Positions 1 to 53,370 are shown, counted from the first letter of the stretch. The stretch: 53,370 nucleotides of DNA from Acidobacteriota bacterium (GCA_027064125.1 JAMOQF010000065.1:1-53370); one strand, 5' to 3'. Notes: generated from the letters alone by a model not told the origin. Numbers and translations: made by a program.

Positions 1-14
1 TAAATTGATTTGGT

Positions 15-70
15 TGCCTGACACCACTTGATTTTTATTAATAAAAATTTTGCCTGGCACCTTTTTTTCA
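15..70 (+). repeat. REP-like dispersed element: TGCCTGACACC (15-25) + AT-rich spacer + TGCCTGGCACC (51-61) + T-run
   Basis: Near-identical two-motif unit at 12769-12816 and, inverted, at 7780-7816. Confidence 0.8.
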
Positions 71-134
71 TGTGGAGTTGTTTTTATCTTTTATATGTAT
101 TAAAATTTCCTTTAGCAGGAAGGATTGTGAAGAT

Positions 135-905
135 ATGGATTTTAAGAGTGAATATGAGATTAAAAAGGAGATTATTGAGATAGGAAGAAGGTGCTGGATT
201 AAGGGTTGGGTGGCATCAAATGATGGGAATATAAGTGTTAAACTCTCTGAAAATGAAATTTTGACCACCGTTACAGGTGTTAGCAAGGGATTTTTGACAA
301 TGGATATGATTGTTAAAGTGGATATGGATGGAAATTTAATTGAAGGCAAAAGGAAACCTTCTTCTGAACTTCCCATGCATCTTATGGTTTATAAAGTTCG
401 AAAAGATGCGGGAGCGGTTTTACACACTCACCCTCCCTATGCCACAGGCTTTGCTGTTTCAGGGGTTTCCCTTGAAGATTGCATATTGCCTGAGATAATC
501 TTAAGTATGGGAGCGATTCCCTTAACTCCCTATGGTACTCCCTCCACAGATGAGGTTCCCAATTCCATAAAACCCTATATTGAAAAGCATGAAGGGGTTT
601 TGATGAAAAATCACGGTGCCCTTACCATTGGAAAAAATCTTTTAGAGGCTTACTATAGGATGGAGAGTCTTGAACATGCCGCAAAGATTATTTTTATTTC
701 AAGGGAGTTAGGTGGAGTTTCTCTTCTGGGAGAAGAGGAAGTTAAAAAGTTGATGGAAGTGAGGAAAAAATACAATATCCCTGAAGATAAACCAATGTGT
801 AAGATAACTAAAGACAATAAAAAGGATGTGGATGATAAACTTGTTGAAGAGGTTGTAAAAAGGGTGAGTGAAAAGTTAAAAGAATTGAGTGGAGGAGATA
901 AATGA
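135..905 (+). CDS. Class II aldolase/adducin family protein (fuculose/rhamnulose-1-phosphate aldolase-like) with C-terminal amphipathic extension
   Basis: Motifs GNIS, PSSELPMH, HTHPPYA, LMKNHG. Start moved from ORF-track GTG 72 to ATG 135 (purine-rich RBS upstream, family homology starts there). Confidence 0.85.
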   Translation: MDFKSEYEIKKEIIEIGRRCWIKGWVASNDGNISVKLSENEILTTVTGVSKGFLTMDMIVKVDMDGNLIEGKRKPSSELPMHLMVYKVRKDAGAVLHTHPPYATGFAVSGVSLEDCILPEIILSMGAIPLTPYGTPSTDEVPNSIKPYIEKHEGVLMKNHGALTIGKNLLEAYYRMESLEHAAKIIFISRELGGVSLLGEEEVKKLMEVRKKYNIPEDKPMCKITKDNKKDVDDKLVEEVVKRVSEKLKELSGGDK

Positions 906-1216
906 ATAAGAGAAGAGATGAAAGGTACTATAAAAAAATTAGGATAAGAATTCAGGCGCCCGATGAGAATGGAAATTTTTTTGAAGAAGAGACATATGTG
1001 GAAAATTTTTCAAAGAATGGGTGCTGCATTTTAACCAGTAAGTTGATAAGGGAAAATGCACACATTATAATTTCTTCAATTGATGAAAGATTTGAATCGG
1101 AAGCAAAGGTGAAAAAAATCTGGCAGAAGGAAATAGATGGAAAGTTGAAAATGGGAGTTGAATTCTTAGATAACAGTGAAAACTGGTTGATGAATTATCT
1201 TGATAAGGAGGAATAA
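902..1216 (+). CDS. PilZ domain protein (c-di-GMP receptor)
   Basis: RRDER (RxxxR) and NFSKNG ([D/N]xSxxG) motifs, C-terminal MGVEF; ATGA overlap with upstream gene. Confidence 0.8.
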   Translation: MNKRRDERYYKKIRIRIQAPDENGNFFEEETYVENFSKNGCCILTSKLIRENAHIIISSIDERFESEAKVKKIWQKEIDGKLKMGVEFLDNSENWLMNYLDKEE

Positions 1217-2370
1217 TGGCAATAAAACCCCACGGTGGTATCCTGGTAAATAGATTGATAAAGGATGAAGAGAAAGAAGAATTCATTTCATCTCTTGGCC
1301 CTTTACCAGTAAAAAATGTAAATCAGCGTGAAGTATGTGATATTGAGATGATTGCTGTAGGTGCCTTTAGCCCCCTTGAGGGTTTTATGGGAAGGGATGA
1401 CTATGAATCTGTTCTTGATTTTATGAGGCTTCAAAATGGTGTTGTGTGGCCTTTACCAATAACTCTTTCCGCAACGGAAGAGGAGATTAAAGAAATTGGT
1501 TCCTCTGAGAGGATATTGCTTAAAGATGAAAGGAGTAATCTCCTTGCCCTTTTAGAAGTTGGGGAGATATTTAAAGTTGATAAAGAAGTGGAGGCTGGAA
1601 AGTGTTTAAAAACCACAAGTGATGAACATCCCGGTGTGAGATACTTAAAATCCATTGGGGATTACTATATTTCAGGTAAAGTAACTCTTATCAATAGACC
1701 CAGAAGACCTGATTTTGAAAGATATCTCCTTGATCCAAAGGAGACGAGATTTTTATTTAAGCGTAAAGGCTGGAAGAAGATTGTAGCCTTTCAGACGAGA
1801 AATCCAATTCACAGGGCACATGAATATCTCATTAAATGTGCCCTTGAAATTGTTGATGCAGTATTGATTCATCCCCTTGTGGGAGAGACAAAATCAGATG
1901 ATATTCCTGCCCATGTCAGAATGAAGTGTTATGAAGTTTTGCTTGATAATTACTTTCCAAAGACCCGTTCTACACTTTCAGTTTTTCCTGCGGCAATGAG
2001 ATATGCAGGTCCCAGAGAGGCAATACTTCACGCCATTGCCAGGAAAAATTATGGATGTACTCACTTCATAGTGGGGAGGGATCATGCTGGTGTGGGAAAT
2101 TTCTATGGCACCTATGATGCCCACTATATCTTCGATGAATTTGAAAGGGATGAGATAGATATTGAACCCCTATTTTTTGAACACTCCTTTTACTGTAGAA
2201 AATGTGGGTCCATGGCCTCCATAAAAACCTGTCCACATCCTTCAGAGGACCATTTCTTTTTAAGTGGAACAAAGGTGAGAAAGATGCTTCGAGAAGGAAA
2301 ACTTCCACCACCTGAGATGACAAGGCCTGAAGTTGCGGAAATTCTTGTAAGGGAATATAGGGGGGAATAA
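1216..2370 (+). CDS. sat: Sulfate adenylyltransferase (ATP sulfurylase, Sat type)
   Basis: PHGG start, GAFSPLEGFM, AFQTRNPIHRAHEY, MRYAGPREA, FIVGRDHAG, CxxC...CPH, LSGTKVR. Confidence 0.97.
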   Translation: MAIKPHGGILVNRLIKDEEKEEFISSLGPLPVKNVNQREVCDIEMIAVGAFSPLEGFMGRDDYESVLDFMRLQNGVVWPLPITLSATEEEIKEIGSSERILLKDERSNLLALLEVGEIFKVDKEVEAGKCLKTTSDEHPGVRYLKSIGDYYISGKVTLINRPRRPDFERYLLDPKETRFLFKRKGWKKIVAFQTRNPIHRAHEYLIKCALEIVDAVLIHPLVGETKSDDIPAHVRMKCYEVLLDNYFPKTRSTLSVFPAAMRYAGPREAILHAIARKNYGCTHFIVGRDHAGVGNFYGTYDAHYIFDEFERDEIDIEPLFFEHSFYCRKCGSMASIKTCPHPSEDHFFLSGTKVRKMLREGKLPPPEMTRPEVAEILVREYRGE

Positions 2371-2371
2371 A

Positions 2372-3760
2372 ATGAAAAAATTACTTATTATCGGTCTTGA
2401 TTGCGCTACTCCTCAACTTATGTTTGATGAGTATAGAGATGAATTGAAAAATATATCGTATCTGATGGAAAATGGCGTATATGGAAAAATGAAAAGCACT
2501 ATTCCCCCCATTACAGTGCCTGCCTGGACCTCCATGGTTACAGGAAAAGATCCAGGAGAACTTGGATTTTATGGTTTTAGGAATAGGAAAAGTTATGGCT
2601 ATGAGGATCTCTACTTTGCAAATGCAAGGTTTGTCAGGGAAAAAACTCTCTGGAACTATATGTCAATGAATAGGAAGCGTTCCATCATAGTGGGAGTTCC
2701 CCAAACATATCCTCCAAAGCCCTTAAATGGAATTTTGGTATCGAGTTTTTTAACCCCGGATAAAAACTCTCAATATACCTGGCCCAGAGACATTGCAAAA
2801 CGCCTTGATGAGATAGCGGATGGAGATTATATAATTGATGTTAAAAATTTTAGAACAGACGATAAGGACTGGCTTTTAGAACAGATTTACACAATGACTG
2901 AGAGGAGGTTTAAGGTTGTAAAGGAATTTTTAAGAGGTGAACCCTGGGATTTTTTCATGTTTGTTGAGATGGGAATTGACAGAATCCATCATGCCTTCTG
3001 GAGATTTTGCGATAAAAATCACAGACTATATGAAAAGGGAAATAGGTATGAGGATGCAATTTTAAATTACTATAAATTTGTGGATGAAAAAATTGGGGAA
3101 ATCCTTGAGATTCTGGATAAAGATACTTCCATTCTTGTTGTGAGCGACCATGGGGCAAAGGGAATGAAAGGGGGAGTTTGTATAAATGATTGGTTAATTG
3201 AAAAGGGTTATCTGAAATTGAATCGCAGGGTAGAGGGAATAGAGAAATTGAGACCAGATATGATTGACTGGAAGAATACAAAGGTCTGGGGTGAAGGTGG
3301 ATATTATGGAAGGATATTTTTCAATGTAGAGGATAGGGAGCCTGAGGGTGTAATCCCCAAAGAGGAATATGATTCCTTTAGAGATAAATTTATTGAAGAA
3401 TTGAAGGAAATAAGGGATGAAAATGGAAATGATATGGGAACGGTTGTGTATAAACCGGAAGAGGTTTACAGAGAGTGTAAAAATATACCTCCTGATTTAA
3501 TCGTCTATTTTGGAAATCTTGACTACAGATCTGCAGGAACTGTGGGACATAAAGAGATCTTAATATTTGAAAATGATACGGGACCTGATGATGCAAATCA
3601 CGCCCAGGAGGGGATTTTTATTTTTGCAGACTTTCAAAATAATTTTGGTGGAAAGGAAATTTATAATTCAATTTACAATATAACCCCCTTTGTGCTTGAT
3701 TTTTATGGGATAAAAGTAAATGGGGGATTTCAGGGAGAAAATTTTCTGAACAAAATTTAA
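2372..3760 (+). CDS. Alkaline phosphatase superfamily / type I phosphodiesterase-nucleotide pyrophosphatase family protein (Thr nucleophile)
   Basis: IIGLDCA, STIPPITVPAW, TGKDPG, DRIHH, VVSDHG, DDANH; no signal peptide. Confidence 0.9.
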   Translation: MKKLLIIGLDCATPQLMFDEYRDELKNISYLMENGVYGKMKSTIPPITVPAWTSMVTGKDPGELGFYGFRNRKSYGYEDLYFANARFVREKTLWNYMSMNRKRSIIVGVPQTYPPKPLNGILVSSFLTPDKNSQYTWPRDIAKRLDEIADGDYIIDVKNFRTDDKDWLLEQIYTMTERRFKVVKEFLRGEPWDFFMFVEMGIDRIHHAFWRFCDKNHRLYEKGNRYEDAILNYYKFVDEKIGEILEILDKDTSILVVSDHGAKGMKGGVCINDWLIEKGYLKLNRRVEGIEKLRPDMIDWKNTKVWGEGGYYGRIFFNVEDREPEGVIPKEEYDSFRDKFIEELKEIRDENGNDMGTVVYKPEEVYRECKNIPPDLIVYFGNLDYRSAGTVGHKEILIFENDTGPDDANHAQEGIFIFADFQNNFGGKEIYNSIYNITPFVLDFYGIKVNGGFQGENFLNKI

Positions 3761-3781
3761 AAAATTTTAGGAGGTTATCCA

Positions 3782-4381
3782 ATGGAAGGTTTTACTTTGT
3801 GGTTTACAGGTATGTCCGGTGCTGGAAAATCTACTCTTGCCAGAATGGTTGAGAAGGAACTTCTTGAGAGGGGACTAAAAGTTGAGGTGCTTGATGGGGA
3901 CATTGTGAGAACAAACCTGAGTAAGGGACTTGGCTTTTCTAAAGAAGACAGGGATGAGAATATAAGGAGAATTGGTTTTGTATGTCAACTCCTTTCCAGA
4001 AATGGAGTGGTGGCAATTGCCGCTGCAATATCTCCTTACAGGGAAATAAGAGATGAAAATAGGAGGAAAATTGGAAGATTTGTTGAGGTATATGTCAAGT
4101 GCTCAGTTGATAAATTGATAGAGAGGGATGTGAAAGGGCTATATAAAAAGGCCTTAAGTGGAGAGATAAAAAATTTTACTGGGATTTCTGATCCCTATGA
4201 GGAACCTTTGAATCCGGAAATAGTTGTTGATACTGAAAAAGAAACCCCTGAGGAAAGTTTTAAGAAAATAATTACAACCCTTGAAAAAATGGGATATATT
4301 CCCCCTTTGGAGATGGATGATTATTCTGAGGAGGAAGAGGAAAAAATCAAAAACAAACTGGAATCACTGGGGTATCTATGA
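3782..4381 (+). CDS. cysC: Adenylyl-sulfate (APS) kinase with C-terminal acidic LxxLGYL extension
   Basis: [13 protein letters not shown]-loop, [39 protein letters not shown]; GGAGG RBS. Confidence 0.96.
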
Positions 4382-5688
4382 TTTCCTTCTTAAATAAGTT
4401 TTTAAAAAGAAAAAAGAAAATTATCCTTATTGGGATTGATGGAGTTCCCTTTACCCTTTTAAAGGACTTAATTGAGAGGGGTAAACTTCCATTTTTAGGA
4501 AAGAAGTTTAAAGAAGGGATTTTTAAGGAAATTTATTCACCTCTGCCAGAGATTTCCTCTGTCAGTTGGTCAACATTTATGACCGGGAAAAATCCCGGTG
4601 AACATGGGATTTTTGGATTTACAGATGTCAGTAATGGTTATAATCTTTTCTTTCCAAATTTTGCTTCTCTGAGGGCAGAGCCCATCTGGGAACATTTACA
4701 GGAAAAAGATAAGAAGAGTGTAATAATAAATCTTCCCTCAACATATCCTGCAAGGAGGATAAATGGAGTTTTAATAAGTGGCTTTGTGGCCGTTGACTTA
4801 AATAGGGCGGTTTTCCCTCAAAATCTTTTGCCCTATTTAAATTCCATAGGGTATAAAGTTGATGTTGATAATTCCCTTGGGAAGAAGAATATTGAAGAAT
4901 TTCTAAAGGACCTTTTTGATGTTCTTGAAAAGAGATTTATTGTAGCAAAAAAACTGGTAAAAGATATTAATTGGGACTTTTTCATGTTGACCATCACAGG
5001 AAGTGATAGACTTCACCATTTTTTATTTAAAAATTTTTTAGATGAAAATAGCCCCTATCATGAAGAATTTATCAGATATTATAAAAAAATTGATGATTAT
5101 ATATCCGATTTTTTAATGGGAATTAAGAATGATTATCTTCTTCTTATGATGTCTGACCACGGATTTACAGAGGTCAGGAAAGAGGTATTTGTAAACAATA
5201 TACTTTTTGAAAATGGTTTTTTAAAGTTTAAATCCCATGAAAATAGGAGTTTTGAAGGGATAGATTTTTCAAAGACAACTGCCTTTGCCCTTGATCCGGG
5301 AAGGATATATTTAAATTTAAGGGGTAGATTTGAAAGGGGAAAAGTAGATGGCAGGGAAAGGGAGAAGATTGTAAGTGATATTAAAGAATTGTTTTACAAA
5401 CTTAATTTTGAGGGTGAAAAGATAATTAAAAATATCTTTGAGAAAGAAGAAATTTATGAGGGAAGTTTTTTAAGCGTGGCACCAGACATTATCCTTCAGT
5501 CTGAAGATGGATTTGATTTGAAGGCCTCTTTCAGAGAAATTGAAATTTTTGCTGATACACACTTTCAGGGGATGCATACAAGGGAAAATGCCTTTTTTTA
5601 TGGGGATAGTGAGTTTGAGGACCTGCTTATAAATGTGAAAGAGGTGAAGGATGTTGGGAATTTAATCTTAGACTATTTTGAAGTGTAG
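4378..5688 (+). CDS. Second alkaline phosphatase superfamily / phosphodiesterase family protein (Ser nucleophile)
   Basis: [40 protein letters not shown]; ATGA overlap with cysC. Confidence 0.9.
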
Positions 5689-6707
5689 ATGTAGTTTAAA
5701 AGAAGATTAACTTCTTCCTTTGATAAATTATACCCTTTCATACAATTTGACCCCTTTGGAAAGGATGTGAGGTCTCTTTTTAGAAGAAAGTCTTCTAACT
5801 TTTTTCGTGGATATTTTTTAAAATCCAGAAACCCACCCCCTGTTGAAATTTTATTTTTGTCATTTTTGGGTGTATGACAGTTAAAACATCCCTTTTTAAA
5901 GAAGATGTCAAATACCCTATCCCCTTTATTTTCTTTAATTATATTTTCTGCCAGTTTATCAACTACTTGAGGTGGAATTTTTAGATTTTTTATCTCTTCT
6001 GCGTGATTTGAAAGCATGAAGAGTCTAAATTTTCCCCTATCTTTTATTTTAAACTCTTTGAAAAATTTTTTTGAATGACATACAAGACATCCACAGTCTG
6101 AAGGGGTTATCTTTTCCTTTTTGGAAAGTGATAGGGGGTTGTTTGAAATTTTTATTACCTGTTGAAATAAGGCAAAAAAGTATATGGAGAGAAATAGGGA
6201 AATTATTACAAAAAATTTATTTAATTTTTTTAGTTTTTTAGAGGGAGTGAAAAAGAGTGTGGTAAATAATAATATAGATAGCAGTATTAAAGCCCCATTC
6301 AGGGTTTTAGATAGAAATAGTTTTTTTATTCCAAGAGTAAACAGGATAATAGATGTGATTGAGATATTTAGTCTTTTAACTGCAATGTTTTTTTTCTCTG
6401 AAATTAAGAATAGGGAGAGAAAAATTAATGAGATGGAAAGAAGTAGCAGGAAAATAAAGGAAAAAATTTGAAGATCCCCTCCTTTTAACCTTGTCCAGGA
6501 AAAGGTGTTTTCATATCTAAGTTTTTCAAAGTAGAGAAAGTTTGAAAATAGGAATATGGATGCTAAAATAAAGTAGAAAAAGGTGAAGTTACTGGCTTTT
6601 TCAATTTTTTTCTTTAAAAATGTAAAGAAAATCATAAAGGAGAGCAAAAAAATTGCAAAGCCTGTCGTATCAAGTATGAAAAGGGGATCTTTGTATAGAA
6701 AGTCCAT
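5673..6707 (-). CDS. Membrane protein with about 6 N-terminal TM helices and a C-terminal di-heme c-type cytochrome domain
   Basis: Hydrophobic N-terminal half; two CxxCH motifs (CLVCH, CFNCH); distal Met candidate (NCMKG). Confidence 0.7.
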   Translation of the reverse strand: MDFLYKDPLFILDTTGFAIFLLSFMIFFTFLKKKIEKASNFTFFYFILASIFLFSNFLYFEKLRYENTFSWTRLKGGDLQIFSFIFLLLLSISLIFLSLFLISEKKNIAVKRLNISITSIILFTLGIKKLFLSKTLNGALILLSILLFTTLFFTPSKKLKKLNKFFVIISLFLSIYFFALFQQVIKISNNPLSLSKKEKITPSDCGCLVCHSKKFFKEFKIKDRGKFRLFMLSNHAEEIKNLKIPPQVVDKLAENIIKENKGDRVFDIFFKKGCFNCHTPKNDKNKISTGGGFLDFKKYPRKKLEDFLLKRDLTSFPKGSNCMKGYNLSKEEVNLLLNYIYTSK

Positions 6708-7628
6708 TTAAGCCATTCCTTCACAGAGGGATGTAGAGAGATATCTTTCACCTCTGTCTGCGCATATGAAAACTATATTGCCCTCTTCAATTTCCTCTGC
6801 AAGTTTCAGAGCCACATAGTAATTTGCCCCGGAACTTATACCTGCAAAAATTCCCTCTTTTTCGGCAAGAAGTTTTGTGTATTTTATTGCGTCTTCATCT
6901 GATACCAATACATGGCTTGAAATTATATCCTCACTCCAGATGGGAGGAATATAACTTCCATCGAGATGAAGTAGTCCCTCAATCTTTGATATTCCCTTAT
7001 CCGGTTCAACGGCAACTATCTTTGCATCATTATTTGTTTCAAATATCTTTTTTCCTGCTCCCATTAACATTCCACCTGTGCCTAAACCTGCCACAAAGTA
7101 GTCAACCTTTTCATCTTCCATGTCTCTTACTATTTCGCTCCCAGTTCCATGGTAGTGGGCATATACATTTCCCATATTTCCATTTTGATTCAGATAAAAG
7201 AAATTTTTCCCACCATCTTTTTCCATAAGTTCTTCACAAGCCTCTATGTGACTGTGGGGATTGTCGCCTGAGGTGAGGATAAGTTCTGCACCGTACATCC
7301 TCATTATTATTCTTCTCTCCAAACTTTTATTTTCTGGCATGTAGACTCTACATTTGTACCCCATTGCCCTTGAGATCATTGCCATTGCTATTCCTGTATT
7401 TCCACTTGAGGCGTCAACTATTGTTTTTTCCTTTGTAAGTTCTCCACTTTTTTCACCATCTTCAATTATATATTTTACAATTCTGTCTTTTAATGAACCG
7501 CTGGGATTAAACATTTCAAGTTTTGCATAGATATTTACCCCTTTTCTTTTGAAACTATTTTTAAGTTTAAGTAAAGGGGTATTTCCTATTAACTCATGAA
7601 TTGAATAAGATTTCCTTTTATCATCCAT
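6708..7628 (-). CDS. PLP-dependent cysteine synthase family protein (CysK/CysM-like)
   Basis: IGNTPL, KLEMFNPSGSLKDR, ASSGNTG, GLGTGG, GISSGA, DRGERYLS; ATG 7628 has GGAGGT RBS. Confidence 0.9.
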   Translation of the reverse strand: MDDKRKSYSIHELIGNTPLLKLKNSFKRKGVNIYAKLEMFNPSGSLKDRIVKYIIEDGEKSGELTKEKTIVDASSGNTGIAMAMISRAMGYKCRVYMPENKSLERRIIMRMYGAELILTSGDNPHSHIEACEELMEKDGGKNFFYLNQNGNMGNVYAHYHGTGSEIVRDMEDEKVDYFVAGLGTGGMLMGAGKKIFETNNDAKIVAVEPDKGISKIEGLLHLDGSYIPPIWSEDIISSHVLVSDEDAIKYTKLLAEKEGIFAGISSGANYYVALKLAEEIEEGNIVFICADRGERYLSTSLCEGMA

Positions 7629-7779
7629 TTTTACCTCCATAACCAAAAATAGTCAGTATAAACCAATGTCTTTTCCTTTTCAATAAAATCTCAAAATCTA
7701 CAATTGATTTTTGGGAAAGGGTATTTTTAAGAAGGAAATTAGAAAAAATTGAGGAATAAAGCAGGAAGTAAGTAAGAAA

Positions 7780-7907
7780 GGTGCCAGGCAAGATTTAAAA
7801 TAAAAAGTGTCAGGCAAAAAATTTAAGAGAAATTTAAGGGGCTTTTAGGGTGGGTAAGTAAGAAAACAGATTAAATTCTGACAAGGAGAAAAATTTGGTG
7901 TCAGGCA
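7780..7907 (-). repeat. Cluster of three REP-like motifs in inverted orientation (7780-7790, 7806-7816, 7897-7907)
   Basis: GGTGCCAGGCA, AGTGTCAGGCA, GGTGTCAGGCA are reverse complements of TGCCTGRCACY. Confidence 0.8.
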
Positions 7908-8361
7908 AAATTAGATAACTTAATAAATCTTGTTTACTAAACGCAAAACTTTCTTAATTCTTGAAAAGTGGAAAAGTGGTATTTGCTTTAAAGACAGTTT
8001 GCTTTACTTTAGATCTTTTTTGTTTTAACATTGTTCTTATTATGTGAGTGTTTTGTGAGTTTGCTTTCACCTTTTAGATAAATGGTAATTTTTTTATATC
8101 GCTTTATTTAAGCGCACATACAAGACTTTTTATAGGACAATCACGGATACGGTGAAATGAATTTTTATGGATGAAAAAATTTAAAAATGTTATACTTATA
8201 CCTTATTTTTTTGTTTAATTTATGAAATGAGCTGGAAACTTATCTTTCTATGGTGTTTGATATTTTTATATGGGGGATTTGTTGTATTTGTAATTTTAGA
8301 TGTAATATTTGGTTTTTGCTGTTCTCCGGGAATAAAGAAAAAGAAAAAGTGATGGGAAAAA

Positions 8362-10023
8362 ATGAGAGAAGAATATAGAGAGTGGTTGTTTAGACACAGA
8401 ATTTCAATTTTAATTTTTGCGGTAATAATAGGATTTTTCTTTAGAATTTATAATTTAAATTATGTAGGTTTTGCAGAAGATGAAGTCAATAAGATAAATG
8501 CTGTTGAGAAGTATTTAAAGGGTGATTTTACCCCAAATGCAGAACACCCAATGTTGATGAAGAATCTGATTCTTGTATCGGTTGTAGTTTCAAGGTATTA
8601 CAACGAAAATATTGCCCCTAAGTTAAATGTAAGAAAGATCCCCATAGAAGTTGCTGTTAGATTCCCCAATGTACTTTTTGGTGCTTTAACTGCAATTTGT
8701 ATATACCTACTTGCCTTTTCTTTCTTTGATATTGAAGTGGCGTTACTTTCTGCCCTTCTGTGGGCAACTGGAATAAATGCCATAATGATAAATAGGATTG
8801 CCAAAGAAGATACCCTGATGGTATTTTTTATCTTACTTGGATTTTATTTTCACAGGAGATTTAAAACTGCAAAACCTGAATTTAAGAGAAAATTTTATTA
8901 TCTTTCAGCGGCATCCTTTGGGGCAATGCTCAGTGCCAAATATTTTCCCCACTATCTGGGGTTAAATTTTCTTTTTTATGCCATTCATCGGAAGATAAAT
9001 CCTTCGGAATATATTGATGATCACTACACTTTTAAAGACCTTGTGAAGTATTTTGTGGTATTTAGCCTTGTATTTTTTGCTTTAAACCCTATGATCTTAA
9101 GTCCAGAGGTTCTAAAGTACATTATTTTTTATACCCATGAAGGAACTATGGTGCATCATGGCTATTACATGTTGAACCACCTCTATTTTAACGATGTTTC
9201 CAGGACTCCCTTTAACGGGACTCCATGGTATTTCTATCTTTTGTATATTTTTGTGAAATTTCCAACAATTATTTTAATTGCTTTAATCGTTGGGCTTGTG
9301 TTTTGTGTGAAGGATTGGAGAAAAGGTGGAAATTTTTTGATACTATTTCTTCTCTTTTTCTGGTTGGTCCCCTATTCCCTTTTTGGTGTGAAGTTTTGCA
9401 GGTATACATTGAGTTTACTTCCTCCCATATATATGGCAGCAGCCATCGGAGTGGCCAAAATTTTTGAAGCGGTTAAAAATTACGTGGATGAGGGTTTTTT
9501 AAATCTTCAGAAGGTAAAGATATCTTTTATCATTCCCATTTTATATGTAATTTTGCCCCTTACATCTTTAATTGTTTCAAATCCCTTCTATTCCCTATAT
9601 GTGAATTTTATAGGTGGTGGAAAGAAAAACATTGGTTATTTTTTCCCCCATGATGAATTTTATGACCTTGACCTCAGAGAAGCCATAAGAAGAACCGTTG
9701 AAATTGCTCCCACTGGTTCAGTTATAGCTGGTGAGACTCCCGCTGTTTTTGAATTTTACTTAAAAAAGTTTCACAGAGAAGATATGAAGGTTGTGGAACT
9801 ATCTGATAAAAATGGTGTGGTGGAGGAAAACAGGATTGTATTTGTTATACTTCAACCAGGTAGGATGTACTTTGAAAATTTACCTTTTTATAGACATTTA
9901 TGGGGGAAAAAGAATCCAGTTGTGACAGTAAAAGTTATGGGAAAAGATGCAATAAATATCTATAAAATTTCCGGAGAAGAATACATGAAATACGCTTCGG
10001 AAAGGGAATTCCCGGGGGATTAA
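8362..10023 (+). CDS. GT-C fold membrane glycosyltransferase (ArnT/PMT, family 39/83-like)
   Basis: Multi-TM; EDE acidic motif after TM1, EHPML, RFPNVLFG, RYTL. Confidence 0.8.
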   Translation: MREEYREWLFRHRISILIFAVIIGFFFRIYNLNYVGFAEDEVNKINAVEKYLKGDFTPNAEHPMLMKNLILVSVVVSRYYNENIAPKLNVRKIPIEVAVRFPNVLFGALTAICIYLLAFSFFDIEVALLSALLWATGINAIMINRIAKEDTLMVFFILLGFYFHRRFKTAKPEFKRKFYYLSAASFGAMLSAKYFPHYLGLNFLFYAIHRKINPSEYIDDHYTFKDLVKYFVVFSLVFFALNPMILSPEVLKYIIFYTHEGTMVHHGYYMLNHLYFNDVSRTPFNGTPWYFYLLYIFVKFPTIILIALIVGLVFCVKDWRKGGNFLILFLLFFWLVPYSLFGVKFCRYTLSLLPPIYMAAAIGVAKIFEAVKNYVDEGFLNLQKVKISFIIPILYVILPLTSLIVSNPFYSLYVNFIGGGKKNIGYFFPHDEFYDLDLREAIRRTVEIAPTGSVIAGETPAVFEFYLKKFHREDMKVVELSDKNGVVEENRIVFVILQPGRMYFENLPFYRHLWGKKNPVVTVKVMGKDAINIYKISGEEYMKYASEREFPGD

Positions 10024-10031
10024 GTAATTCA

Positions 10032-10880
10032 ATGGAAAAATTTTTAATTGTAAATGGTGATGATTTTGGTTGTTGTAAAGGAGTAAATGAAGGGATAATA
10101 CTTGCCCATAAAAAGGGAATACTTTCAAGTACAACAATTTTAACTGGTGGGGAGGCTTTTTATGATGCGGTAAAACTGGCACGTGAAAATCCCAAACTCT
10201 CTGTGGGGTTGCATGTGTGTCTTTTAAAGTGTAAACCTACACTGCCTTTTGAGAAGATACCATCTCTTGTAGATGAAAAAAGTGGAAAATTTCATCCAAC
10301 ACTTACATCTTTTTTAAAGGCATATTCAATGGGGAAGATAGATAAGGAAGATATTTATAAGGAAGTAGAGGCTCAATTTGAAAAACTTTTTGACAGTGGA
10401 ATTACCCCCTCTCACTTTGATGCCCATAAGCACTCCTTTATATTTCCACCTGTGAGAAAAATAGTATTTGATGTGGCTGAAAAATTTGGAGTTAAAGTTG
10501 CGAGATTTCCCTTTGAAAGAAAAAAATATATCTATGGATTTTCTTCGCTGCCATTTTATTCTGTGGACGTTTTTAAATATTTATTTAAGAGGGATGTTGA
10601 AAAAAGAGGTTTTTTGACTCCTCAAAATTTTTTTGGGCTTGTAAAAACAGGTAAGTGGAGTAAAGAGATACTTTTTAGGATGATTGAAAATATGAGAGAA
10701 GGGATAAATGAACTTATGACGCATCCCGGAATATATGATGAGAGTCTGGAAAAAAATGAGACAAGGTTAAAAAAAGAAAGGGAAGTGGAGTTGAAATTAC
10801 TAATGAATGGGGAGATAATATCCTTTTTGGAGAAAAAAAATGTTAAAATAGTTTCTTATAGAATTTTTGAGGAGATTTAA
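10032..10880 (+). CDS. ChbG/HpnK (YdjC) family carbohydrate deacetylase
   Basis: LIVNGDDFG, GLH, HFDAHKH, ELMTHPG, REVEL. Confidence 0.92.
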   Translation: MEKFLIVNGDDFGCCKGVNEGIILAHKKGILSSTTILTGGEAFYDAVKLARENPKLSVGLHVCLLKCKPTLPFEKIPSLVDEKSGKFHPTLTSFLKAYSMGKIDKEDIYKEVEAQFEKLFDSGITPSHFDAHKHSFIFPPVRKIVFDVAEKFGVKVARFPFERKKYIYGFSSLPFYSVDVFKYLFKRDVEKRGFLTPQNFFGLVKTGKWSKEILFRMIENMREGINELMTHPGIYDESLEKNETRLKKEREVELKLLMNGEIISFLEKKNVKIVSYRIFEEI

Positions 10881-11883
10881 ATTGCTTACAGATAAAAAAA
10901 TTTCAATAGTTGTTCCTTTTCACAATGAAGAGGAAAATGTCCCCATATTGTATGGTGAAATTGTGGAGGTTATGAAAGAAGTCTCTCCAAATTATGAGAT
11001 GGTCTTTGTAGATGACAAGAGTACCGATAATACGGTAAATGTGATAAAAGATATAATAGAGAAGGATGAAAGGGTTAAACTTGTTAAATTGAGGAGAAAT
11101 TTTGGACAGACAGGGGCCCTTGCCGCTGGTTTTGACTATGCAACAGGGGAAATAATTATTTCCATGGATGGGGATTTACAGCATGATCCTTCAGATATTC
11201 CAAATTTACTTAAGTATGTTCTTGATGGATATGATATTGCTTCAGGCTGGAGAAAGAATAGAATAGATCCCTTTTTATCCAGGAAACTTCCCTCCAAAAT
11301 TGCCAACTGGATAATGGCTAAATTTTCAGGGGTTGAACTTCACGATTTTGGTACAACCTTTAAAGCCTATAAAAGTGAAGTTATTTCAAATGTAAGACTG
11401 TATGGGGAATTACATAGATTTATTCCTGCACTTGCGACTCTCTATGGGGCTGAAATAATTGAGGTACCAATTAAAAACAGAAAGAGGAAGTATGGGAAAT
11501 CACATTACAACATAATGAGGACCTTCAGGGTGATTTTTGATCTCTTCACAATAAGGTTTCTTATCAAATATATTACAAGGCCATTGCACTTTTTTGGGCT
11601 TCCCGGACTTTTCTGTATTTTTTCCGGGGGTGGGATAGGAACTTTTCTTCTCATAAAAAAAATTGTAACTCATGGGGATATTTTTGCTATTCATGGACCG
11701 CTTCTAATACTTGCAATTCTTTTAATACTTGCTGGAATACAACTTTTCAGTATAGGTCTGTTAGGAGAAATGCTTACAAGAACCTATTTTGAATCAAGTG
11801 ATAAAAGGATCTACACGGTACATGAGATAATAACCAGGGAAAAAATTTTAAAGGAAAAAAGTTCAAAAAAAATTGAAAATTAG
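10867..11883 (+). CDS. GT2 polyprenyl-phosphate glycosyltransferase (ArnC-like) with two C-terminal TM helices
   Basis: SIVVPFHNEEEN, VDDKSTD, RNFGQ, MDGDLQHDP, GELHRFIP; start codon uncertain (TTG). Confidence 0.9.
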   Translation: MRRFKLLTDKKISIVVPFHNEEENVPILYGEIVEVMKEVSPNYEMVFVDDKSTDNTVNVIKDIIEKDERVKLVKLRRNFGQTGALAAGFDYATGEIIISMDGDLQHDPSDIPNLLKYVLDGYDIASGWRKNRIDPFLSRKLPSKIANWIMAKFSGVELHDFGTTFKAYKSEVISNVRLYGELHRFIPALATLYGAEIIEVPIKNRKRKYGKSHYNIMRTFRVIFDLFTIRFLIKYITRPLHFFGLPGLFCIFSGGGIGTFLLIKKIVTHGDIFAIHGPLLILAILLILAGIQLFSIGLLGEMLTRTYFESSDKRIYTVHEIITREKILKEKSSKKIEN

Positions 11884-11923
11884 TGTATAATTTAAATGTA
11901 TAAATTTATAAGGAGTAAGAGAG

Positions 11924-12514
11924 ATGAAAATCTCAGAAAAAGGCTTTTCAGTTTCAGAGGCTTTAATTGTGGTGATAATTATAGGTATTTTGGCAGTTGT
12001 TGGAATACCCATATTTAATTCCAGTTTAAATGCGTCGAAATTGAAAGCAGGAAGCGCTATTTTAAGTAGTGCCCTTTCATATGCGAAGATGGGAGCCACT
12101 AAAAATAACTGTTATTACTTTGTGATTTTTGAAAAGACAGGGGATAAGTATAACAAAATAGTGATATATAGGGACACCAATTCCAATTTTATAGGAGATC
12201 CAGATGATAAGACTGTATATGATTCCCAGAGTGAAACTTATGTAGAATCAGATCCTGTAGAAAGGGTATTGACTTTACCAGAGGGTCTGGAATTTGTGTT
12301 ACATGGAAGCCATTGTTATTTAAGACCTTATAGTTTTTTGCCTTCAAATATTAAGGCTATTATTTTTAAGCCGGATGGTACACTTTTACCTGCAGATCCT
12401 GCGAGGCAGTCAACAGTTGGTATTAAAATTTCAGATACAACTACAATTTCCAATGATACCCTTGCAAGATACTTGATTACAAACATTGGAGTGGCTGAGT
12501 ATCATCCTTTTTAA
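11924..12514 (+). CDS. Prepilin-type (GspH/FimT-like) minor pilin/pseudopilin
   Basis: Class III signal KG|FSVSE with Glu+5 and hydrophobic helix; C-terminal IIFKPDGT. Confidence 0.8.
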   Translation: MKISEKGFSVSEALIVVIIIGILAVVGIPIFNSSLNASKLKAGSAILSSALSYAKMGATKNNCYYFVIFEKTGDKYNKIVIYRDTNSNFIGDPDDKTVYDSQSETYVESDPVERVLTLPEGLEFVLHGSHCYLRPYSFLPSNIKAIIFKPDGTLLPADPARQSTVGIKISDTTTISNDTLARYLITNIGVAEYHPF

Positions 12515-12768
12515 TTTGGTGATTGTTTTACTTAAAATGTGCTTTAGGCCTCTTTCAGTAAAAGGTTGAATAAAAAAGTGCTATAGGTAACAATTTATCC
12601 GATATGTGGAATGAGGGCTGGATTTTAAACTGAATTATGGGGTTATCATTTTCTATATTTCCTTTTCCTTTAGTTTCAACTTATTTTGGTGGTTGAGCGT
12701 AGTAAAAGAGTTTAGGTGGGAAAATCTGCAAAAAAGATTGAAAGTTAATAGTTGAGTAAAAGATTTTT

Positions 12769-12816
12769 TGCCTGACACCTTTGATTTTTATTTTATTTTG
12801 CCTGGCACCTTTTTCA
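12769..12816 (+). repeat. REP-like two-motif element (TGCCTGACACC 12769-12779; TGCCTGGCACC 12799-12809)
   Basis: Matches 15-70 including the TTGATTTTTATT spacer and trailing T-run followed by CA. Confidence 0.8.
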
Positions 12817-12883
12817 CTATCTCACCACATGATTTTTGGTATGGGAATAATCCTTATAATGAATTCTATAAGGGCAGCGTAGT

Positions 12884-13885
12884 TCACTTTATTATTCCTC
12901 CCCCAATCAGGTCACCTTCGGGAGTGTAAAACACGGCACTCTGTCCTGGTGTGATGGATAGTTGTGGGTCAAGGAATTTAACCACACAAATTTTATTTTG
13001 CACCCTCACCTTTCCCCTTTTTTCTTTAAATTGTGATCTTATTTTTATGAAGCAATTAAATTCTTCTGGTGGGTTTTCCCACAATATCCAGTTGCAGCAT
13101 GAGACCTCGAATTCACTTTTTAAAAGATCTGCCTTATCCCCTAAAATTACGCTATTTTTTTGTCCATCTATCTTTACTACATAAAGTGGCTTTCCAAGGG
13201 AGACTCCAAGTCCCCTCCTTTGCCCAATTGTATAATTCCATATGCCGTTATGTTTTCCCACTGTCTTTCCTTCATATATTATTTCCCCTTCTTTTTCTGG
13301 AATCCCCCTTTTTTTTAAAAACTCTCTATAATCACTTGTTACAAAACATATTTCCTGGCTTTCGCTATATCCTGCCTCTTTACTTTTTACTGTTTTTCCA
13401 AGCGGGAAAAGAGTTTTAGATAAAATTTCCTGGGGCAATCTGTAAAGAAAATAACTTTGATCCTTTTTTTCATAAAATGCCTTTCTTATCACATATCTTT
13501 TTTCCTTTAGATTAAAATAGATATCTGCAAAATGACCTGTCGCAATAAATTTTATTCCAAGTTTTTTTGAATACTCATTTAAGTGGTGAAATTTAATTTT
13601 TTCATTGCAATAAATACATGGGGATGGGGTTTTTCCAGAGAGATACTCTCTTATAAAATATTTTTTTATCTTTTCCTCAAATACATTGCTTACATCAATT
13701 ATTTCATGTTTAATTTCCTCTTTTTTACAAATTTTCTTTGCCCTTTCAAGATTTTTTCTGTCCATTTCTGAGTAGTTGTTAAAGATCATTGTAAGGGCTA
13801 TAACCTCAAAATTTGCCTCTTTTAGGATTTTAAGTGCAAGTTGACTGTCCTTTCCACCGCTTAGTCCAAGTAAAACTTTTTCCAT
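12884..13885 (-). CDS. mnmA: tRNA-specific 2-thiouridylase MnmA
   Basis: SGGKDS, TPSPCIYCN, ATGH, KDQSYFL, SQEICF, YTIGQRRGL, ITPGQSAVFY. Confidence 0.95.
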   Translation of the reverse strand: MEKVLLGLSGGKDSQLALKILKEANFEVIALTMIFNNYSEMDRKNLERAKKICKKEEIKHEIIDVSNVFEEKIKKYFIREYLSGKTPSPCIYCNEKIKFHHLNEYSKKLGIKFIATGHFADIYFNLKEKRYVIRKAFYEKKDQSYFLYRLPQEILSKTLFPLGKTVKSKEAGYSESQEICFVTSDYREFLKKRGIPEKEGEIIYEGKTVGKHNGIWNYTIGQRRGLGVSLGKPLYVVKIDGQKNSVILGDKADLLKSEFEVSCCNWILWENPPEEFNCFIKIRSQFKEKRGKVRVQNKICVVKFLDPQLSITPGQSAVFYTPEGDLIGGGIIK

Positions 13886-13939
13886 TTTTTTGAATCAAAA
13901 TTCCTTTGAATTTTAAAATTCATTTTACTAAACTACACT

Positions 13940-14686
13940 ATGGCATTGAAAGGGAAAAAAGTTGTAATTACAAGGGATATTGAAGGTGGAAGGGAATTTT
14001 CTAAAATGGTATCCAGTAAAGGGGGGATTCCCATTTTATTTCCAGTAATAGAGTTTAAAGAGAATTTTTCGGAAGATAAAGTTTTCTTAAATGAGATATC
14101 CACCTTTGACATTTTTATCTTTCCCTCTAAAAATAGTGTGAAATATTTTTTCAATAAGATCCTGCCTGAAAAAATTTTTAAAAAAAGGATTTTTGCGGTG
14201 GGTAATAGGACCAGGAAAGAACTTCTTATGAGGGGTTTGTCAGTGGAGGAACTGCCTGAAGAATATACCGGTAGTAGTCTTTCCAGTAAAATAAGGGAAA
14301 CATCGGATTTAAAGGGTAAAAAAATTTTAATACCTTCTTCAAATATTGCCAGAAGAGAAAATTATTATGTTCTGGAAAAAAGTGGGGGTAGGTTATATTT
14401 CTGGACGGTTTACTTGAACTTAAAGAAAAAATTTAATCATGAAGAGGTAGAAGATGTTTTAAATTCACACTACATAACATTTTTTTCTCCTTCCGCCGTG
14501 AGCAACTTTTTTGAAATTGTGAAACCGGAAAAATTCAAAGGGGAAAAAGCTCCCAGATTGGTTTCAATAGGTCCCACCACTTCAAAGAAATTGAGGGATA
14601 TTGGAATTTATGAATTTTTACAGGCAAGGGTTTACAATTCTGGGGGGGTGATTGCCATTATGGAGGAAGACTCTGTCTCTTTTTGA
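13940..14686 (+). CDS. hemD: Uroporphyrinogen-III synthase
   Basis: LKGKKVVITR, IFPSKNSV, FAVG, FFSPSAV, SIGPTT. Confidence 0.85.
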   Translation: MALKGKKVVITRDIEGGREFSKMVSSKGGIPILFPVIEFKENFSEDKVFLNEISTFDIFIFPSKNSVKYFFNKILPEKIFKKRIFAVGNRTRKELLMRGLSVEELPEEYTGSSLSSKIRETSDLKGKKILIPSSNIARRENYYVLEKSGGRLYFWTVYLNLKKKFNHEEVEDVLNSHYITFFSPSAVSNFFEIVKPEKFKGEKAPRLVSIGPTTSKKLRDIGIYEFLQARVYNSGGVIAIMEEDSVSF

Positions 14687-14720
14687 GACAGTAAAATATT
14701 TAAAGTCTTAAAATGAGACA
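14674..14720. promoter_or_regulatory. Two tandem 17-bp palindromic sites (TGTCTC-N5-GAGACA), putative enhancer-binding-protein sites
   Basis: 14674-14690 has perfect 6-bp arms; 14704-14720 is AGTCTT-N5-GAGACA; 30 bp apart, just upstream of a sigma54 promoter. Confidence 0.65.
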
Positions 14721-14738
14721 TTTATTTCCTCAAAAAGA

Positions 14739-14755
14739 TTGGCATTATGTTTGCT
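14739..14755 (+). promoter_or_regulatory. Sigma54 (-24/-12) promoter
   Basis: TTGGCATTATGTTTGCT with exact GG-N10-GC spacing, 26 bp before ATG 14781. Confidence 0.8.
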
Positions 14756-14780
14756 TAAATATAGTGTTGAGAGGTAGAAG

Positions 14781-15134
14781 ATGAAGGCTGCAGTTATTAC
14801 AAATAATGGGCATGTGGCGGTTAATTTTGATTGCGGGAGTGAGGTGGTAATTTTTAGTTGCGGTGGTGATATTTTAAGGTTTGAAAAGCCCTGGCAACTT
14901 GGGGAATTACTTGAACTTTTAGATTCGCATGGGGTGGAAGTTTTAATATGTGGTGGGATAAAGAAAATGGATTATAGATTTTTTGTTCTGAATGGTATTG
15001 AAGTCATTCCCTGGGTGCGGGGAAGTGAAGAAGAAGTGATTGATGGCTTTTGTGGCGGCTTTTTAAATTCTCCTTCATATTTTATGCCTGGTTGTTTCAG
15101 GCATAGAAGGGGTAGGAGATGGAGAAAATTTTAA
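14781..15134 (+). CDS. NifB/NifX (dinitrogenase FeMo-cofactor biosynthesis-like) family protein
   Basis: MKAAV..VAVNFD, VEVLICGGI, GIEVIPWVRG, MPGC plus Arg-rich tail. Confidence 0.75.
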   Translation: MKAAVITNNGHVAVNFDCGSEVVIFSCGGDILRFEKPWQLGELLELLDSHGVEVLICGGIKKMDYRFFVLNGIEVIPWVRGSEEEVIDGFCGGFLNSPSYFMPGCFRHRRGRRWRKF

Positions 15135-15158
15135 AAATTTATAAATAGGAGGTGAACT

Positions 15159-15500
15159 ATGCCATTTGGTGATAGGACAGGTCCACTTGGAGAAGGACCA
15201 ATGACTGGAAGAAGGGCTGGTTTTTGTACAGGTAATGGTGTTCCCGGGTATATGAATCCCTGGGGAAGAGGATTTGGAAGGGGCTTTTTTGGAAGAGGAA
15301 GAGGATTTTTCGGAAGGGGGAGAGGATTCAGACACATGTTTTATTTAACGGGTGTGCCTGGATGGGCAAGATATGGGTATGTTCCTTATGAAACGGCAGA
15401 TGAAAAGAAACTTCTGGAAAATGAGGCAAAGGCCCTTGAGGAGGAATTGAAGTTGATTAAAAACAGGCTTGAAAAACTTGAAAAGGAGGAAGAAAAATGA
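15159..15500 (+). CDS. DUF5320 family protein
   Basis: MPFGDRTGPLGEGPMTGRRAGFC, GRG repeats, C-terminal coiled coil; AGGAGG RBS. Confidence 0.85.
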   Translation: MPFGDRTGPLGEGPMTGRRAGFCTGNGVPGYMNPWGRGFGRGFFGRGRGFFGRGRGFRHMFYLTGVPGWARYGYVPYETADEKKLLENEAKALEEELKLIKNRLEKLEKEEEK

Positions 15501-15700
15501 TAGGCGGAAGAGGACAGGGCAGTGGAAGTGGAAGAGGACTTGGAAAAGGTGGCGGAAGAGGCAGAATGGGCGGATTTGGACTTGGCCCCGGTGGGTTTTG
15601 TGTGTGCCCCAATTGTGGGGAAAAGGTAAAACATGTACAGGGAACCCCCTGTAATGCAATGAAATGTCCAAAATGTGGAACGGTAATGACAAGGGGATAG
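15497..15700 (+). CDS. Small Gly/Arg-rich protein with Cys-rich metal-binding ribbon
   Basis: GPGGFCVCPNCG...H..GTPC...KCPKCG; ATGA overlap; AGGAGG RBS. Confidence 0.8.
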   Translation: MIGGRGQGSGSGRGLGKGGGRGRMGGFGLGPGGFCVCPNCGEKVKHVQGTPCNAMKCPKCGTVMTRG

Positions 15701-15706
15701 GGATGC

Positions 15707-17704
15707 CTATCCCCTCACCATTTTTAGTAATTTTTCAAGTTCCTTGATCTTTTCTCTTAAAACAATTGCCTCTTCGAATCTATATTGATGTGCAAGTTCC
15801 ATCATTTCCCTTTCAAGTTCTTTGATTGTCTTTTTTATCTCATTTTTGCTTTTTATTTTTCTTATGAGATTTTCAGTTTTTTCTGATATCTCAAGTATTT
15901 TATCTTCTTTTTGCCCTACAAGTAAAAATTTGATGGATTTTTTTATTGTTTTTGGAGTTATGTTGTATTTTTTATTGTATTCGATTTGAATTTTTCTTCT
16001 TCTTAAGGTTTCATCAATTGCCCTTTGCATGGAAGGAGTTATTTTGTCTGCAAACAGTATTACTTTCCCATTTACATTTCTTGCTGCCCTTCCAATTGTT
16101 TGAATTAGAGATGTATATGATCTCAAAAACCCCTCTCTGTCAGCATCAAAGATTAAAATTAGAGATACTTCAGGTAAGTCGAGCCCTTCTCTAAGCAGGT
16201 TTATTCCCACAATGACATCAATTTTGCCTTCCCTTAACTCCTTTAAAATCTTAATGCGTTCAATGGTTTTTATTTCTGAATGCAAATATCTTGCCCTGAT
16301 GCCCACATCTGTAAGAAATTTTGTTAAGTCTTCTGAAAGTTTTTTGGTGAGTGTGGTAATGAGGACCCGCTCTTTTTTTGCCACTCTTTTTTTTATTTCT
16401 GATATTGCCACCTCAATCTGGTTTTCAGTTTTTTTGACCTCTATTTCGGGATCCAGCAGTCCTGTGGGTCTTATAATTAGTTCAAATACATTTTCCCCGG
16501 ACATTTTTCTCTCAAAATCTCCAGGAGTTGCTGAGACAAATAGAACCTGATTTATCCTCTGGAAGAATTCCTCAAAGTTTAAAGGACGGTTATCAAGTGC
16601 TGAGGGGAGTCTAAAACCAAATTCCACAAGGGTTTTTTTACGAGATCTATCTCCTTCATACATTCCTCTTATTTGAGGAACGGTGACATGAGATTCATCT
16701 ATAAATATTAAAAAATCCTCCGGAAAATAGTCAAGAAGTGTAGGTGGGGGCTCCCCCGGTTTTCTGCCTGTGATGTGCCTTGAATAGTTTTCTATACCAT
16801 GGCAGTATCCTGTTTCTCTGAGCATTTCAAGGTCAAAATTTGTCCTTTCAAGTATTCTTTGTGCTTCAATTAGTTTTCCTTCATCCAATAATTTTTTATG
16901 ATACCAGGATAGTTCTTCTTCTATACTTTTTGTAATTTCACTCCACCTTCTCTTTGGAATGACAAAGTGGGTCGCTGGAAAGATAATTACTTCATCTCTT
17001 TCTTCTTTTCTTTTCCCGCTGAGTTTATCTATGGTATAGATACTTTCAATTTCTTCTCCAAAAAAATCAATTCTTATTGCTTCTCCACCTGATGGGGGAT
17101 TGATATCAACTATGTCGCCTCTGATTCTGTACTTTCCCGGCTGTGATTCGTAATCATTTCTTTCATATTGAAGTTCAGTTAATTTTTTGAGTAAATCTTT
17201 TCTCTTTATTGTGTCTCCCACTTTTAGGTGCAGTGTAAGATTGTAGTAAATATCCGGGGAGCCCAGGCCATATATGCAGGAAATACTTGAGACAATTATT
17301 ACATCTCTTCTTTCAAGTAAAGCCATTGTTGCCCTATGCCTCAATCTGTCGATTTCTTCGTTGATTTTTGAATCCTTTTCTATGTATATGTCTTCTGCTG
17401 GCAGGTATGCTTCAGGTTGGTAGTAGTCATAATAACTAACAAAGTATTCAACGGAGTTTTCCGGGAAAAAGTTTTTAAATTCTTGATAGAGTTGAGCGGT
17501 TAGTGTTTTATTGTGGGAAAGGATCAGGGTTGGACGATTTAATTTTTCGATAATATTTGCCATGACAAAGGTTTTCCCGCTCCCTGTTATTCCCACAAGT
17601 GTTTGAAAGGTATTTCCCCTTTTTATGGAATTTACTATTTTTTCGATTACCTCTTTTTGAGGGAGTGTTGGTGAGAAATCTGAAATTAATTTAAAACCCT
17701 TCAC
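15707..17704 (-). CDS. uvrB: Excinuclease ABC subunit B
   Basis: GITGSGKT, HNKTLTAQL, FVSYYDYYQPEAY, DESH, GFRLPSALDNRPL, LLREGLD, QTIGRAARN. Confidence 0.98.
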   Translation of the reverse strand: MKGFKLISDFSPTLPQKEVIEKIVNSIKRGNTFQTLVGITGSGKTFVMANIIEKLNRPTLILSHNKTLTAQLYQEFKNFFPENSVEYFVSYYDYYQPEAYLPAEDIYIEKDSKINEEIDRLRHRATMALLERRDVIIVSSISCIYGLGSPDIYYNLTLHLKVGDTIKRKDLLKKLTELQYERNDYESQPGKYRIRGDIVDINPPSGGEAIRIDFFGEEIESIYTIDKLSGKRKEERDEVIIFPATHFVIPKRRWSEITKSIEEELSWYHKKLLDEGKLIEAQRILERTNFDLEMLRETGYCHGIENYSRHITGRKPGEPPPTLLDYFPEDFLIFIDESHVTVPQIRGMYEGDRSRKKTLVEFGFRLPSALDNRPLNFEEFFQRINQVLFVSATPGDFERKMSGENVFELIIRPTGLLDPEIEVKKTENQIEVAISEIKKRVAKKERVLITTLTKKLSEDLTKFLTDVGIRARYLHSEIKTIERIKILKELREGKIDVIVGINLLREGLDLPEVSLILIFDADREGFLRSYTSLIQTIGRAARNVNGKVILFADKITPSMQRAIDETLRRRKIQIEYNKKYNITPKTIKKSIKFLLVGQKEDKILEISEKTENLIRKIKSKNEIKKTIKELEREMMELAHQYRFEEAIVLREKIKELEKLLKMVRG

Positions 17705-18498
17705 TTTTTAAAATAATCTCTGTAGAGTTTTTTTAATTCCTTTAAACCTTCTGGCGTTATTGCTCCATACCACGCCACCCATTCTCCGGGAATGTATGCT
17801 ATTTTTACATGGGGACTGAGTTTCAGGTCTTCAATTATTTCTATTGGTTCAAGTTCATGAAAGTTGTATGGTTCTGACGGAAGCATCAACAGGTCAAATT
17901 CACTTTTTTGTATTTCTTCTTCATTTAGTTTAAAATACCTCTTTCTATTTTTTCTAAAAACATTGTGGAAACCACATCTTGTGAGGATGTCATCTAAAAA
18001 GGTTTCTTCATTGAAACACATGTATGGATTTCTCCATATGGGTAAAAATGTTGCTATTTTTTTAGATGGTGGTGAGGAAGAAATCTCCCTCTCAATTTTT
18101 TTTATTATTTCCTGTACTTTTTTATTTTCAAAAATTTGTCCCATGTGGGTGAGGAAGGTAATTATATCTTCAATCTTTTTGATTGACGCAATGTAGATCT
18201 TAAATCCGCTTTTAACAAGTTCTTCCACATCACTTTTTCTGTTTTCTTCCACATCTGCTATTATGAGATCTGGTGTCAGTGCAATTATTTTGTCTATGTC
18301 AATTTTTTTAGGGCTACCAATACTTTTTATTTTTTTAGCCTCTTCTGGCTTATTACAAAAATCTGTCCTCCCCACTACCAGATCTCCACAGTCTATTTCA
18401 AATAGGGTGTGGGTTACAGAAGGGATTAGAGATACAACCCTTTTAGGTGAATCAATTAGGGTGATATCCCTGCCTGTTAAATCCTTTAAAGTAATCAT
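17701..18498 (-). CDS. Helical-backbone metal receptor (BtuF/cobalamin-binding-like), no signal peptide
   Basis: PKRVVSLIPSVT, VVGRTDFC, PDLIIA..EEN, LPSEPY.F, WYG. Confidence 0.8.
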   Translation of the reverse strand: MITLKDLTGRDITLIDSPKRVVSLIPSVTHTLFEIDCGDLVVGRTDFCNKPEEAKKIKSIGSPKKIDIDKIIALTPDLIIADVEENRKSDVEELVKSGFKIYIASIKKIEDIITFLTHMGQIFENKKVQEIIKKIEREISSSPPSKKIATFLPIWRNPYMCFNEETFLDDILTRCGFHNVFRKNRKRYFKLNEEEIQKSEFDLLMLPSEPYNFHELEPIEIIEDLKLSPHVKIAYIPGEWVAWYGAITPEGLKELKKLYRDYFKK

Positions 18499-18499
18499 T

Positions 18500-18790
18500 T
18501 TACAATCCCTTCCAATTTTCCATTTCTATCTGTAAAAATCTCTGTCTTTCCTCTTCTGTCATTACCCTCTCAGTAAATTTTATCTCCATGCCAAGAGGTG
18601 AAAGTGCATTTACTATACTTACTTTTAACATATCCTTTATGGGAATATTGGGGAATGGATATGCCATCTCAATAGTTATTCCATTTTCCTCTACTTTATA
18701 ATCTGAGATGATCCCAAGTTTAAGCAAAGATGCATTTATGGCCGGGTGCATAACCTTATCCAGAAGTTCTCTTACTTTTTTTTCTTCCAT
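18500..18790 (-). CDS. DUF59 / iron-sulfur cluster assembly-like protein
   Basis: LDKVMHPAINASLLKLGII; ATG 18790 with GGAGG RBS. Confidence 0.7.
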   Translation of the reverse strand: MEEKKVRELLDKVMHPAINASLLKLGIISDYKVEENGITIEMAYPFPNIPIKDMLKVSIVNALSPLGMEIKFTERVMTEEERQRFLQIEMENWKGL

Positions 18791-18972
18791 TTTATCCTCC
18801 ATCTGCTGGTTGTATATAAAGGAAAATTGATTTTATATTAAATACATTTTTTTTCAATATTATTTTTTGAGAAGTTTATTATTTATAAAATGTTTACATT
18901 GAATCTAAAAAATTGTAAAATTTAAAAGTAAGTGTTTGTTAAAGTGTTAGTACATCTTTTTTGAGATACAAA

Positions 18973-19794
18973 ATGGCAGACCTTGGTAATTTATTCAAAG
19001 AAAAGAGGGAGGCCCTGGGGCTTACCTTAAATGATGTATCTGAAGAAATAAAAATAGGGATAAACTTCCTTCAGGCTATTGAGAAAGAAGAATTCTCTAA
19101 ACTACCCCGTGGAATTTATGGGAAATTTTTTGTAAAAAAGTATGCAGAATATCTCGAACTCGACACCTCGGAAATTATGAAAAAGTTTATGGAAGAAGGT
19201 TATTTTTCCCCGAAAGAGAATGAAAATATAACTTTAAGAGAGAAGGATAAGTTCATAACTGCAACTGAAAGGGCATATAATATAAAATTAATCCTCTTTC
19301 TTGTGGTTCTTTTTTTAATCCTTTCTGCCATACTTTATTATCTATTTATAAGGAGAGGTATGGCGGAGAGGCCAGATGTAAATTATTCGGTTTCACCAAA
19401 GATTGAGGGCCAACTGGATACAGGAGGTGTGTTAAAGGATTCTGGCAAAGAAGTAAAGGAAAAGTTAAGTGAAGCGAAAAATCTCAATGAAGGTGTGGAT
19501 GTTGGTAAAGGAGAGAGTGAAAATGAGATAAAACTTCTGGCAAAGGGTAGGTGTTGGATAAAAGTTAAAGTAGATGGTGGGGAGGAAAAGGAGTATCTTT
19601 TAAACAATGATGAGGTATTAATAAAATATTTTAAGGATGTTAAACTTACACTTGGAAGCGCTGGATCGGTTGATATGTATATCAATGGGAGAAAGTGCAA
19701 ACCCCTTGGGGATGTGGGAGAAGTCAAAAATATAGAAATAAATGTGGAAAATCAATCAGATTTTTTAGAGGCGGAGAGTGTAAATGGCAATTAA
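18973..19794 (+). CDS. rodZ: RodZ-like protein (HTH, TM helix, DUF4115)
   Basis: LGNLFKEKRE..GLTL, AIEKEEFSKLP..YGKFFVKKYAEYL, TM helix, CWIKV.VDG, LGSAGSV...INGR. Confidence 0.8.
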   Translation: MADLGNLFKEKREALGLTLNDVSEEIKIGINFLQAIEKEEFSKLPRGIYGKFFVKKYAEYLELDTSEIMKKFMEEGYFSPKENENITLREKDKFITATERAYNIKLILFLVVLFLILSAILYYLFIRRGMAERPDVNYSVSPKIEGQLDTGGVLKDSGKEVKEKLSEAKNLNEGVDVGKGESENEIKLLAKGRCWIKVKVDGGEEKEYLLNNDEVLIKYFKDVKLTLGSAGSVDMYINGRKCKPLGDVGEVKNIEINVENQSDFLEAESVNGN

Positions 19795-20890
19795 TCCCAT
19801 TCTTGATGCAATAAAAAAGGGAAATGCCCCGGAGATGGTTAAAGATGCTGCCGCAAAGGGTGCTTTGCCGCTACCACCGGAGGTTTTATTTGAAGCCCAG
19901 GTGATTTTATCCAGAGATAAAAATGAGAAGATAAGGGAAAGTGCAATAAAGTCTTTAAAGGATAGAGATGACAGTGAAATACTGTTAATTATTGAAGATA
20001 AAAATGTATCTCCCGATGTTCTGGATTTTTGTGGTAGATTCTATCTGGATAGACAGAAGATTCTGGAAAAGGTGGTTACCCACCCTAAGGTTCCACATAA
20101 AACACTTGTGGATGTAGCACCTAAGGTCAATCTCTCCATTGCTGAACTTATTATAAATAACCAGATGAAGTTGATTGAGGAGCCTGAAATAATAAAGGCC
20201 TTGAGGAAAAATCCCCATCTGACCCCTGCCAACTTAGCAAGGCTAAGTGAAATAGAAAAAGATTTCCTTCAGGAGGGTAAGGGAGAATACAAACTTACAG
20301 CAGAGGGCGAAGAGGTAGAAGAAGAACTTCTTGTGGAAGAGGAGGAAGAATCTCCAGAGGAAGGTATATTAAAAGAGGAAATTTTAGATAAATTACCTGT
20401 CGAGCCCACAGAGGAAGAATTACGGGAACTTTCCGGTAGAAGTGAGATAAATGTCTCTGAAGATGAGGTTGAACCTGAAAAATTAACGGTCTTACAAAAA
20501 CTTAGCAGGATGACTGTTAGCGAGAAAATAAAAACCGCACTTCTTGGCACCAGAGAAGAGAGGAACATACTTGTAAGAGATTCAAATAGGCTTGTTGCTG
20601 TCACCGTTCTTTCAAGTCCCAAGATTTCAGAAAGTGAGGTGGATGCAATTTCTCAAATGAGAAATGTGCATCAGGATGTCTTAAGGATTATTGGAACCCA
20701 TAGAGAGTGGCTAAAAAAGTATAAGATAGTGAAAAATCTTGTTAGAAATCCCAAGACTCCACTTTCTATTTCTTTGAGTTTGATAAATAGATTGACAAAG
20801 CAGGATTTAAAATTGCTTGTAAATGATAAGACCATACCGGATGTGTTAAGAAGACAGGCAAAGAGACTGGTTATGAAAAAGGGAGGTTAA
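19784..20890 (+). CDS. Conserved hypothetical helical-repeat protein with acidic linker
   Basis: Long ORF with native codon usage, coupled to neighbours; conserved-looking MTVSEKIKTALLG..EER.ILVRDSN and LVRNPKTP. Confidence 0.75.
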   Translation: MAINPILDAIKKGNAPEMVKDAAAKGALPLPPEVLFEAQVILSRDKNEKIRESAIKSLKDRDDSEILLIIEDKNVSPDVLDFCGRFYLDRQKILEKVVTHPKVPHKTLVDVAPKVNLSIAELIINNQMKLIEEPEIIKALRKNPHLTPANLARLSEIEKDFLQEGKGEYKLTAEGEEVEEELLVEEEEESPEEGILKEEILDKLPVEPTEEELRELSGRSEINVSEDEVEPEKLTVLQKLSRMTVSEKIKTALLGTREERNILVRDSNRLVAVTVLSSPKISESEVDAISQMRNVHQDVLRIIGTHREWLKKYKIVKNLVRNPKTPLSISLSLINRLTKQDLKLLVNDKTIPDVLRRQAKRLVMKKGG

Positions 20891-20895
20891 GAGGG

Positions 20896-21597
20896 TTGAA
20901 GAAGTTTTTTTTCGTGCTAATGGTGATGTTTCTTACCACTTTTTTTAGGGGAGAAAAATTTTACAAATATATTAACAGCAATGGTGAGGTTGTTTACTGT
21001 AATAGAAAGCCTAAAAATGTGTCTTCCAAAAAGGTTAAGGTCTATGAAATTAAGAGGGAAAGGGAGGATTTACTCCAATTTGATGATGATAGGTACAACA
21101 GGTATGATCCAATAATCAGGAAATATTCTAAAAAATATGGAGTGGATTTCAATCTAATTAAAACCGTTATTCTTGTGGAATCCAATTTCAATCCCAGTGC
21201 TGTATCCCCAAAGGGGGCAATAGGTTTGATGCAACTCCTGCCGGATACTGCCATAAGATTTGGTGTGGATGATCCCTATGATCCCGACCAGAATATAATG
21301 GGAGGAACCAAATATCTGAAGTATCTCATAAAGATGTTTAATGGAGATTTGAGACTTGTGCTTTCTGCGTATAATGCCGGGGAGAATTTGGTTAAGAGGA
21401 TTAATAGAGTTCCCAATTATAGAGAAACAAAGAAGTACGTGAATAAAATAATTGAAGTTTATGGGAGTGATATGGTACCTGTAGATGTAAATTATGTTTA
21501 CCGTAGAAGGAAAAAATTTTATAAGTACTATGATGAAAATGGGACCCTTGTTTTAACAAATATTGCCCCATCCAAGGATGCAAAAATTATAAATTAG
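20896..21597 (+). CDS. Lytic transglycosylase (SLT domain) with DUF4124-like modules
   Basis: VESNFNPSAVSPKGAIGLMQL, AYNAG, ETKKYV; signal peptide. Confidence 0.92.
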   Translation: MKKFFFVLMVMFLTTFFRGEKFYKYINSNGEVVYCNRKPKNVSSKKVKVYEIKREREDLLQFDDDRYNRYDPIIRKYSKKYGVDFNLIKTVILVESNFNPSAVSPKGAIGLMQLLPDTAIRFGVDDPYDPDQNIMGGTKYLKYLIKMFNGDLRLVLSAYNAGENLVKRINRVPNYRETKKYVNKIIEVYGSDMVPVDVNYVYRRRKKFYKYYDENGTLVLTNIAPSKDAKIIN

Positions 21598-21662
21598 TGA
21601 AACATTTTTAATTTTTTTTCGTATTTTTCGTGTGATAATTCGAAAAAAGTGGAGGTTTTGTC

Positions 21663-22409
21663 ATGAAAAGAAGGTCTTTTTTGATTTTTCTCGTCTTTAT
21701 AATGGGCTTTTTTGCCTTTTCCCAGAGTTTGAATGAAATTTTAGATTGCACCATAAAGGCCTATGGTGGCAAAGAGGCACTTAATAAAGTTAAAGATATA
21801 CATCTTGTTGGAAAGGTTGTAAGTATGGGAGTTGAACTACCCATGGAAATATATATAAAAAATCCCAACAAGATAAGAGTTGAGGTAAAGTTTCAGGGAA
21901 ATAAGATAATTCAGGTATTTGATGGGAAGAAAGGATGGAGTATAAATCCAATGATATCTCCAGAACCGAAGGAGATGGATAAAAAAAATGTAGAACAGAT
22001 TGAAAACTACAACAGTATAAATTTTTTCACCGAGTATAAAAAACTTGGATTTACGGCAACCTATGTGGGTACAGAAGATCTGGAAGGGGCTGAAGCGTAT
22101 AAGATAAAGTTTGTTAAAAAGGGTAGAGAACCCTTTTATTTCTTCATTGATAAAGAGAGTTGTATTCCTGTAAAAATTGATGTTTCGACTAAAAGAGGAA
22201 ATTCTGTGTTAAAAGGATCCATATATTTTTCCAATTATAAAAAGGTTGAGGGAGTTTATTTCCCATTTTCTGTGAGAATGGTTATGGGAAAGATGGAAAG
22301 TAATGTTGTTTTCAGTTCAATAAAGGTAAATGAAAATATTTCCGATTCTTTATTTGAAATAAAAGAGAAAAAAGGTGAAAAGGGAGATAGTAAGAATGAA
22401 AAAAATTAG
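21663..22409 (+). CDS. Exported LolA-like/outer-membrane lipoprotein-sorting-type protein
   Basis: Signal peptide; AYGGKEAL, PNKIRVE, FDGKKGW, YKKVEGVYFPF, N..ISDSLF. Confidence 0.65.
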   Translation: MKRRSFLIFLVFIMGFFAFSQSLNEILDCTIKAYGGKEALNKVKDIHLVGKVVSMGVELPMEIYIKNPNKIRVEVKFQGNKIIQVFDGKKGWSINPMISPEPKEMDKKNVEQIENYNSINFFTEYKKLGFTATYVGTEDLEGAEAYKIKFVKKGREPFYFFIDKESCIPVKIDVSTKRGNSVLKGSIYFSNYKKVEGVYFPFSVRMVMGKMESNVVFSSIKVNENISDSLFEIKEKKGEKGDSKNEKN

Positions 22410-25400
22410 TTTTATTTTTGCCTTTTTATTTCTTTTTATATTTTTATTTTTTTTCTCCACAGTATTTTCCTATGATAGTTCCATAATGGGTGATTTAAAG
22501 GCGAGGTTTATAGGACCTGCTGTCACCGGTGGTAGGATAACTGCCATTGATTGTGTAGATAGCGATAGAAATATAATTTATGTGGGTACCGCTGGTGGTG
22601 GTGTCTGGAAGTCGGTTGATGGCGGCATTACCTTCAAACCCATTTTTGATAAATATGTTATGTCCATAGGTTGTATAACGGTGGACCAGAAAAATCCGAA
22701 TATTATATGGATTGGAACTGGTGAAGTAAATGTGAGAAATACGGTTTCAATGGGAAGGGGGCTTTTTAAAAGTGAAGATGGTGGTGAGACCTGGAAATGC
22801 GTTGGGTTTGAGAACTCAGAGAGAATAAGCAAAGTTTTAATCGATCCCGAGGATTCAAATGTTGTCTATGTTGGTGTGCTTGGACATTTGTGGGATGATA
22901 ACAGTGAGAGGGGTGTTTATAAGAGTGAAGATGGTGGAAAGACCTGGAAGAAAATTTTATATGTTGATGAAAAAACCGGTTGTATTGACCTTGACATGGA
23001 TCCTCAGGAAAAGAATATTTTGTACGCTTCCATGTGGCAGGTGAGGAGATATCCCTACTTTTTTAAATCAGGTGGCAAGGGAAGTGGTATTTATAAAAGT
23101 ATAGATGGGGGTAAAACCTGGAAAAAAATTACGAAGGGATTGCCCAAAGGAGACCTTGGTAGAATTGGAATGGATATTTCCCCCCGGAGACCATCCACGA
23201 TTTATGCCCTTGTGGAATCTAAAAAAACGGGACTTTTTAAATCTGAAGATTTTGGGGAAAGCTGGAAGAGAATTAATTCTTCAAGGGCTGTTAGTATAAG
23301 GCCCTTTTACTTTTCCACAATCAAGGTTTCTCCGGACAATTTTAAAAAGTTGTATGTTTTAAATTTAACGCTTTTTGTGAGTGAAAATGGTGGTAAAAGT
23401 TTTGATTCTTCAGTGCTTTCAGGTGGCTTTTCCTTTTCCGTTGGGATGCATCCAGATTTACATGCAATATGGATAGATCCCAATGACAGTAACTATGTTT
23501 TAATTGGGACAGATGGTGGGGTTTACAGATCCTTTGATGGGGGGACCCACTTTGAATTTTTGTCGAGACTTCCCATATCCCAGTTCTACCATGTGAGTTA
23601 TGATATGGACTATCCCTATCACATATATGGAGGACTTCAGGATAATGGTTCCTGGATGGCAGTTTCTGATAGTATGGAGGGAAGTATAAGAAATAAAGAT
23701 TGGAAAAACATAGGTGGTGCAGATGGATTCTATGCCTTTAGAGATTATTTTAACAGGGATATTGTTTATTTTTCCTGGCAGGGTGGGAGATTTGAGTGGA
23801 AAAATATGAAAACCGGGGAGGTAAGAGATATAACTCCAAGACCTAAAAAGGGTGGTGAAAAATATAGGTTTAACTGGAATGCGGGAGTATTACTGAGTCC
23901 AGTTGATCACAGGACTATTTTCTTGGGGGCACAATATCTTTTTAAGACCACAAATAGAGGGGAAAGTTGGGAAAAAATTTCCCCAGACCTTACCACCAAT
24001 GACAGTAGTAAGTTAAAACAGGAGGAATCGGGCGGTCTTACTCCCGATGACACCACTGCTGAGAATTTTTGCTCCATTTATACAATTTCCCAGTCTCCCC
24101 TTGATGAGGATGTGATATGGGTTGGAACTGATGATGGAAATGTGGCCATAACCACAGATGGTGGAAAGACATGGACACAGGTGGCAAAAAACATTCCAGA
24201 CCTTCCAGCGGGGACATGGTGTAGTTGTATTGAGGCAAGTCATTTTGATAAGGGTGTTGCCTATGCCACATTTGATGGACATAGAACGGGGGATATCAAA
24301 CCCTATGTTTACAAGACGGTGGATTTTGGAAAACATTGGATTAAACTCTCTTCTAAAGAGATTGATGGATATTGCTTTGTTGTAAGAGAGGATTTGAAGA
24401 ATAAAAATTTACTCTTTTTGGGTACAGAATTTGGTCTGTATGCTTCCTTTAATGGTGGAAAAAATTGGATCTTTTTTAAAGATGTACTTCCTAAGGTTGA
24501 GGTCAGGGATATTCAGATCCATCCCCGGGAAAATGATCTTATTATTGCAACGTATGGTCGTGGAATAGCGATTATAGATGACATCACACCTCTAAGAAGT
24601 ATTAGTGATACTCTGATGAAAGAAAGGGCTGCTGTTCTTCCCTCAAGACCTGCCATAAAAAAAATACCTGTGGGAATTCAGGTTTTTCCCGCAAATGGGG
24701 AGTTTTTTGGAGAGAACCCTCCTGAAGGGGCATTTATAACTTATTATTTAAAGAAAAGGCACCTATTTGGAGATATGTTTATCGAGATTTTTGACAAAGA
24801 TGGAAAACTTGTTAAAGTACTTCCCGCTCACAATAGAAGGGGAATAAATAGGGTGTACTGGAATATGAGGTTAAAACCTCCCAAAACGGCTCACACATCT
24901 GGTTTAAGCCAGTGGGTTTTTGTTGGACCGATGGTAAAGGAAGGCGAGTATACGGTTAAGTTGGTGAAAAATGGCAAGGAATATACCGGTAAAATATACC
25001 TTAAACCAGACCCCCGCACAAAATATTCTCTAAAGGATAGGGAGTTAAGGGATAAAACTGTTGGAGAATTGTATGACCTTCAATACAGGCTGGCTTATAT
25101 CACAGATACCATGCTTGATGTGAAAAAAAGTATTGGAAAAATTTTGAAAAGGGTAAAGGAAGAAGATTTAAAGGATAAACTCTCTAAACTCAATAAATCT
25201 ATTGATACTTTTTATAATTCAATTACCCAGACAAAGGGAGTCTTTGTAGAGGGAAAACTCAGGGAAAAAATTATAGACCTCTACTCTTCTGTTATCTCCT
25301 ATGGTGGAAGGCCAACTAAAACACAACTTAAAAATCTAAAGGCCTTAAGTGTGGAAGAAAAAAAGAAGGAAAGGGAGTTTGAAGCTTTAAAGGGACAAAT

Positions 25401-25581
25401 TTCTCAACTTAACAAACTTCTGAGGGATAGAAAATATGAAGAATTGCGTATTCCCTCATTTGAGGAGTATAGGAAAAAAGATGAGGAAAATCGAGGTGAT
25501 GTCTCTGTAAAATATCTCTTTAAAAATTTTTATTCCTTCTATATTTCTCTTTTCAATCTCAACTGGATATATGGAATATAG
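22396..25581 (+). CDS. Exported BNR/Asp-box (VPS10/sortilin-like) beta-propeller glycosyl hydrolase-like protein
   Basis: RFIGPA..GGRI, many S/TxDGGxTW Asp-boxes, GGLQDNGSW, RFNWN; ATG 22396 gives a signal peptide. Confidence 0.88.
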   Translation: MKKISFIFAFLFLFIFLFFFSTVFSYDSSIMGDLKARFIGPAVTGGRITAIDCVDSDRNIIYVGTAGGGVWKSVDGGITFKPIFDKYVMSIGCITVDQKNPNIIWIGTGEVNVRNTVSMGRGLFKSEDGGETWKCVGFENSERISKVLIDPEDSNVVYVGVLGHLWDDNSERGVYKSEDGGKTWKKILYVDEKTGCIDLDMDPQEKNILYASMWQVRRYPYFFKSGGKGSGIYKSIDGGKTWKKITKGLPKGDLGRIGMDISPRRPSTIYALVESKKTGLFKSEDFGESWKRINSSRAVSIRPFYFSTIKVSPDNFKKLYVLNLTLFVSENGGKSFDSSVLSGGFSFSVGMHPDLHAIWIDPNDSNYVLIGTDGGVYRSFDGGTHFEFLSRLPISQFYHVSYDMDYPYHIYGGLQDNGSWMAVSDSMEGSIRNKDWKNIGGADGFYAFRDYFNRDIVYFSWQGGRFEWKNMKTGEVRDITPRPKKGGEKYRFNWNAGVLLSPVDHRTIFLGAQYLFKTTNRGESWEKISPDLTTNDSSKLKQEESGGLTPDDTTAENFCSIYTISQSPLDEDVIWVGTDDGNVAITTDGGKTWTQVAKNIPDLPAGTWCSCIEASHFDKGVAYATFDGHRTGDIKPYVYKTVDFGKHWIKLSSKEIDGYCFVVREDLKNKNLLFLGTEFGLYASFNGGKNWIFFKDVLPKVEVRDIQIHPRENDLIIATYGRGIAIIDDITPLRSISDTLMKERAAVLPSRPAIKKIPVGIQVFPANGEFFGENPPEGAFITYYLKKRHLFGDMFIEIFDKDGKLVKVLPAHNRRGINRVYWNMRLKPPKTAHTSGLSQWVFVGPMVKEGEYTVKLVKNGKEYTGKIYLKPDPRTKYSLKDRELRDKTVGELYDLQYRLAYITDTMLDVKKSIGKILKRVKEEDLKDKLSKLNKSIDTFYNSITQTKGVFVEGKLREKIIDLYSSVISYGGRPTKTQLKNLKALSVEEKKKEREFEALKGQISQLNKLLRDRKYEELRIPSFEEYRKKDEENRGDVSVKYLFKNFYSFYISLFNLNWIYGI

Positions 25582-25590
25582 TATTCAATT

Positions 25591-25618
25591 GGGGCAGGGA
25601 TCTTTCCCTGCCCGTTTT
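25591..25618. terminator. Intrinsic terminator hairpin between convergent genes
   Basis: GGGCAGGGA-TCTT-TCCCTGCCC perfect 9-bp stem followed by GTTTT. Confidence 0.8.
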
Positions 25619-25623
25619 CCAAT

Positions 25624-27756
25624 TTATTTCAGGTTCTCAATTAAAAAGGATTTTATCCTTTTAAAGAGAAAAATTCGATAAGATTTTTTTGAAATAGAAT
25701 GACTCTGGTTGGGATAGATATAGAGTTCAAAATCCTTTTCATTTTTTATTAATCTGTCTATTAGATTTAAACTGTTTACCGGGTGTACGTTGTCATCACA
25801 TGTTCCAAAGCAAAGTAGTAATTTTGATTTGATGTTTTTTACAAAATTAATTGGAGAACTATTGATATATCCATCTTTATTTTCTGAAGGCCTTCCCATG
25901 TATCTTTCTGTGTATATTGAATCATATAGCTTCCAATCTGTGACAGGTGCAACACTTATACCACATTTAAATATGCCTGGGGATTTTGTAAGGGCATAAA
26001 GTGTCATATATCCCCCAAAACTCCATCCCCATATTGCAATTTTATTGGGATCTACATAGGGGAGAGATTTCAGGTGATTTACCCCCATTAACTGGTCTTC
26101 AAGTTCCCTTTCCCCAAAGTGATGATAAATCCAATCTTCCCAATTTTTACCTCTACCTGAAGATCCCCTATTGTCCAGAGAAAATACTATGAATCCATTT
26201 TTTGCCAGGATTTCATGAAAGAGGGTAGTGGTGAATTTCCATTTCCTTTTTACCACCTGATAGTGGGGACCTCCATATACATAAATGAGCACGGGGTGTT
26301 TTTTATCCCTTTTAAAATTTTCAGGGAGATAGGTAAGTGTGTAATATGTCCTTCCTTCATATTTAAGTGTTGAAAATTTTGGAGGTAAAAGTCCATATTT
26401 TTCCCTTAAATTTATCTCTTTCCCGGAAAGGATTACTTTAAATGATGGGTTTGAAAAGGATTTTAAATATACAATGGTGGGAGTTAGTATGTCTGAATAT
26501 TCATCTATATAATATTTGAAATCCGGGGAAATGGAGATAATTTTATGTGTCCCACTTTTTTGAGATATCTTCTCAATGGAATTTCCACTAAAATCAACTT
26601 TATAGAATTGGGTTTCTGTGGGGTCATTTAATGTTCCTGTTAAATAAATTTTTTCATTTTCTTCATCCACACCTGAAAGAGAGGTTATGATCAATTTTCC
26701 ACCTGTGATTTTTTTAATATCCTTTTCCATGATTTTATATAGATATAAGTGTAAAAAGCCATCTCTTTCGGAACCCCATAGGAAATCCCTGTTATTTTTC
26801 ATAAGATAAAAAAGATCATTTATATTTATCCATGTATTGGCTTTTTCTTCCAGTAATATTCTTGTCTTTAAGGTATTAAAATCAACTTTTACCAGTTTTA
26901 AGGAATTTTGTGCTCTGTTTAGGGTTTCTATGTAGATATTTTCACCATTTCTATCTAAATATATTCTGGGAATATATGAATTTTCATTTGATGAAAATAT
27001 TTCCTTTTTTTCTCTTGTAAATAAATCAAATAGAAGTATCTTTACTTCCGGGTTTTTTTCTCCAGCATAGGGGTATTTCTGGATTCTTAAAGTGCCCTTT
27101 TCTCTTGTGTAGACAAGTGGATAGTCTCTAATTCCCTTTTCCTTTAAATTTACAAATAAAAAGAATCTTCCATTTTTACTCCAGAACATTCCTTTGCTTA
27201 TTCCAAATTCCTCTTCATAAACCCAGTCCCAACTTCCATAAATATTTTCTCTGGAGCCGTCATTTGTTATTTTAATTTCCCTTCTATCTGTGATGGAATA
27301 GATAAAAATGTTTTCTCCCTTAATATATGATATGTAGTTTCCATCAGGTGAAAAGTTAAAATCCTTACCTGTTCCATTTACCAGTATGGGGGAAATTTCT
27401 TTACTCCTTGTGTCATATAAATATGTGTGGTCTTTTGTTGAAAAGATAAAGAGTGTTCCATCTTCAGATAGTTTAAAATCTACTATCTTTTCATCTTTGC
27501 CTGGCACTTTTTCCAGCAAATCTTTAAAATTTATGAATATTCTCTTTTGCCTTCTTTCAAGATCCAATAGGTAGAAGTTTTTTTCACCATTTTCCTTTGC
27601 AAAATAGATGAGGGAGTTTTTGAAACACCAGTGCACTCTTTCTATGTGTCCTCCCCTTAATTCAGGGTTGTTGTAGATTTCTTCAATTGTTAAATTTTCA
27701 CCCCATAGGGGTATGCTTATAAAGAAGAGAATTAAAAGGGTTAAAAATTTTTTCAT
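25624..27756 (-). CDS. S9B dipeptidyl peptidase IV family serine peptidase
   Basis: Signal peptide; DWVYEEE, YGGP, GWSFGG, YTERYMG, DDNVH, catalytic H in QSH. Confidence 0.95.
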   Translation of the reverse strand: MKKFLTLLILFFISIPLWGENLTIEEIYNNPELRGGHIERVHWCFKNSLIYFAKENGEKNFYLLDLERRQKRIFINFKDLLEKVPGKDEKIVDFKLSEDGTLFIFSTKDHTYLYDTRSKEISPILVNGTGKDFNFSPDGNYISYIKGENIFIYSITDRREIKITNDGSRENIYGSWDWVYEEEFGISKGMFWSKNGRFFLFVNLKEKGIRDYPLVYTREKGTLRIQKYPYAGEKNPEVKILLFDLFTREKKEIFSSNENSYIPRIYLDRNGENIYIETLNRAQNSLKLVKVDFNTLKTRILLEEKANTWININDLFYLMKNNRDFLWGSERDGFLHLYLYKIMEKDIKKITGGKLIITSLSGVDEENEKIYLTGTLNDPTETQFYKVDFSGNSIEKISQKSGTHKIISISPDFKYYIDEYSDILTPTIVYLKSFSNPSFKVILSGKEINLREKYGLLPPKFSTLKYEGRTYYTLTYLPENFKRDKKHPVLIYVYGGPHYQVVKRKWKFTTTLFHEILAKNGFIVFSLDNRGSSGRGKNWEDWIYHHFGERELEDQLMGVNHLKSLPYVDPNKIAIWGWSFGGYMTLYALTKSPGIFKCGISVAPVTDWKLYDSIYTERYMGRPSENKDGYINSSPINFVKNIKSKLLLCFGTCDDNVHPVNSLNLIDRLIKNEKDFELYIYPNQSHSISKKSYRIFLFKRIKSFLIENLK

Positions 27757-27758
27757 TT

Positions 27759-28226
27759 TTATCTCCTGAGGGTGGCTAAAATTCTTTTTGGATTTAAAAT
27801 GGATGACAGGGCATCGTTAATATTTTTGAAGATTATGTGGGAGTTTATAAGTGCATCCCTGGAGATTCCTTCTTCTCCCACTATTCCTATTCCAAGAGCG
27901 GCTTCCTTTAACATTAGTATGTCGTTGTTGCCATTTCCTATGGCAATACAGTTTTTTTCACCCAGATGTTTAAGGAATTTGAGTTTTTCCTCTGCCTCGT
28001 TTGTGCCACCAATTTTTTTAAAATTTACACCAAGTACAGATGCAATTTCCTGCCCCTTTCCAAAAGTATCTGCAGTTAAGAGGAAAATTTCAAAATTTTT
28101 ATTAAGTTTTTCTATTTTTTCCTTAACACCATCTATTAAACAACCATCAGTGGAAAGGGTCCCATTTACATCAAGTAATATGTATTTTACATTGATTTTG
28201 TTAAAACCTTTGATTTCTATTTCCAT
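27759..28226 (-). CDS. HAD-family hydrolase (soluble P-type ATPase-like)
   Basis: LLDVNGTL, LTADTFG, IGNGNND, ATLRR. Confidence 0.88.
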   Translation of the reverse strand: MEIEIKGFNKINVKYILLDVNGTLSTDGCLIDGVKEKIEKLNKNFEIFLLTADTFGKGQEIASVLGVNFKKIGGTNEAEEKLKFLKHLGEKNCIAIGNGNNDILMLKEAALGIGIVGEEGISRDALINSHIIFKNINDALSSILNPKRILATLRR

Positions 28227-28234
28227 CTTCTCTC

Positions 28235-29242
28235 CTAATTGTCATCGAGTCTTTTAAGGGTTGGCCTTTTTTTGCCGCCGGTGGTTGTGCTTTTATTTCT
28301 TTTTTTCAGGGTTGGCTTTTTCTTTCCACGGTTTTTGACCTTTAAAACATTGTCATATTCCAGCAATTTATGTTTTATCCTTAAAAATTCGGAGGTGGTT
28401 ACGATGTATTTCTTTTTTTGGGGAAGACAATTTTCAATTTCCCTTTTCACATATGATATTCTGTCAGGTGTTGAGGGGTGGGTCCTGAACCAACTTGCAA
28501 ACTTTCCCGGCTGTTTCTTTTCCCTTGCGAGCATCTTTTCAAAAAAGGTTATAAACCCATAGGGATCATAGCCCGCATTCCAGGTGTATTCAACTCCAAG
28601 GATGTCTGCCTCCTTTTCAGAGCCCCTTGTAATTCCAAGTAGTTTGAGGTTTAGTGCAAATCCTACGCCATTTCTCAGGGCAATTCCACCGGCTCCGCCA
28701 ACAAAGATGGATGGGATGGCAGCCCACTGTAAAAGTTGCATTTTTGTAAGTCGCTCCGTGGCATGTCTTGCAGCAACGTGTCCAGTTTCATGGGCTATAA
28801 CCCCTGCCAGTTCACATTCCGTGTCTGCTGTTTCAATTAATCCTTTGTTGACAAAGACAAATCCTCCAGGAAGGGCAAAGGCATTTACTTCATCTGTATC
28901 GATTATCTTCACACTAAAAGGTACTTTTGCATCGGAGTGTCTTGAGATATTCTGTACAATCCCATTGATGTACCTGTAAACATCTTCATCTTCAAGGAGT
29001 TTTACATTTTTTTCAACTTCTGCTGCAAGCATTGCTCCAATCTGGATTTCTTTTTTAAAGGATATGAAGTTTGGGAAAAGTAAATAAATCCTGCCATTTA
29101 TATCTCTATTTCCAATGTTTTCTAAATCTGGATATCTGCATCCCCTTTCTTTCCTCAATTTGAGGTCTGGATTGTCATAGGAAAAAGAGTATATACCCAT
29201 AAGAAAAATTACCATGAATATGATTTTCCTCATTCTTTTCAT
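28235..29242 (-). CDS. M48 family metallopeptidase (BepA-like)
   Basis: VNAFALPGG, ELAGVIAHETGH, EKEAD, THP...RI; signal peptide. Confidence 0.93.
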   Translation of the reverse strand: MKRMRKIIFMVIFLMGIYSFSYDNPDLKLRKERGCRYPDLENIGNRDINGRIYLLFPNFISFKKEIQIGAMLAAEVEKNVKLLEDEDVYRYINGIVQNISRHSDAKVPFSVKIIDTDEVNAFALPGGFVFVNKGLIETADTECELAGVIAHETGHVAARHATERLTKMQLLQWAAIPSIFVGGAGGIALRNGVGFALNLKLLGITRGSEKEADILGVEYTWNAGYDPYGFITFFEKMLAREKKQPGKFASWFRTHPSTPDRISYVKREIENCLPQKKKYIVTTSEFLRIKHKLLEYDNVLKVKNRGKKKPTLKKRNKSTTTGGKKRPTLKRLDDN

Positions 29243-29295
29243 TTTTTCCTCAAATTGGTTGAATTTTCACTAAGTATAAATTATATTCAATTATT

Positions 29296-29961
29296 ATGGA
29301 AAATTATAGAATAAATTTTGGTTATGGCATTACTCCATATGTAAAGTATCTTTTAATTGCAAATGTGGTGGTTTTTTTTCTCCAGACAATTGATGCCACG
29401 CTTCACCATAATTTTCTCATATTTTTCGGTTCTATTATCCCACTTTTGATAACTGAAAAGTATCAGATCTGGAGATTTTTTACCTATATGTTTTTGCATG
29501 GGGGATTTCTTCACATATTTTTTAACATGTTTATGCTCTGGATGTTTGGCCCTGAGGTTGAGAGAATCCTTGGGGGTAGAAGATTTTTAAAATTTTATCT
29601 TTTCACAGGAATTGGTGCCGGTATTTGTTGTTATTTAATTTCTCCATTTTCTCCAATTCCGGTGCTTGGGGCTTCTGGTGCAATTTTTGGTGTGTTGCTT
29701 GCCTTTTCCATGTTTTTCCCGGAGAGAATTTTACTTTTATTTATGATAATTCCCGTTAAGGCAAAGTATGTGATAGCAGGTTTTGCCCTTTTGGAGGTGT
29801 ATCTTACCCTTGTTGGGCCTAAGGATTCCATTTCACATATTGGTCATGTTGGAGGACTTATATTTGGATATATCTTCTTGAGGTGGGGTAATATCAGGAG
29901 GGATTTTAAATTTTACTATTTGAAATTAAAGTATTGGTGGATAAATAGGAAGTATAATTAG
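29296..29961 (+). CDS. Rhomboid intramembrane serine protease
   Basis: WRFFTYMFLH, HIFFNM, GASGA, HIGHVGG. Confidence 0.95.
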   Translation: MENYRINFGYGITPYVKYLLIANVVVFFLQTIDATLHHNFLIFFGSIIPLLITEKYQIWRFFTYMFLHGGFLHIFFNMFMLWMFGPEVERILGGRRFLKFYLFTGIGAGICCYLISPFSPIPVLGASGAIFGVLLAFSMFFPERILLLFMIIPVKAKYVIAGFALLEVYLTLVGPKDSISHIGHVGGLIFGYIFLRWGNIRRDFKFYYLKLKYWWINRKYN

Positions 29962-29978
29962 GTGTTATTGGAGGTTTT

Positions 29979-31334
29979 ATGAATTTTGAGATTTTGGAAA
30001 AAATAGAAGAGATAAAAGATATTATTAGAAGGGAAGATATCAAATTTCTGGATTTAAAGTCTATGGATCTTTTTGGCAGGATAAGGCATCTTTCTTTACC
30101 CATTGAGATGTTTTCTGAAAAGTTGGTTTCAGATGGTGTTGGCGTGGATGGCTCAAATTATGGCTTCTCTTCAACTGAGAATAGTGATTTTGTTATGGTT
30201 CTTGATCTTGATAACTATTTCATTGAGGATTTTAAGGGAGAAAAGAGAATTTCTTTTTTTGTAAATTTTAAAAAATCCCCAGATAGTGAAGAATTTATTG
30301 AACAGGATATAAGGTGGATTTGCAAGAAGTGTCAAACTTTTATTAAGGAGTTGAAAATAGGCGATGATATCCTTCTTTCTCCAGAGTATGAATTTTATAT
30401 ATTTAAAGATGTTTACTATAAGGTTTCTAAAGAGGAATCGGTAATAAAAATAAGTTCTGAAGAGGAAGGACTTTTAACTTCCTATCATCTTGATTCAATT
30501 GGGGATATTTTTTCCCACATAAGAGATGAAATAACTCTCCTGCTTGAAAAACTCGGGGTTAAAGTAAAATACCATCATCATGAAGTTGGTCAGTGGGGAC
30601 AGCAGGAAATTGAACTCGGGTTTTTAAATCTTATGAAAGCGGCCGATATATCACTACTTGTAAAATATATTTCACGCCTTATTTGTGAGAAATATGATCT
30701 CAGGGTAACATTTATGCCGAAACCTGTTTCTGGAATGGCTGGTAATGGATGGCATGTGCACCAATTTATTAAAGATGGGGAAAAGAGTTTATTTTTTGAA
30801 GAAGGGAGTTTACTCAGCAAGTTGGGTATGAACTATGTGGGAGGACTTATCAGACATGCAAAATCCCTGTGTGCCTTTACAAATCCAACGGTGAATTCCT
30901 ATAAGAGATTAACTCCGGGTTATGAGGCTCCGGTGTCCATTGATTTTGGTGAGGGGAATAGGAGTTCCCTTATAAGGATTCCACAGTATGCCAAAAATGA
31001 GAAAGAATGTAGAATAGAATACAGGGTGCCTGATTTTTCGTGTAATCCATATCTTGCACTTTCTGCCATGGTTATGGCTGGCATTGATGGCATCACGAAG
31101 GAATTGGATCCCTTTGAAGAAGTGGAGATATTAAGACAAAAAGGAGAAGATAAATTACCATTAACTTTAGAAGAGTCTTTACATTTTATGGAAAAAGATC
31201 ACGAATTTCTGCTAAAGGGTAATGTTTTTCCGGAAGATTTAATTCACAACTGGATAACTCTAAAAAAGAGGGAATTGGGAATTATAAATTCTTATATTTC
31301 CCCGATAGAGTTTGAGTTATTTTTTGATTTGTAA
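29979..31334 (+). CDS. glnA: Glutamine synthetase type I (or GS-like)
   Basis: DGS, PEYEFY, HHHEVG..GQQEI, TFMPKP...AGNGWHVH, NSYKRLTPGYEAP, NRS..IRIP, RIEYRVPD. Confidence 0.88.
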   Translation: MNFEILEKIEEIKDIIRREDIKFLDLKSMDLFGRIRHLSLPIEMFSEKLVSDGVGVDGSNYGFSSTENSDFVMVLDLDNYFIEDFKGEKRISFFVNFKKSPDSEEFIEQDIRWICKKCQTFIKELKIGDDILLSPEYEFYIFKDVYYKVSKEESVIKISSEEEGLLTSYHLDSIGDIFSHIRDEITLLLEKLGVKVKYHHHEVGQWGQQEIELGFLNLMKAADISLLVKYISRLICEKYDLRVTFMPKPVSGMAGNGWHVHQFIKDGEKSLFFEEGSLLSKLGMNYVGGLIRHAKSLCAFTNPTVNSYKRLTPGYEAPVSIDFGEGNRSSLIRIPQYAKNEKECRIEYRVPDFSCNPYLALSAMVMAGIDGITKELDPFEEVEILRQKGEDKLPLTLEESLHFMEKDHEFLLKGNVFPEDLIHNWITLKKRELGIINSYISPIEFELFFDL

Positions 31335-31447
31335 AATATATTAATACAATTAAAAAAATTATTGAAAAAATGGATTTATTATGTAAGAATTATACTGATG
31401 TATGTTAGGAATTTAATTTCAAAAAATATTGTTGAGAGGGTAGTAAT

Positions 31448-34084
31448 ATGAAAAAGTTTTCTTTCTTGTTGTTTATCTTTTTGATGCTTTTTTCAATTTT
31501 TTCCTTTGGAGTTAATTTTAATTCCTTTGACGAATTAATTGATAACTCTGCTGCAGTTTTTTTGTGTAAGTATTCAGGGCATGGGGATAAACTCAATGTG
31601 GTTGGGGCTTTAAAGGGTAGTGTTCCAAGAGAAATAGAGATTGGAAGTGCTTATCTTGAAAATATGGAACCAGATACACTCTATCTTGTTTTTGCAAAAA
31701 GGAAAAATCCGTGGAGGATATATTCAGATGGTTATGCCTATTTGACCTTTGATCCCATTATAGGGGAAAGGGTCTGGAAGAGCCCCATGAATATAGAGAG
31801 ATTACTTAAAAATATTGATCCACGGATAAGAAGTGAACTCTATAGAATTCCTGCTCCTGTTAGGAGAAAAACCCATCATCCAATAACAATTGGAACACTT
31901 GTGGATGAAATCACCCATTTGCCTGAGGGAAGTCCGGTAGGCCATGAGTCCTTTTTACCAGTGGTTAAAAGTTTGATAAAGGCAGTTGCCGGTGAAAGGT
32001 ATGGAAGTCCATCAAATCCCTCTTCTGATCTTCCAACTGCATTTGATATGAAGAGCAATAACACAAATTTGAGGATGGGAGGGAATAGACTTTTTAAAAA
32101 ATCCGTTAAAGATATTACTTCCTGTGATGGTGGAACAGTATTAAGTATTGGTGATGAGGATTACGCCCAGATAAATTTTAATACATTCTCTTTCCCATTT
32201 CTGGGAACAACATATACATCCTGTTATGTAACCGACAATGGGTATGTGACCTTTGGTGGTCATTATAACACTTATTATATAGATTTATACCATTTTTTCA
32301 ATTATCTACCTCCTGTGATTGCTCCTTTTTTCAATGATTTTGATCCCGGTTCAGGGGGTACAATCTCATATCTTGAGGTTTCTTCAAATGAACTTGTAAT
32401 ATGCTGGGATGAATTACCTGATTACTATTATCCATCCTACACCTGTTCCTTTGCGGTTCATCTTTACAGTGATGGGTCCTTTATGTTTGAATATGGTACC
32501 ATGGATGTTTACTGGCAGGGTATTATTGGATATAACGATGGGGCAGAGGATACCCTTTCTGGAGATTATGATTTCTCTTACATGTTGACTGCTGGTAGTG
32601 GTGTTGCCCAGATAAATGGAAATTATAAAAATGTTTTTGATGACTATTCGAATGACCTTTCCTGGATAGATGGTGGAATGATCTTTTTTAGTGGTGATCC
32701 AACAGGTACAGATCCTGTCGATATATTAAATAATTACAATTCCATGTATAATGCCTGTGACCCATTTGCAAATGGTAATGGAGTTTCTGGTTGGTATGAC
32801 TACACTTCACCTGATGGGGGGTGGATATCACCCGGAGAGACCATCTGGTATAAAATCAGTCTTCCAGGAGATTCATCCACCTACTATCTTGTAAATGCAA
32901 AAGTGACTTCATGGGATGCCTATGATACCTGTGCAGACACAATGATTGGAGTTTTCAGTGAAGATGGTTTACTCTTAGATTGGTTTGATGATGAACCTGG
33001 ATATTTTGGATCAATTGATCCTAAAGAAAAGATGTTGGTCCCCGGTGGCACCACAATTTACCTCTGTATTACAGGAACCGGGGATAATAGTTTCACAGGT
33101 TCTCATACCCAGGATGGTCCCCTTGGAGTTCATATTTCTGCCGTTATGTGGGGGGATCGTCCACTTCCGCTGGGCGACGATGATTACCTCACAATTGTCT
33201 TTCCAAGTGATGCTCCATTTCCAATGGCAGGTGTAAATTGGAATTGTATGTATCTCTGTTCAAATGGATTTGTAACTTTTCAATATCCCGATACGGATTA
33301 TAGTGAAAGCATTTCAGAGCTTGAGTCAGGACCTGTGAGATTTTGCCTGTATTGGGATGACCTTTCACCAGATGATGCCTCTTATCCATATGGAGTATAT
33401 TTCTGGTTTAATGGAGATGACCCAACTTTCCAATATTCTGCTATCCAGTTTTATGGTGTCCCAACTTTTGGTGGTACCTTGACCAACTTCTTCGGATTTT
33501 TTGTCAATGATGGCTCTGTGATTACAGGTTATAACTTGACCGATACAGATGGCCTTGTGGGTTATGGTATTGGAAACACTTATCCTGCTGGAAATTCCAG
33601 AGACCTCTCAACTATATTAAGTAACACAAGTGTGATGGACTGGGGTACTGGCCTTAAGAACCTTGGTACGGGATTTGAACTCTACTATTTTGAATTGTTT
33701 GATTCAACGGATAATCCATGTGATCTGGGGGTCTCAGGTGCCTTTAATATGTTCCAGTTCTTTGGAATGTACAATTACTTATATATGGTAAAAGATGAAA
33801 ATGGTGAAAATTTCGCATATTTTGAACCAAAGGCAACTCTCAATGGCGTTGACAGGTTTAAATTCTTATCCCTTGAAAAGGACTACATTTTCTTGAGTCC
33901 AACCATGGATCCCATTGTGGCAGGATTTTTGAACAACTACTATTTTGGCGTTAACGACAGAATGTATCCCGGATATATTCAGAGTAAAGGTAAATTGGAC
34001 TTAGTTAGCGGAACAGGAGCTGTGTATCTTGAAAATTACTATTTTCCCGGCCATCTCTTTAAGTGCATTGGACCAATTTATTAA
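31448..34084 (+). CDS. Large exported acidic protein with two nidogen(NIDO)-like repeats
   Basis: Signal peptide; internal duplication GDEDY..I.F..FPF.G.....YV..NGYVTF / GDDDY..I.F...FP..G......Y..SNGFVTF; Asp/Tyr/Gly-rich. Confidence 0.65.
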   Translation: MKKFSFLLFIFLMLFSIFSFGVNFNSFDELIDNSAAVFLCKYSGHGDKLNVVGALKGSVPREIEIGSAYLENMEPDTLYLVFAKRKNPWRIYSDGYAYLTFDPIIGERVWKSPMNIERLLKNIDPRIRSELYRIPAPVRRKTHHPITIGTLVDEITHLPEGSPVGHESFLPVVKSLIKAVAGERYGSPSNPSSDLPTAFDMKSNNTNLRMGGNRLFKKSVKDITSCDGGTVLSIGDEDYAQINFNTFSFPFLGTTYTSCYVTDNGYVTFGGHYNTYYIDLYHFFNYLPPVIAPFFNDFDPGSGGTISYLEVSSNELVICWDELPDYYYPSYTCSFAVHLYSDGSFMFEYGTMDVYWQGIIGYNDGAEDTLSGDYDFSYMLTAGSGVAQINGNYKNVFDDYSNDLSWIDGGMIFFSGDPTGTDPVDILNNYNSMYNACDPFANGNGVSGWYDYTSPDGGWISPGETIWYKISLPGDSSTYYLVNAKVTSWDAYDTCADTMIGVFSEDGLLLDWFDDEPGYFGSIDPKEKMLVPGGTTIYLCITGTGDNSFTGSHTQDGPLGVHISAVMWGDRPLPLGDDDYLTIVFPSDAPFPMAGVNWNCMYLCSNGFVTFQYPDTDYSESISELESGPVRFCLYWDDLSPDDASYPYGVYFWFNGDDPTFQYSAIQFYGVPTFGGTLTNFFGFFVNDGSVITGYNLTDTDGLVGYGIGNTYPAGNSRDLSTILSNTSVMDWGTGLKNLGTGFELYYFELFDSTDNPCDLGVSGAFNMFQFFGMYNYLYMVKDENGENFAYFEPKATLNGVDRFKFLSLEKDYIFLSPTMDPIVAGFLNNYYFGVNDRMYPGYIQSKGKLDLVSGTGAVYLENYYFPGHLFKCIGPIY

Positions 34085-34109
34085 TACTTTTTTGGCTAAA
34101 AACTTCTTT

Positions 34110-34145
34110 TGCTCCCTGGTTTTTAAATCGGGGAGCATTTTTTTT
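34110..34145 (+). terminator. Rho-independent terminator
   Basis: TGCTCCCTGGTTT..AAATCGGGGAGCA stem (with G-U pairs) followed by T8. Confidence 0.8.
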
Positions 34146-34171
34146 ATGGAAATTGATGGGATTTTGTAAAA

Positions 34172-34468
34172 ATGGAAAATAGAAAGAGATCTATTGTTAA
34201 ATCATTTGTCTGGAAAACCACAGGTTTTATCACACTTGCTACAGTTAGTTATTTTGTGACCGGAAGTTTCAAGGAGATGTCAATTATAACAATACTTTAT
34301 CATGGGATTGGTATTGTGCTTTACTACATTCACGAGAGGGTGTGGGAAAGAATCAGGTGGGGAAAGGTAGAACATCCCCTCTCTGTGATAGAAATAGAGG
34401 GGGAAATAAATGAAAAGGATATAGATCTCATTAGAAAAAAATTGCAGGAATTGGGATACGTAAAGTGA
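34172..34468 (+). CDS. DUF2061 family small membrane protein with C-terminal LxxLGY tail
   Basis: ENRKRSIVKSFVWK...YYIHERVWERIRWG signature; ends KKLQELGYVK. Confidence 0.85.
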   Translation: MENRKRSIVKSFVWKTTGFITLATVSYFVTGSFKEMSIITILYHGIGIVLYYIHERVWERIRWGKVEHPLSVIEIEGEINEKDIDLIRKKLQELGYVK

Positions 34469-34476
34469 GGTTTTAA

Positions 34477-35283
34477 ATGGAAGATAGGATTATTTCACTT
34501 TTAACTGATTTTGGGGATTCTCCATATGTGGGTAGTATGAAGGGTGTCATAATGAAGGTAAATCCCTCTGCACATATTATAGATATTACCCATAGCATTA
34601 GAAGGGGAGATATAAGAGAAGCAGCATTTTCTCTTTTTATGGCTTATAGGTATTTTCCAGAGTTTTCCATTCATGTTGTTGTTGTAGACCCGACAGTTGG
34701 GTCAGAAAGGCGTCCCATTATAGTTGTTACTGAAAAATACTATTTTGTGGGTCCGGACAATGGTGTGTTTAGTTATATCTACAAATATGATGAAGTTTAT
34801 AAGGTTGTTGAGATTTCTGAAGAACATTTTTTTAATGAGAAGGTTTCAAATACATTTCACGGCAGGGATATCTTTGGACCTGTTGCTGGGTGGATGTCTA
34901 AGGGGATAGATACCTCCAAATTTGGTGAGGTGATAGGAGATTACAAGTACTTTGAGATTTCAGATCCACAGATTATAAAACCGGGTGCCTTAAAGGGAAA
35001 AATAATCTATGTGGATAGGTTTGGGAATTTGATTACCAATATAACTGAAAGACATATACCTTTAACTGAAAAGGGATATCCAGATATAGTTAAAGTAATA
35101 ACCTCATCTGGTGAAATTACTGCCAGATATAGATATTACAGTGAATCCCCAAATAATGAGGATCCCTTTTTCATAATGGGAAGTAGTGGCTTTTATGAAA
35201 TTGCAGTAAACGGGAGAAGTGCCAGAGAAAAACTGAAACTTAAAATTGGCTCTGAAATAGGAGTGCTCTACAATCCCAGGTAA
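34477..35283 (+). CDS. SAM hydroxide adenosyltransferase / SAM-dependent chlorinase-fluorinase family (DUF62)
   Basis: LLTDFG, DITH, VVDPTVGSERR, GPDNG, TFHGRDIF, DRFGNLITN, EIAVN. Confidence 0.93.
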   Translation: MEDRIISLLTDFGDSPYVGSMKGVIMKVNPSAHIIDITHSIRRGDIREAAFSLFMAYRYFPEFSIHVVVVDPTVGSERRPIIVVTEKYYFVGPDNGVFSYIYKYDEVYKVVEISEEHFFNEKVSNTFHGRDIFGPVAGWMSKGIDTSKFGEVIGDYKYFEISDPQIIKPGALKGKIIYVDRFGNLITNITERHIPLTEKGYPDIVKVITSSGEITARYRYYSESPNNEDPFFIMGSSGFYEIAVNGRSAREKLKLKIGSEIGVLYNPR

Positions 35284-35930
35284 TTTTTTTTAAGTTCCTT
35301 TGTAAATTTATCCGCGAGTCTTGTTGGCTCAGGCAATCTGTATCTTGTGGATGTATTTCTTACCACCTCAATTGATTTATTTATGTCAACCAAATGCCCC
35401 GGTGATATGAAGATGGGTTTTACCCGGGGTTTATTCCTTAATACTGCTCCAATTTGTTCCCCCTTGTACCACAGAGGGCTCCAGGATTTCATGTTTAGTG
35501 GAGGTGGGGTGAAGTGCCCAACCAATTTCTTTTTGGCGCACCCAATGGTTGGTCTGTTTAATATTATTCCAAGGTGTGTGGCAAGACCCATCTTTCTTGG
35601 ATGAGCTATCCCCTGTCCATCACATATGTAGATATCCGGGGAAATTTTACACTTTTTTATACATTCAAGAATAGGAGGAATTTCTCTAAAGGAGAGAAGA
35701 CCTGGGATGTAGGGAAATGTAATCTGCGAAATATGATATTTTTTCTCAACAATTTCAAGTGTTTTATAGTTTAAAACAACAATTGTTGCAAAGGCCAGAT
35801 TTACTCTTTTTACATAAGATACATCTACACCTGCTATATATTTTATATTTCCCACTTTGCTTTCAAGAATTATTTGGGAAGATAGTTTTCTTTGAAGTTC
35901 AAAATATTTTTTGTAGTTTTTATCAGCCAT
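35268..35930 (-). CDS. nfi: Endonuclease V
   Basis: AGVDVSY, FPYIPGLLSFRE, DGQGIAHPR..GLATHLG, PIFISPGH, RLPEPTRLAD. Confidence 0.96.
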   Translation of the reverse strand: MADKNYKKYFELQRKLSSQIILESKVGNIKYIAGVDVSYVKRVNLAFATIVVLNYKTLEIVEKKYHISQITFPYIPGLLSFREIPPILECIKKCKISPDIYICDGQGIAHPRKMGLATHLGIILNRPTIGCAKKKLVGHFTPPPLNMKSWSPLWYKGEQIGAVLRNKPRVKPIFISPGHLVDINKSIEVVRNTSTRYRLPEPTRLADKFTKELKKNYLGL

Positions 35931-37296
35931 TTAGTTTTTCTTTCATAATCTTTTTATAATCTTCAACTCCCGGTTGATCGTATGGATTTACATCAAGCAA
36001 TTCCCCTTCAAAGGCCGTTGCTATCTCAAAAAAATAAAAAAGCATTCCCAGATAAAATTCATTGATTTCTGGAATTATTATTTTGCAGACAGGCCTTTCT
36101 GCTTTACTCAGCGCTATTTCATTTGCCTCAAGTGCTGTAGATAGTAGTGTTGAGAATTTTTTCCCATTTAGAAAATTCAATTTTTCAGAAAAGGGGTTTT
36201 TATCAGGCAATTTTATATCCCATTCTCCAAAGTCTTTGACTCCAATCATTGTTATAATCTTATTATATTTACCTTCTCTGTGTTGTTGAGTTTGTGCGTG
36301 CATGTCGGTTGTCCCAAGAGCAGGTATTGGAGTTCTGCCTTCATTTACTATTTCTCCACTTCTATTTTTCTCTTTACCCAAACTTTCTGCGAGAAGTTGC
36401 ACATACCAGAGAGAGAGGGATTTTAATCTATCGGAATAGGGCATTAAAACCGATTCATTAAATCCCTTTTTTTTGTACAAAAGATAGGAAAGTGTGGCAT
36501 ACAGATATGCCGGATTTTCAAAAAGGTCTTCATTGGAAGTGATTTCATCCATTTTTTTGGCCCCCAACAGTAAATTTTCTATATCAATATTTAGGATTGA
36601 GGCAAGCACAAGTCCTACTTCTGATAAGACTGACCATCTACCACCTATTCCTTCGGGAACCTCAAAACTTTCAAGATGGAGGTCCCTGACAATTTTCCTG
36701 AGAACTCCCTTTTCCCTATCAGTTATCGCTGTAAAATGATTTTGAGGTGAAAGACCCCTTTCCTTAATTTTAGAAAAAGTGTACAAAAATGCTGCCATTG
36801 TCTCCATGGTTGTCCCAGATTTTGATATAACAATGAACATGGTTTTTTCGATATCAATGACTTCAAACAATCCCTTTAATGTCGTTGGATCAACATTGTT
36901 GCCTGCAAAGTAAACCTTTGGTATTTCTTCTGAAAATTGAAAGGGATGAATGAGTGCATCCACAAGCACCTGGTTGCCTAAGTAACTGCCTCCTATGCCG
37001 AGGGATACCACATATTTATAATTACTTCTAACCATCTTTCCAAAATTTAAGATTTTTTCAATTAATTCCCTTTTCTCTTCCATTTGATAGGGAAGTTTTG
37101 TAAATAAAACCTTCTCACCATGCCCCTTTGCCTCTCCCCTTTCCCTCAAGATTTTTATGGCCTTAATGGCATTACCTATCTTTTCTTCAATTTCTTCGAT
37201 ATTTTCTATGGATATGCCATTATCTCCAATCCCGGATTTTGTGAGGTTTTTAAAGAAAATTTCAAAACTTTCCTTTTTTATCCTATCAAGTTTCAA
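35923..37296 (-). CDS. pgi: Glucose-6-phosphate isomerase
   Basis: GIGGSYLG, ISKSGTTMET, GGRWSVLS, QLLAESLGK, GTTDMH, NPYDQPGVE.YK. Confidence 0.96.
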   Translation of the reverse strand: MKLDRIKKESFEIFFKNLTKSGIGDNGISIENIEEIEEKIGNAIKAIKILRERGEAKGHGEKVLFTKLPYQMEEKRELIEKILNFGKMVRSNYKYVVSLGIGGSYLGNQVLVDALIHPFQFSEEIPKVYFAGNNVDPTTLKGLFEVIDIEKTMFIVISKSGTTMETMAAFLYTFSKIKERGLSPQNHFTAITDREKGVLRKIVRDLHLESFEVPEGIGGRWSVLSEVGLVLASILNIDIENLLLGAKKMDEITSNEDLFENPAYLYATLSYLLYKKKGFNESVLMPYSDRLKSLSLWYVQLLAESLGKEKNRSGEIVNEGRTPIPALGTTDMHAQTQQHREGKYNKIITMIGVKDFGEWDIKLPDKNPFSEKLNFLNGKKFSTLLSTALEANEIALSKAERPVCKIIIPEINEFYLGMLFYFFEIATAFEGELLDVNPYDQPGVEDYKKIMKEKLNG

Positions 37297-37374
37297 TTTT
37301 TCCTCCTTAAGATATAAAAAAATTCCTTAAATTATTATATAATACTATTCACATTTTTAACAGGGGTTAGAAAA

Positions 37375-39936
37375 ATGAAAAAAACGGTTCTTTTTTTAAT
37401 TTTAACGACATTTTTAATGGGAGTAATTTTTTCTATGGAAGAAAAGAAAAAAGATAATGAAAACCATATTGAAAAATGGCTTGTGGCAGGTCCGGTGAAG
37501 ATAATTACGCCACCATTTTTAGACACTTATCTGAGGAGTGATTATGTAAAGGAATTGCTTGAGAAGGAAGTTGTGAAAATCGATAGATTTACTCCAGTGG
37601 AGGGAAAGGTATTGACGAATGATGGTGAAAACAGTGTAAAGTGGGAAGTCCTGAAGAAGGGATATAAGTTTTCAGAATCAGCAGATGATTATTTCATCTA
37701 CTATTTTTCCACATATATAAGGGTAAATAGATTTGCAAAACTTGAGTTTAATTTCAAAATAGATAAGCCCTTCAAAGTTTTTCTTGATGGAAAAGATATA
37801 CTTACGGAAAAGAATCCAGGTAAAGATGGCACTAAGAAAAGTGTGGAATTGATAGAGGGAACCCACTGGCTTTTGATTAAGGTCGTTTCAGATGTTAAGT
37901 TTAATTTTTCTGTGACATACAAAAAGGATGAGGAAACAAAGGAAGCAGAAGTTGAATTTTCCACTTCATCTGAAAGGGTTTTGAGCAAATATGAGATTTT
38001 AAATGGCAATAAGGTAAGTGGAGTTGTGGTTTCAGATGATGGAAGATATGTTGCCTATGAGATTTCCCACATGGATACCTGTGGAAAAACTCACTCATTT
38101 TTTGAGATATGGGATTCTGCCGTTAAAAGAGTGATTTTTAAGTCTCCAGAAGATTTAAATGTTAAGAAATTTTTGTGGGTAAGTGGTAGAAATGGATTTT
38201 TGCTTCAGGTAAAAAGTGGAAGTAAAAATTCAATATATTTTTTAGATATTAAAGCACTTAAGAGTAAGAAATTATTGGGACCTGAAAAGGATGTAAATCT
38301 TTATGGAGCCTCACCAGATGGAAGATATTTTGTCTATTCAAGATTTATAAAGGTCAAGGATTACAAAGATGGATATAAATATTTTAGAAGCCTTGAGGAT
38401 AGACAACTGGGAAGCAGGAATAAAAGGACCGTATATCTATATTTTTTTGATGGAGGAAAAAATTTCCCCATTCTTTTCAATACAGAAAAGATAAATTTGC
38501 TTGATATAAGTGAAGATGGCAAAAAGTTACTTTTTGGAAAGGAAGTTATTGATTATAAGAAAAGGCCCTATGTTTTTTTTGAATATTATATTTATTCCCT
38601 TAAAGAAGGAAAACTTGAAAAGGTACTTGAAAATCAATGGATATATAGTGCAACCTTTTCCCCCGATGGAGAAAAACTTGCCCTTATGACTTCTCCTTCT
38701 GCATTTAATAATCTCTGCCTCAATCTTAAGGATAAGGGGAAAATTCCAAATGACTACGATAATCAACTTGTAATATATGATTTAAAAAGCAAAAGGGCAA
38801 TTTGTTCGTCAAAAAATTTTTATCCTTCCCTTATTGCTATGAATTGGGTGAAGGATGATATGATTTTACTTAAGGTAAATGACACGGTATATGACAACCT
38901 CTACATCTACAATCCAGTAAAAAAGGAGTTTAAAAAATTAAGTACTGAGGTTGATGTTGTGAGGGATTTTGGGGTGAGTAGAGATGGAAGATATGTTGCG
39001 TACAGTGGCGTTAAGGTGCAGAAGCCTGAGGCAATCTATTTTTACAATGTTTTGACTGATAAAAATATTTTGATAGAAGATGTGAATGAAAATCTTCTTA
39101 GGAATGTTAAATTGGGGAAACTGGAAGATTTTTCCTTCATTGATAAAGATGGATATCAGATAGTTGGCAGAATTTACTATCCACCATATTTTGATTCACA
39201 TAAGAAATATCCTGCAATTATCTACTACTATGGTGGTACCCTTCCAATAGAAAGGGATTTTGGGGGTAGATATCCAAAAAATTGGTGGGCTGCAAGGGGA
39301 TATGTGGTCTATGTCCTTCAACCCAGAGGAACAGTTGGTTTTGGTCAGGAGTTTTCTGCCTTTCATGTAAATGATTGGGGAACAAAGGCAGGTGAAGATA
39401 TTATAGAAGGAACTAAAAAGTTTTTAAAATCGCATCCATTTGTAGATCCCAAAAGAGTTGGAATAATAGGTGCGTCTTATGGTGGATTTATGACAATGAG
39501 TCTTTTAACCAGGACCGATATGTATGCCGCTGCAGTTTCCCATGCTGGAATAAGCGATTTGACCCACTACTGGGGAGAGGGATATTGGGGATATACATAT
39601 TCTTCAGTTGCCACTGCAAATAGTTTTCCCTGGAACAGGAAGGATATCTATGTGGGAAAAAGCCCGGTTTATGGTGCAGATAAAATAAAGACCCCCCTTC
39701 TTTTACTTCAGGGAACAGATGATACAAATGTACCAACTGGTGAGAGCGATATTATGTTTACTGCACTGAAACTTTTAGGGGTACCCACAGCACTTGTTAA
39801 GTTTAAAGGAGAGAATCACTGGATTTTAGAGTATAAACACAGGGTGAAGTGGATGGACACCATCATTGCCTGGTTTGACAAGTGGCTTAAGAGTGAACCT
39901 CAAATGTGGGAAAGCATGTACCCTGAAAAGAAGTAG
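37375..39936 (+). CDS. S9 family (acylaminoacyl/prolyl oligo) peptidase
   Basis: Signal peptide, propeller repeats, YYYGG, GASYGG, DTNV, ENHWI. Confidence 0.92.
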   Translation: MKKTVLFLILTTFLMGVIFSMEEKKKDNENHIEKWLVAGPVKIITPPFLDTYLRSDYVKELLEKEVVKIDRFTPVEGKVLTNDGENSVKWEVLKKGYKFSESADDYFIYYFSTYIRVNRFAKLEFNFKIDKPFKVFLDGKDILTEKNPGKDGTKKSVELIEGTHWLLIKVVSDVKFNFSVTYKKDEETKEAEVEFSTSSERVLSKYEILNGNKVSGVVVSDDGRYVAYEISHMDTCGKTHSFFEIWDSAVKRVIFKSPEDLNVKKFLWVSGRNGFLLQVKSGSKNSIYFLDIKALKSKKLLGPEKDVNLYGASPDGRYFVYSRFIKVKDYKDGYKYFRSLEDRQLGSRNKRTVYLYFFDGGKNFPILFNTEKINLLDISEDGKKLLFGKEVIDYKKRPYVFFEYYIYSLKEGKLEKVLENQWIYSATFSPDGEKLALMTSPSAFNNLCLNLKDKGKIPNDYDNQLVIYDLKSKRAICSSKNFYPSLIAMNWVKDDMILLKVNDTVYDNLYIYNPVKKEFKKLSTEVDVVRDFGVSRDGRYVAYSGVKVQKPEAIYFYNVLTDKNILIEDVNENLLRNVKLGKLEDFSFIDKDGYQIVGRIYYPPYFDSHKKYPAIIYYYGGTLPIERDFGGRYPKNWWAARGYVVYVLQPRGTVGFGQEFSAFHVNDWGTKAGEDIIEGTKKFLKSHPFVDPKRVGIIGASYGGFMTMSLLTRTDMYAAAVSHAGISDLTHYWGEGYWGYTYSSVATANSFPWNRKDIYVGKSPVYGADKIKTPLLLLQGTDDTNVPTGESDIMFTALKLLGVPTALVKFKGENHWILEYKHRVKWMDTIIAWFDKWLKSEPQMWESMYPEKK

Positions 39937-39956
39937 TGATTGATTTTTTAAAAAGA

Positions 39957-40034
39957 TGGCGGGGCCGACGAGACTCGAACTCGCGACCTCCGGCGTGACA
40001 GGCCGGCGTTCTAACCATCCTGAACTACGACCCC
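39957..40034 (-). tRNA. tRNA-Asp (GTC)
   Basis: Reverse complement GGGGTCGTAGTTCAGG...CCGGC-CTGTCAC-GCCGG...GTTCGAGT...CGGCCCCGCCA. Confidence 0.97.
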
Positions 40035-40047
40035 GCAAGAACTTAAG

Positions 40048-40123
40048 TGGTGGGCGGTACAGGGCTCGAACCTGTGACCTCCGGTTTGTAAGACCGATGC
40101 TCTCCCAGCTGAGCTAACCGCCC
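40048..40123 (-). tRNA. tRNA-Val (TAC)
   Basis: Reverse complement GGGCGGTTAGCTCAG...TCGGT-CTTACAA-ACCGG...GGTTCGAGCCC...ACCGCCCACCA. Confidence 0.97.
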
Positions 40124-40146
40124 ATATTAACCTCAAAGAGTTAAGA

Positions 40147-40175
40147 AATATAATCTACAATTTTATGCTTGTCAA
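40147..40175 (-). promoter_or_regulatory. Sigma70 promoter of the tRNA-Val/tRNA-Asp pair
   Basis: TTGACA-N17-TATATT on the minus strand. Confidence 0.75.
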
Positions 40176-40271
40176 GATTTTTTTTATTTTTTTGTGTATG
40201 TTGTTCTAATGTTGTTATTAATGCCATTTTTTGTAGTATAATCTCTATTTTTGGAATAGGAGGAATTATTT

Positions 40272-41210
40272 ATGGAGAGGGATCTGGCCATTGAAGTCCT
40301 CGATGTTGAAAAGAGTTTTGGAGATGTTAAAGCCCTTGATGGAATAACATTTTCCATAGAAAGGGGAGAAATATTTGGACTTCTGGGACCAAATGGTGCT
40401 GGTAAGACCACTACAATCAGAACCATTCTGGGGATAATTTTACCCGATAGTGGAGAAATTAGGGTAAATGGAGAGAGGTTTTCAAGTAAGATGAGGGATA
40501 TCTTTGGGTATTTACCAGAGGAAAGGGGACTTTATAGAAAGATGAGGGTGGGAGATTTGATTTTATTTTTTGGTAGATCAAAAGGATTTTTTTCAAGGGA
40601 ACTCCACGAAAAGATAGATTTTTGGCTTAAAAAGATGGAACTTTTTGAGTATAAGAACAAAAAGATTGAGGAACTTTCAAAGGGGATGCAGCAAAAGATA
40701 CAGTTTGTAATTACTGTTATAAGTAATCCTGATATAATAATTTTAGATGAACCTTTTTCTGGACTTGACCCCATAAATAGGGATCTCTTTAAAGAGATAA
40801 TTCTGGATTTAAATGGAGAGGGAAAGACAATAATTTACTCCACCCACAATATGGAGGAGGCGGAAAAATTGAGTAATTCAATTTGCCTCATAAATAGGGG
40901 TAAGGTGTTGATTTTTGGGAAGTTAGGTGAGGTTAAAGAAAAATATGGAACAAATAGCATAGTTGTGGAAAGTGAAGATGATATATCCTTTTTAAGAGAT
41001 TATGATTTTTTCAGTGAGGTGGACATATACAAAAATTATGCTGAATTTACATTGAAAGAAGGTGTAAAACCCATAGAGATCTTGAAGATTTTTACCGAAA
41101 AGGGAATTAACTTGAAGAAATTTCAGGTTCTTGAGCCTTCTTTGAGGAGAATTTTTGTATCAAGTGTGAAGGAGGAAGAAAGGAGGGCAGAAGGTGTTCT
41201 GGAAAATTAG
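40272..41210 (+). CDS. ABC-2 type exporter ATP-binding protein (NatA/YhaQ-like)
   Basis: GPNGAGKTT, GYLPEERGLY, LSKGMQQK, ILDEPFSGLDP. Confidence 0.95.
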   Translation: MERDLAIEVLDVEKSFGDVKALDGITFSIERGEIFGLLGPNGAGKTTTIRTILGIILPDSGEIRVNGERFSSKMRDIFGYLPEERGLYRKMRVGDLILFFGRSKGFFSRELHEKIDFWLKKMELFEYKNKKIEELSKGMQQKIQFVITVISNPDIIILDEPFSGLDPINRDLFKEIILDLNGEGKTIIYSTHNMEEAEKLSNSICLINRGKVLIFGKLGEVKEKYGTNSIVVESEDDISFLRDYDFFSEVDIYKNYAEFTLKEGVKPIEILKIFTEKGINLKKFQVLEPSLRRIFVSSVKEEERRAEGVLEN

Positions 41211-42447
41211 AGAGGTTTTAAGAAGGGAATATATTGAAAGGGTTAGAAAAAAAAGTTTCTGGATTTCTACTTTTGTGTTGCCACTTCTTTTTTTGCTTTT
41301 TACCTTTTTACCCCTTTTTCTGGGAACTGTTTCAGGTCCAAAGGTTTATAAGATAGGAATTGTGGATGAAGATGGTTATGTTAAGGAGAAACTCACCTCT
41401 GAAAAAAAGGGTGATAAAGGTAAGTTGAGGTTTTTTTTGACAGATAAAAGTGAAATTTCTAAACTAAAAAAAGATGTTTTGAATAAAAAAATAACGGGAT
41501 ATATAGTAATTCCCCATGAATTTGAAAGTAAAGGTATATCCTTTTATACGTTAAATACCAATAATGTGAAACTTATTAAAAGTATTGCTGAAAAATTCAG
41601 AGAATTTGCGGTTTCAAAAAGATTGAAAAAGATGAATCTTAATTTAACTTCTGATGAGATGAAAAAGATAATAGAAGGGGTTAAGGTAGAAACCTTTAAG
41701 GTTAAGAAAAAGGGTAAGGCGGAGAAGAGCAATTTTGGAATTTCCTTTCTGGTTGTCTTTTCTTTTATCTTTATTCTTTATATGATTTTGATCATGTATG
41801 GGGCCATAAGTATGAGGGGGGTTATTGAGGAAAAGTCCAGCAGGATAATGGAAGTTTTACTTTCCATGTATTCTCCCTTTGAACTCATGATGGGGAAGTT
41901 ACTTGGGATTGGTTTTGTGGGACTTACACAGATAGTTGTGTATATGATTTTTGCCGGAATTATAGGATTTTTTGCAGCAGTTCAGGCTGTTTTAATTTTG
42001 CCTCAGATTGCGGAAGTCTTCAAAAATTTTAATTTTTCAATTTTTATCTACTATATAGTTTTCTTCCTTCTTGGATATTTCATGTATACTTCAATGTTTC
42101 TGGGAATAGGATCTTTATGTTCCACGGAGGAGGATGCCCAAAATATTCAGGCCCCGGTCGTGTTTTTAATAGTTATACCCTTTGTGAGTACAATATATCT
42201 CATTCAAAACCCGGATTCCCTTGTGTCTGTGATTTTTTCATTTATTCCCTTTTTCTCTCCAATGGTAATGTTTATGAGGATTGCCACCACCTCACCCCCT
42301 TTTTGGCAGGTGCTTCTATCAATAGTTATTACTGCCTTGTTTACAATATTTAGCGTTAAACTGAGTGCTAAAATTTTTAGGATAGGGGTTTTGATGTATG
42401 GTAAAAGACCTTCCTTCAAGGAAATTTTTAGATGGATGAGGGAGTAA
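41194..42447 (+). CDS. ABC-2 type permease (NatB/YhaP-like)
   Basis: REY..RVR.KSF, VIEEKSSRIMEVLLS, GK..G, FR.GVLMYGK. Confidence 0.92.
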   Translation: MFWKIREVLRREYIERVRKKSFWISTFVLPLLFLLFTFLPLFLGTVSGPKVYKIGIVDEDGYVKEKLTSEKKGDKGKLRFFLTDKSEISKLKKDVLNKKITGYIVIPHEFESKGISFYTLNTNNVKLIKSIAEKFREFAVSKRLKKMNLNLTSDEMKKIIEGVKVETFKVKKKGKAEKSNFGISFLVVFSFIFILYMILIMYGAISMRGVIEEKSSRIMEVLLSMYSPFELMMGKLLGIGFVGLTQIVVYMIFAGIIGFFAAVQAVLILPQIAEVFKNFNFSIFIYYIVFFLLGYFMYTSMFLGIGSLCSTEEDAQNIQAPVVFLIVIPFVSTIYLIQNPDSLVSVIFSFIPFFSPMVMFMRIATTSPPFWQVLLSIVITALFTIFSVKLSAKIFRIGVLMYGKRPSFKEIFRWMRE

Positions 42448-42450
42448 TAG

Positions 42451-42918
42451 ATGCCAAAAAATGAAGGAATAAAAATAGTAACTAAAAATAAAAAGGCATA
42501 TCATGACTATGATATCCTTGAGACCTTTGAGGCTGGAATTGTCCTGACGGGTACAGAGGTTAAATCCATAAGGGAGGGAAGGATAAATTTAAAGGATTCA
42601 TATGCCAGAATAAAGAAGGGAGAAGTTTACCTAATGGAATGCCACATAAGTCCCTACCCCCATGGCGGTAGGTTTAACCATGAACCAACCAGAGAAAGAA
42701 AACTTCTGTTAAAAAAAAGGGAAATAAAACGTTTGATTGGTAAAATAAAGGAAAAGGGGATGACTCTTGTCCCTTTAAAGGTTTATTTCAAAAGGGGATT
42801 GGTTAAAGTGGAACTTGGACTGTGTAAGGGGAGGAAACTTCACGACAAACGTGCTGCAGAGCAGGAAAAAACCATAAAAAGGGAAATAGATGCGGCCCTT
42901 AAAAAATATAAATATTAG
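42451..42918 (+). CDS. smpB: SsrA-binding protein
   Basis: NKKAYHDY, EAGIVLTGTEVKSIR, RKLLL, GRKLHDKR. Confidence 0.98.
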   Translation: MPKNEGIKIVTKNKKAYHDYDILETFEAGIVLTGTEVKSIREGRINLKDSYARIKKGEVYLMECHISPYPHGGRFNHEPTRERKLLLKKREIKRLIGKIKEKGMTLVPLKVYFKRGLVKVELGLCKGRKLHDKRAAEQEKTIKREIDAALKKYKY

Positions 42919-42926
42919 GAGGGTAC

Positions 42927-44363
42927 ATGTCAATTACAGTTAAGTTTTCAAAGAAAGAAAATGGATTTCCACGGGTTAAATTTGTTTTTAAAGAAGATTT
43001 AAAGAGAGGGAGAATTAATGGATTTGATACTGGAAAAATTTTCAAAGGCTCCGAGTTTAAGGGAGATTTATTCCAGTTCTTCCCCTTGAGAATTAGTGAA
43101 GAAAGAACATATTTTTTACTTATGGGAGGTGGAGAAAGGGCAAAGTTTAACGGAGATAGTGCCTTTAAGGCTGGCTCGTTTCTTACAATTAAATTGAAGG
43201 AACTTGGCTTTAGAAATGTGGAACTCATGGTTGATTTTTTGGAAAGAGATGAAAAATTGGTTCTGGAATTCTTTTCAGGGATTTTTTATGGAGATTATGA
43301 AAATGATTTTTTTAAGTCTCAAAAAAAAGAAAATAATTTAACCGTTTATATTGCAAGTTCCTCACATGATAAAGTTTTTAGAAAATTAATTGATGTATCC
43401 AGGAAGATAGGTGTAAATGTGAATTTATGCAGGGAATTTGTTGATTTACCAGCGAATCATATTAATCCCATAACCTTTGTGGATAGGGTTAAGAAACTCT
43501 TAAAAGGAAGTGATGTAAAGGTAGATCTCTTGAGATTGAAAGAAATTGAAAAATACAATCTCAACTTAATAAAAGCCGTTTCAGGTGGAAGTTTTGTTGA
43601 ACCACGCCTTTTAATCCTTGAGTATAAAAATTCAAAGGATAGGCCCATTGCCTTTATTGGAAAGGGGGTCACTTTTGACAGTGGAGGATTAAATTTAAAG
43701 CCCACAGCCCATATTGAGGATATGAAGACGGATATGGCAGGAGGTGCAGTTGTATTTTCACTGATAAAACTTTTGAGTGAACTGAAGGTAAAGGCAAATG
43801 TGATTGGGATAATTCCCCTTGTTGAAAATCTACCCGGAAATCAAGCCACAAAACCTGGAGATGTCTTTATTTCCCATTCTGGTAAGAGTGTTGAAATATT
43901 AAATACCGATGCAGAGGGAAGGCTCATCCTTGCCGATGGTATTGGGTTTTCAAAAAGATTTAATCCCTCAATGATTGTTTCAATAGCCACTCTTACTGGA
44001 AGTGCTGTTGTGGCTCTCGGGACTTTGAGATGTGCCATCTTTTCTAAAAATGAGGATGTTATAGATATTTTCAAAAGGGTTGGAGATGAGATAGGAGAAA
44101 AACTCTGGCCCCTTCCCATGGATGACGAGTATGGAGAAGAGTTAAAGAGTGATATTGCAGATATTAAAAATATTGGTTCCTCAAGGTTTGGTGGTGCCAT
44201 TTTGGGGGCTAAGTTTCTGGAAAATTTTTCTGAAGACACCCCATTTGTGCACCTTGATATTGCAGGTGTCTCCGATTTAAAAAGTAAGAAGCCCTATGCC
44301 CCAAAGGGAGGAACGGGGTTTGGTGTAAGACTTCTATATAATTTTATGAGGGAATATAAATGA
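42927..44363 (+). CDS. pepA: Leucyl aminopeptidase (M17)
   Basis: GKGVTFDSGG, MKTDMAG, NTDAEGRL.LAD, ATLTG, HLDIAG. Confidence 0.95.
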   Translation: MSITVKFSKKENGFPRVKFVFKEDLKRGRINGFDTGKIFKGSEFKGDLFQFFPLRISEERTYFLLMGGGERAKFNGDSAFKAGSFLTIKLKELGFRNVELMVDFLERDEKLVLEFFSGIFYGDYENDFFKSQKKENNLTVYIASSSHDKVFRKLIDVSRKIGVNVNLCREFVDLPANHINPITFVDRVKKLLKGSDVKVDLLRLKEIEKYNLNLIKAVSGGSFVEPRLLILEYKNSKDRPIAFIGKGVTFDSGGLNLKPTAHIEDMKTDMAGGAVVFSLIKLLSELKVKANVIGIIPLVENLPGNQATKPGDVFISHSGKSVEILNTDAEGRLILADGIGFSKRFNPSMIVSIATLTGSAVVALGTLRCAIFSKNEDVIDIFKRVGDEIGEKLWPLPMDDEYGEELKSDIADIKNIGSSRFGGAILGAKFLENFSEDTPFVHLDIAGVSDLKSKKPYAPKGGTGFGVRLLYNFMREYK

Positions 44364-45064
44364 GGAAGTTTTTTATTCTACTGACATTTATTCTGATTTC
44401 TTCATTTATCTTTTCTGAAGAGATATTGCTTGAGGATTCTGGAAAGTTTGGAATTTATCTGAAAAATATTAAAGTGGGTTGGGAGAAATTTGATATTTCA
44501 ATTGCAACTGGTGGTGGAAAGATTTCAACTGAATCTCAATATAAAATAATTGAGGGGGGAAAAAATATCTCTGTAAGTTTAAAAAGTTCCCTCTATTTTG
44601 ATGGAAAATTGCAACCTGTTACATATACTATAATTAGTTCTTCCAGTGATCTTTCGGGAAGTATTTCAGTTTCCTTTAAGCCAAAATTGGGAATAGTGAA
44701 TTACAATATACCGGGAATTCACAAAAAAGAAGATGGAGTGATTTTGCCAGAAAGGGTGGTTGTTGTGGATCAAAATGTATTTTCCCACCTCATTTTACCA
44801 ATATTTTATAAGGAACTGTTTTTAAAGGATAAGGGAAAGTTTGTAAATGTATTTGTTCCCCAACTTGCACTTGATGGGGTTGGAAAGATAAGGGTTACAT
44901 ATAGCGATAAGGAAAAAATCTTTTATCAAAATGGGAAAGTAAGGGTTAAAAAGTACATTTTACTTTCTAAGGAATCGGAAATTCTGGTGTATATCGATGG
45001 GTTTAATAGGATATTAAAAATTGTTGACAGTAAAAAAAGAGCAGAGATTATAAGGGAGGAATAA
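44360..45064 (+). CDS. Hypothetical exported beta-rich protein
   Basis: Signal peptide; ATGA-coupled in operon. Confidence 0.65.
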   Translation: MRKFFILLTFILISSFIFSEEILLEDSGKFGIYLKNIKVGWEKFDISIATGGGKISTESQYKIIEGGKNISVSLKSSLYFDGKLQPVTYTIISSSSDLSGSISVSFKPKLGIVNYNIPGIHKKEDGVILPERVVVVDQNVFSHLILPIFYKELFLKDKGKFVNVFVPQLALDGVGKIRVTYSDKEKIFYQNGKVRVKKYILLSKESEILVYIDGFNRILKIVDSKKRAEIIREE

Positions 45065-45065
45065 A

Positions 45066-45485
45066 ATGAGTGTAAAGACCTTTGAATTTACTGTAAATAC
45101 AAAGGGGTTTTGCCATGTGATGGACATAACTCCTGAGATAAATGGATTTTTGAGGGATTCTGGCATCAAAAATGGGATATTGACAGTTTTTGTCCCTGGA
45201 TCCACCGCTGGAATTACCACCATAGAATATGAAAGTGGTGTTATATCCGATCTATGTAAGGCAATAGAAAGATTGGTTCCTTCAAACATTGAGTATGAGC
45301 ACAATTTGAGATGGGGAGATGGAAATGGTTTCAGCCATGTGAGGGCTTCACTTATGGGACCCTCCCTTTCTATTCCTGTTAAAAATGGTTCTTTAATGGT
45401 TGGCACCTGGCAGCAGGTGGTTTTGTGTGATTTTGACAATAGGGGTAGGAGGAGAAGGATTGTTGTACAGATTGTCGGTGAATAG
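45066..45485 (+). CDS. YjbQ / UPF0047 family protein
   Basis: GSTAGITTIEYE, YEH...DGNGFSHVRASL.G, GTWQQV. Confidence 0.92.
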   Translation: MSVKTFEFTVNTKGFCHVMDITPEINGFLRDSGIKNGILTVFVPGSTAGITTIEYESGVISDLCKAIERLVPSNIEYEHNLRWGDGNGFSHVRASLMGPSLSIPVKNGSLMVGTWQQVVLCDFDNRGRRRRIVVQIVGE

Positions 45486-46965
45486 GTCTGTTTTACTTTT
45501 AATTTTGATATTATTTTCCTTTAGTTTTTCATTCCCAATTGTGGGAAAGGTCGTAAGTGATGGGGGAAAGTTTTTCTTTATAACCCAGAATAAGAGATAT
45601 GAAATTGGAATGTCAAGGTGGGATGCGGTAAAGTATGAGGGCCTGACCCTCGATGTGGAAGATCCGAAGATTTCAGGTGATAGAATTTTTTTCAGTAAAT
45701 ATAGAATTTTGAAAGATGCCTCTTTAAGTGGTCTTTCTTCCTCTTTTAAGGAGATATTGTCTGAGAAATTAAAGAAGATAGACCTTGATTTTAATGTATA
45801 TGTGGAAAAAAATTTCCTATATTTTTCACTGCTTGTAATAAATAGTTCGCAGGGTGCCATTAAGTTAAAATTTCCCTCTTCTCAGGAGGTTGACTTTGTT
45901 GTAATGGACTCTGAATTAAAAAAAACCATCTGGAGATGGTCCTGGGGAAAAAAATTTAAGGTTGGCTATGTAAATGAGATTTTGTTGCCAAAGGGGCAAC
46001 TTAGATTTTATGCCCGCTGGAATTTTGAAAAAAGTTATATTGAAGATGGAGAATATAAAGTTTTTGCTGAACTACACGCCCTTCCCCATGGTTTTATTTC
46101 AGAGGTGAAATCCATAATTTTAAAAACCCCTTCAACCTATTATGAAATAGAAGAGAGTTTTATTCCCCTTGGGGTAAATTATGTCTGGAAATATAGGGGG
46201 AAAGGTGGTGGGGAAATCTTAATGAGGGTGACTGGAACTTCAGAGATATCCGGCAGGAAATATTTTGTGGTGGATAATTTTCCAGATGGTAAAAATAGGG
46301 ATGGGAGTAGATTTATAAGATTTAATCCGGATGTTAAAAACTTTGTGGAGTATGTGTGTGGGGTGGGGGAAGTCCCCCTTTTTGGAGGGAAATTTAAGGT
46401 AATAGAGAGTGAGAAGGGGGGAGTGTATGAGTTCTTGAAATTTAATGGTAGGGGATGGAACAAAAAATATGAATTTAAAAGGGGTATAGGTATAGTTAAG
46501 GCCTTTTTAAGTGGAGATGTGTACAGACTTGAAAGTGTAGATTTTAATGTGGGAGAGTTTAAGAAAGGTACTGGTGAAAATGTATCTTCTGATGTCAATT
46601 ATAATTTATTTTTAAAGGAAGAGGGTGGGTATGAGAAAAAAGATGTCTACTATAGTTTATGGGGAAATGGCACCATTGTGGTCATGAAGGGGAATAGACT
46701 AATTTTTCAGGGAAGGATTAGAAGAGATAAATTCTTGGTTTTAATTAAAAAAATTTTTGAGATGGGATTTCTGGAATTAAAAGACTATTATGGTAAAAAC
46801 TCTGTCCCCTTTCCCCTTGTAGTTGAAATTGGAATTAGTGGAAAGAAGAAAAAAAGGGTTCTCGTTAAAACGAGTAAAAGTGACAAACCGCCCATTTCCT
46901 TCTGGGATATTCTTGATCTGATAAAAAAATTTATAAAAGAGGAAAGCGGATATAATGAAAAGTAA
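45478..46965 (+). CDS. Exported multidomain protein with BsuPI-like (proteinase inhibitor) domain
   Basis: GTG 45478 gives a signal peptide; FPSSQEVDFVV...IWRWS.GKKF resembles the BsuPI motif. Confidence 0.55.
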   Translation: MNRSVLLLILILFSFSFSFPIVGKVVSDGGKFFFITQNKRYEIGMSRWDAVKYEGLTLDVEDPKISGDRIFFSKYRILKDASLSGLSSSFKEILSEKLKKIDLDFNVYVEKNFLYFSLLVINSSQGAIKLKFPSSQEVDFVVMDSELKKTIWRWSWGKKFKVGYVNEILLPKGQLRFYARWNFEKSYIEDGEYKVFAELHALPHGFISEVKSIILKTPSTYYEIEESFIPLGVNYVWKYRGKGGGEILMRVTGTSEISGRKYFVVDNFPDGKNRDGSRFIRFNPDVKNFVEYVCGVGEVPLFGGKFKVIESEKGGVYEFLKFNGRGWNKKYEFKRGIGIVKAFLSGDVYRLESVDFNVGEFKKGTGENVSSDVNYNLFLKEEGGYEKKDVYYSLWGNGTIVVMKGNRLIFQGRIRRDKFLVLIKKIFEMGFLELKDYYGKNSVPFPLVVEIGISGKKKKRVLVKTSKSDKPPISFWDILDLIKKFIKEESGYNEK

Positions 46966-48004
46966 ATTTTTTCTTATCTCATTACTTTTCTTTTTCTTCT
47001 TTTTCCTGTTTTTAATGGGAAAGGAAAGAAAGGTCAGGGAGAAGATAGCAGTTGTTTCCATAAATGTGGTTGCCACAGATATGAAGGGAAGGCCCATTGG
47101 GAATTTGACGAGTGATGATTTTGAAGTATATGACAACGGTAAAAAGGTTCCCCTTATATTTTTTGAGAAAATTGCCATGCCAAGCAATATTGTCCTGATG
47201 GTCGATTCAAGTGGAAGTTCCTATAAGAGGATTTCAATTGTTAAAGAGAGCATAATAAATTTTCTGGATTCAATTTATCGGGAGAAACCTCAGGATAGGG
47301 TTGCGGTTGTAAATTTTAATGAGGATATAAATTTGCTTGCGGATTTTAAAACATCCCTTCTGGTTAAAAAGGCATTGATTCAAAATAGGATTTATGCAGG
47401 TGGGGCTACTGCCCTATATGATGCGATAGATCTTGTGAGTTCAGAGATACTTTCCAAGATTCCAGGAAGAAAAATAGTTATCATATATACTGACAGCATA
47501 GACAATGAGAGTATATTCCAATTTAAAGATATATTTAAAGAAGCCATTTCCACTGATGCCACATTTTATGTGGTTGTTGTTGATAACAGAAGGGAAGCCC
47601 TTAAAGATGCTGCAGAAAATTTTTATTCTTTAAGGAGAAAACATTATTATGAATATTTGATGTTTAAAAAGGGTATGAAATTAGATGGGATAAAACTTTT
47701 CTGGACTGAAGATATGAGAAATCAATACGATCCAAAGGATGTGCTTGATTTTATCTATAAACTTTCCTTTACGCGGCTTGCAAAACTTGCTGCATACAGT
47801 GGTGGTGAGATATTCAAGGTTAAAAATTACAATCAGATTTCCTCTGTCTATGGAATTATAGCATCGTCAATTCCCTATCACTATACCCTTGGATTTAAGC
47901 CAAATGTTGAGGGCTTAAAAAGGGGTACCTTTAGGAACATTAAGGTGGTTGTAAAGAGAAAGGGAGTCAACTTGAGATATAGAAAGGGGTATTTTGTAAG
48001 GTAA
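46955..48004 (+). CDS. VWA domain protein (Acidobacterial VWFA-related type)
   Basis: VVATD.KGRPI..L...DFEVYDNG, MIDAS DSSGS, TALYDAI, TD..DN.S, YTLGF, R.GY. Confidence 0.9.
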   Translation: MKSKFFLISLLFFFFFFLFLMGKERKVREKIAVVSINVVATDMKGRPIGNLTSDDFEVYDNGKKVPLIFFEKIAMPSNIVLMVDSSGSSYKRISIVKESIINFLDSIYREKPQDRVAVVNFNEDINLLADFKTSLLVKKALIQNRIYAGGATALYDAIDLVSSEILSKIPGRKIVIIYTDSIDNESIFQFKDIFKEAISTDATFYVVVVDNRREALKDAAENFYSLRRKHYYEYLMFKKGMKLDGIKLFWTEDMRNQYDPKDVLDFIYKLSFTRLAKLAAYSGGEIFKVKNYNQISSVYGIIASSIPYHYTLGFKPNVEGLKRGTFRNIKVVVKRKGVNLRYRKGYFVR

Positions 48005-48084
48005 TATGTAGAAAACTATCGAAAATTTTTAATTTCCACCTTTTTAAAACTATTTTTAGAAAATGATAATCTCCAGATTTTTTT

Positions 48085-48488
48085 TGCCTGGCACCAAATT
48101 TTCTTACCCGCCCCAGAAACCCTCTAAAGGTTTATAGGATGAAAAAGGAGTTTATTTAATCGTTGGTTTTGCCAGAAAAATTTTAAGTCATTTCCAGTTT
48201 TAGGTCTTTCTTTGCCCCCCAAAAGCCATTTAAATTTTTCCCAGACATTAAATTGACACTAAATTATTCTAAATCCTGAATTTTCAATTTTTCTCAATCT
48301 TTTCTATAAACCTATGGTTGTGCTTGTAGAGGATGAATTAGATTATTAGCCTGACACCTTTTCTCCTTTTCTTTTTATCTTCTTTTTATCCAGATCTTCC
48401 AGATCTTGCCTGACACTTTCCTTACCTCCAAATTCAAATCTCAATCCCAAAATCCCAAAATCTTAAATCTTAAATCGTGCCTGACACC
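48085..48488 (+). repeat. Cluster of four REP-like motifs (48085-48095, 48348-48358, 48407-48417, 48478-48488) with degenerate 7-mer tandem repeats at 48428-48476
   Basis: TGCCTGGCACC, AGCCTGACACC, TGCCTGACACT, TGCCTGACACC in a pyrimidine-rich non-coding region. Confidence 0.8.
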
Positions 48489-48503
48489 AATTTTAATCAA
48501 GTT

Positions 48504-48597
48504 CGAAATAGTAAATTTCCTTGACATAGGAATTTTCGGTTTTCTAAAATAAAATCAAATGAAAGCAAGGAGTTTTGAGAAAAAGGATTTTTGTTTT
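48504..48597 (+). repeat. Cassette head copy 1: promoter TTGACA(48521)-N18-TAAAAT(48545) plus leader codons
   Basis: AATTTCCTTGACA and CTAAAATAAAATCAAATGAAAGCAA identical in all three copies. Confidence 0.9.
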
Positions 48598-49206
48598 AAT
48601 CTGAGATTTCCAGGACAGTATTATGACAGTGAAACTGGGTTTTATTATAATTTTCATAGGTATTACAGTCTGGAGAGAGGGAGGTATTTGAGGGAGGATC
48701 CAAAATTCAGATATGTAAGTTATAATTATTCATATGGAAAAGATAATCCAATATCATGGATTGATTATGAAGGATTGTCAAGAATCTTTTTTAATGATTG
48801 TTCATGTGAAGAACGAAAAGAGATAAAGAAATTGTATAAGAAGGCAAGAGATATTGGATGTTCAAAATTGTCATCACTATCCAATATTTATCCAGAATTA
48901 AAGGAATGTGCATTGCATTTTTGTGAAGATACAAGAACAATAATGTTTAATTGTAAGGTTGAATGCAGAACCCCTTTAGCTTGTGCATGTTATGAAGATA
49001 AAGAAATACATTGGGTGAGGGAAAGAGTTCATATGAAAGGCTGTGTTCCAAAAATTCCTGCAATTGAAATAATGTTTCACGAGTTGACACATGTTTTGTG
49101 TGGTACTAATGATTATGCAGGTTCAGCTTTGGCTCCTGAAAGATTGTGGGATGCATGGTGGGCTCATCCAAAGAGACTTACCAAAATGGTGTTTGGCCAT
49201 AATTGA
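48559..49206 (+). CDS. Mini RHS toxin 1: leader + RHS core end + Cys-rich HExxH metallopeptidase-like C-terminal domain
   Basis: NLRFPGQYYDSETGFYYNFHRYY, REDP...NPISWIDYEGL, HELTH. Confidence 0.85.
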   Translation: MKARSFEKKDFCFNLRFPGQYYDSETGFYYNFHRYYSLERGRYLREDPKFRYVSYNYSYGKDNPISWIDYEGLSRIFFNDCSCEERKEIKKLYKKARDIGCSKLSSLSNIYPELKECALHFCEDTRTIMFNCKVECRTPLACACYEDKEIHWVRERVHMKGCVPKIPAIEIMFHELTHVLCGTNDYAGSALAPERLWDAWWAHPKRLTKMVFGHN

Positions 49207-49217
49207 GGTGTTTTTCA

Positions 49218-49874
49218 ATGTTTAAAAAATTTAAGCGAAAATTTTTAATGTTTTTAATAGTGTGTGCCTTATCTATTTTTTCCTTTATGCTTATATATTA
49301 TTCTGAAATTACCTATAGGGAAAATAAGGTAATAAATGATGTAGTGATTTCTCTTATCCATAATGTCATAAAGAATATGAGAAATAGGAGGAAAATTCCC
49401 TATTATAAGTTGATACCTTCTTATCCATCCATAGGGATTCCACCCGATTATTATAGATTGATTGAAACTAAGAGAAGGATAAATAATTTAATAGATAACA
49501 GAAAAGTTGTCATTGTTGTGAAATCAGGAAGATATAGTTTAAGTTTGCCGGATAAAATAGATGGGTATAAGATATTTCAGGTAAGATCATTTGATAAGAT
49601 ATTGGATGAGAAGTGGCGGTGGATTGAAGAAAATAAATCAATTGGAAAGGATTCATTAGGCTATTATGGCTTACAGTATATTTATTTTACTAAGAAGCCT
49701 TATCTTTTGATGGAAGTAAAAGATGTAATCTTTTTTAAAGGTGGTTGTGTTGTATCTGTTTTTTTTAATACAGGTATAGATGATGTTACCTATTTGGTAA
49801 GAATTTATATGATAAAAAGTAGTGGTAGGTGGATTGTTGGGAGGACAAAAATAAGATATTTATCGAAGTTTTGA
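49218..49874 (+). CDS. Putative immunity protein 1 (N-terminal membrane anchor, extracytoplasmic domain)
   Basis: Directly follows toxin; GAGGTG RBS before ATG 49218; single TM helix. Confidence 0.6.
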   Translation: MFKKFKRKFLMFLIVCALSIFSFMLIYYSEITYRENKVINDVVISLIHNVIKNMRNRRKIPYYKLIPSYPSIGIPPDYYRLIETKRRINNLIDNRKVVIVVKSGRYSLSLPDKIDGYKIFQVRSFDKILDEKWRWIEENKSIGKDSLGYYGLQYIYFTKKPYLLMEVKDVIFFKGGCVVSVFFNTGIDDVTYLVRIYMIKSSGRWIVGRTKIRYLSKF

Positions 49875-49907
49875 TTAAAAAAAGAGGAATGTTTCTGCCC
49901 AGAGACT

Positions 49908-50037
49908 ACATAAAGAGTGAAGTGGTGCCAGGCAAAAAAAGAAAGTATAGAAATTTCCTTGACAGAAATTTTTAAGATTTCCTAAAATAAAATCAAATGA
50001 AAGCAAGAAGAATTGAGAGAGAAAATTTTTATTTTTT
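49908..50037 (+). repeat. Cassette head copy 2: inverted REP-like motif (49924-49934), TTGACA(49959)-N18-TAAAAT(49983), leader codons
   Basis: Homologous to copies 1 and 3. Confidence 0.9.
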
Positions 50038-50758
50038 ATCTATTGTATGTTTTCACCATATGGAATATGGTAATGGAAACAGATATTACTACATAAACGA
50101 TCACTTATTTACACCACAAAAGATGATTGACACATCAGGCAACACAGTCTGGCAGGCGGATTGGGATAGTTTTGGAACACTCACTGTAACCATAAACACA
50201 GTTGAGAACAACCTGAGATTTCCAGGACAGTATTATGACAGTGAGACAGGGTTTTATTATAATTTTCATAGATACTACATGCCAGAGATAGGGAGGTATT
50301 TGAGGGAGGATGAGGTAAGGGATAAATGGGATTTTAATCTGTATGTGTATGTGGGGGATAGGCCGGTTGATTCTATAGATTTTACAGGATTAGAGGAAGA
50401 TAATGGAGAAAATAACGGTTCTTCAGGATATGAGAAGTGTGTGGAAATTTGCAGGAACTATTATAGAAGAGAAGTAGAAAAATGTAGAGAAGATTTAACC
50501 AGATGCAGTATTTGGTATACTGGTGCCATAATAATTTTTAGTGTAACAAGTGCCTTTGCCACGGAAGGGGGAAGTATGTTAGTAGAGGGTGGTTTAGCAG
50601 CTAATACCCTTAGAGGGATGTTAATTCGTAGGGGAGGGTATATAATAGGAGGGTTTGGATTTTGGTGTTATTATGGTTGGTGGGGTTGTAATAGGACAGC
50701 GTGGGAGCACTATAAAAAGTGCGTATGTGATTGTAAGAATGCTTTTGGTGGAAAATAA
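49997..50758 (+). CDS. Mini RHS toxin 2: leader + longer RHS core remnant + Cys-laddered hydrophobic hairpin C-terminal domain
   Basis: YYYINDHLFTP...VWQADWDSFG, NLRFPGQYYD, PVDSIDFTGL. Confidence 0.88.
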   Translation: MKARRIERENFYFLSIVCFHHMEYGNGNRYYYINDHLFTPQKMIDTSGNTVWQADWDSFGTLTVTINTVENNLRFPGQYYDSETGFYYNFHRYYMPEIGRYLREDEVRDKWDFNLYVYVGDRPVDSIDFTGLEEDNGENNGSSGYEKCVEICRNYYRREVEKCREDLTRCSIWYTGAIIIFSVTSAFATEGGSMLVEGGLAANTLRGMLIRRGGYIIGGFGFWCYYGWWGCNRTAWEHYKKCVCDCKNAFGGK

Positions 50759-50778
50759 AAATCAGGAGAAGTTTTAGA

Positions 50779-51852
50779 GTGAAGTGGATTGAGATATTTT
50801 CAGGTTTAAAGTGGGATAGGATTGATTTATTAATTAGGAATATAGCATTACTTCTTCTTCCTTTTGTTGGGATTACTTTTTTTACTTCTTTTGAGAGTGG
50901 TGAAACATCGATTTTAGAGATTACTGGTTACGTAATATATGGAATATCTTTTGTGGGGATAATCACCTTGAGTTGGGGATATATATATGCTGTTGGTTGT
51001 GGGAGCAAGGAGTGTTTACACGAGAAGGTGAGGAAGGTTTTATCTGTTTTTGATGTTTTTCCAATGGTGGTGGTTTTTTCTTTTTTGATAGGGAAGAGGT
51101 TTTTAATGGGAAGGGGAGAGTTGGAAGTTGAGCAATTGAGGAGTATTGTAAGTTTGATTGAGGTAAAAAGAGACTTTATTTTTTTTCTTTTTCCTTTCCA
51201 GTGTATGTTTATTTACGGTGGTTTTGTTTTTGTTTGGGGAATTATAATGGTGAAATTTTGTAGATTGAGGGAGTTAATTAGGAGAAGATTGATTTTATTT
51301 TCTTATTTTTTTACGCTTTTAATATTTATGTTATTACTTTTTGTAATGATTTTTCCAAGTATTATCAGGAGTGAGGAAATGAATTATATTAGATATTTTG
51401 TGTTTTTTCTTTTTTTTCTGGTAAACATTTCTGGGTGGGGGTATTTATATAAACTTACATATAAAGAAGAGAAAGAAATAATGGAAAGGGAAGATGAATA
51501 TAGGATGTTGCATCTGGTAGCGGTGTGGATTATCCAGTCAGTTTCATCTATTTTAGCGAGTATAGTTTTTTTAACTAAAGAAGAATTGGTTTGGAGGTTG
51601 GTGTGTCAGCCTGGGACGCCCCCTGAGGTAATTCATATTGATGACATTTATATTTTTATCATTTATTTAATAGTATTTTTCCTTTTTTGGTTGATTATTG
51701 CCTTTAAGTGGATGTGGGAAATTATTCCTCCTTCTGAATTTGAAAAAAGAATAGAATATTTAAAAGAATCTCCTGAACTCAAGCGTAAGGAAATATTTTT
51801 ATCTTTTGCTTTAAATTTGGTTTTTTTGATTGCAGTATACTTATGGATTTAA
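50779..51852 (+). CDS. Putative immunity protein 2 (polytopic membrane protein)
   Basis: About 9 hydrophobic segments; CAGGAG RBS; follows toxin 2. Confidence 0.6.
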   Translation: MKWIEIFSGLKWDRIDLLIRNIALLLLPFVGITFFTSFESGETSILEITGYVIYGISFVGIITLSWGYIYAVGCGSKECLHEKVRKVLSVFDVFPMVVVFSFLIGKRFLMGRGELEVEQLRSIVSLIEVKRDFIFFLFPFQCMFIYGGFVFVWGIIMVKFCRLRELIRRRLILFSYFFTLLIFMLLLFVMIFPSIIRSEEMNYIRYFVFFLFFLVNISGWGYLYKLTYKEEKEIMEREDEYRMLHLVAVWIIQSVSSILASIVFLTKEELVWRLVCQPGTPPEVIHIDDIYIFIIYLIVFFLFWLIIAFKWMWEIIPPSEFEKRIEYLKESPELKRKEIFLSFALNLVFLIAVYLWI

Positions 51853-51898
51853 GTTTTGTTTTGTGTTGTATTTATGAGGGATCTGAAATATACGTTTA

Positions 51899-52038
51899 GC
51901 ATAAGAGTGTCTAAAACAAATGCCAGGCAGAAAATTTTCCACGAAATAGTGAATTTCCTTGACAGAGATTTTTCCCGTTTTCTAAAATAAAATCAAATGA
52001 AAGCAATGAATTTAGAAAGAGAAAATTTTGGTTTTTTA
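51899..52038 (+). repeat. Cassette head copy 3: partial inverted motif TGCCAGGCA (51921-51929), TTGACA(51959)-N18-TAAAAT(51983), leader codons
   Basis: Homologous to copies 1 and 2. Confidence 0.9.
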
Positions 52039-52392
52039 AATGTTTTTTATGTTAAAGATAATCCGGTGATGGGATATGACAATAAAGGACTTGTTCCAGA
52101 TTGGTGTAAGTGTAAAAAAGGAAGAAATGAGTGGATGGAAAATTGTTTAAGGTCTTGTAATAGTAATGGTTTTAGTTATAGTCAAGGAATTTTTTTTTCA
52201 GCGCTGTGTAGTGCTGTTTCAGGTGCTGTTGGAGGTGGATTTATAATTGGAGGTATTTCCGGAGTTCTATGTAATCCACAATTTTGGTGTTTTCTTGTGT
52301 GTAATGAGGAGGAGAGAAAAATATGTGAACCAGAGATACCATCTTATTTACCTAATCTTGGGCCTGGATGGGAAGCAGGACCCATATATTAA
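51997..52392 (+). CDS. Mini RHS toxin 3: leader + only the terminal RHS motif + Cys/Gly-rich hydrophobic hairpin
   Basis: YVKDNPVMGYDNKGL is an RHS core-terminal NPxxxxDxxGL motif; bacteriocin-like tip. Confidence 0.75.
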   Translation: MKAMNLERENFGFLNVFYVKDNPVMGYDNKGLVPDWCKCKKGRNEWMENCLRSCNSNGFSYSQGIFFSALCSAVSGAVGGGFIIGGISGVLCNPQFWCFLVCNEEERKICEPEIPSYLPNLGPGWEAGPIY

Positions 52393-52400
52393 TATGAGGA

Positions 52401-53276
52401 ATGTGTCTTTTTAGCAGGTGGAAAATGAGATGTTTTATTTTTGAAGGAATATTCTCAGAGTTAAAAGCAGGTGAAATGGAGAATCCTGTTGGAAGATTTT
52501 TTGGGATTTTTTTCAGTTTTCTTTTTTTATATTTTTTTGTTTCTGATTATGTGAAAGGAATATCAGACGCAAGGATAGATGTAAATTTGGGTATTTTTTT
52601 GTTTTTTTTAAGATATATTTTGTATGATACATATATGCGTTATTTTTTACATGGGAGAAGAAAAGGAAATATTCAGGATATATTTAGCCATTTGGAAGAA
52701 TTGATCATGCTCTATTTAAAAAAAAGAAGAGATATATATAAACGTTGTAAGAAAGTCTGGTTGATTTATTTTTGTATATTTTGTGTTGTAAATGGAATTA
52801 TGTTAATTTTTGTATATTTTGATAATAAACTCTCCTTTTTTCATTTTGGTATAGAGGAGTACTTTAGTTTTGATAAAGGGATTAATAGTGTTAGGTATTT
52901 CCTTATCATTTTAAGTATATATGAGTTTTCGGTATGTATTAATATATTAAATGCAGTAAAGTTTTTAAGATGTTTAAAAAGATATGTAATAGGTGTTGGG
53001 GAATCTGATGATTTTGAAAGTAAGGTAATAATGGAGATTTTAGTCAATAGAGAGATGTTTATTTTATATTTTTTCGAGTATTTTGTTTTATTTTTTGTTT
53101 TTCTTTACAGCCCCCGGGTGGGGGTATGGCTTTTTGTATTGTATTTTTATGTTTTAGGATTAATTATAGTTAGAGATGTTTTGAATTTAAATAGATTTTT
53201 GGAGAAAAAGGAAAATTATCAGTCTTTGATGGATAGGTTAAAAAAGGTAGAAGGTGAGATCATTGCCAGCAGTTAA
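52401..53276 (+). CDS. Putative immunity protein 3 (polytopic membrane protein)
   Basis: About 6 hydrophobic segments; follows toxin 3; very low GC. Confidence 0.6.
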   Translation: MCLFSRWKMRCFIFEGIFSELKAGEMENPVGRFFGIFFSFLFLYFFVSDYVKGISDARIDVNLGIFLFFLRYILYDTYMRYFLHGRRKGNIQDIFSHLEELIMLYLKKRRDIYKRCKKVWLIYFCIFCVVNGIMLIFVYFDNKLSFFHFGIEEYFSFDKGINSVRYFLIILSIYEFSVCINILNAVKFLRCLKRYVIGVGESDDFESKVIMEILVNREMFILYFFEYFVLFFVFLYSPRVGVWLFVLYFYVLGLIIVRDVLNLNRFLEKKENYQSLMDRLKKVEGEIIASS

Positions 53277-53370
53277 TTTTAATAAGTAGTTTTGAAAAAA
53301 AGGATTTTTGGTGTCCATTTAAGTGCTGGCTGGAGGAAAGGACTTTATGTGAGGAGCCTGATTTATTCTG

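Follow-up and report, generated by a model that had tools for sequence, protein, structure and literature searches.

Predicted RHS-derived toxin and immunity cassettes under promoter-like heads in an Acidobacteriota genome

The window analysed here, 53,370 nt of an Acidobacteriota bacterium (GCA_027064125.1, JAMOQF010000065.1:1-53370), is a whole contig (C65), so the gene array near its end runs off the contig. The five genes upstream of the array encode an M17 peptidase, an unknown protein, a UPF0047 protein, a BsuPI-domain protein and a VWA-domain protein (46955-48004). The last of these is separated from the array by a non-coding spacer (48005-48477) with copies of a genome-wide word, GCCTGRCAC / TGCCWGGCA. 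The array, on the forward strand, contains a 109-nt direct repeat in three copies of 67–77% identity (48514-48622, 49952-50060 and 51952-52060), each of which includes TTGACA-N18-TAAAAT (48521-48550, 49959-49988 and 51959-51988), an 11/12 match to the sigma-70 consensus, followed by AAAATCAA and next by ATGAAAGCAA. In the non-coding parts of the three heads (48478-48558, 49916-49996 and 51916-51996), the −35 hexamer TTGACA lies at 48521-48526, 49959-49964 and 51959-51964 and, after an 18-nt spacer, the −10 hexamer TAAAAT at 48545-48550, 49983-49988 and 51983-51988; heads 2 and 3 also carry the word TGCCAGGCA. The start codon (ATG at 48559, 49997 and 51997) follows the −10 hexamer after 8 nt in each head, without a Shine-Dalgarno site. 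The original prediction had described three consecutive toxin–immunity pairs with a shared promoter-like head, and all its elements were found where it had placed them; each cassette has a promoter-like site and a start codon of its own, as would befit the autonomous units that it proposed.

By our own classification the heads of cassettes 1, 2 and 3 are of types B, A and C. The first predicted toxin (215 aa, 48559-49206) comprises a 13-aa leader, MKARSFEKKDFCF, RHS core from the junction at NLRFPGQ to IDYEGL (residues 14–73) and a tip with 12 Cys and a HELTH motif at residue 174; a search of 1.84 billion representatives for homologues of this tip returned only itself and one weak match. Immunity-like gene 1 (218 aa, 49218-49874), with a GAGGTG Shine-Dalgarno site overlapping the toxin 1 stop, encodes one N-terminal membrane span and has no match in Pfam or NCBIfam. 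In the second toxin (253 aa, 49997-50758) a 21-aa leader, MKARRIERENFYFL, is joined before YYYINDHLFTPQ to the last YD hairpins and the RHS core (residues 22–132), after which come an acidic/Gly linker and a Gly-rich hydrophobic tip with 10 Cys. Immunity-like gene 2 (357 aa, 50779-51852) has about 8 membrane spans and an AGGAG site 10 nt upstream of its GTG start. The third toxin (131 aa, 51997-52392) has its leader, MKAMNLERENFGFL, fused straight to the last core motif, YVKDNPVMGYDNKGL, and a tip with 9 Cys and a glycine-zipper-like segment at residues 72–89; immunity-like gene 3 (52425-53276) encodes 283 aa from the ATG at 52425, or 291 aa from 52401, with about 5 spans. Upstream Shine-Dalgarno sites (GAGGTG, AGGAG or AGGTGG) accompany the immunity-like genes and none of the toxin ORFs. 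A fourth remnant (53284-53370, forward strand) exits the contig; without promoter or ATG, it joins SSFEKKDF, part of a type-B leader, in frame to a toxin end, WCPFKCWLEERTLCEEPDLF, whose whole version is present on contig L037, and it is 95% identical over 85 nt to C182:6702-6618.

A head search across the genome and its relatives, as originally proposed, uncovered further cassettes. DNA-pattern matching gave a family of 16 heads, 11 in the 2.58-Mb assembly and 5 on three other contigs of one metagenome; the exact 55-nt pattern had 4 forward matches in the genome against 0 in a reversed control, and a looser pattern recovered the 11 real copies. Identity across the 16 heads is 99% in the −35 hexamer, 99% in the −10 hexamer and 96% in the 8 nt up to the ATG, with 79% in the spacer, and the congener G001, the only other genome of the genus, has a diverged homologue with the same head geometry and another spacer sequence. 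Genome-wide, TTGACA-N18-TAAAAT usually lies 27–34 nt ahead of ORF starts, which suggests that the pattern marks real promoters and that the 8-nt head spacing is exceptional; 7 head sites and 8 other sites lie at 5–9 nt from an ORF start. With the ATG 8 nt after the −10 hexamer and no Shine-Dalgarno site, leaderless mRNAs are predicted, and whether or not the toxins are active, the heads would make a small, convenient system in which to study leaderless translation, the usual 5′ UTR in the phylum being about 20–27 nt here. In our estimate, the cassettes are probably expressed autonomously.

Type A occurs 8 times among the 16 heads and types B and C 3 times each, by the same classification. Each junction type recurs in front of different toxin tips, that of type C in cassette 3 being found again on L037 and L043. 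One-off deletions were rejected as the origin of the junctions, which represent three inherited head types, each before various tips. In a frame-blind census, 14 of the 16 heads read in frame into an RHS-toxin ORF, 1 does so into a toxin tail and 1 is degenerate; out-of-frame copies elsewhere, which the original prediction had named as counting against it, number 0. Its argument from the in-frame junctions stood in part: translation of the RHS remnant does appear to be selected (dN/dS 0.06–0.13), but the odds of 1 in 27 presupposed three independent events, and the junctions are inherited types; the frame-blind census is the stronger argument. The suggested origin from the 5′ end of a Sec-exported rhs gene finds no support, as RHS homology begins only at codon 22 and the leader is unlike the relatives' signal peptides. 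Sec and lipoprotein signals have a positive n-region, an uncharged h-region of at least 6–7 residues and a lipobox or A-x-A site. The cassette leaders (13–21 aa) have a hydrophobic run of at most 9 residues that follows acidic residues, and are dissimilar to the Leu/Ala-rich signal peptides of full-length RHS proteins in same-order relatives. In the type A leader, ..K-E-N-F-C-F-L-F-I-G-C, K8 and E9 fall within the stretch that the PROSITE-type lipobox rule requires to be uncharged, so this leader fails the rule, though it might still contain a short Sec signal; in types B and C most of the hydrophobic stretch is gone.

The RHS parts of cassettes 1 and 2 score 53.8 and 71 bits against TIGR03696 (cut-off 32.5), and cassette 3, which keeps only the last 15 core residues, has no family match with this profile. 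Core matches of this type number 10 in the genome, all 10 within frames of at most 315 aa, and one or two YD hairpins at most are left in the cassettes. Over a 34-codon core in 11 paralogues (55 pairs), median dN/dS is 0.06 at a mean dS of 0.96. When the comparison is confined to type A (21 pairs among 7 copies), dN/dS is 0.13 for the RHS remnant (dS 0.77) and 0.61 for the leader (dS 0.28). These ratios indicate purifying selection on the RHS remnant within truncated type A; the leader, by appearance, would be conserved mainly as DNA, as a start region.

Such constraint bears on whether the heads are kept to drive membrane immunity genes against neighbours' RHS toxins, the toxin ORFs being tolerated relics that stay in frame only for coupling or avoidance of polarity. 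We consider this quite improbable. An RHS remnant is of no use for immunity, yet its dN/dS is low within type A; a complete ORF runs through the entire tip behind 9 of the 16 heads, and 5 more reach a contig end without a stop. Moreover, tips of one family are intact at 31–63% identity between paralogues and between two genomes, and one tip family is found at full length after heads of all three types. The decay products in the arrays also fit immunity-driven retention. In C182a the leader is in frame with the last ~35 toxin residues, the toxin being destroyed and the immunity gene, 30% identical to that behind the intact L037 toxin, being kept, so selection may in part have favoured read-through into the immunity gene and not the toxin. 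Head-less toxin remnants occur on C205, at C171:2257-2754 and at C65:53284-53370, and immunity pairs without a toxin recur on C29, C171 and C182. The same reading draws on the genus being without delivery machinery, on the 11–32 nt from toxin stops to immunity starts, on the account in PMC3150448 of orphan cdiI genes that are expressed and orphan CT fragments that mostly have no start signals, and on the report that orphan immunity gene arrays protect Bacteroidales (10.1101/471110).

The tips contain 4.0–6.9% Cys against a background of 0.88%. Four tip families are each paired with a constant downstream gene family; tip and immunity families co-vary, and their cognate pairing is putative. At least 8 tip families per 2.6-Mb genome are shuffled behind the common arm. 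Contigs C53 and L044 share ~98% identity through the upstream gene and head and diverge 120–200 nt past the ATG into different tips and immunity genes, which shows a module swap between them.

Cassettes of this kind could also be intracellular toxin–antitoxin-like or addiction modules, with the toxin made and neutralised in the producer and the cassettes serving as selfish or growth-regulating elements. The order of the operon, toxin then immunity, agrees with this, as does the failure to recognise an export signal or to find a secretion system in the genome; internal P2 promoters and a CTG start in Salmonella express main and orphan Rhs-CT toxins that are described as behaving as type II TA loci, and upstream P2 promoters are reported for no fewer than 50 Rhs toxins (PMC7043789). 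We nevertheless regard addiction modules as unlikely. Each of the three immunity proteins is a membrane protein, one of them with a lone N-terminal anchor, which points to toxins that act in the membrane or beyond the cytoplasm, not on a cytoplasmic target; the cysteine content of the tips likewise speaks against the idea, and so many shuffled tip families per genome form the pattern of an interbacterial arms race.

The statement that the window has no full-length rhs or PAAR gene holds for the whole assembly and the congener: searches of the 94%-complete assembly (G000) and of G001 turned up neither a full-length rhs nor a PAAR or T6SS sheath gene. In G000, PF05593, PF25023, PAAR, VipB, phage sheath and C39 peptidase had 0 matches, and TssC, a contractile sheath and a C39 exporter were not found; because PF05593 missed evident repeats in G001, its zero matches in G000 count for little. 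A tblastn search of G000 with a 387-aa fragment from G001 returned nothing N-terminal of query residue 106, and a 1,079-aa RHS query (P0121) matched G000 at residues 798–955 only and G001 at residues 685–989 only. In genomes of the same order, RHS genes reach 5,728 codons. Both assemblies are incomplete and fragmented (G000, 94% complete in 222 contigs; G001, 82% in 470), and contigs break at arrays, so a full-length rhs may have escaped assembly. The cassettes would then be an ordinary orphan reservoir awaiting recombination onto one or several rhs genes missing from the assemblies. RHS genes assemble poorly; one RHS frame of G001, the 387-aa one, is open at a contig end, and the relatives' full-length RHS genes are trailed by shorter frames. 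We hold this to be very unlikely. The three array starts on C65, C167 and C181 adjoin ordinary genes with no rhs upstream, and silent spares need no dedicated promoter and ATG. In a set of 5.8 billion proteins, those of 679–2,000 aa are all at most 46% identical to the lineage's RHS part; between 212 and 678 aa, among the matches listed, 4 proteins (253–376 aa) are 80–90% identical, G000-type cassettes 59–72% and others at most 49%. In addition, copies differ by a synonymous divergence of ~0.8–1, so that a single master gene would share little DNA identity with them for homologous exchange.

Compared with a full-length Rhs/YD-repeat toxin, the cassettes lack the YD-repeat β-cocoon of many hundred residues and any recognised N-terminal trafficking domain (PAAR, VgrG link or Sec signal), whereas cassettes 1 and 2 keep the RHS repeat-associated core up to the P-x4-D-P-x-G-L boundary. 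The last ~106 residues align to solved T6SS Rhs effectors, among them Tse5 of Pseudomonas aeruginosa (PDB 8cp6, 8h8a and 7q97), with E values of 4e-21 to 1e-7 for solved bacterial Rhs chains and down to 1e-3 for Tc/teneurin-like ones. Tse5, whose CT is a pore-forming toxin, has catalytic D1141 and D1164 and is cleaved after L1168 (PMC10684867). D105, D128 and L132 of cassette 2 align to these aspartates and to the cleavage-site leucine, and both aspartates match the plug in solved Rhs proteins; an alignment of 92 sequences shows no variation at D105 and at least 90% conservation at D128, and the aspartates are 22–23 residues apart, 23 in cassette 2 as in Tse5. Unlike Tse5, the cassettes lack ~1,000 cocoon residues, the N-terminal plug and the PAAR/VgrG link, and neither DPxG of the aspartyl autoprotease motif, DPxG-X18/19-DPxG, has kept its proline (EDEV or EDPK; D-F/Y/N-x-G). 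Several copies have N, E, D or F following the last Gly, and with both changes self-cleavage may have been lost; type C has no first autoprotease aspartate. An AlphaFold model of the remnant is confident only at the YD hairpins (residues 21–70), with the plug part below 50.

On balance, we lean towards regarding the cassettes as autonomous RHS-derived polymorphic toxin/immunity operons, left from the reduction of classical rhs loci and arrayed and shuffled by recombination. The sigma-70-type promoter would fire ~7–8 nt before the ATG to give a leaderless mRNA. Its first ORF would encode a small toxin precursor composed of the 13–21-aa leader, 15 to ~110 residues of C-terminal RHS plug and a variable Cys-rich tip, and its second, from its own Shine-Dalgarno site, a membrane immunity protein. 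The conserved head and core would serve as a homology arm for swapping and stacking tip/immunity modules at no fewer than three chromosomal sites. We infer that the plug retained in types A and B may still cleave the tip off after D-x-x-G-L, and that the tips may act at the membrane or in the periplasm; Gly-rich hydrophobic segments suggest membrane action for tips 2 and 3. In a genus without RHS shell and T6SS, toxins cannot take the classical route, and their export for antagonism has, in our estimate, slightly less than an even chance. More tentatively still, and rather unlikely in our judgement, the C-terminal RHS plug might work alone, as a self-cleaving pro-toxin of plug and tip encoded by a leaderless mRNA that reaches competitors by non-classical export, without cocoon, PAAR or T6SS. 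If so, it would be a new class of polymorphic toxin, and the many short metagenomic ORFs with an 'RHS repeat-associated core' (213 proteins, 139–443 aa, E ≤ 0.001) would not all be dead orphans.

Rhs toxins are usually seen as cocoon-sealed cargo, fired by a T6SS or exported by Sec, and orphan tips as silent spares or by-products of immunity hoarding. This genus seems to have dropped the cocoon and kept at least 8 tip families under near-consensus promoters, together with a ~100-residue plug under apparent purifying selection. If the precursors are active, the plug functions independently of the shell, a non-classical release route exists and short RHS-core ORFs need re-reading; if they are inactive, the cassettes remain a clear case from nature in which immunity drives retention and promoters are duplicated.

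Among known systems, the cassettes are a variant of orphan Rhs-CT/immunity modules, with the internally promoted Rhs-CT of Salmonella as nearest precedent. In 2014 Koskiniemi and co-workers reportedly found orphan rhs-CT/rhsI modules arrayed downstream of full-length genes. As in the orphan rhs-CT/rhsI and cdiA-CT/cdiI modules described in PMC3150448, tip/immunity pairs are in tandem, a conserved core piece ending in a demarcating motif precedes each tip and allows module exchange by recombination, and decayed and toxin-less members stand within the same arrays. Described orphan CT modules, however, 'generally lack translation initiation signals' (Poole et al. 2011, PMC3150448), a state shared here by the head-less minority; the other cassettes have a near-consensus promoter and ATG, with 14/16 heads in frame with core and tip. 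The cassettes also differ in having no full-length gene upstream or anywhere in the two genomes of the genus and in forming arrays at three or more sites beside ordinary genes. In Salmonella Typhimurium Rhs-CT/RhsI, a promoter near the tip likewise yields a short core-plus-tip protein and immunity with no delivery part, but that promoter is located, with a weak CTG start, within the reading frame of a full-length or orphan rhs gene, in an organism described as having both a T6SS and a main Rhs that can be delivered (Starsta et al. 2020, PMC7043789). The cassette promoter, by contrast, is intergenic with its ATG placed for a predicted leaderless mRNA, the delivery part is absent from the genome, and the tips look extracytoplasmic. 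The rAID-1 arrays of Bacteroidales resemble the cassettes in co-directional immunity genes, repetitive intergenic sequence, AT-rich DNA and hosts that need not own matching toxins, as reported by Ross et al. (10.1101/471110). They are defined there by a 5′ XerD-like recombinase; the five genes preceding the C65 array include no XerD-like/IntI tyrosine recombinase, and, unlike rAID-1, most cassettes keep a complete toxin ORF.

The window is one entire contig (C65) of the acidobacterial assembly G000 (2.58 Mb, 222 contigs, rated 94% complete), and its sequence reads as the original prediction stated: three co-directional toxin–immunity pairs, each behind a common head. This head is a repeat of about 110 nt that occurs once before each pair, at 48514-48622, 49952-50060 and 51952-52060, and every copy consists of TTGACA, 18 nt, TAAAAT, 8 nt and then ATGAAAGCAA. 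The first ORFs of cassettes 1, 2 and 3 encode 215, 253 and 131 aa; those of cassettes 1 and 2 score above the curated cut-off for the RHS repeat-associated core model, and in cassette 3 the core is reduced to its last 15 residues. After the third pair, a fourth fragment that has no promoter (53284-53370) continues past the contig end. Separately, a promoter-like site, ATGACA-N17-TATAAT (11/12), at 48623-48651 and 50235-50263, lies inside the RHS core, where the codons spell YDSETGFYYNF; it could result from AT-rich codon use or correspond to the internal Rhs promoter reported in Salmonella. We read the cassettes as autonomous toxin–immunity operons that arose from rhs loci by reduction, in which the toxin mRNA would be leaderless, the retained plug (the C-terminal RHS autoprotease part) would permit self-processing, and recombination in head and core would shuffle and stack the modules.

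Following the suggestion to look for heads beyond the array, a frame-blind DNA pattern search identified 11 real heads in G000 (regex matches on C80 and C215, with four mismatches and no ATG, were dropped) and five more on three additional contigs of one metagenome, 16 in all; the other five contigs of the metagenome scan are G000 contigs and are not independent. Eight heads, including that of cassette 2, are of type A, in which a 21-aa leader is followed by ME(Y/D)G.GNRYYYINDH...; three, with cassette 1 among them, are of type B (MKAxSFEKKDFCF joined to NLRFPGQ), and three, with cassette 3, are of type C (MKAxNLERxNFGFxNV joined to FYV(K/E)DNPVMG). One further head (C182a) carries a type-B leader fused to the last ~35 toxin residues, and one is a degenerate solo head at C54:937-993 (TTGATA ... 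TAAAAC, with an ORF reading MKAGG and then a stop). The ORF is complete through the variable C-terminal toxin tip behind 9 of the 16 heads, and is open at the contig end, with no stop, behind five. None of the 16 is out of frame, in line with the original prediction; its expectation that heads do not precede non-RHS genes stands except for the degenerate C54 copy, all others preceding RHS or toxin sequence.

Each junction type was found ahead of differing tips, and a single Gly-rich tip family follows type A (C171b and, by reading sequences, database protein P0004), type B (L044a) and type C (L043a). This recurrence indicates that the junction types are old inherited head variants recombined with tips, and not three fresh deletions in this array. 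Identical leaders are also present on database proteins from other sources (P0002-P0004, P0067 and P0082). For microhomology at the junctions, inspection by eye revealed 0-1 nt at the type-B junction and GATTTTTG, common to leader (KDF) and toxin (EDF), at the C182a fusion, and TATGTGG may have been used at the type-C junction. The C182a junction is in frame although it destroys the toxin and keeps the immunity gene; translation through to the immunity start may therefore be under selection in addition to the toxin itself. No known RNA element was found in the heads.

Over the 16 heads, identity is 99% in the -35 hexamer, 99% in the -10 hexamer and 79% in the spacer. Among 41 genomes searched, the only other one with a DNA match was the congener G001, whose RHS parts match but whose head has diverged beyond the reach of BLAST; searching G001 by pattern nevertheless gave two matches to TTGACA-N18-TAAAAT-GTAAGyAA-ATGAAAG, and the G001 leader, MKVSKNFY, meets the YD repeats ~130 residues further upstream. 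A third, more diverged head from the sister species (TTGATA-N16-TATAAA-GTAAG-ATGAAAG) lies ahead of a 313-aa ORF on C182. Conservation of the hexamers and their spacing, but not of the spacer sequence, is as expected of a working promoter. No parallel case emerged in another acidobacterium (G031): the four short RHS ORFs with upstream sequence inspected, from ten loci, showed no head in common. On G001 contig C7 (L026 / L033), the ORF at L026 1401-2162, minus strand (253 aa, P0026), one of two head-bearing RHS ORFs in G001, departs from the RHS frame beyond RYYMPEIG, probably because the cassette is frameshifted and decaying.

The -10 hexamer is separated from the ATG by 8 nt, AAAATCAA, with no Shine–Dalgarno site, so that transcription would begin at or beside the AUG, and we infer from this geometry that the toxin messages are leaderless. 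Genome-wide, the same promoter pattern lies mostly 27-34 nt before the ATG (ORFs of at least 100 aa), indicating that it marks real promoters and that the heads form an unusual class; a spacing of 5-9 nt occurs at 8 non-head sites, compared with 7 head sites at 8 nt. The immunity genes are preceded by GAGGTG, AGGAG or AGGTGG sites. Leader codons 1-13 have a low dS (0.28) and a dN/dS of 0.61, that is, relaxed amino-acid constraint, which suggests that the leader is kept mainly as a start region, at the nucleic-acid level. Two other accounts of the leader were rejected: a double-glycine bacteriocin leader (G-C after a hydrophobic stretch), as the hydrophobic positions are off the pattern of such leaders and no C39 peptidase was found, and a relic of upstream RHS, as DNA homology to RHS starts no earlier than nt 63 in the type-A ORF.

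Residues 25-132 of the cassette 2 toxin align to the C-terminal ~106 residues of Rhs cores of known structure, with E values of 4e-21 to 1e-7 for bacterial Rhs chains and as weak as 1e-3 for Tc/teneurin-like ones, and the end of the alignment coincides with the C-terminal residue of the cleaved chains 8cp6_B and 8h8a_A. Across 92 aligned sequences D105 is invariant and D128 is at least 90% conserved; these residues correspond to D1141 and D1164 of Tse5, the Pseudomonas aeruginosa T6SS Rhs effector, and L132 corresponds to L1168. In PMC10684867, mutation of either Tse5 aspartate is described to abolish cleavage after L1168. In the remnant, neither DPxG motif keeps its proline, so self-cleavage may have been lost. 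Over 34 core codons of 11 paralogues, the median dN/dS was 0.06 (mean dS 0.96), and over the whole remnant of seven type-A copies dN/dS was 0.13 at a dS of 0.77. Because the type-A copies share their truncating junction by descent, the latter value indicates that, once truncated, the remnant remained under constraint as protein rather than as a DNA homology arm. The plug may be retained for self-processing. AlphaFold modelled toxin 2 poorly from single sequence (pLDDT 39.7); the 135-aa N-terminal part with the 92-sequence alignment reached 58.3, with confidence only in the YD hairpins.

The claim that the window contains no full-length rhs or PAAR gene extends to the whole of G000, a fragmented assembly: profile searches returned zero matches for PF05593, PF25023, PAAR, VipB/TssC, phage sheath and C39 peptidase. 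PF05593 was discarded as a test for the shell, the RHS cocoon, being insensitive (zero in G001 also), and an eCIS cargo signal was discarded as no sheath gene was found. Neither a YD-repeat fragment of G001 nor a generic RHS of 1,079 aa, used as query, matched anything on the N-terminal side of the final ~150 core residues in G000 or the final ~260 in G001. All ten G000 core matches lie in frames of at most 315 aa and six listed of eight in G001 in frames of at most 387 aa; frames in same-order genomes reach 5,728 aa. That a master rhs exists and is merely missing from these assemblies seems very unlikely: a set of 5.8 billion proteins contained none of 679-2,000 aa with more than 46% identity to the RHS part of this lineage. 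Among the listed matches of 212-678 aa, four proteins (253-376 aa) reach 80-90% identity to it, G000-type cassettes 59-72%, and all others at most 49%. Judging by the two fragmented assemblies, G000 and G001, an RHS shell and T6SS are probably absent from the genus. In the high-GC relatives at L055, L056 and L057 (G002, G003 and G004), RHS-core proteins measure 5,208-5,611 aa; the long proteins inspected have classical N-terminal signal peptides, so full-length RHS of the order look Sec-exported rather than PAAR/T6SS-linked. For the cassettes themselves no export signal or machine was found.

Cysteine makes up 4.0-6.9% of the tips, against 0.88% in the long ORFs of the window, and immunity proteins 1, 2 and 3 have 1, 8 and 5 predicted membrane spans. 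With so much cysteine in the tips, and with membrane proteins as the immunity partners, the toxins more likely act outside the cytoplasm than in a TA role within it, and we consider a TA-like module rather unlikely. Tip 1 contains HELTH and tip 3 a glycine-zipper-like segment. Tip 1 matched nothing in Pfam or NCBIfam, phmmer against 1.84 billion representatives returned itself and one weak match, and its zinc-peptidase leads in the Atlas were all below 0.9; we therefore gave up assigning it beyond an HExxH protein. Among the other tips only C171a had a family match (DUF3750). A co-folding run, without controls, of tip 1 and the soluble portion of immunity protein 1 scored 0.00, and speaks neither for nor against pairing. 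G000 holds at least 8 tip families, and for four families the downstream gene family is constant at every occurrence, including pairs across both genomes; the gene downstream of the C182a fusion is that of the intact L037 toxin. Arrays also contain head-less remnants and toxin-less immunity pairs, features that an immunity island would share; set beside the protein-constrained remnant, we judge such an island unlikely.

Contig C53 and metagenome locus L044 share ~98% identity across the upstream gene and the head, and this identity is lost 120-200 nt into the ORF, after which tips and immunity genes differ; this is a module swap, by sequence comparison, with its crossover in the core remnant. 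Ordinary genes adjoin three array starts (C65, C167 and C181), and none of the five genes upstream of the C65 array is a recombinase. The toxin at the C167 end and the 5'-open C29 toxin are 97% identical over 73 tip residues, and the two contigs may be one single-cassette locus flanked by ordinary genes, or strain variants. C171:7393-7623 and C53:1-477 hold ends or copies of one multi-copy gene (EYIIELKHLKGKNGEDKELVEKARKEGIDQLKRYASS is common to both), each at the far end of an array; a gene that may be related (C54:2-814) adjoins the C54 solo head. A genome-wide word, GGTGCCAGGCA / GGTGTCAGGCA, plus its complement, recurs in AT-rich intergenic DNA, in the window at 48087, 48351, 48409, 48480, 49927 and 51923 and also at 50, 7780 and 12798, and most heads carry it ~40 nt before the -35 hexamer. 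In 2.58 Mb of 33.7% GC, TGCCWGGCA occurs 135 times, GCCTGACAC 165 times and GTGTCAGGC 157 times; the computed expectation for the 9-mer TGCCAGGCA is ~2.

A limited literature search turned up no account of RHS cassettes that carry promoters but lack a shell. The cassettes would work as orphan Rhs-CT/RhsI modules do, but they depart from that class in two of its defining features: they do not stand behind a full-length gene, and they possess their own start signals. They also differ from rAID-1 arrays, which, as described in 10.1101/471110, have a recombinase and no intact toxins. The nearest precedent is the Salmonella Rhs-CT, for which PMC7043789 describes an internal P2 promoter and a CTG start.
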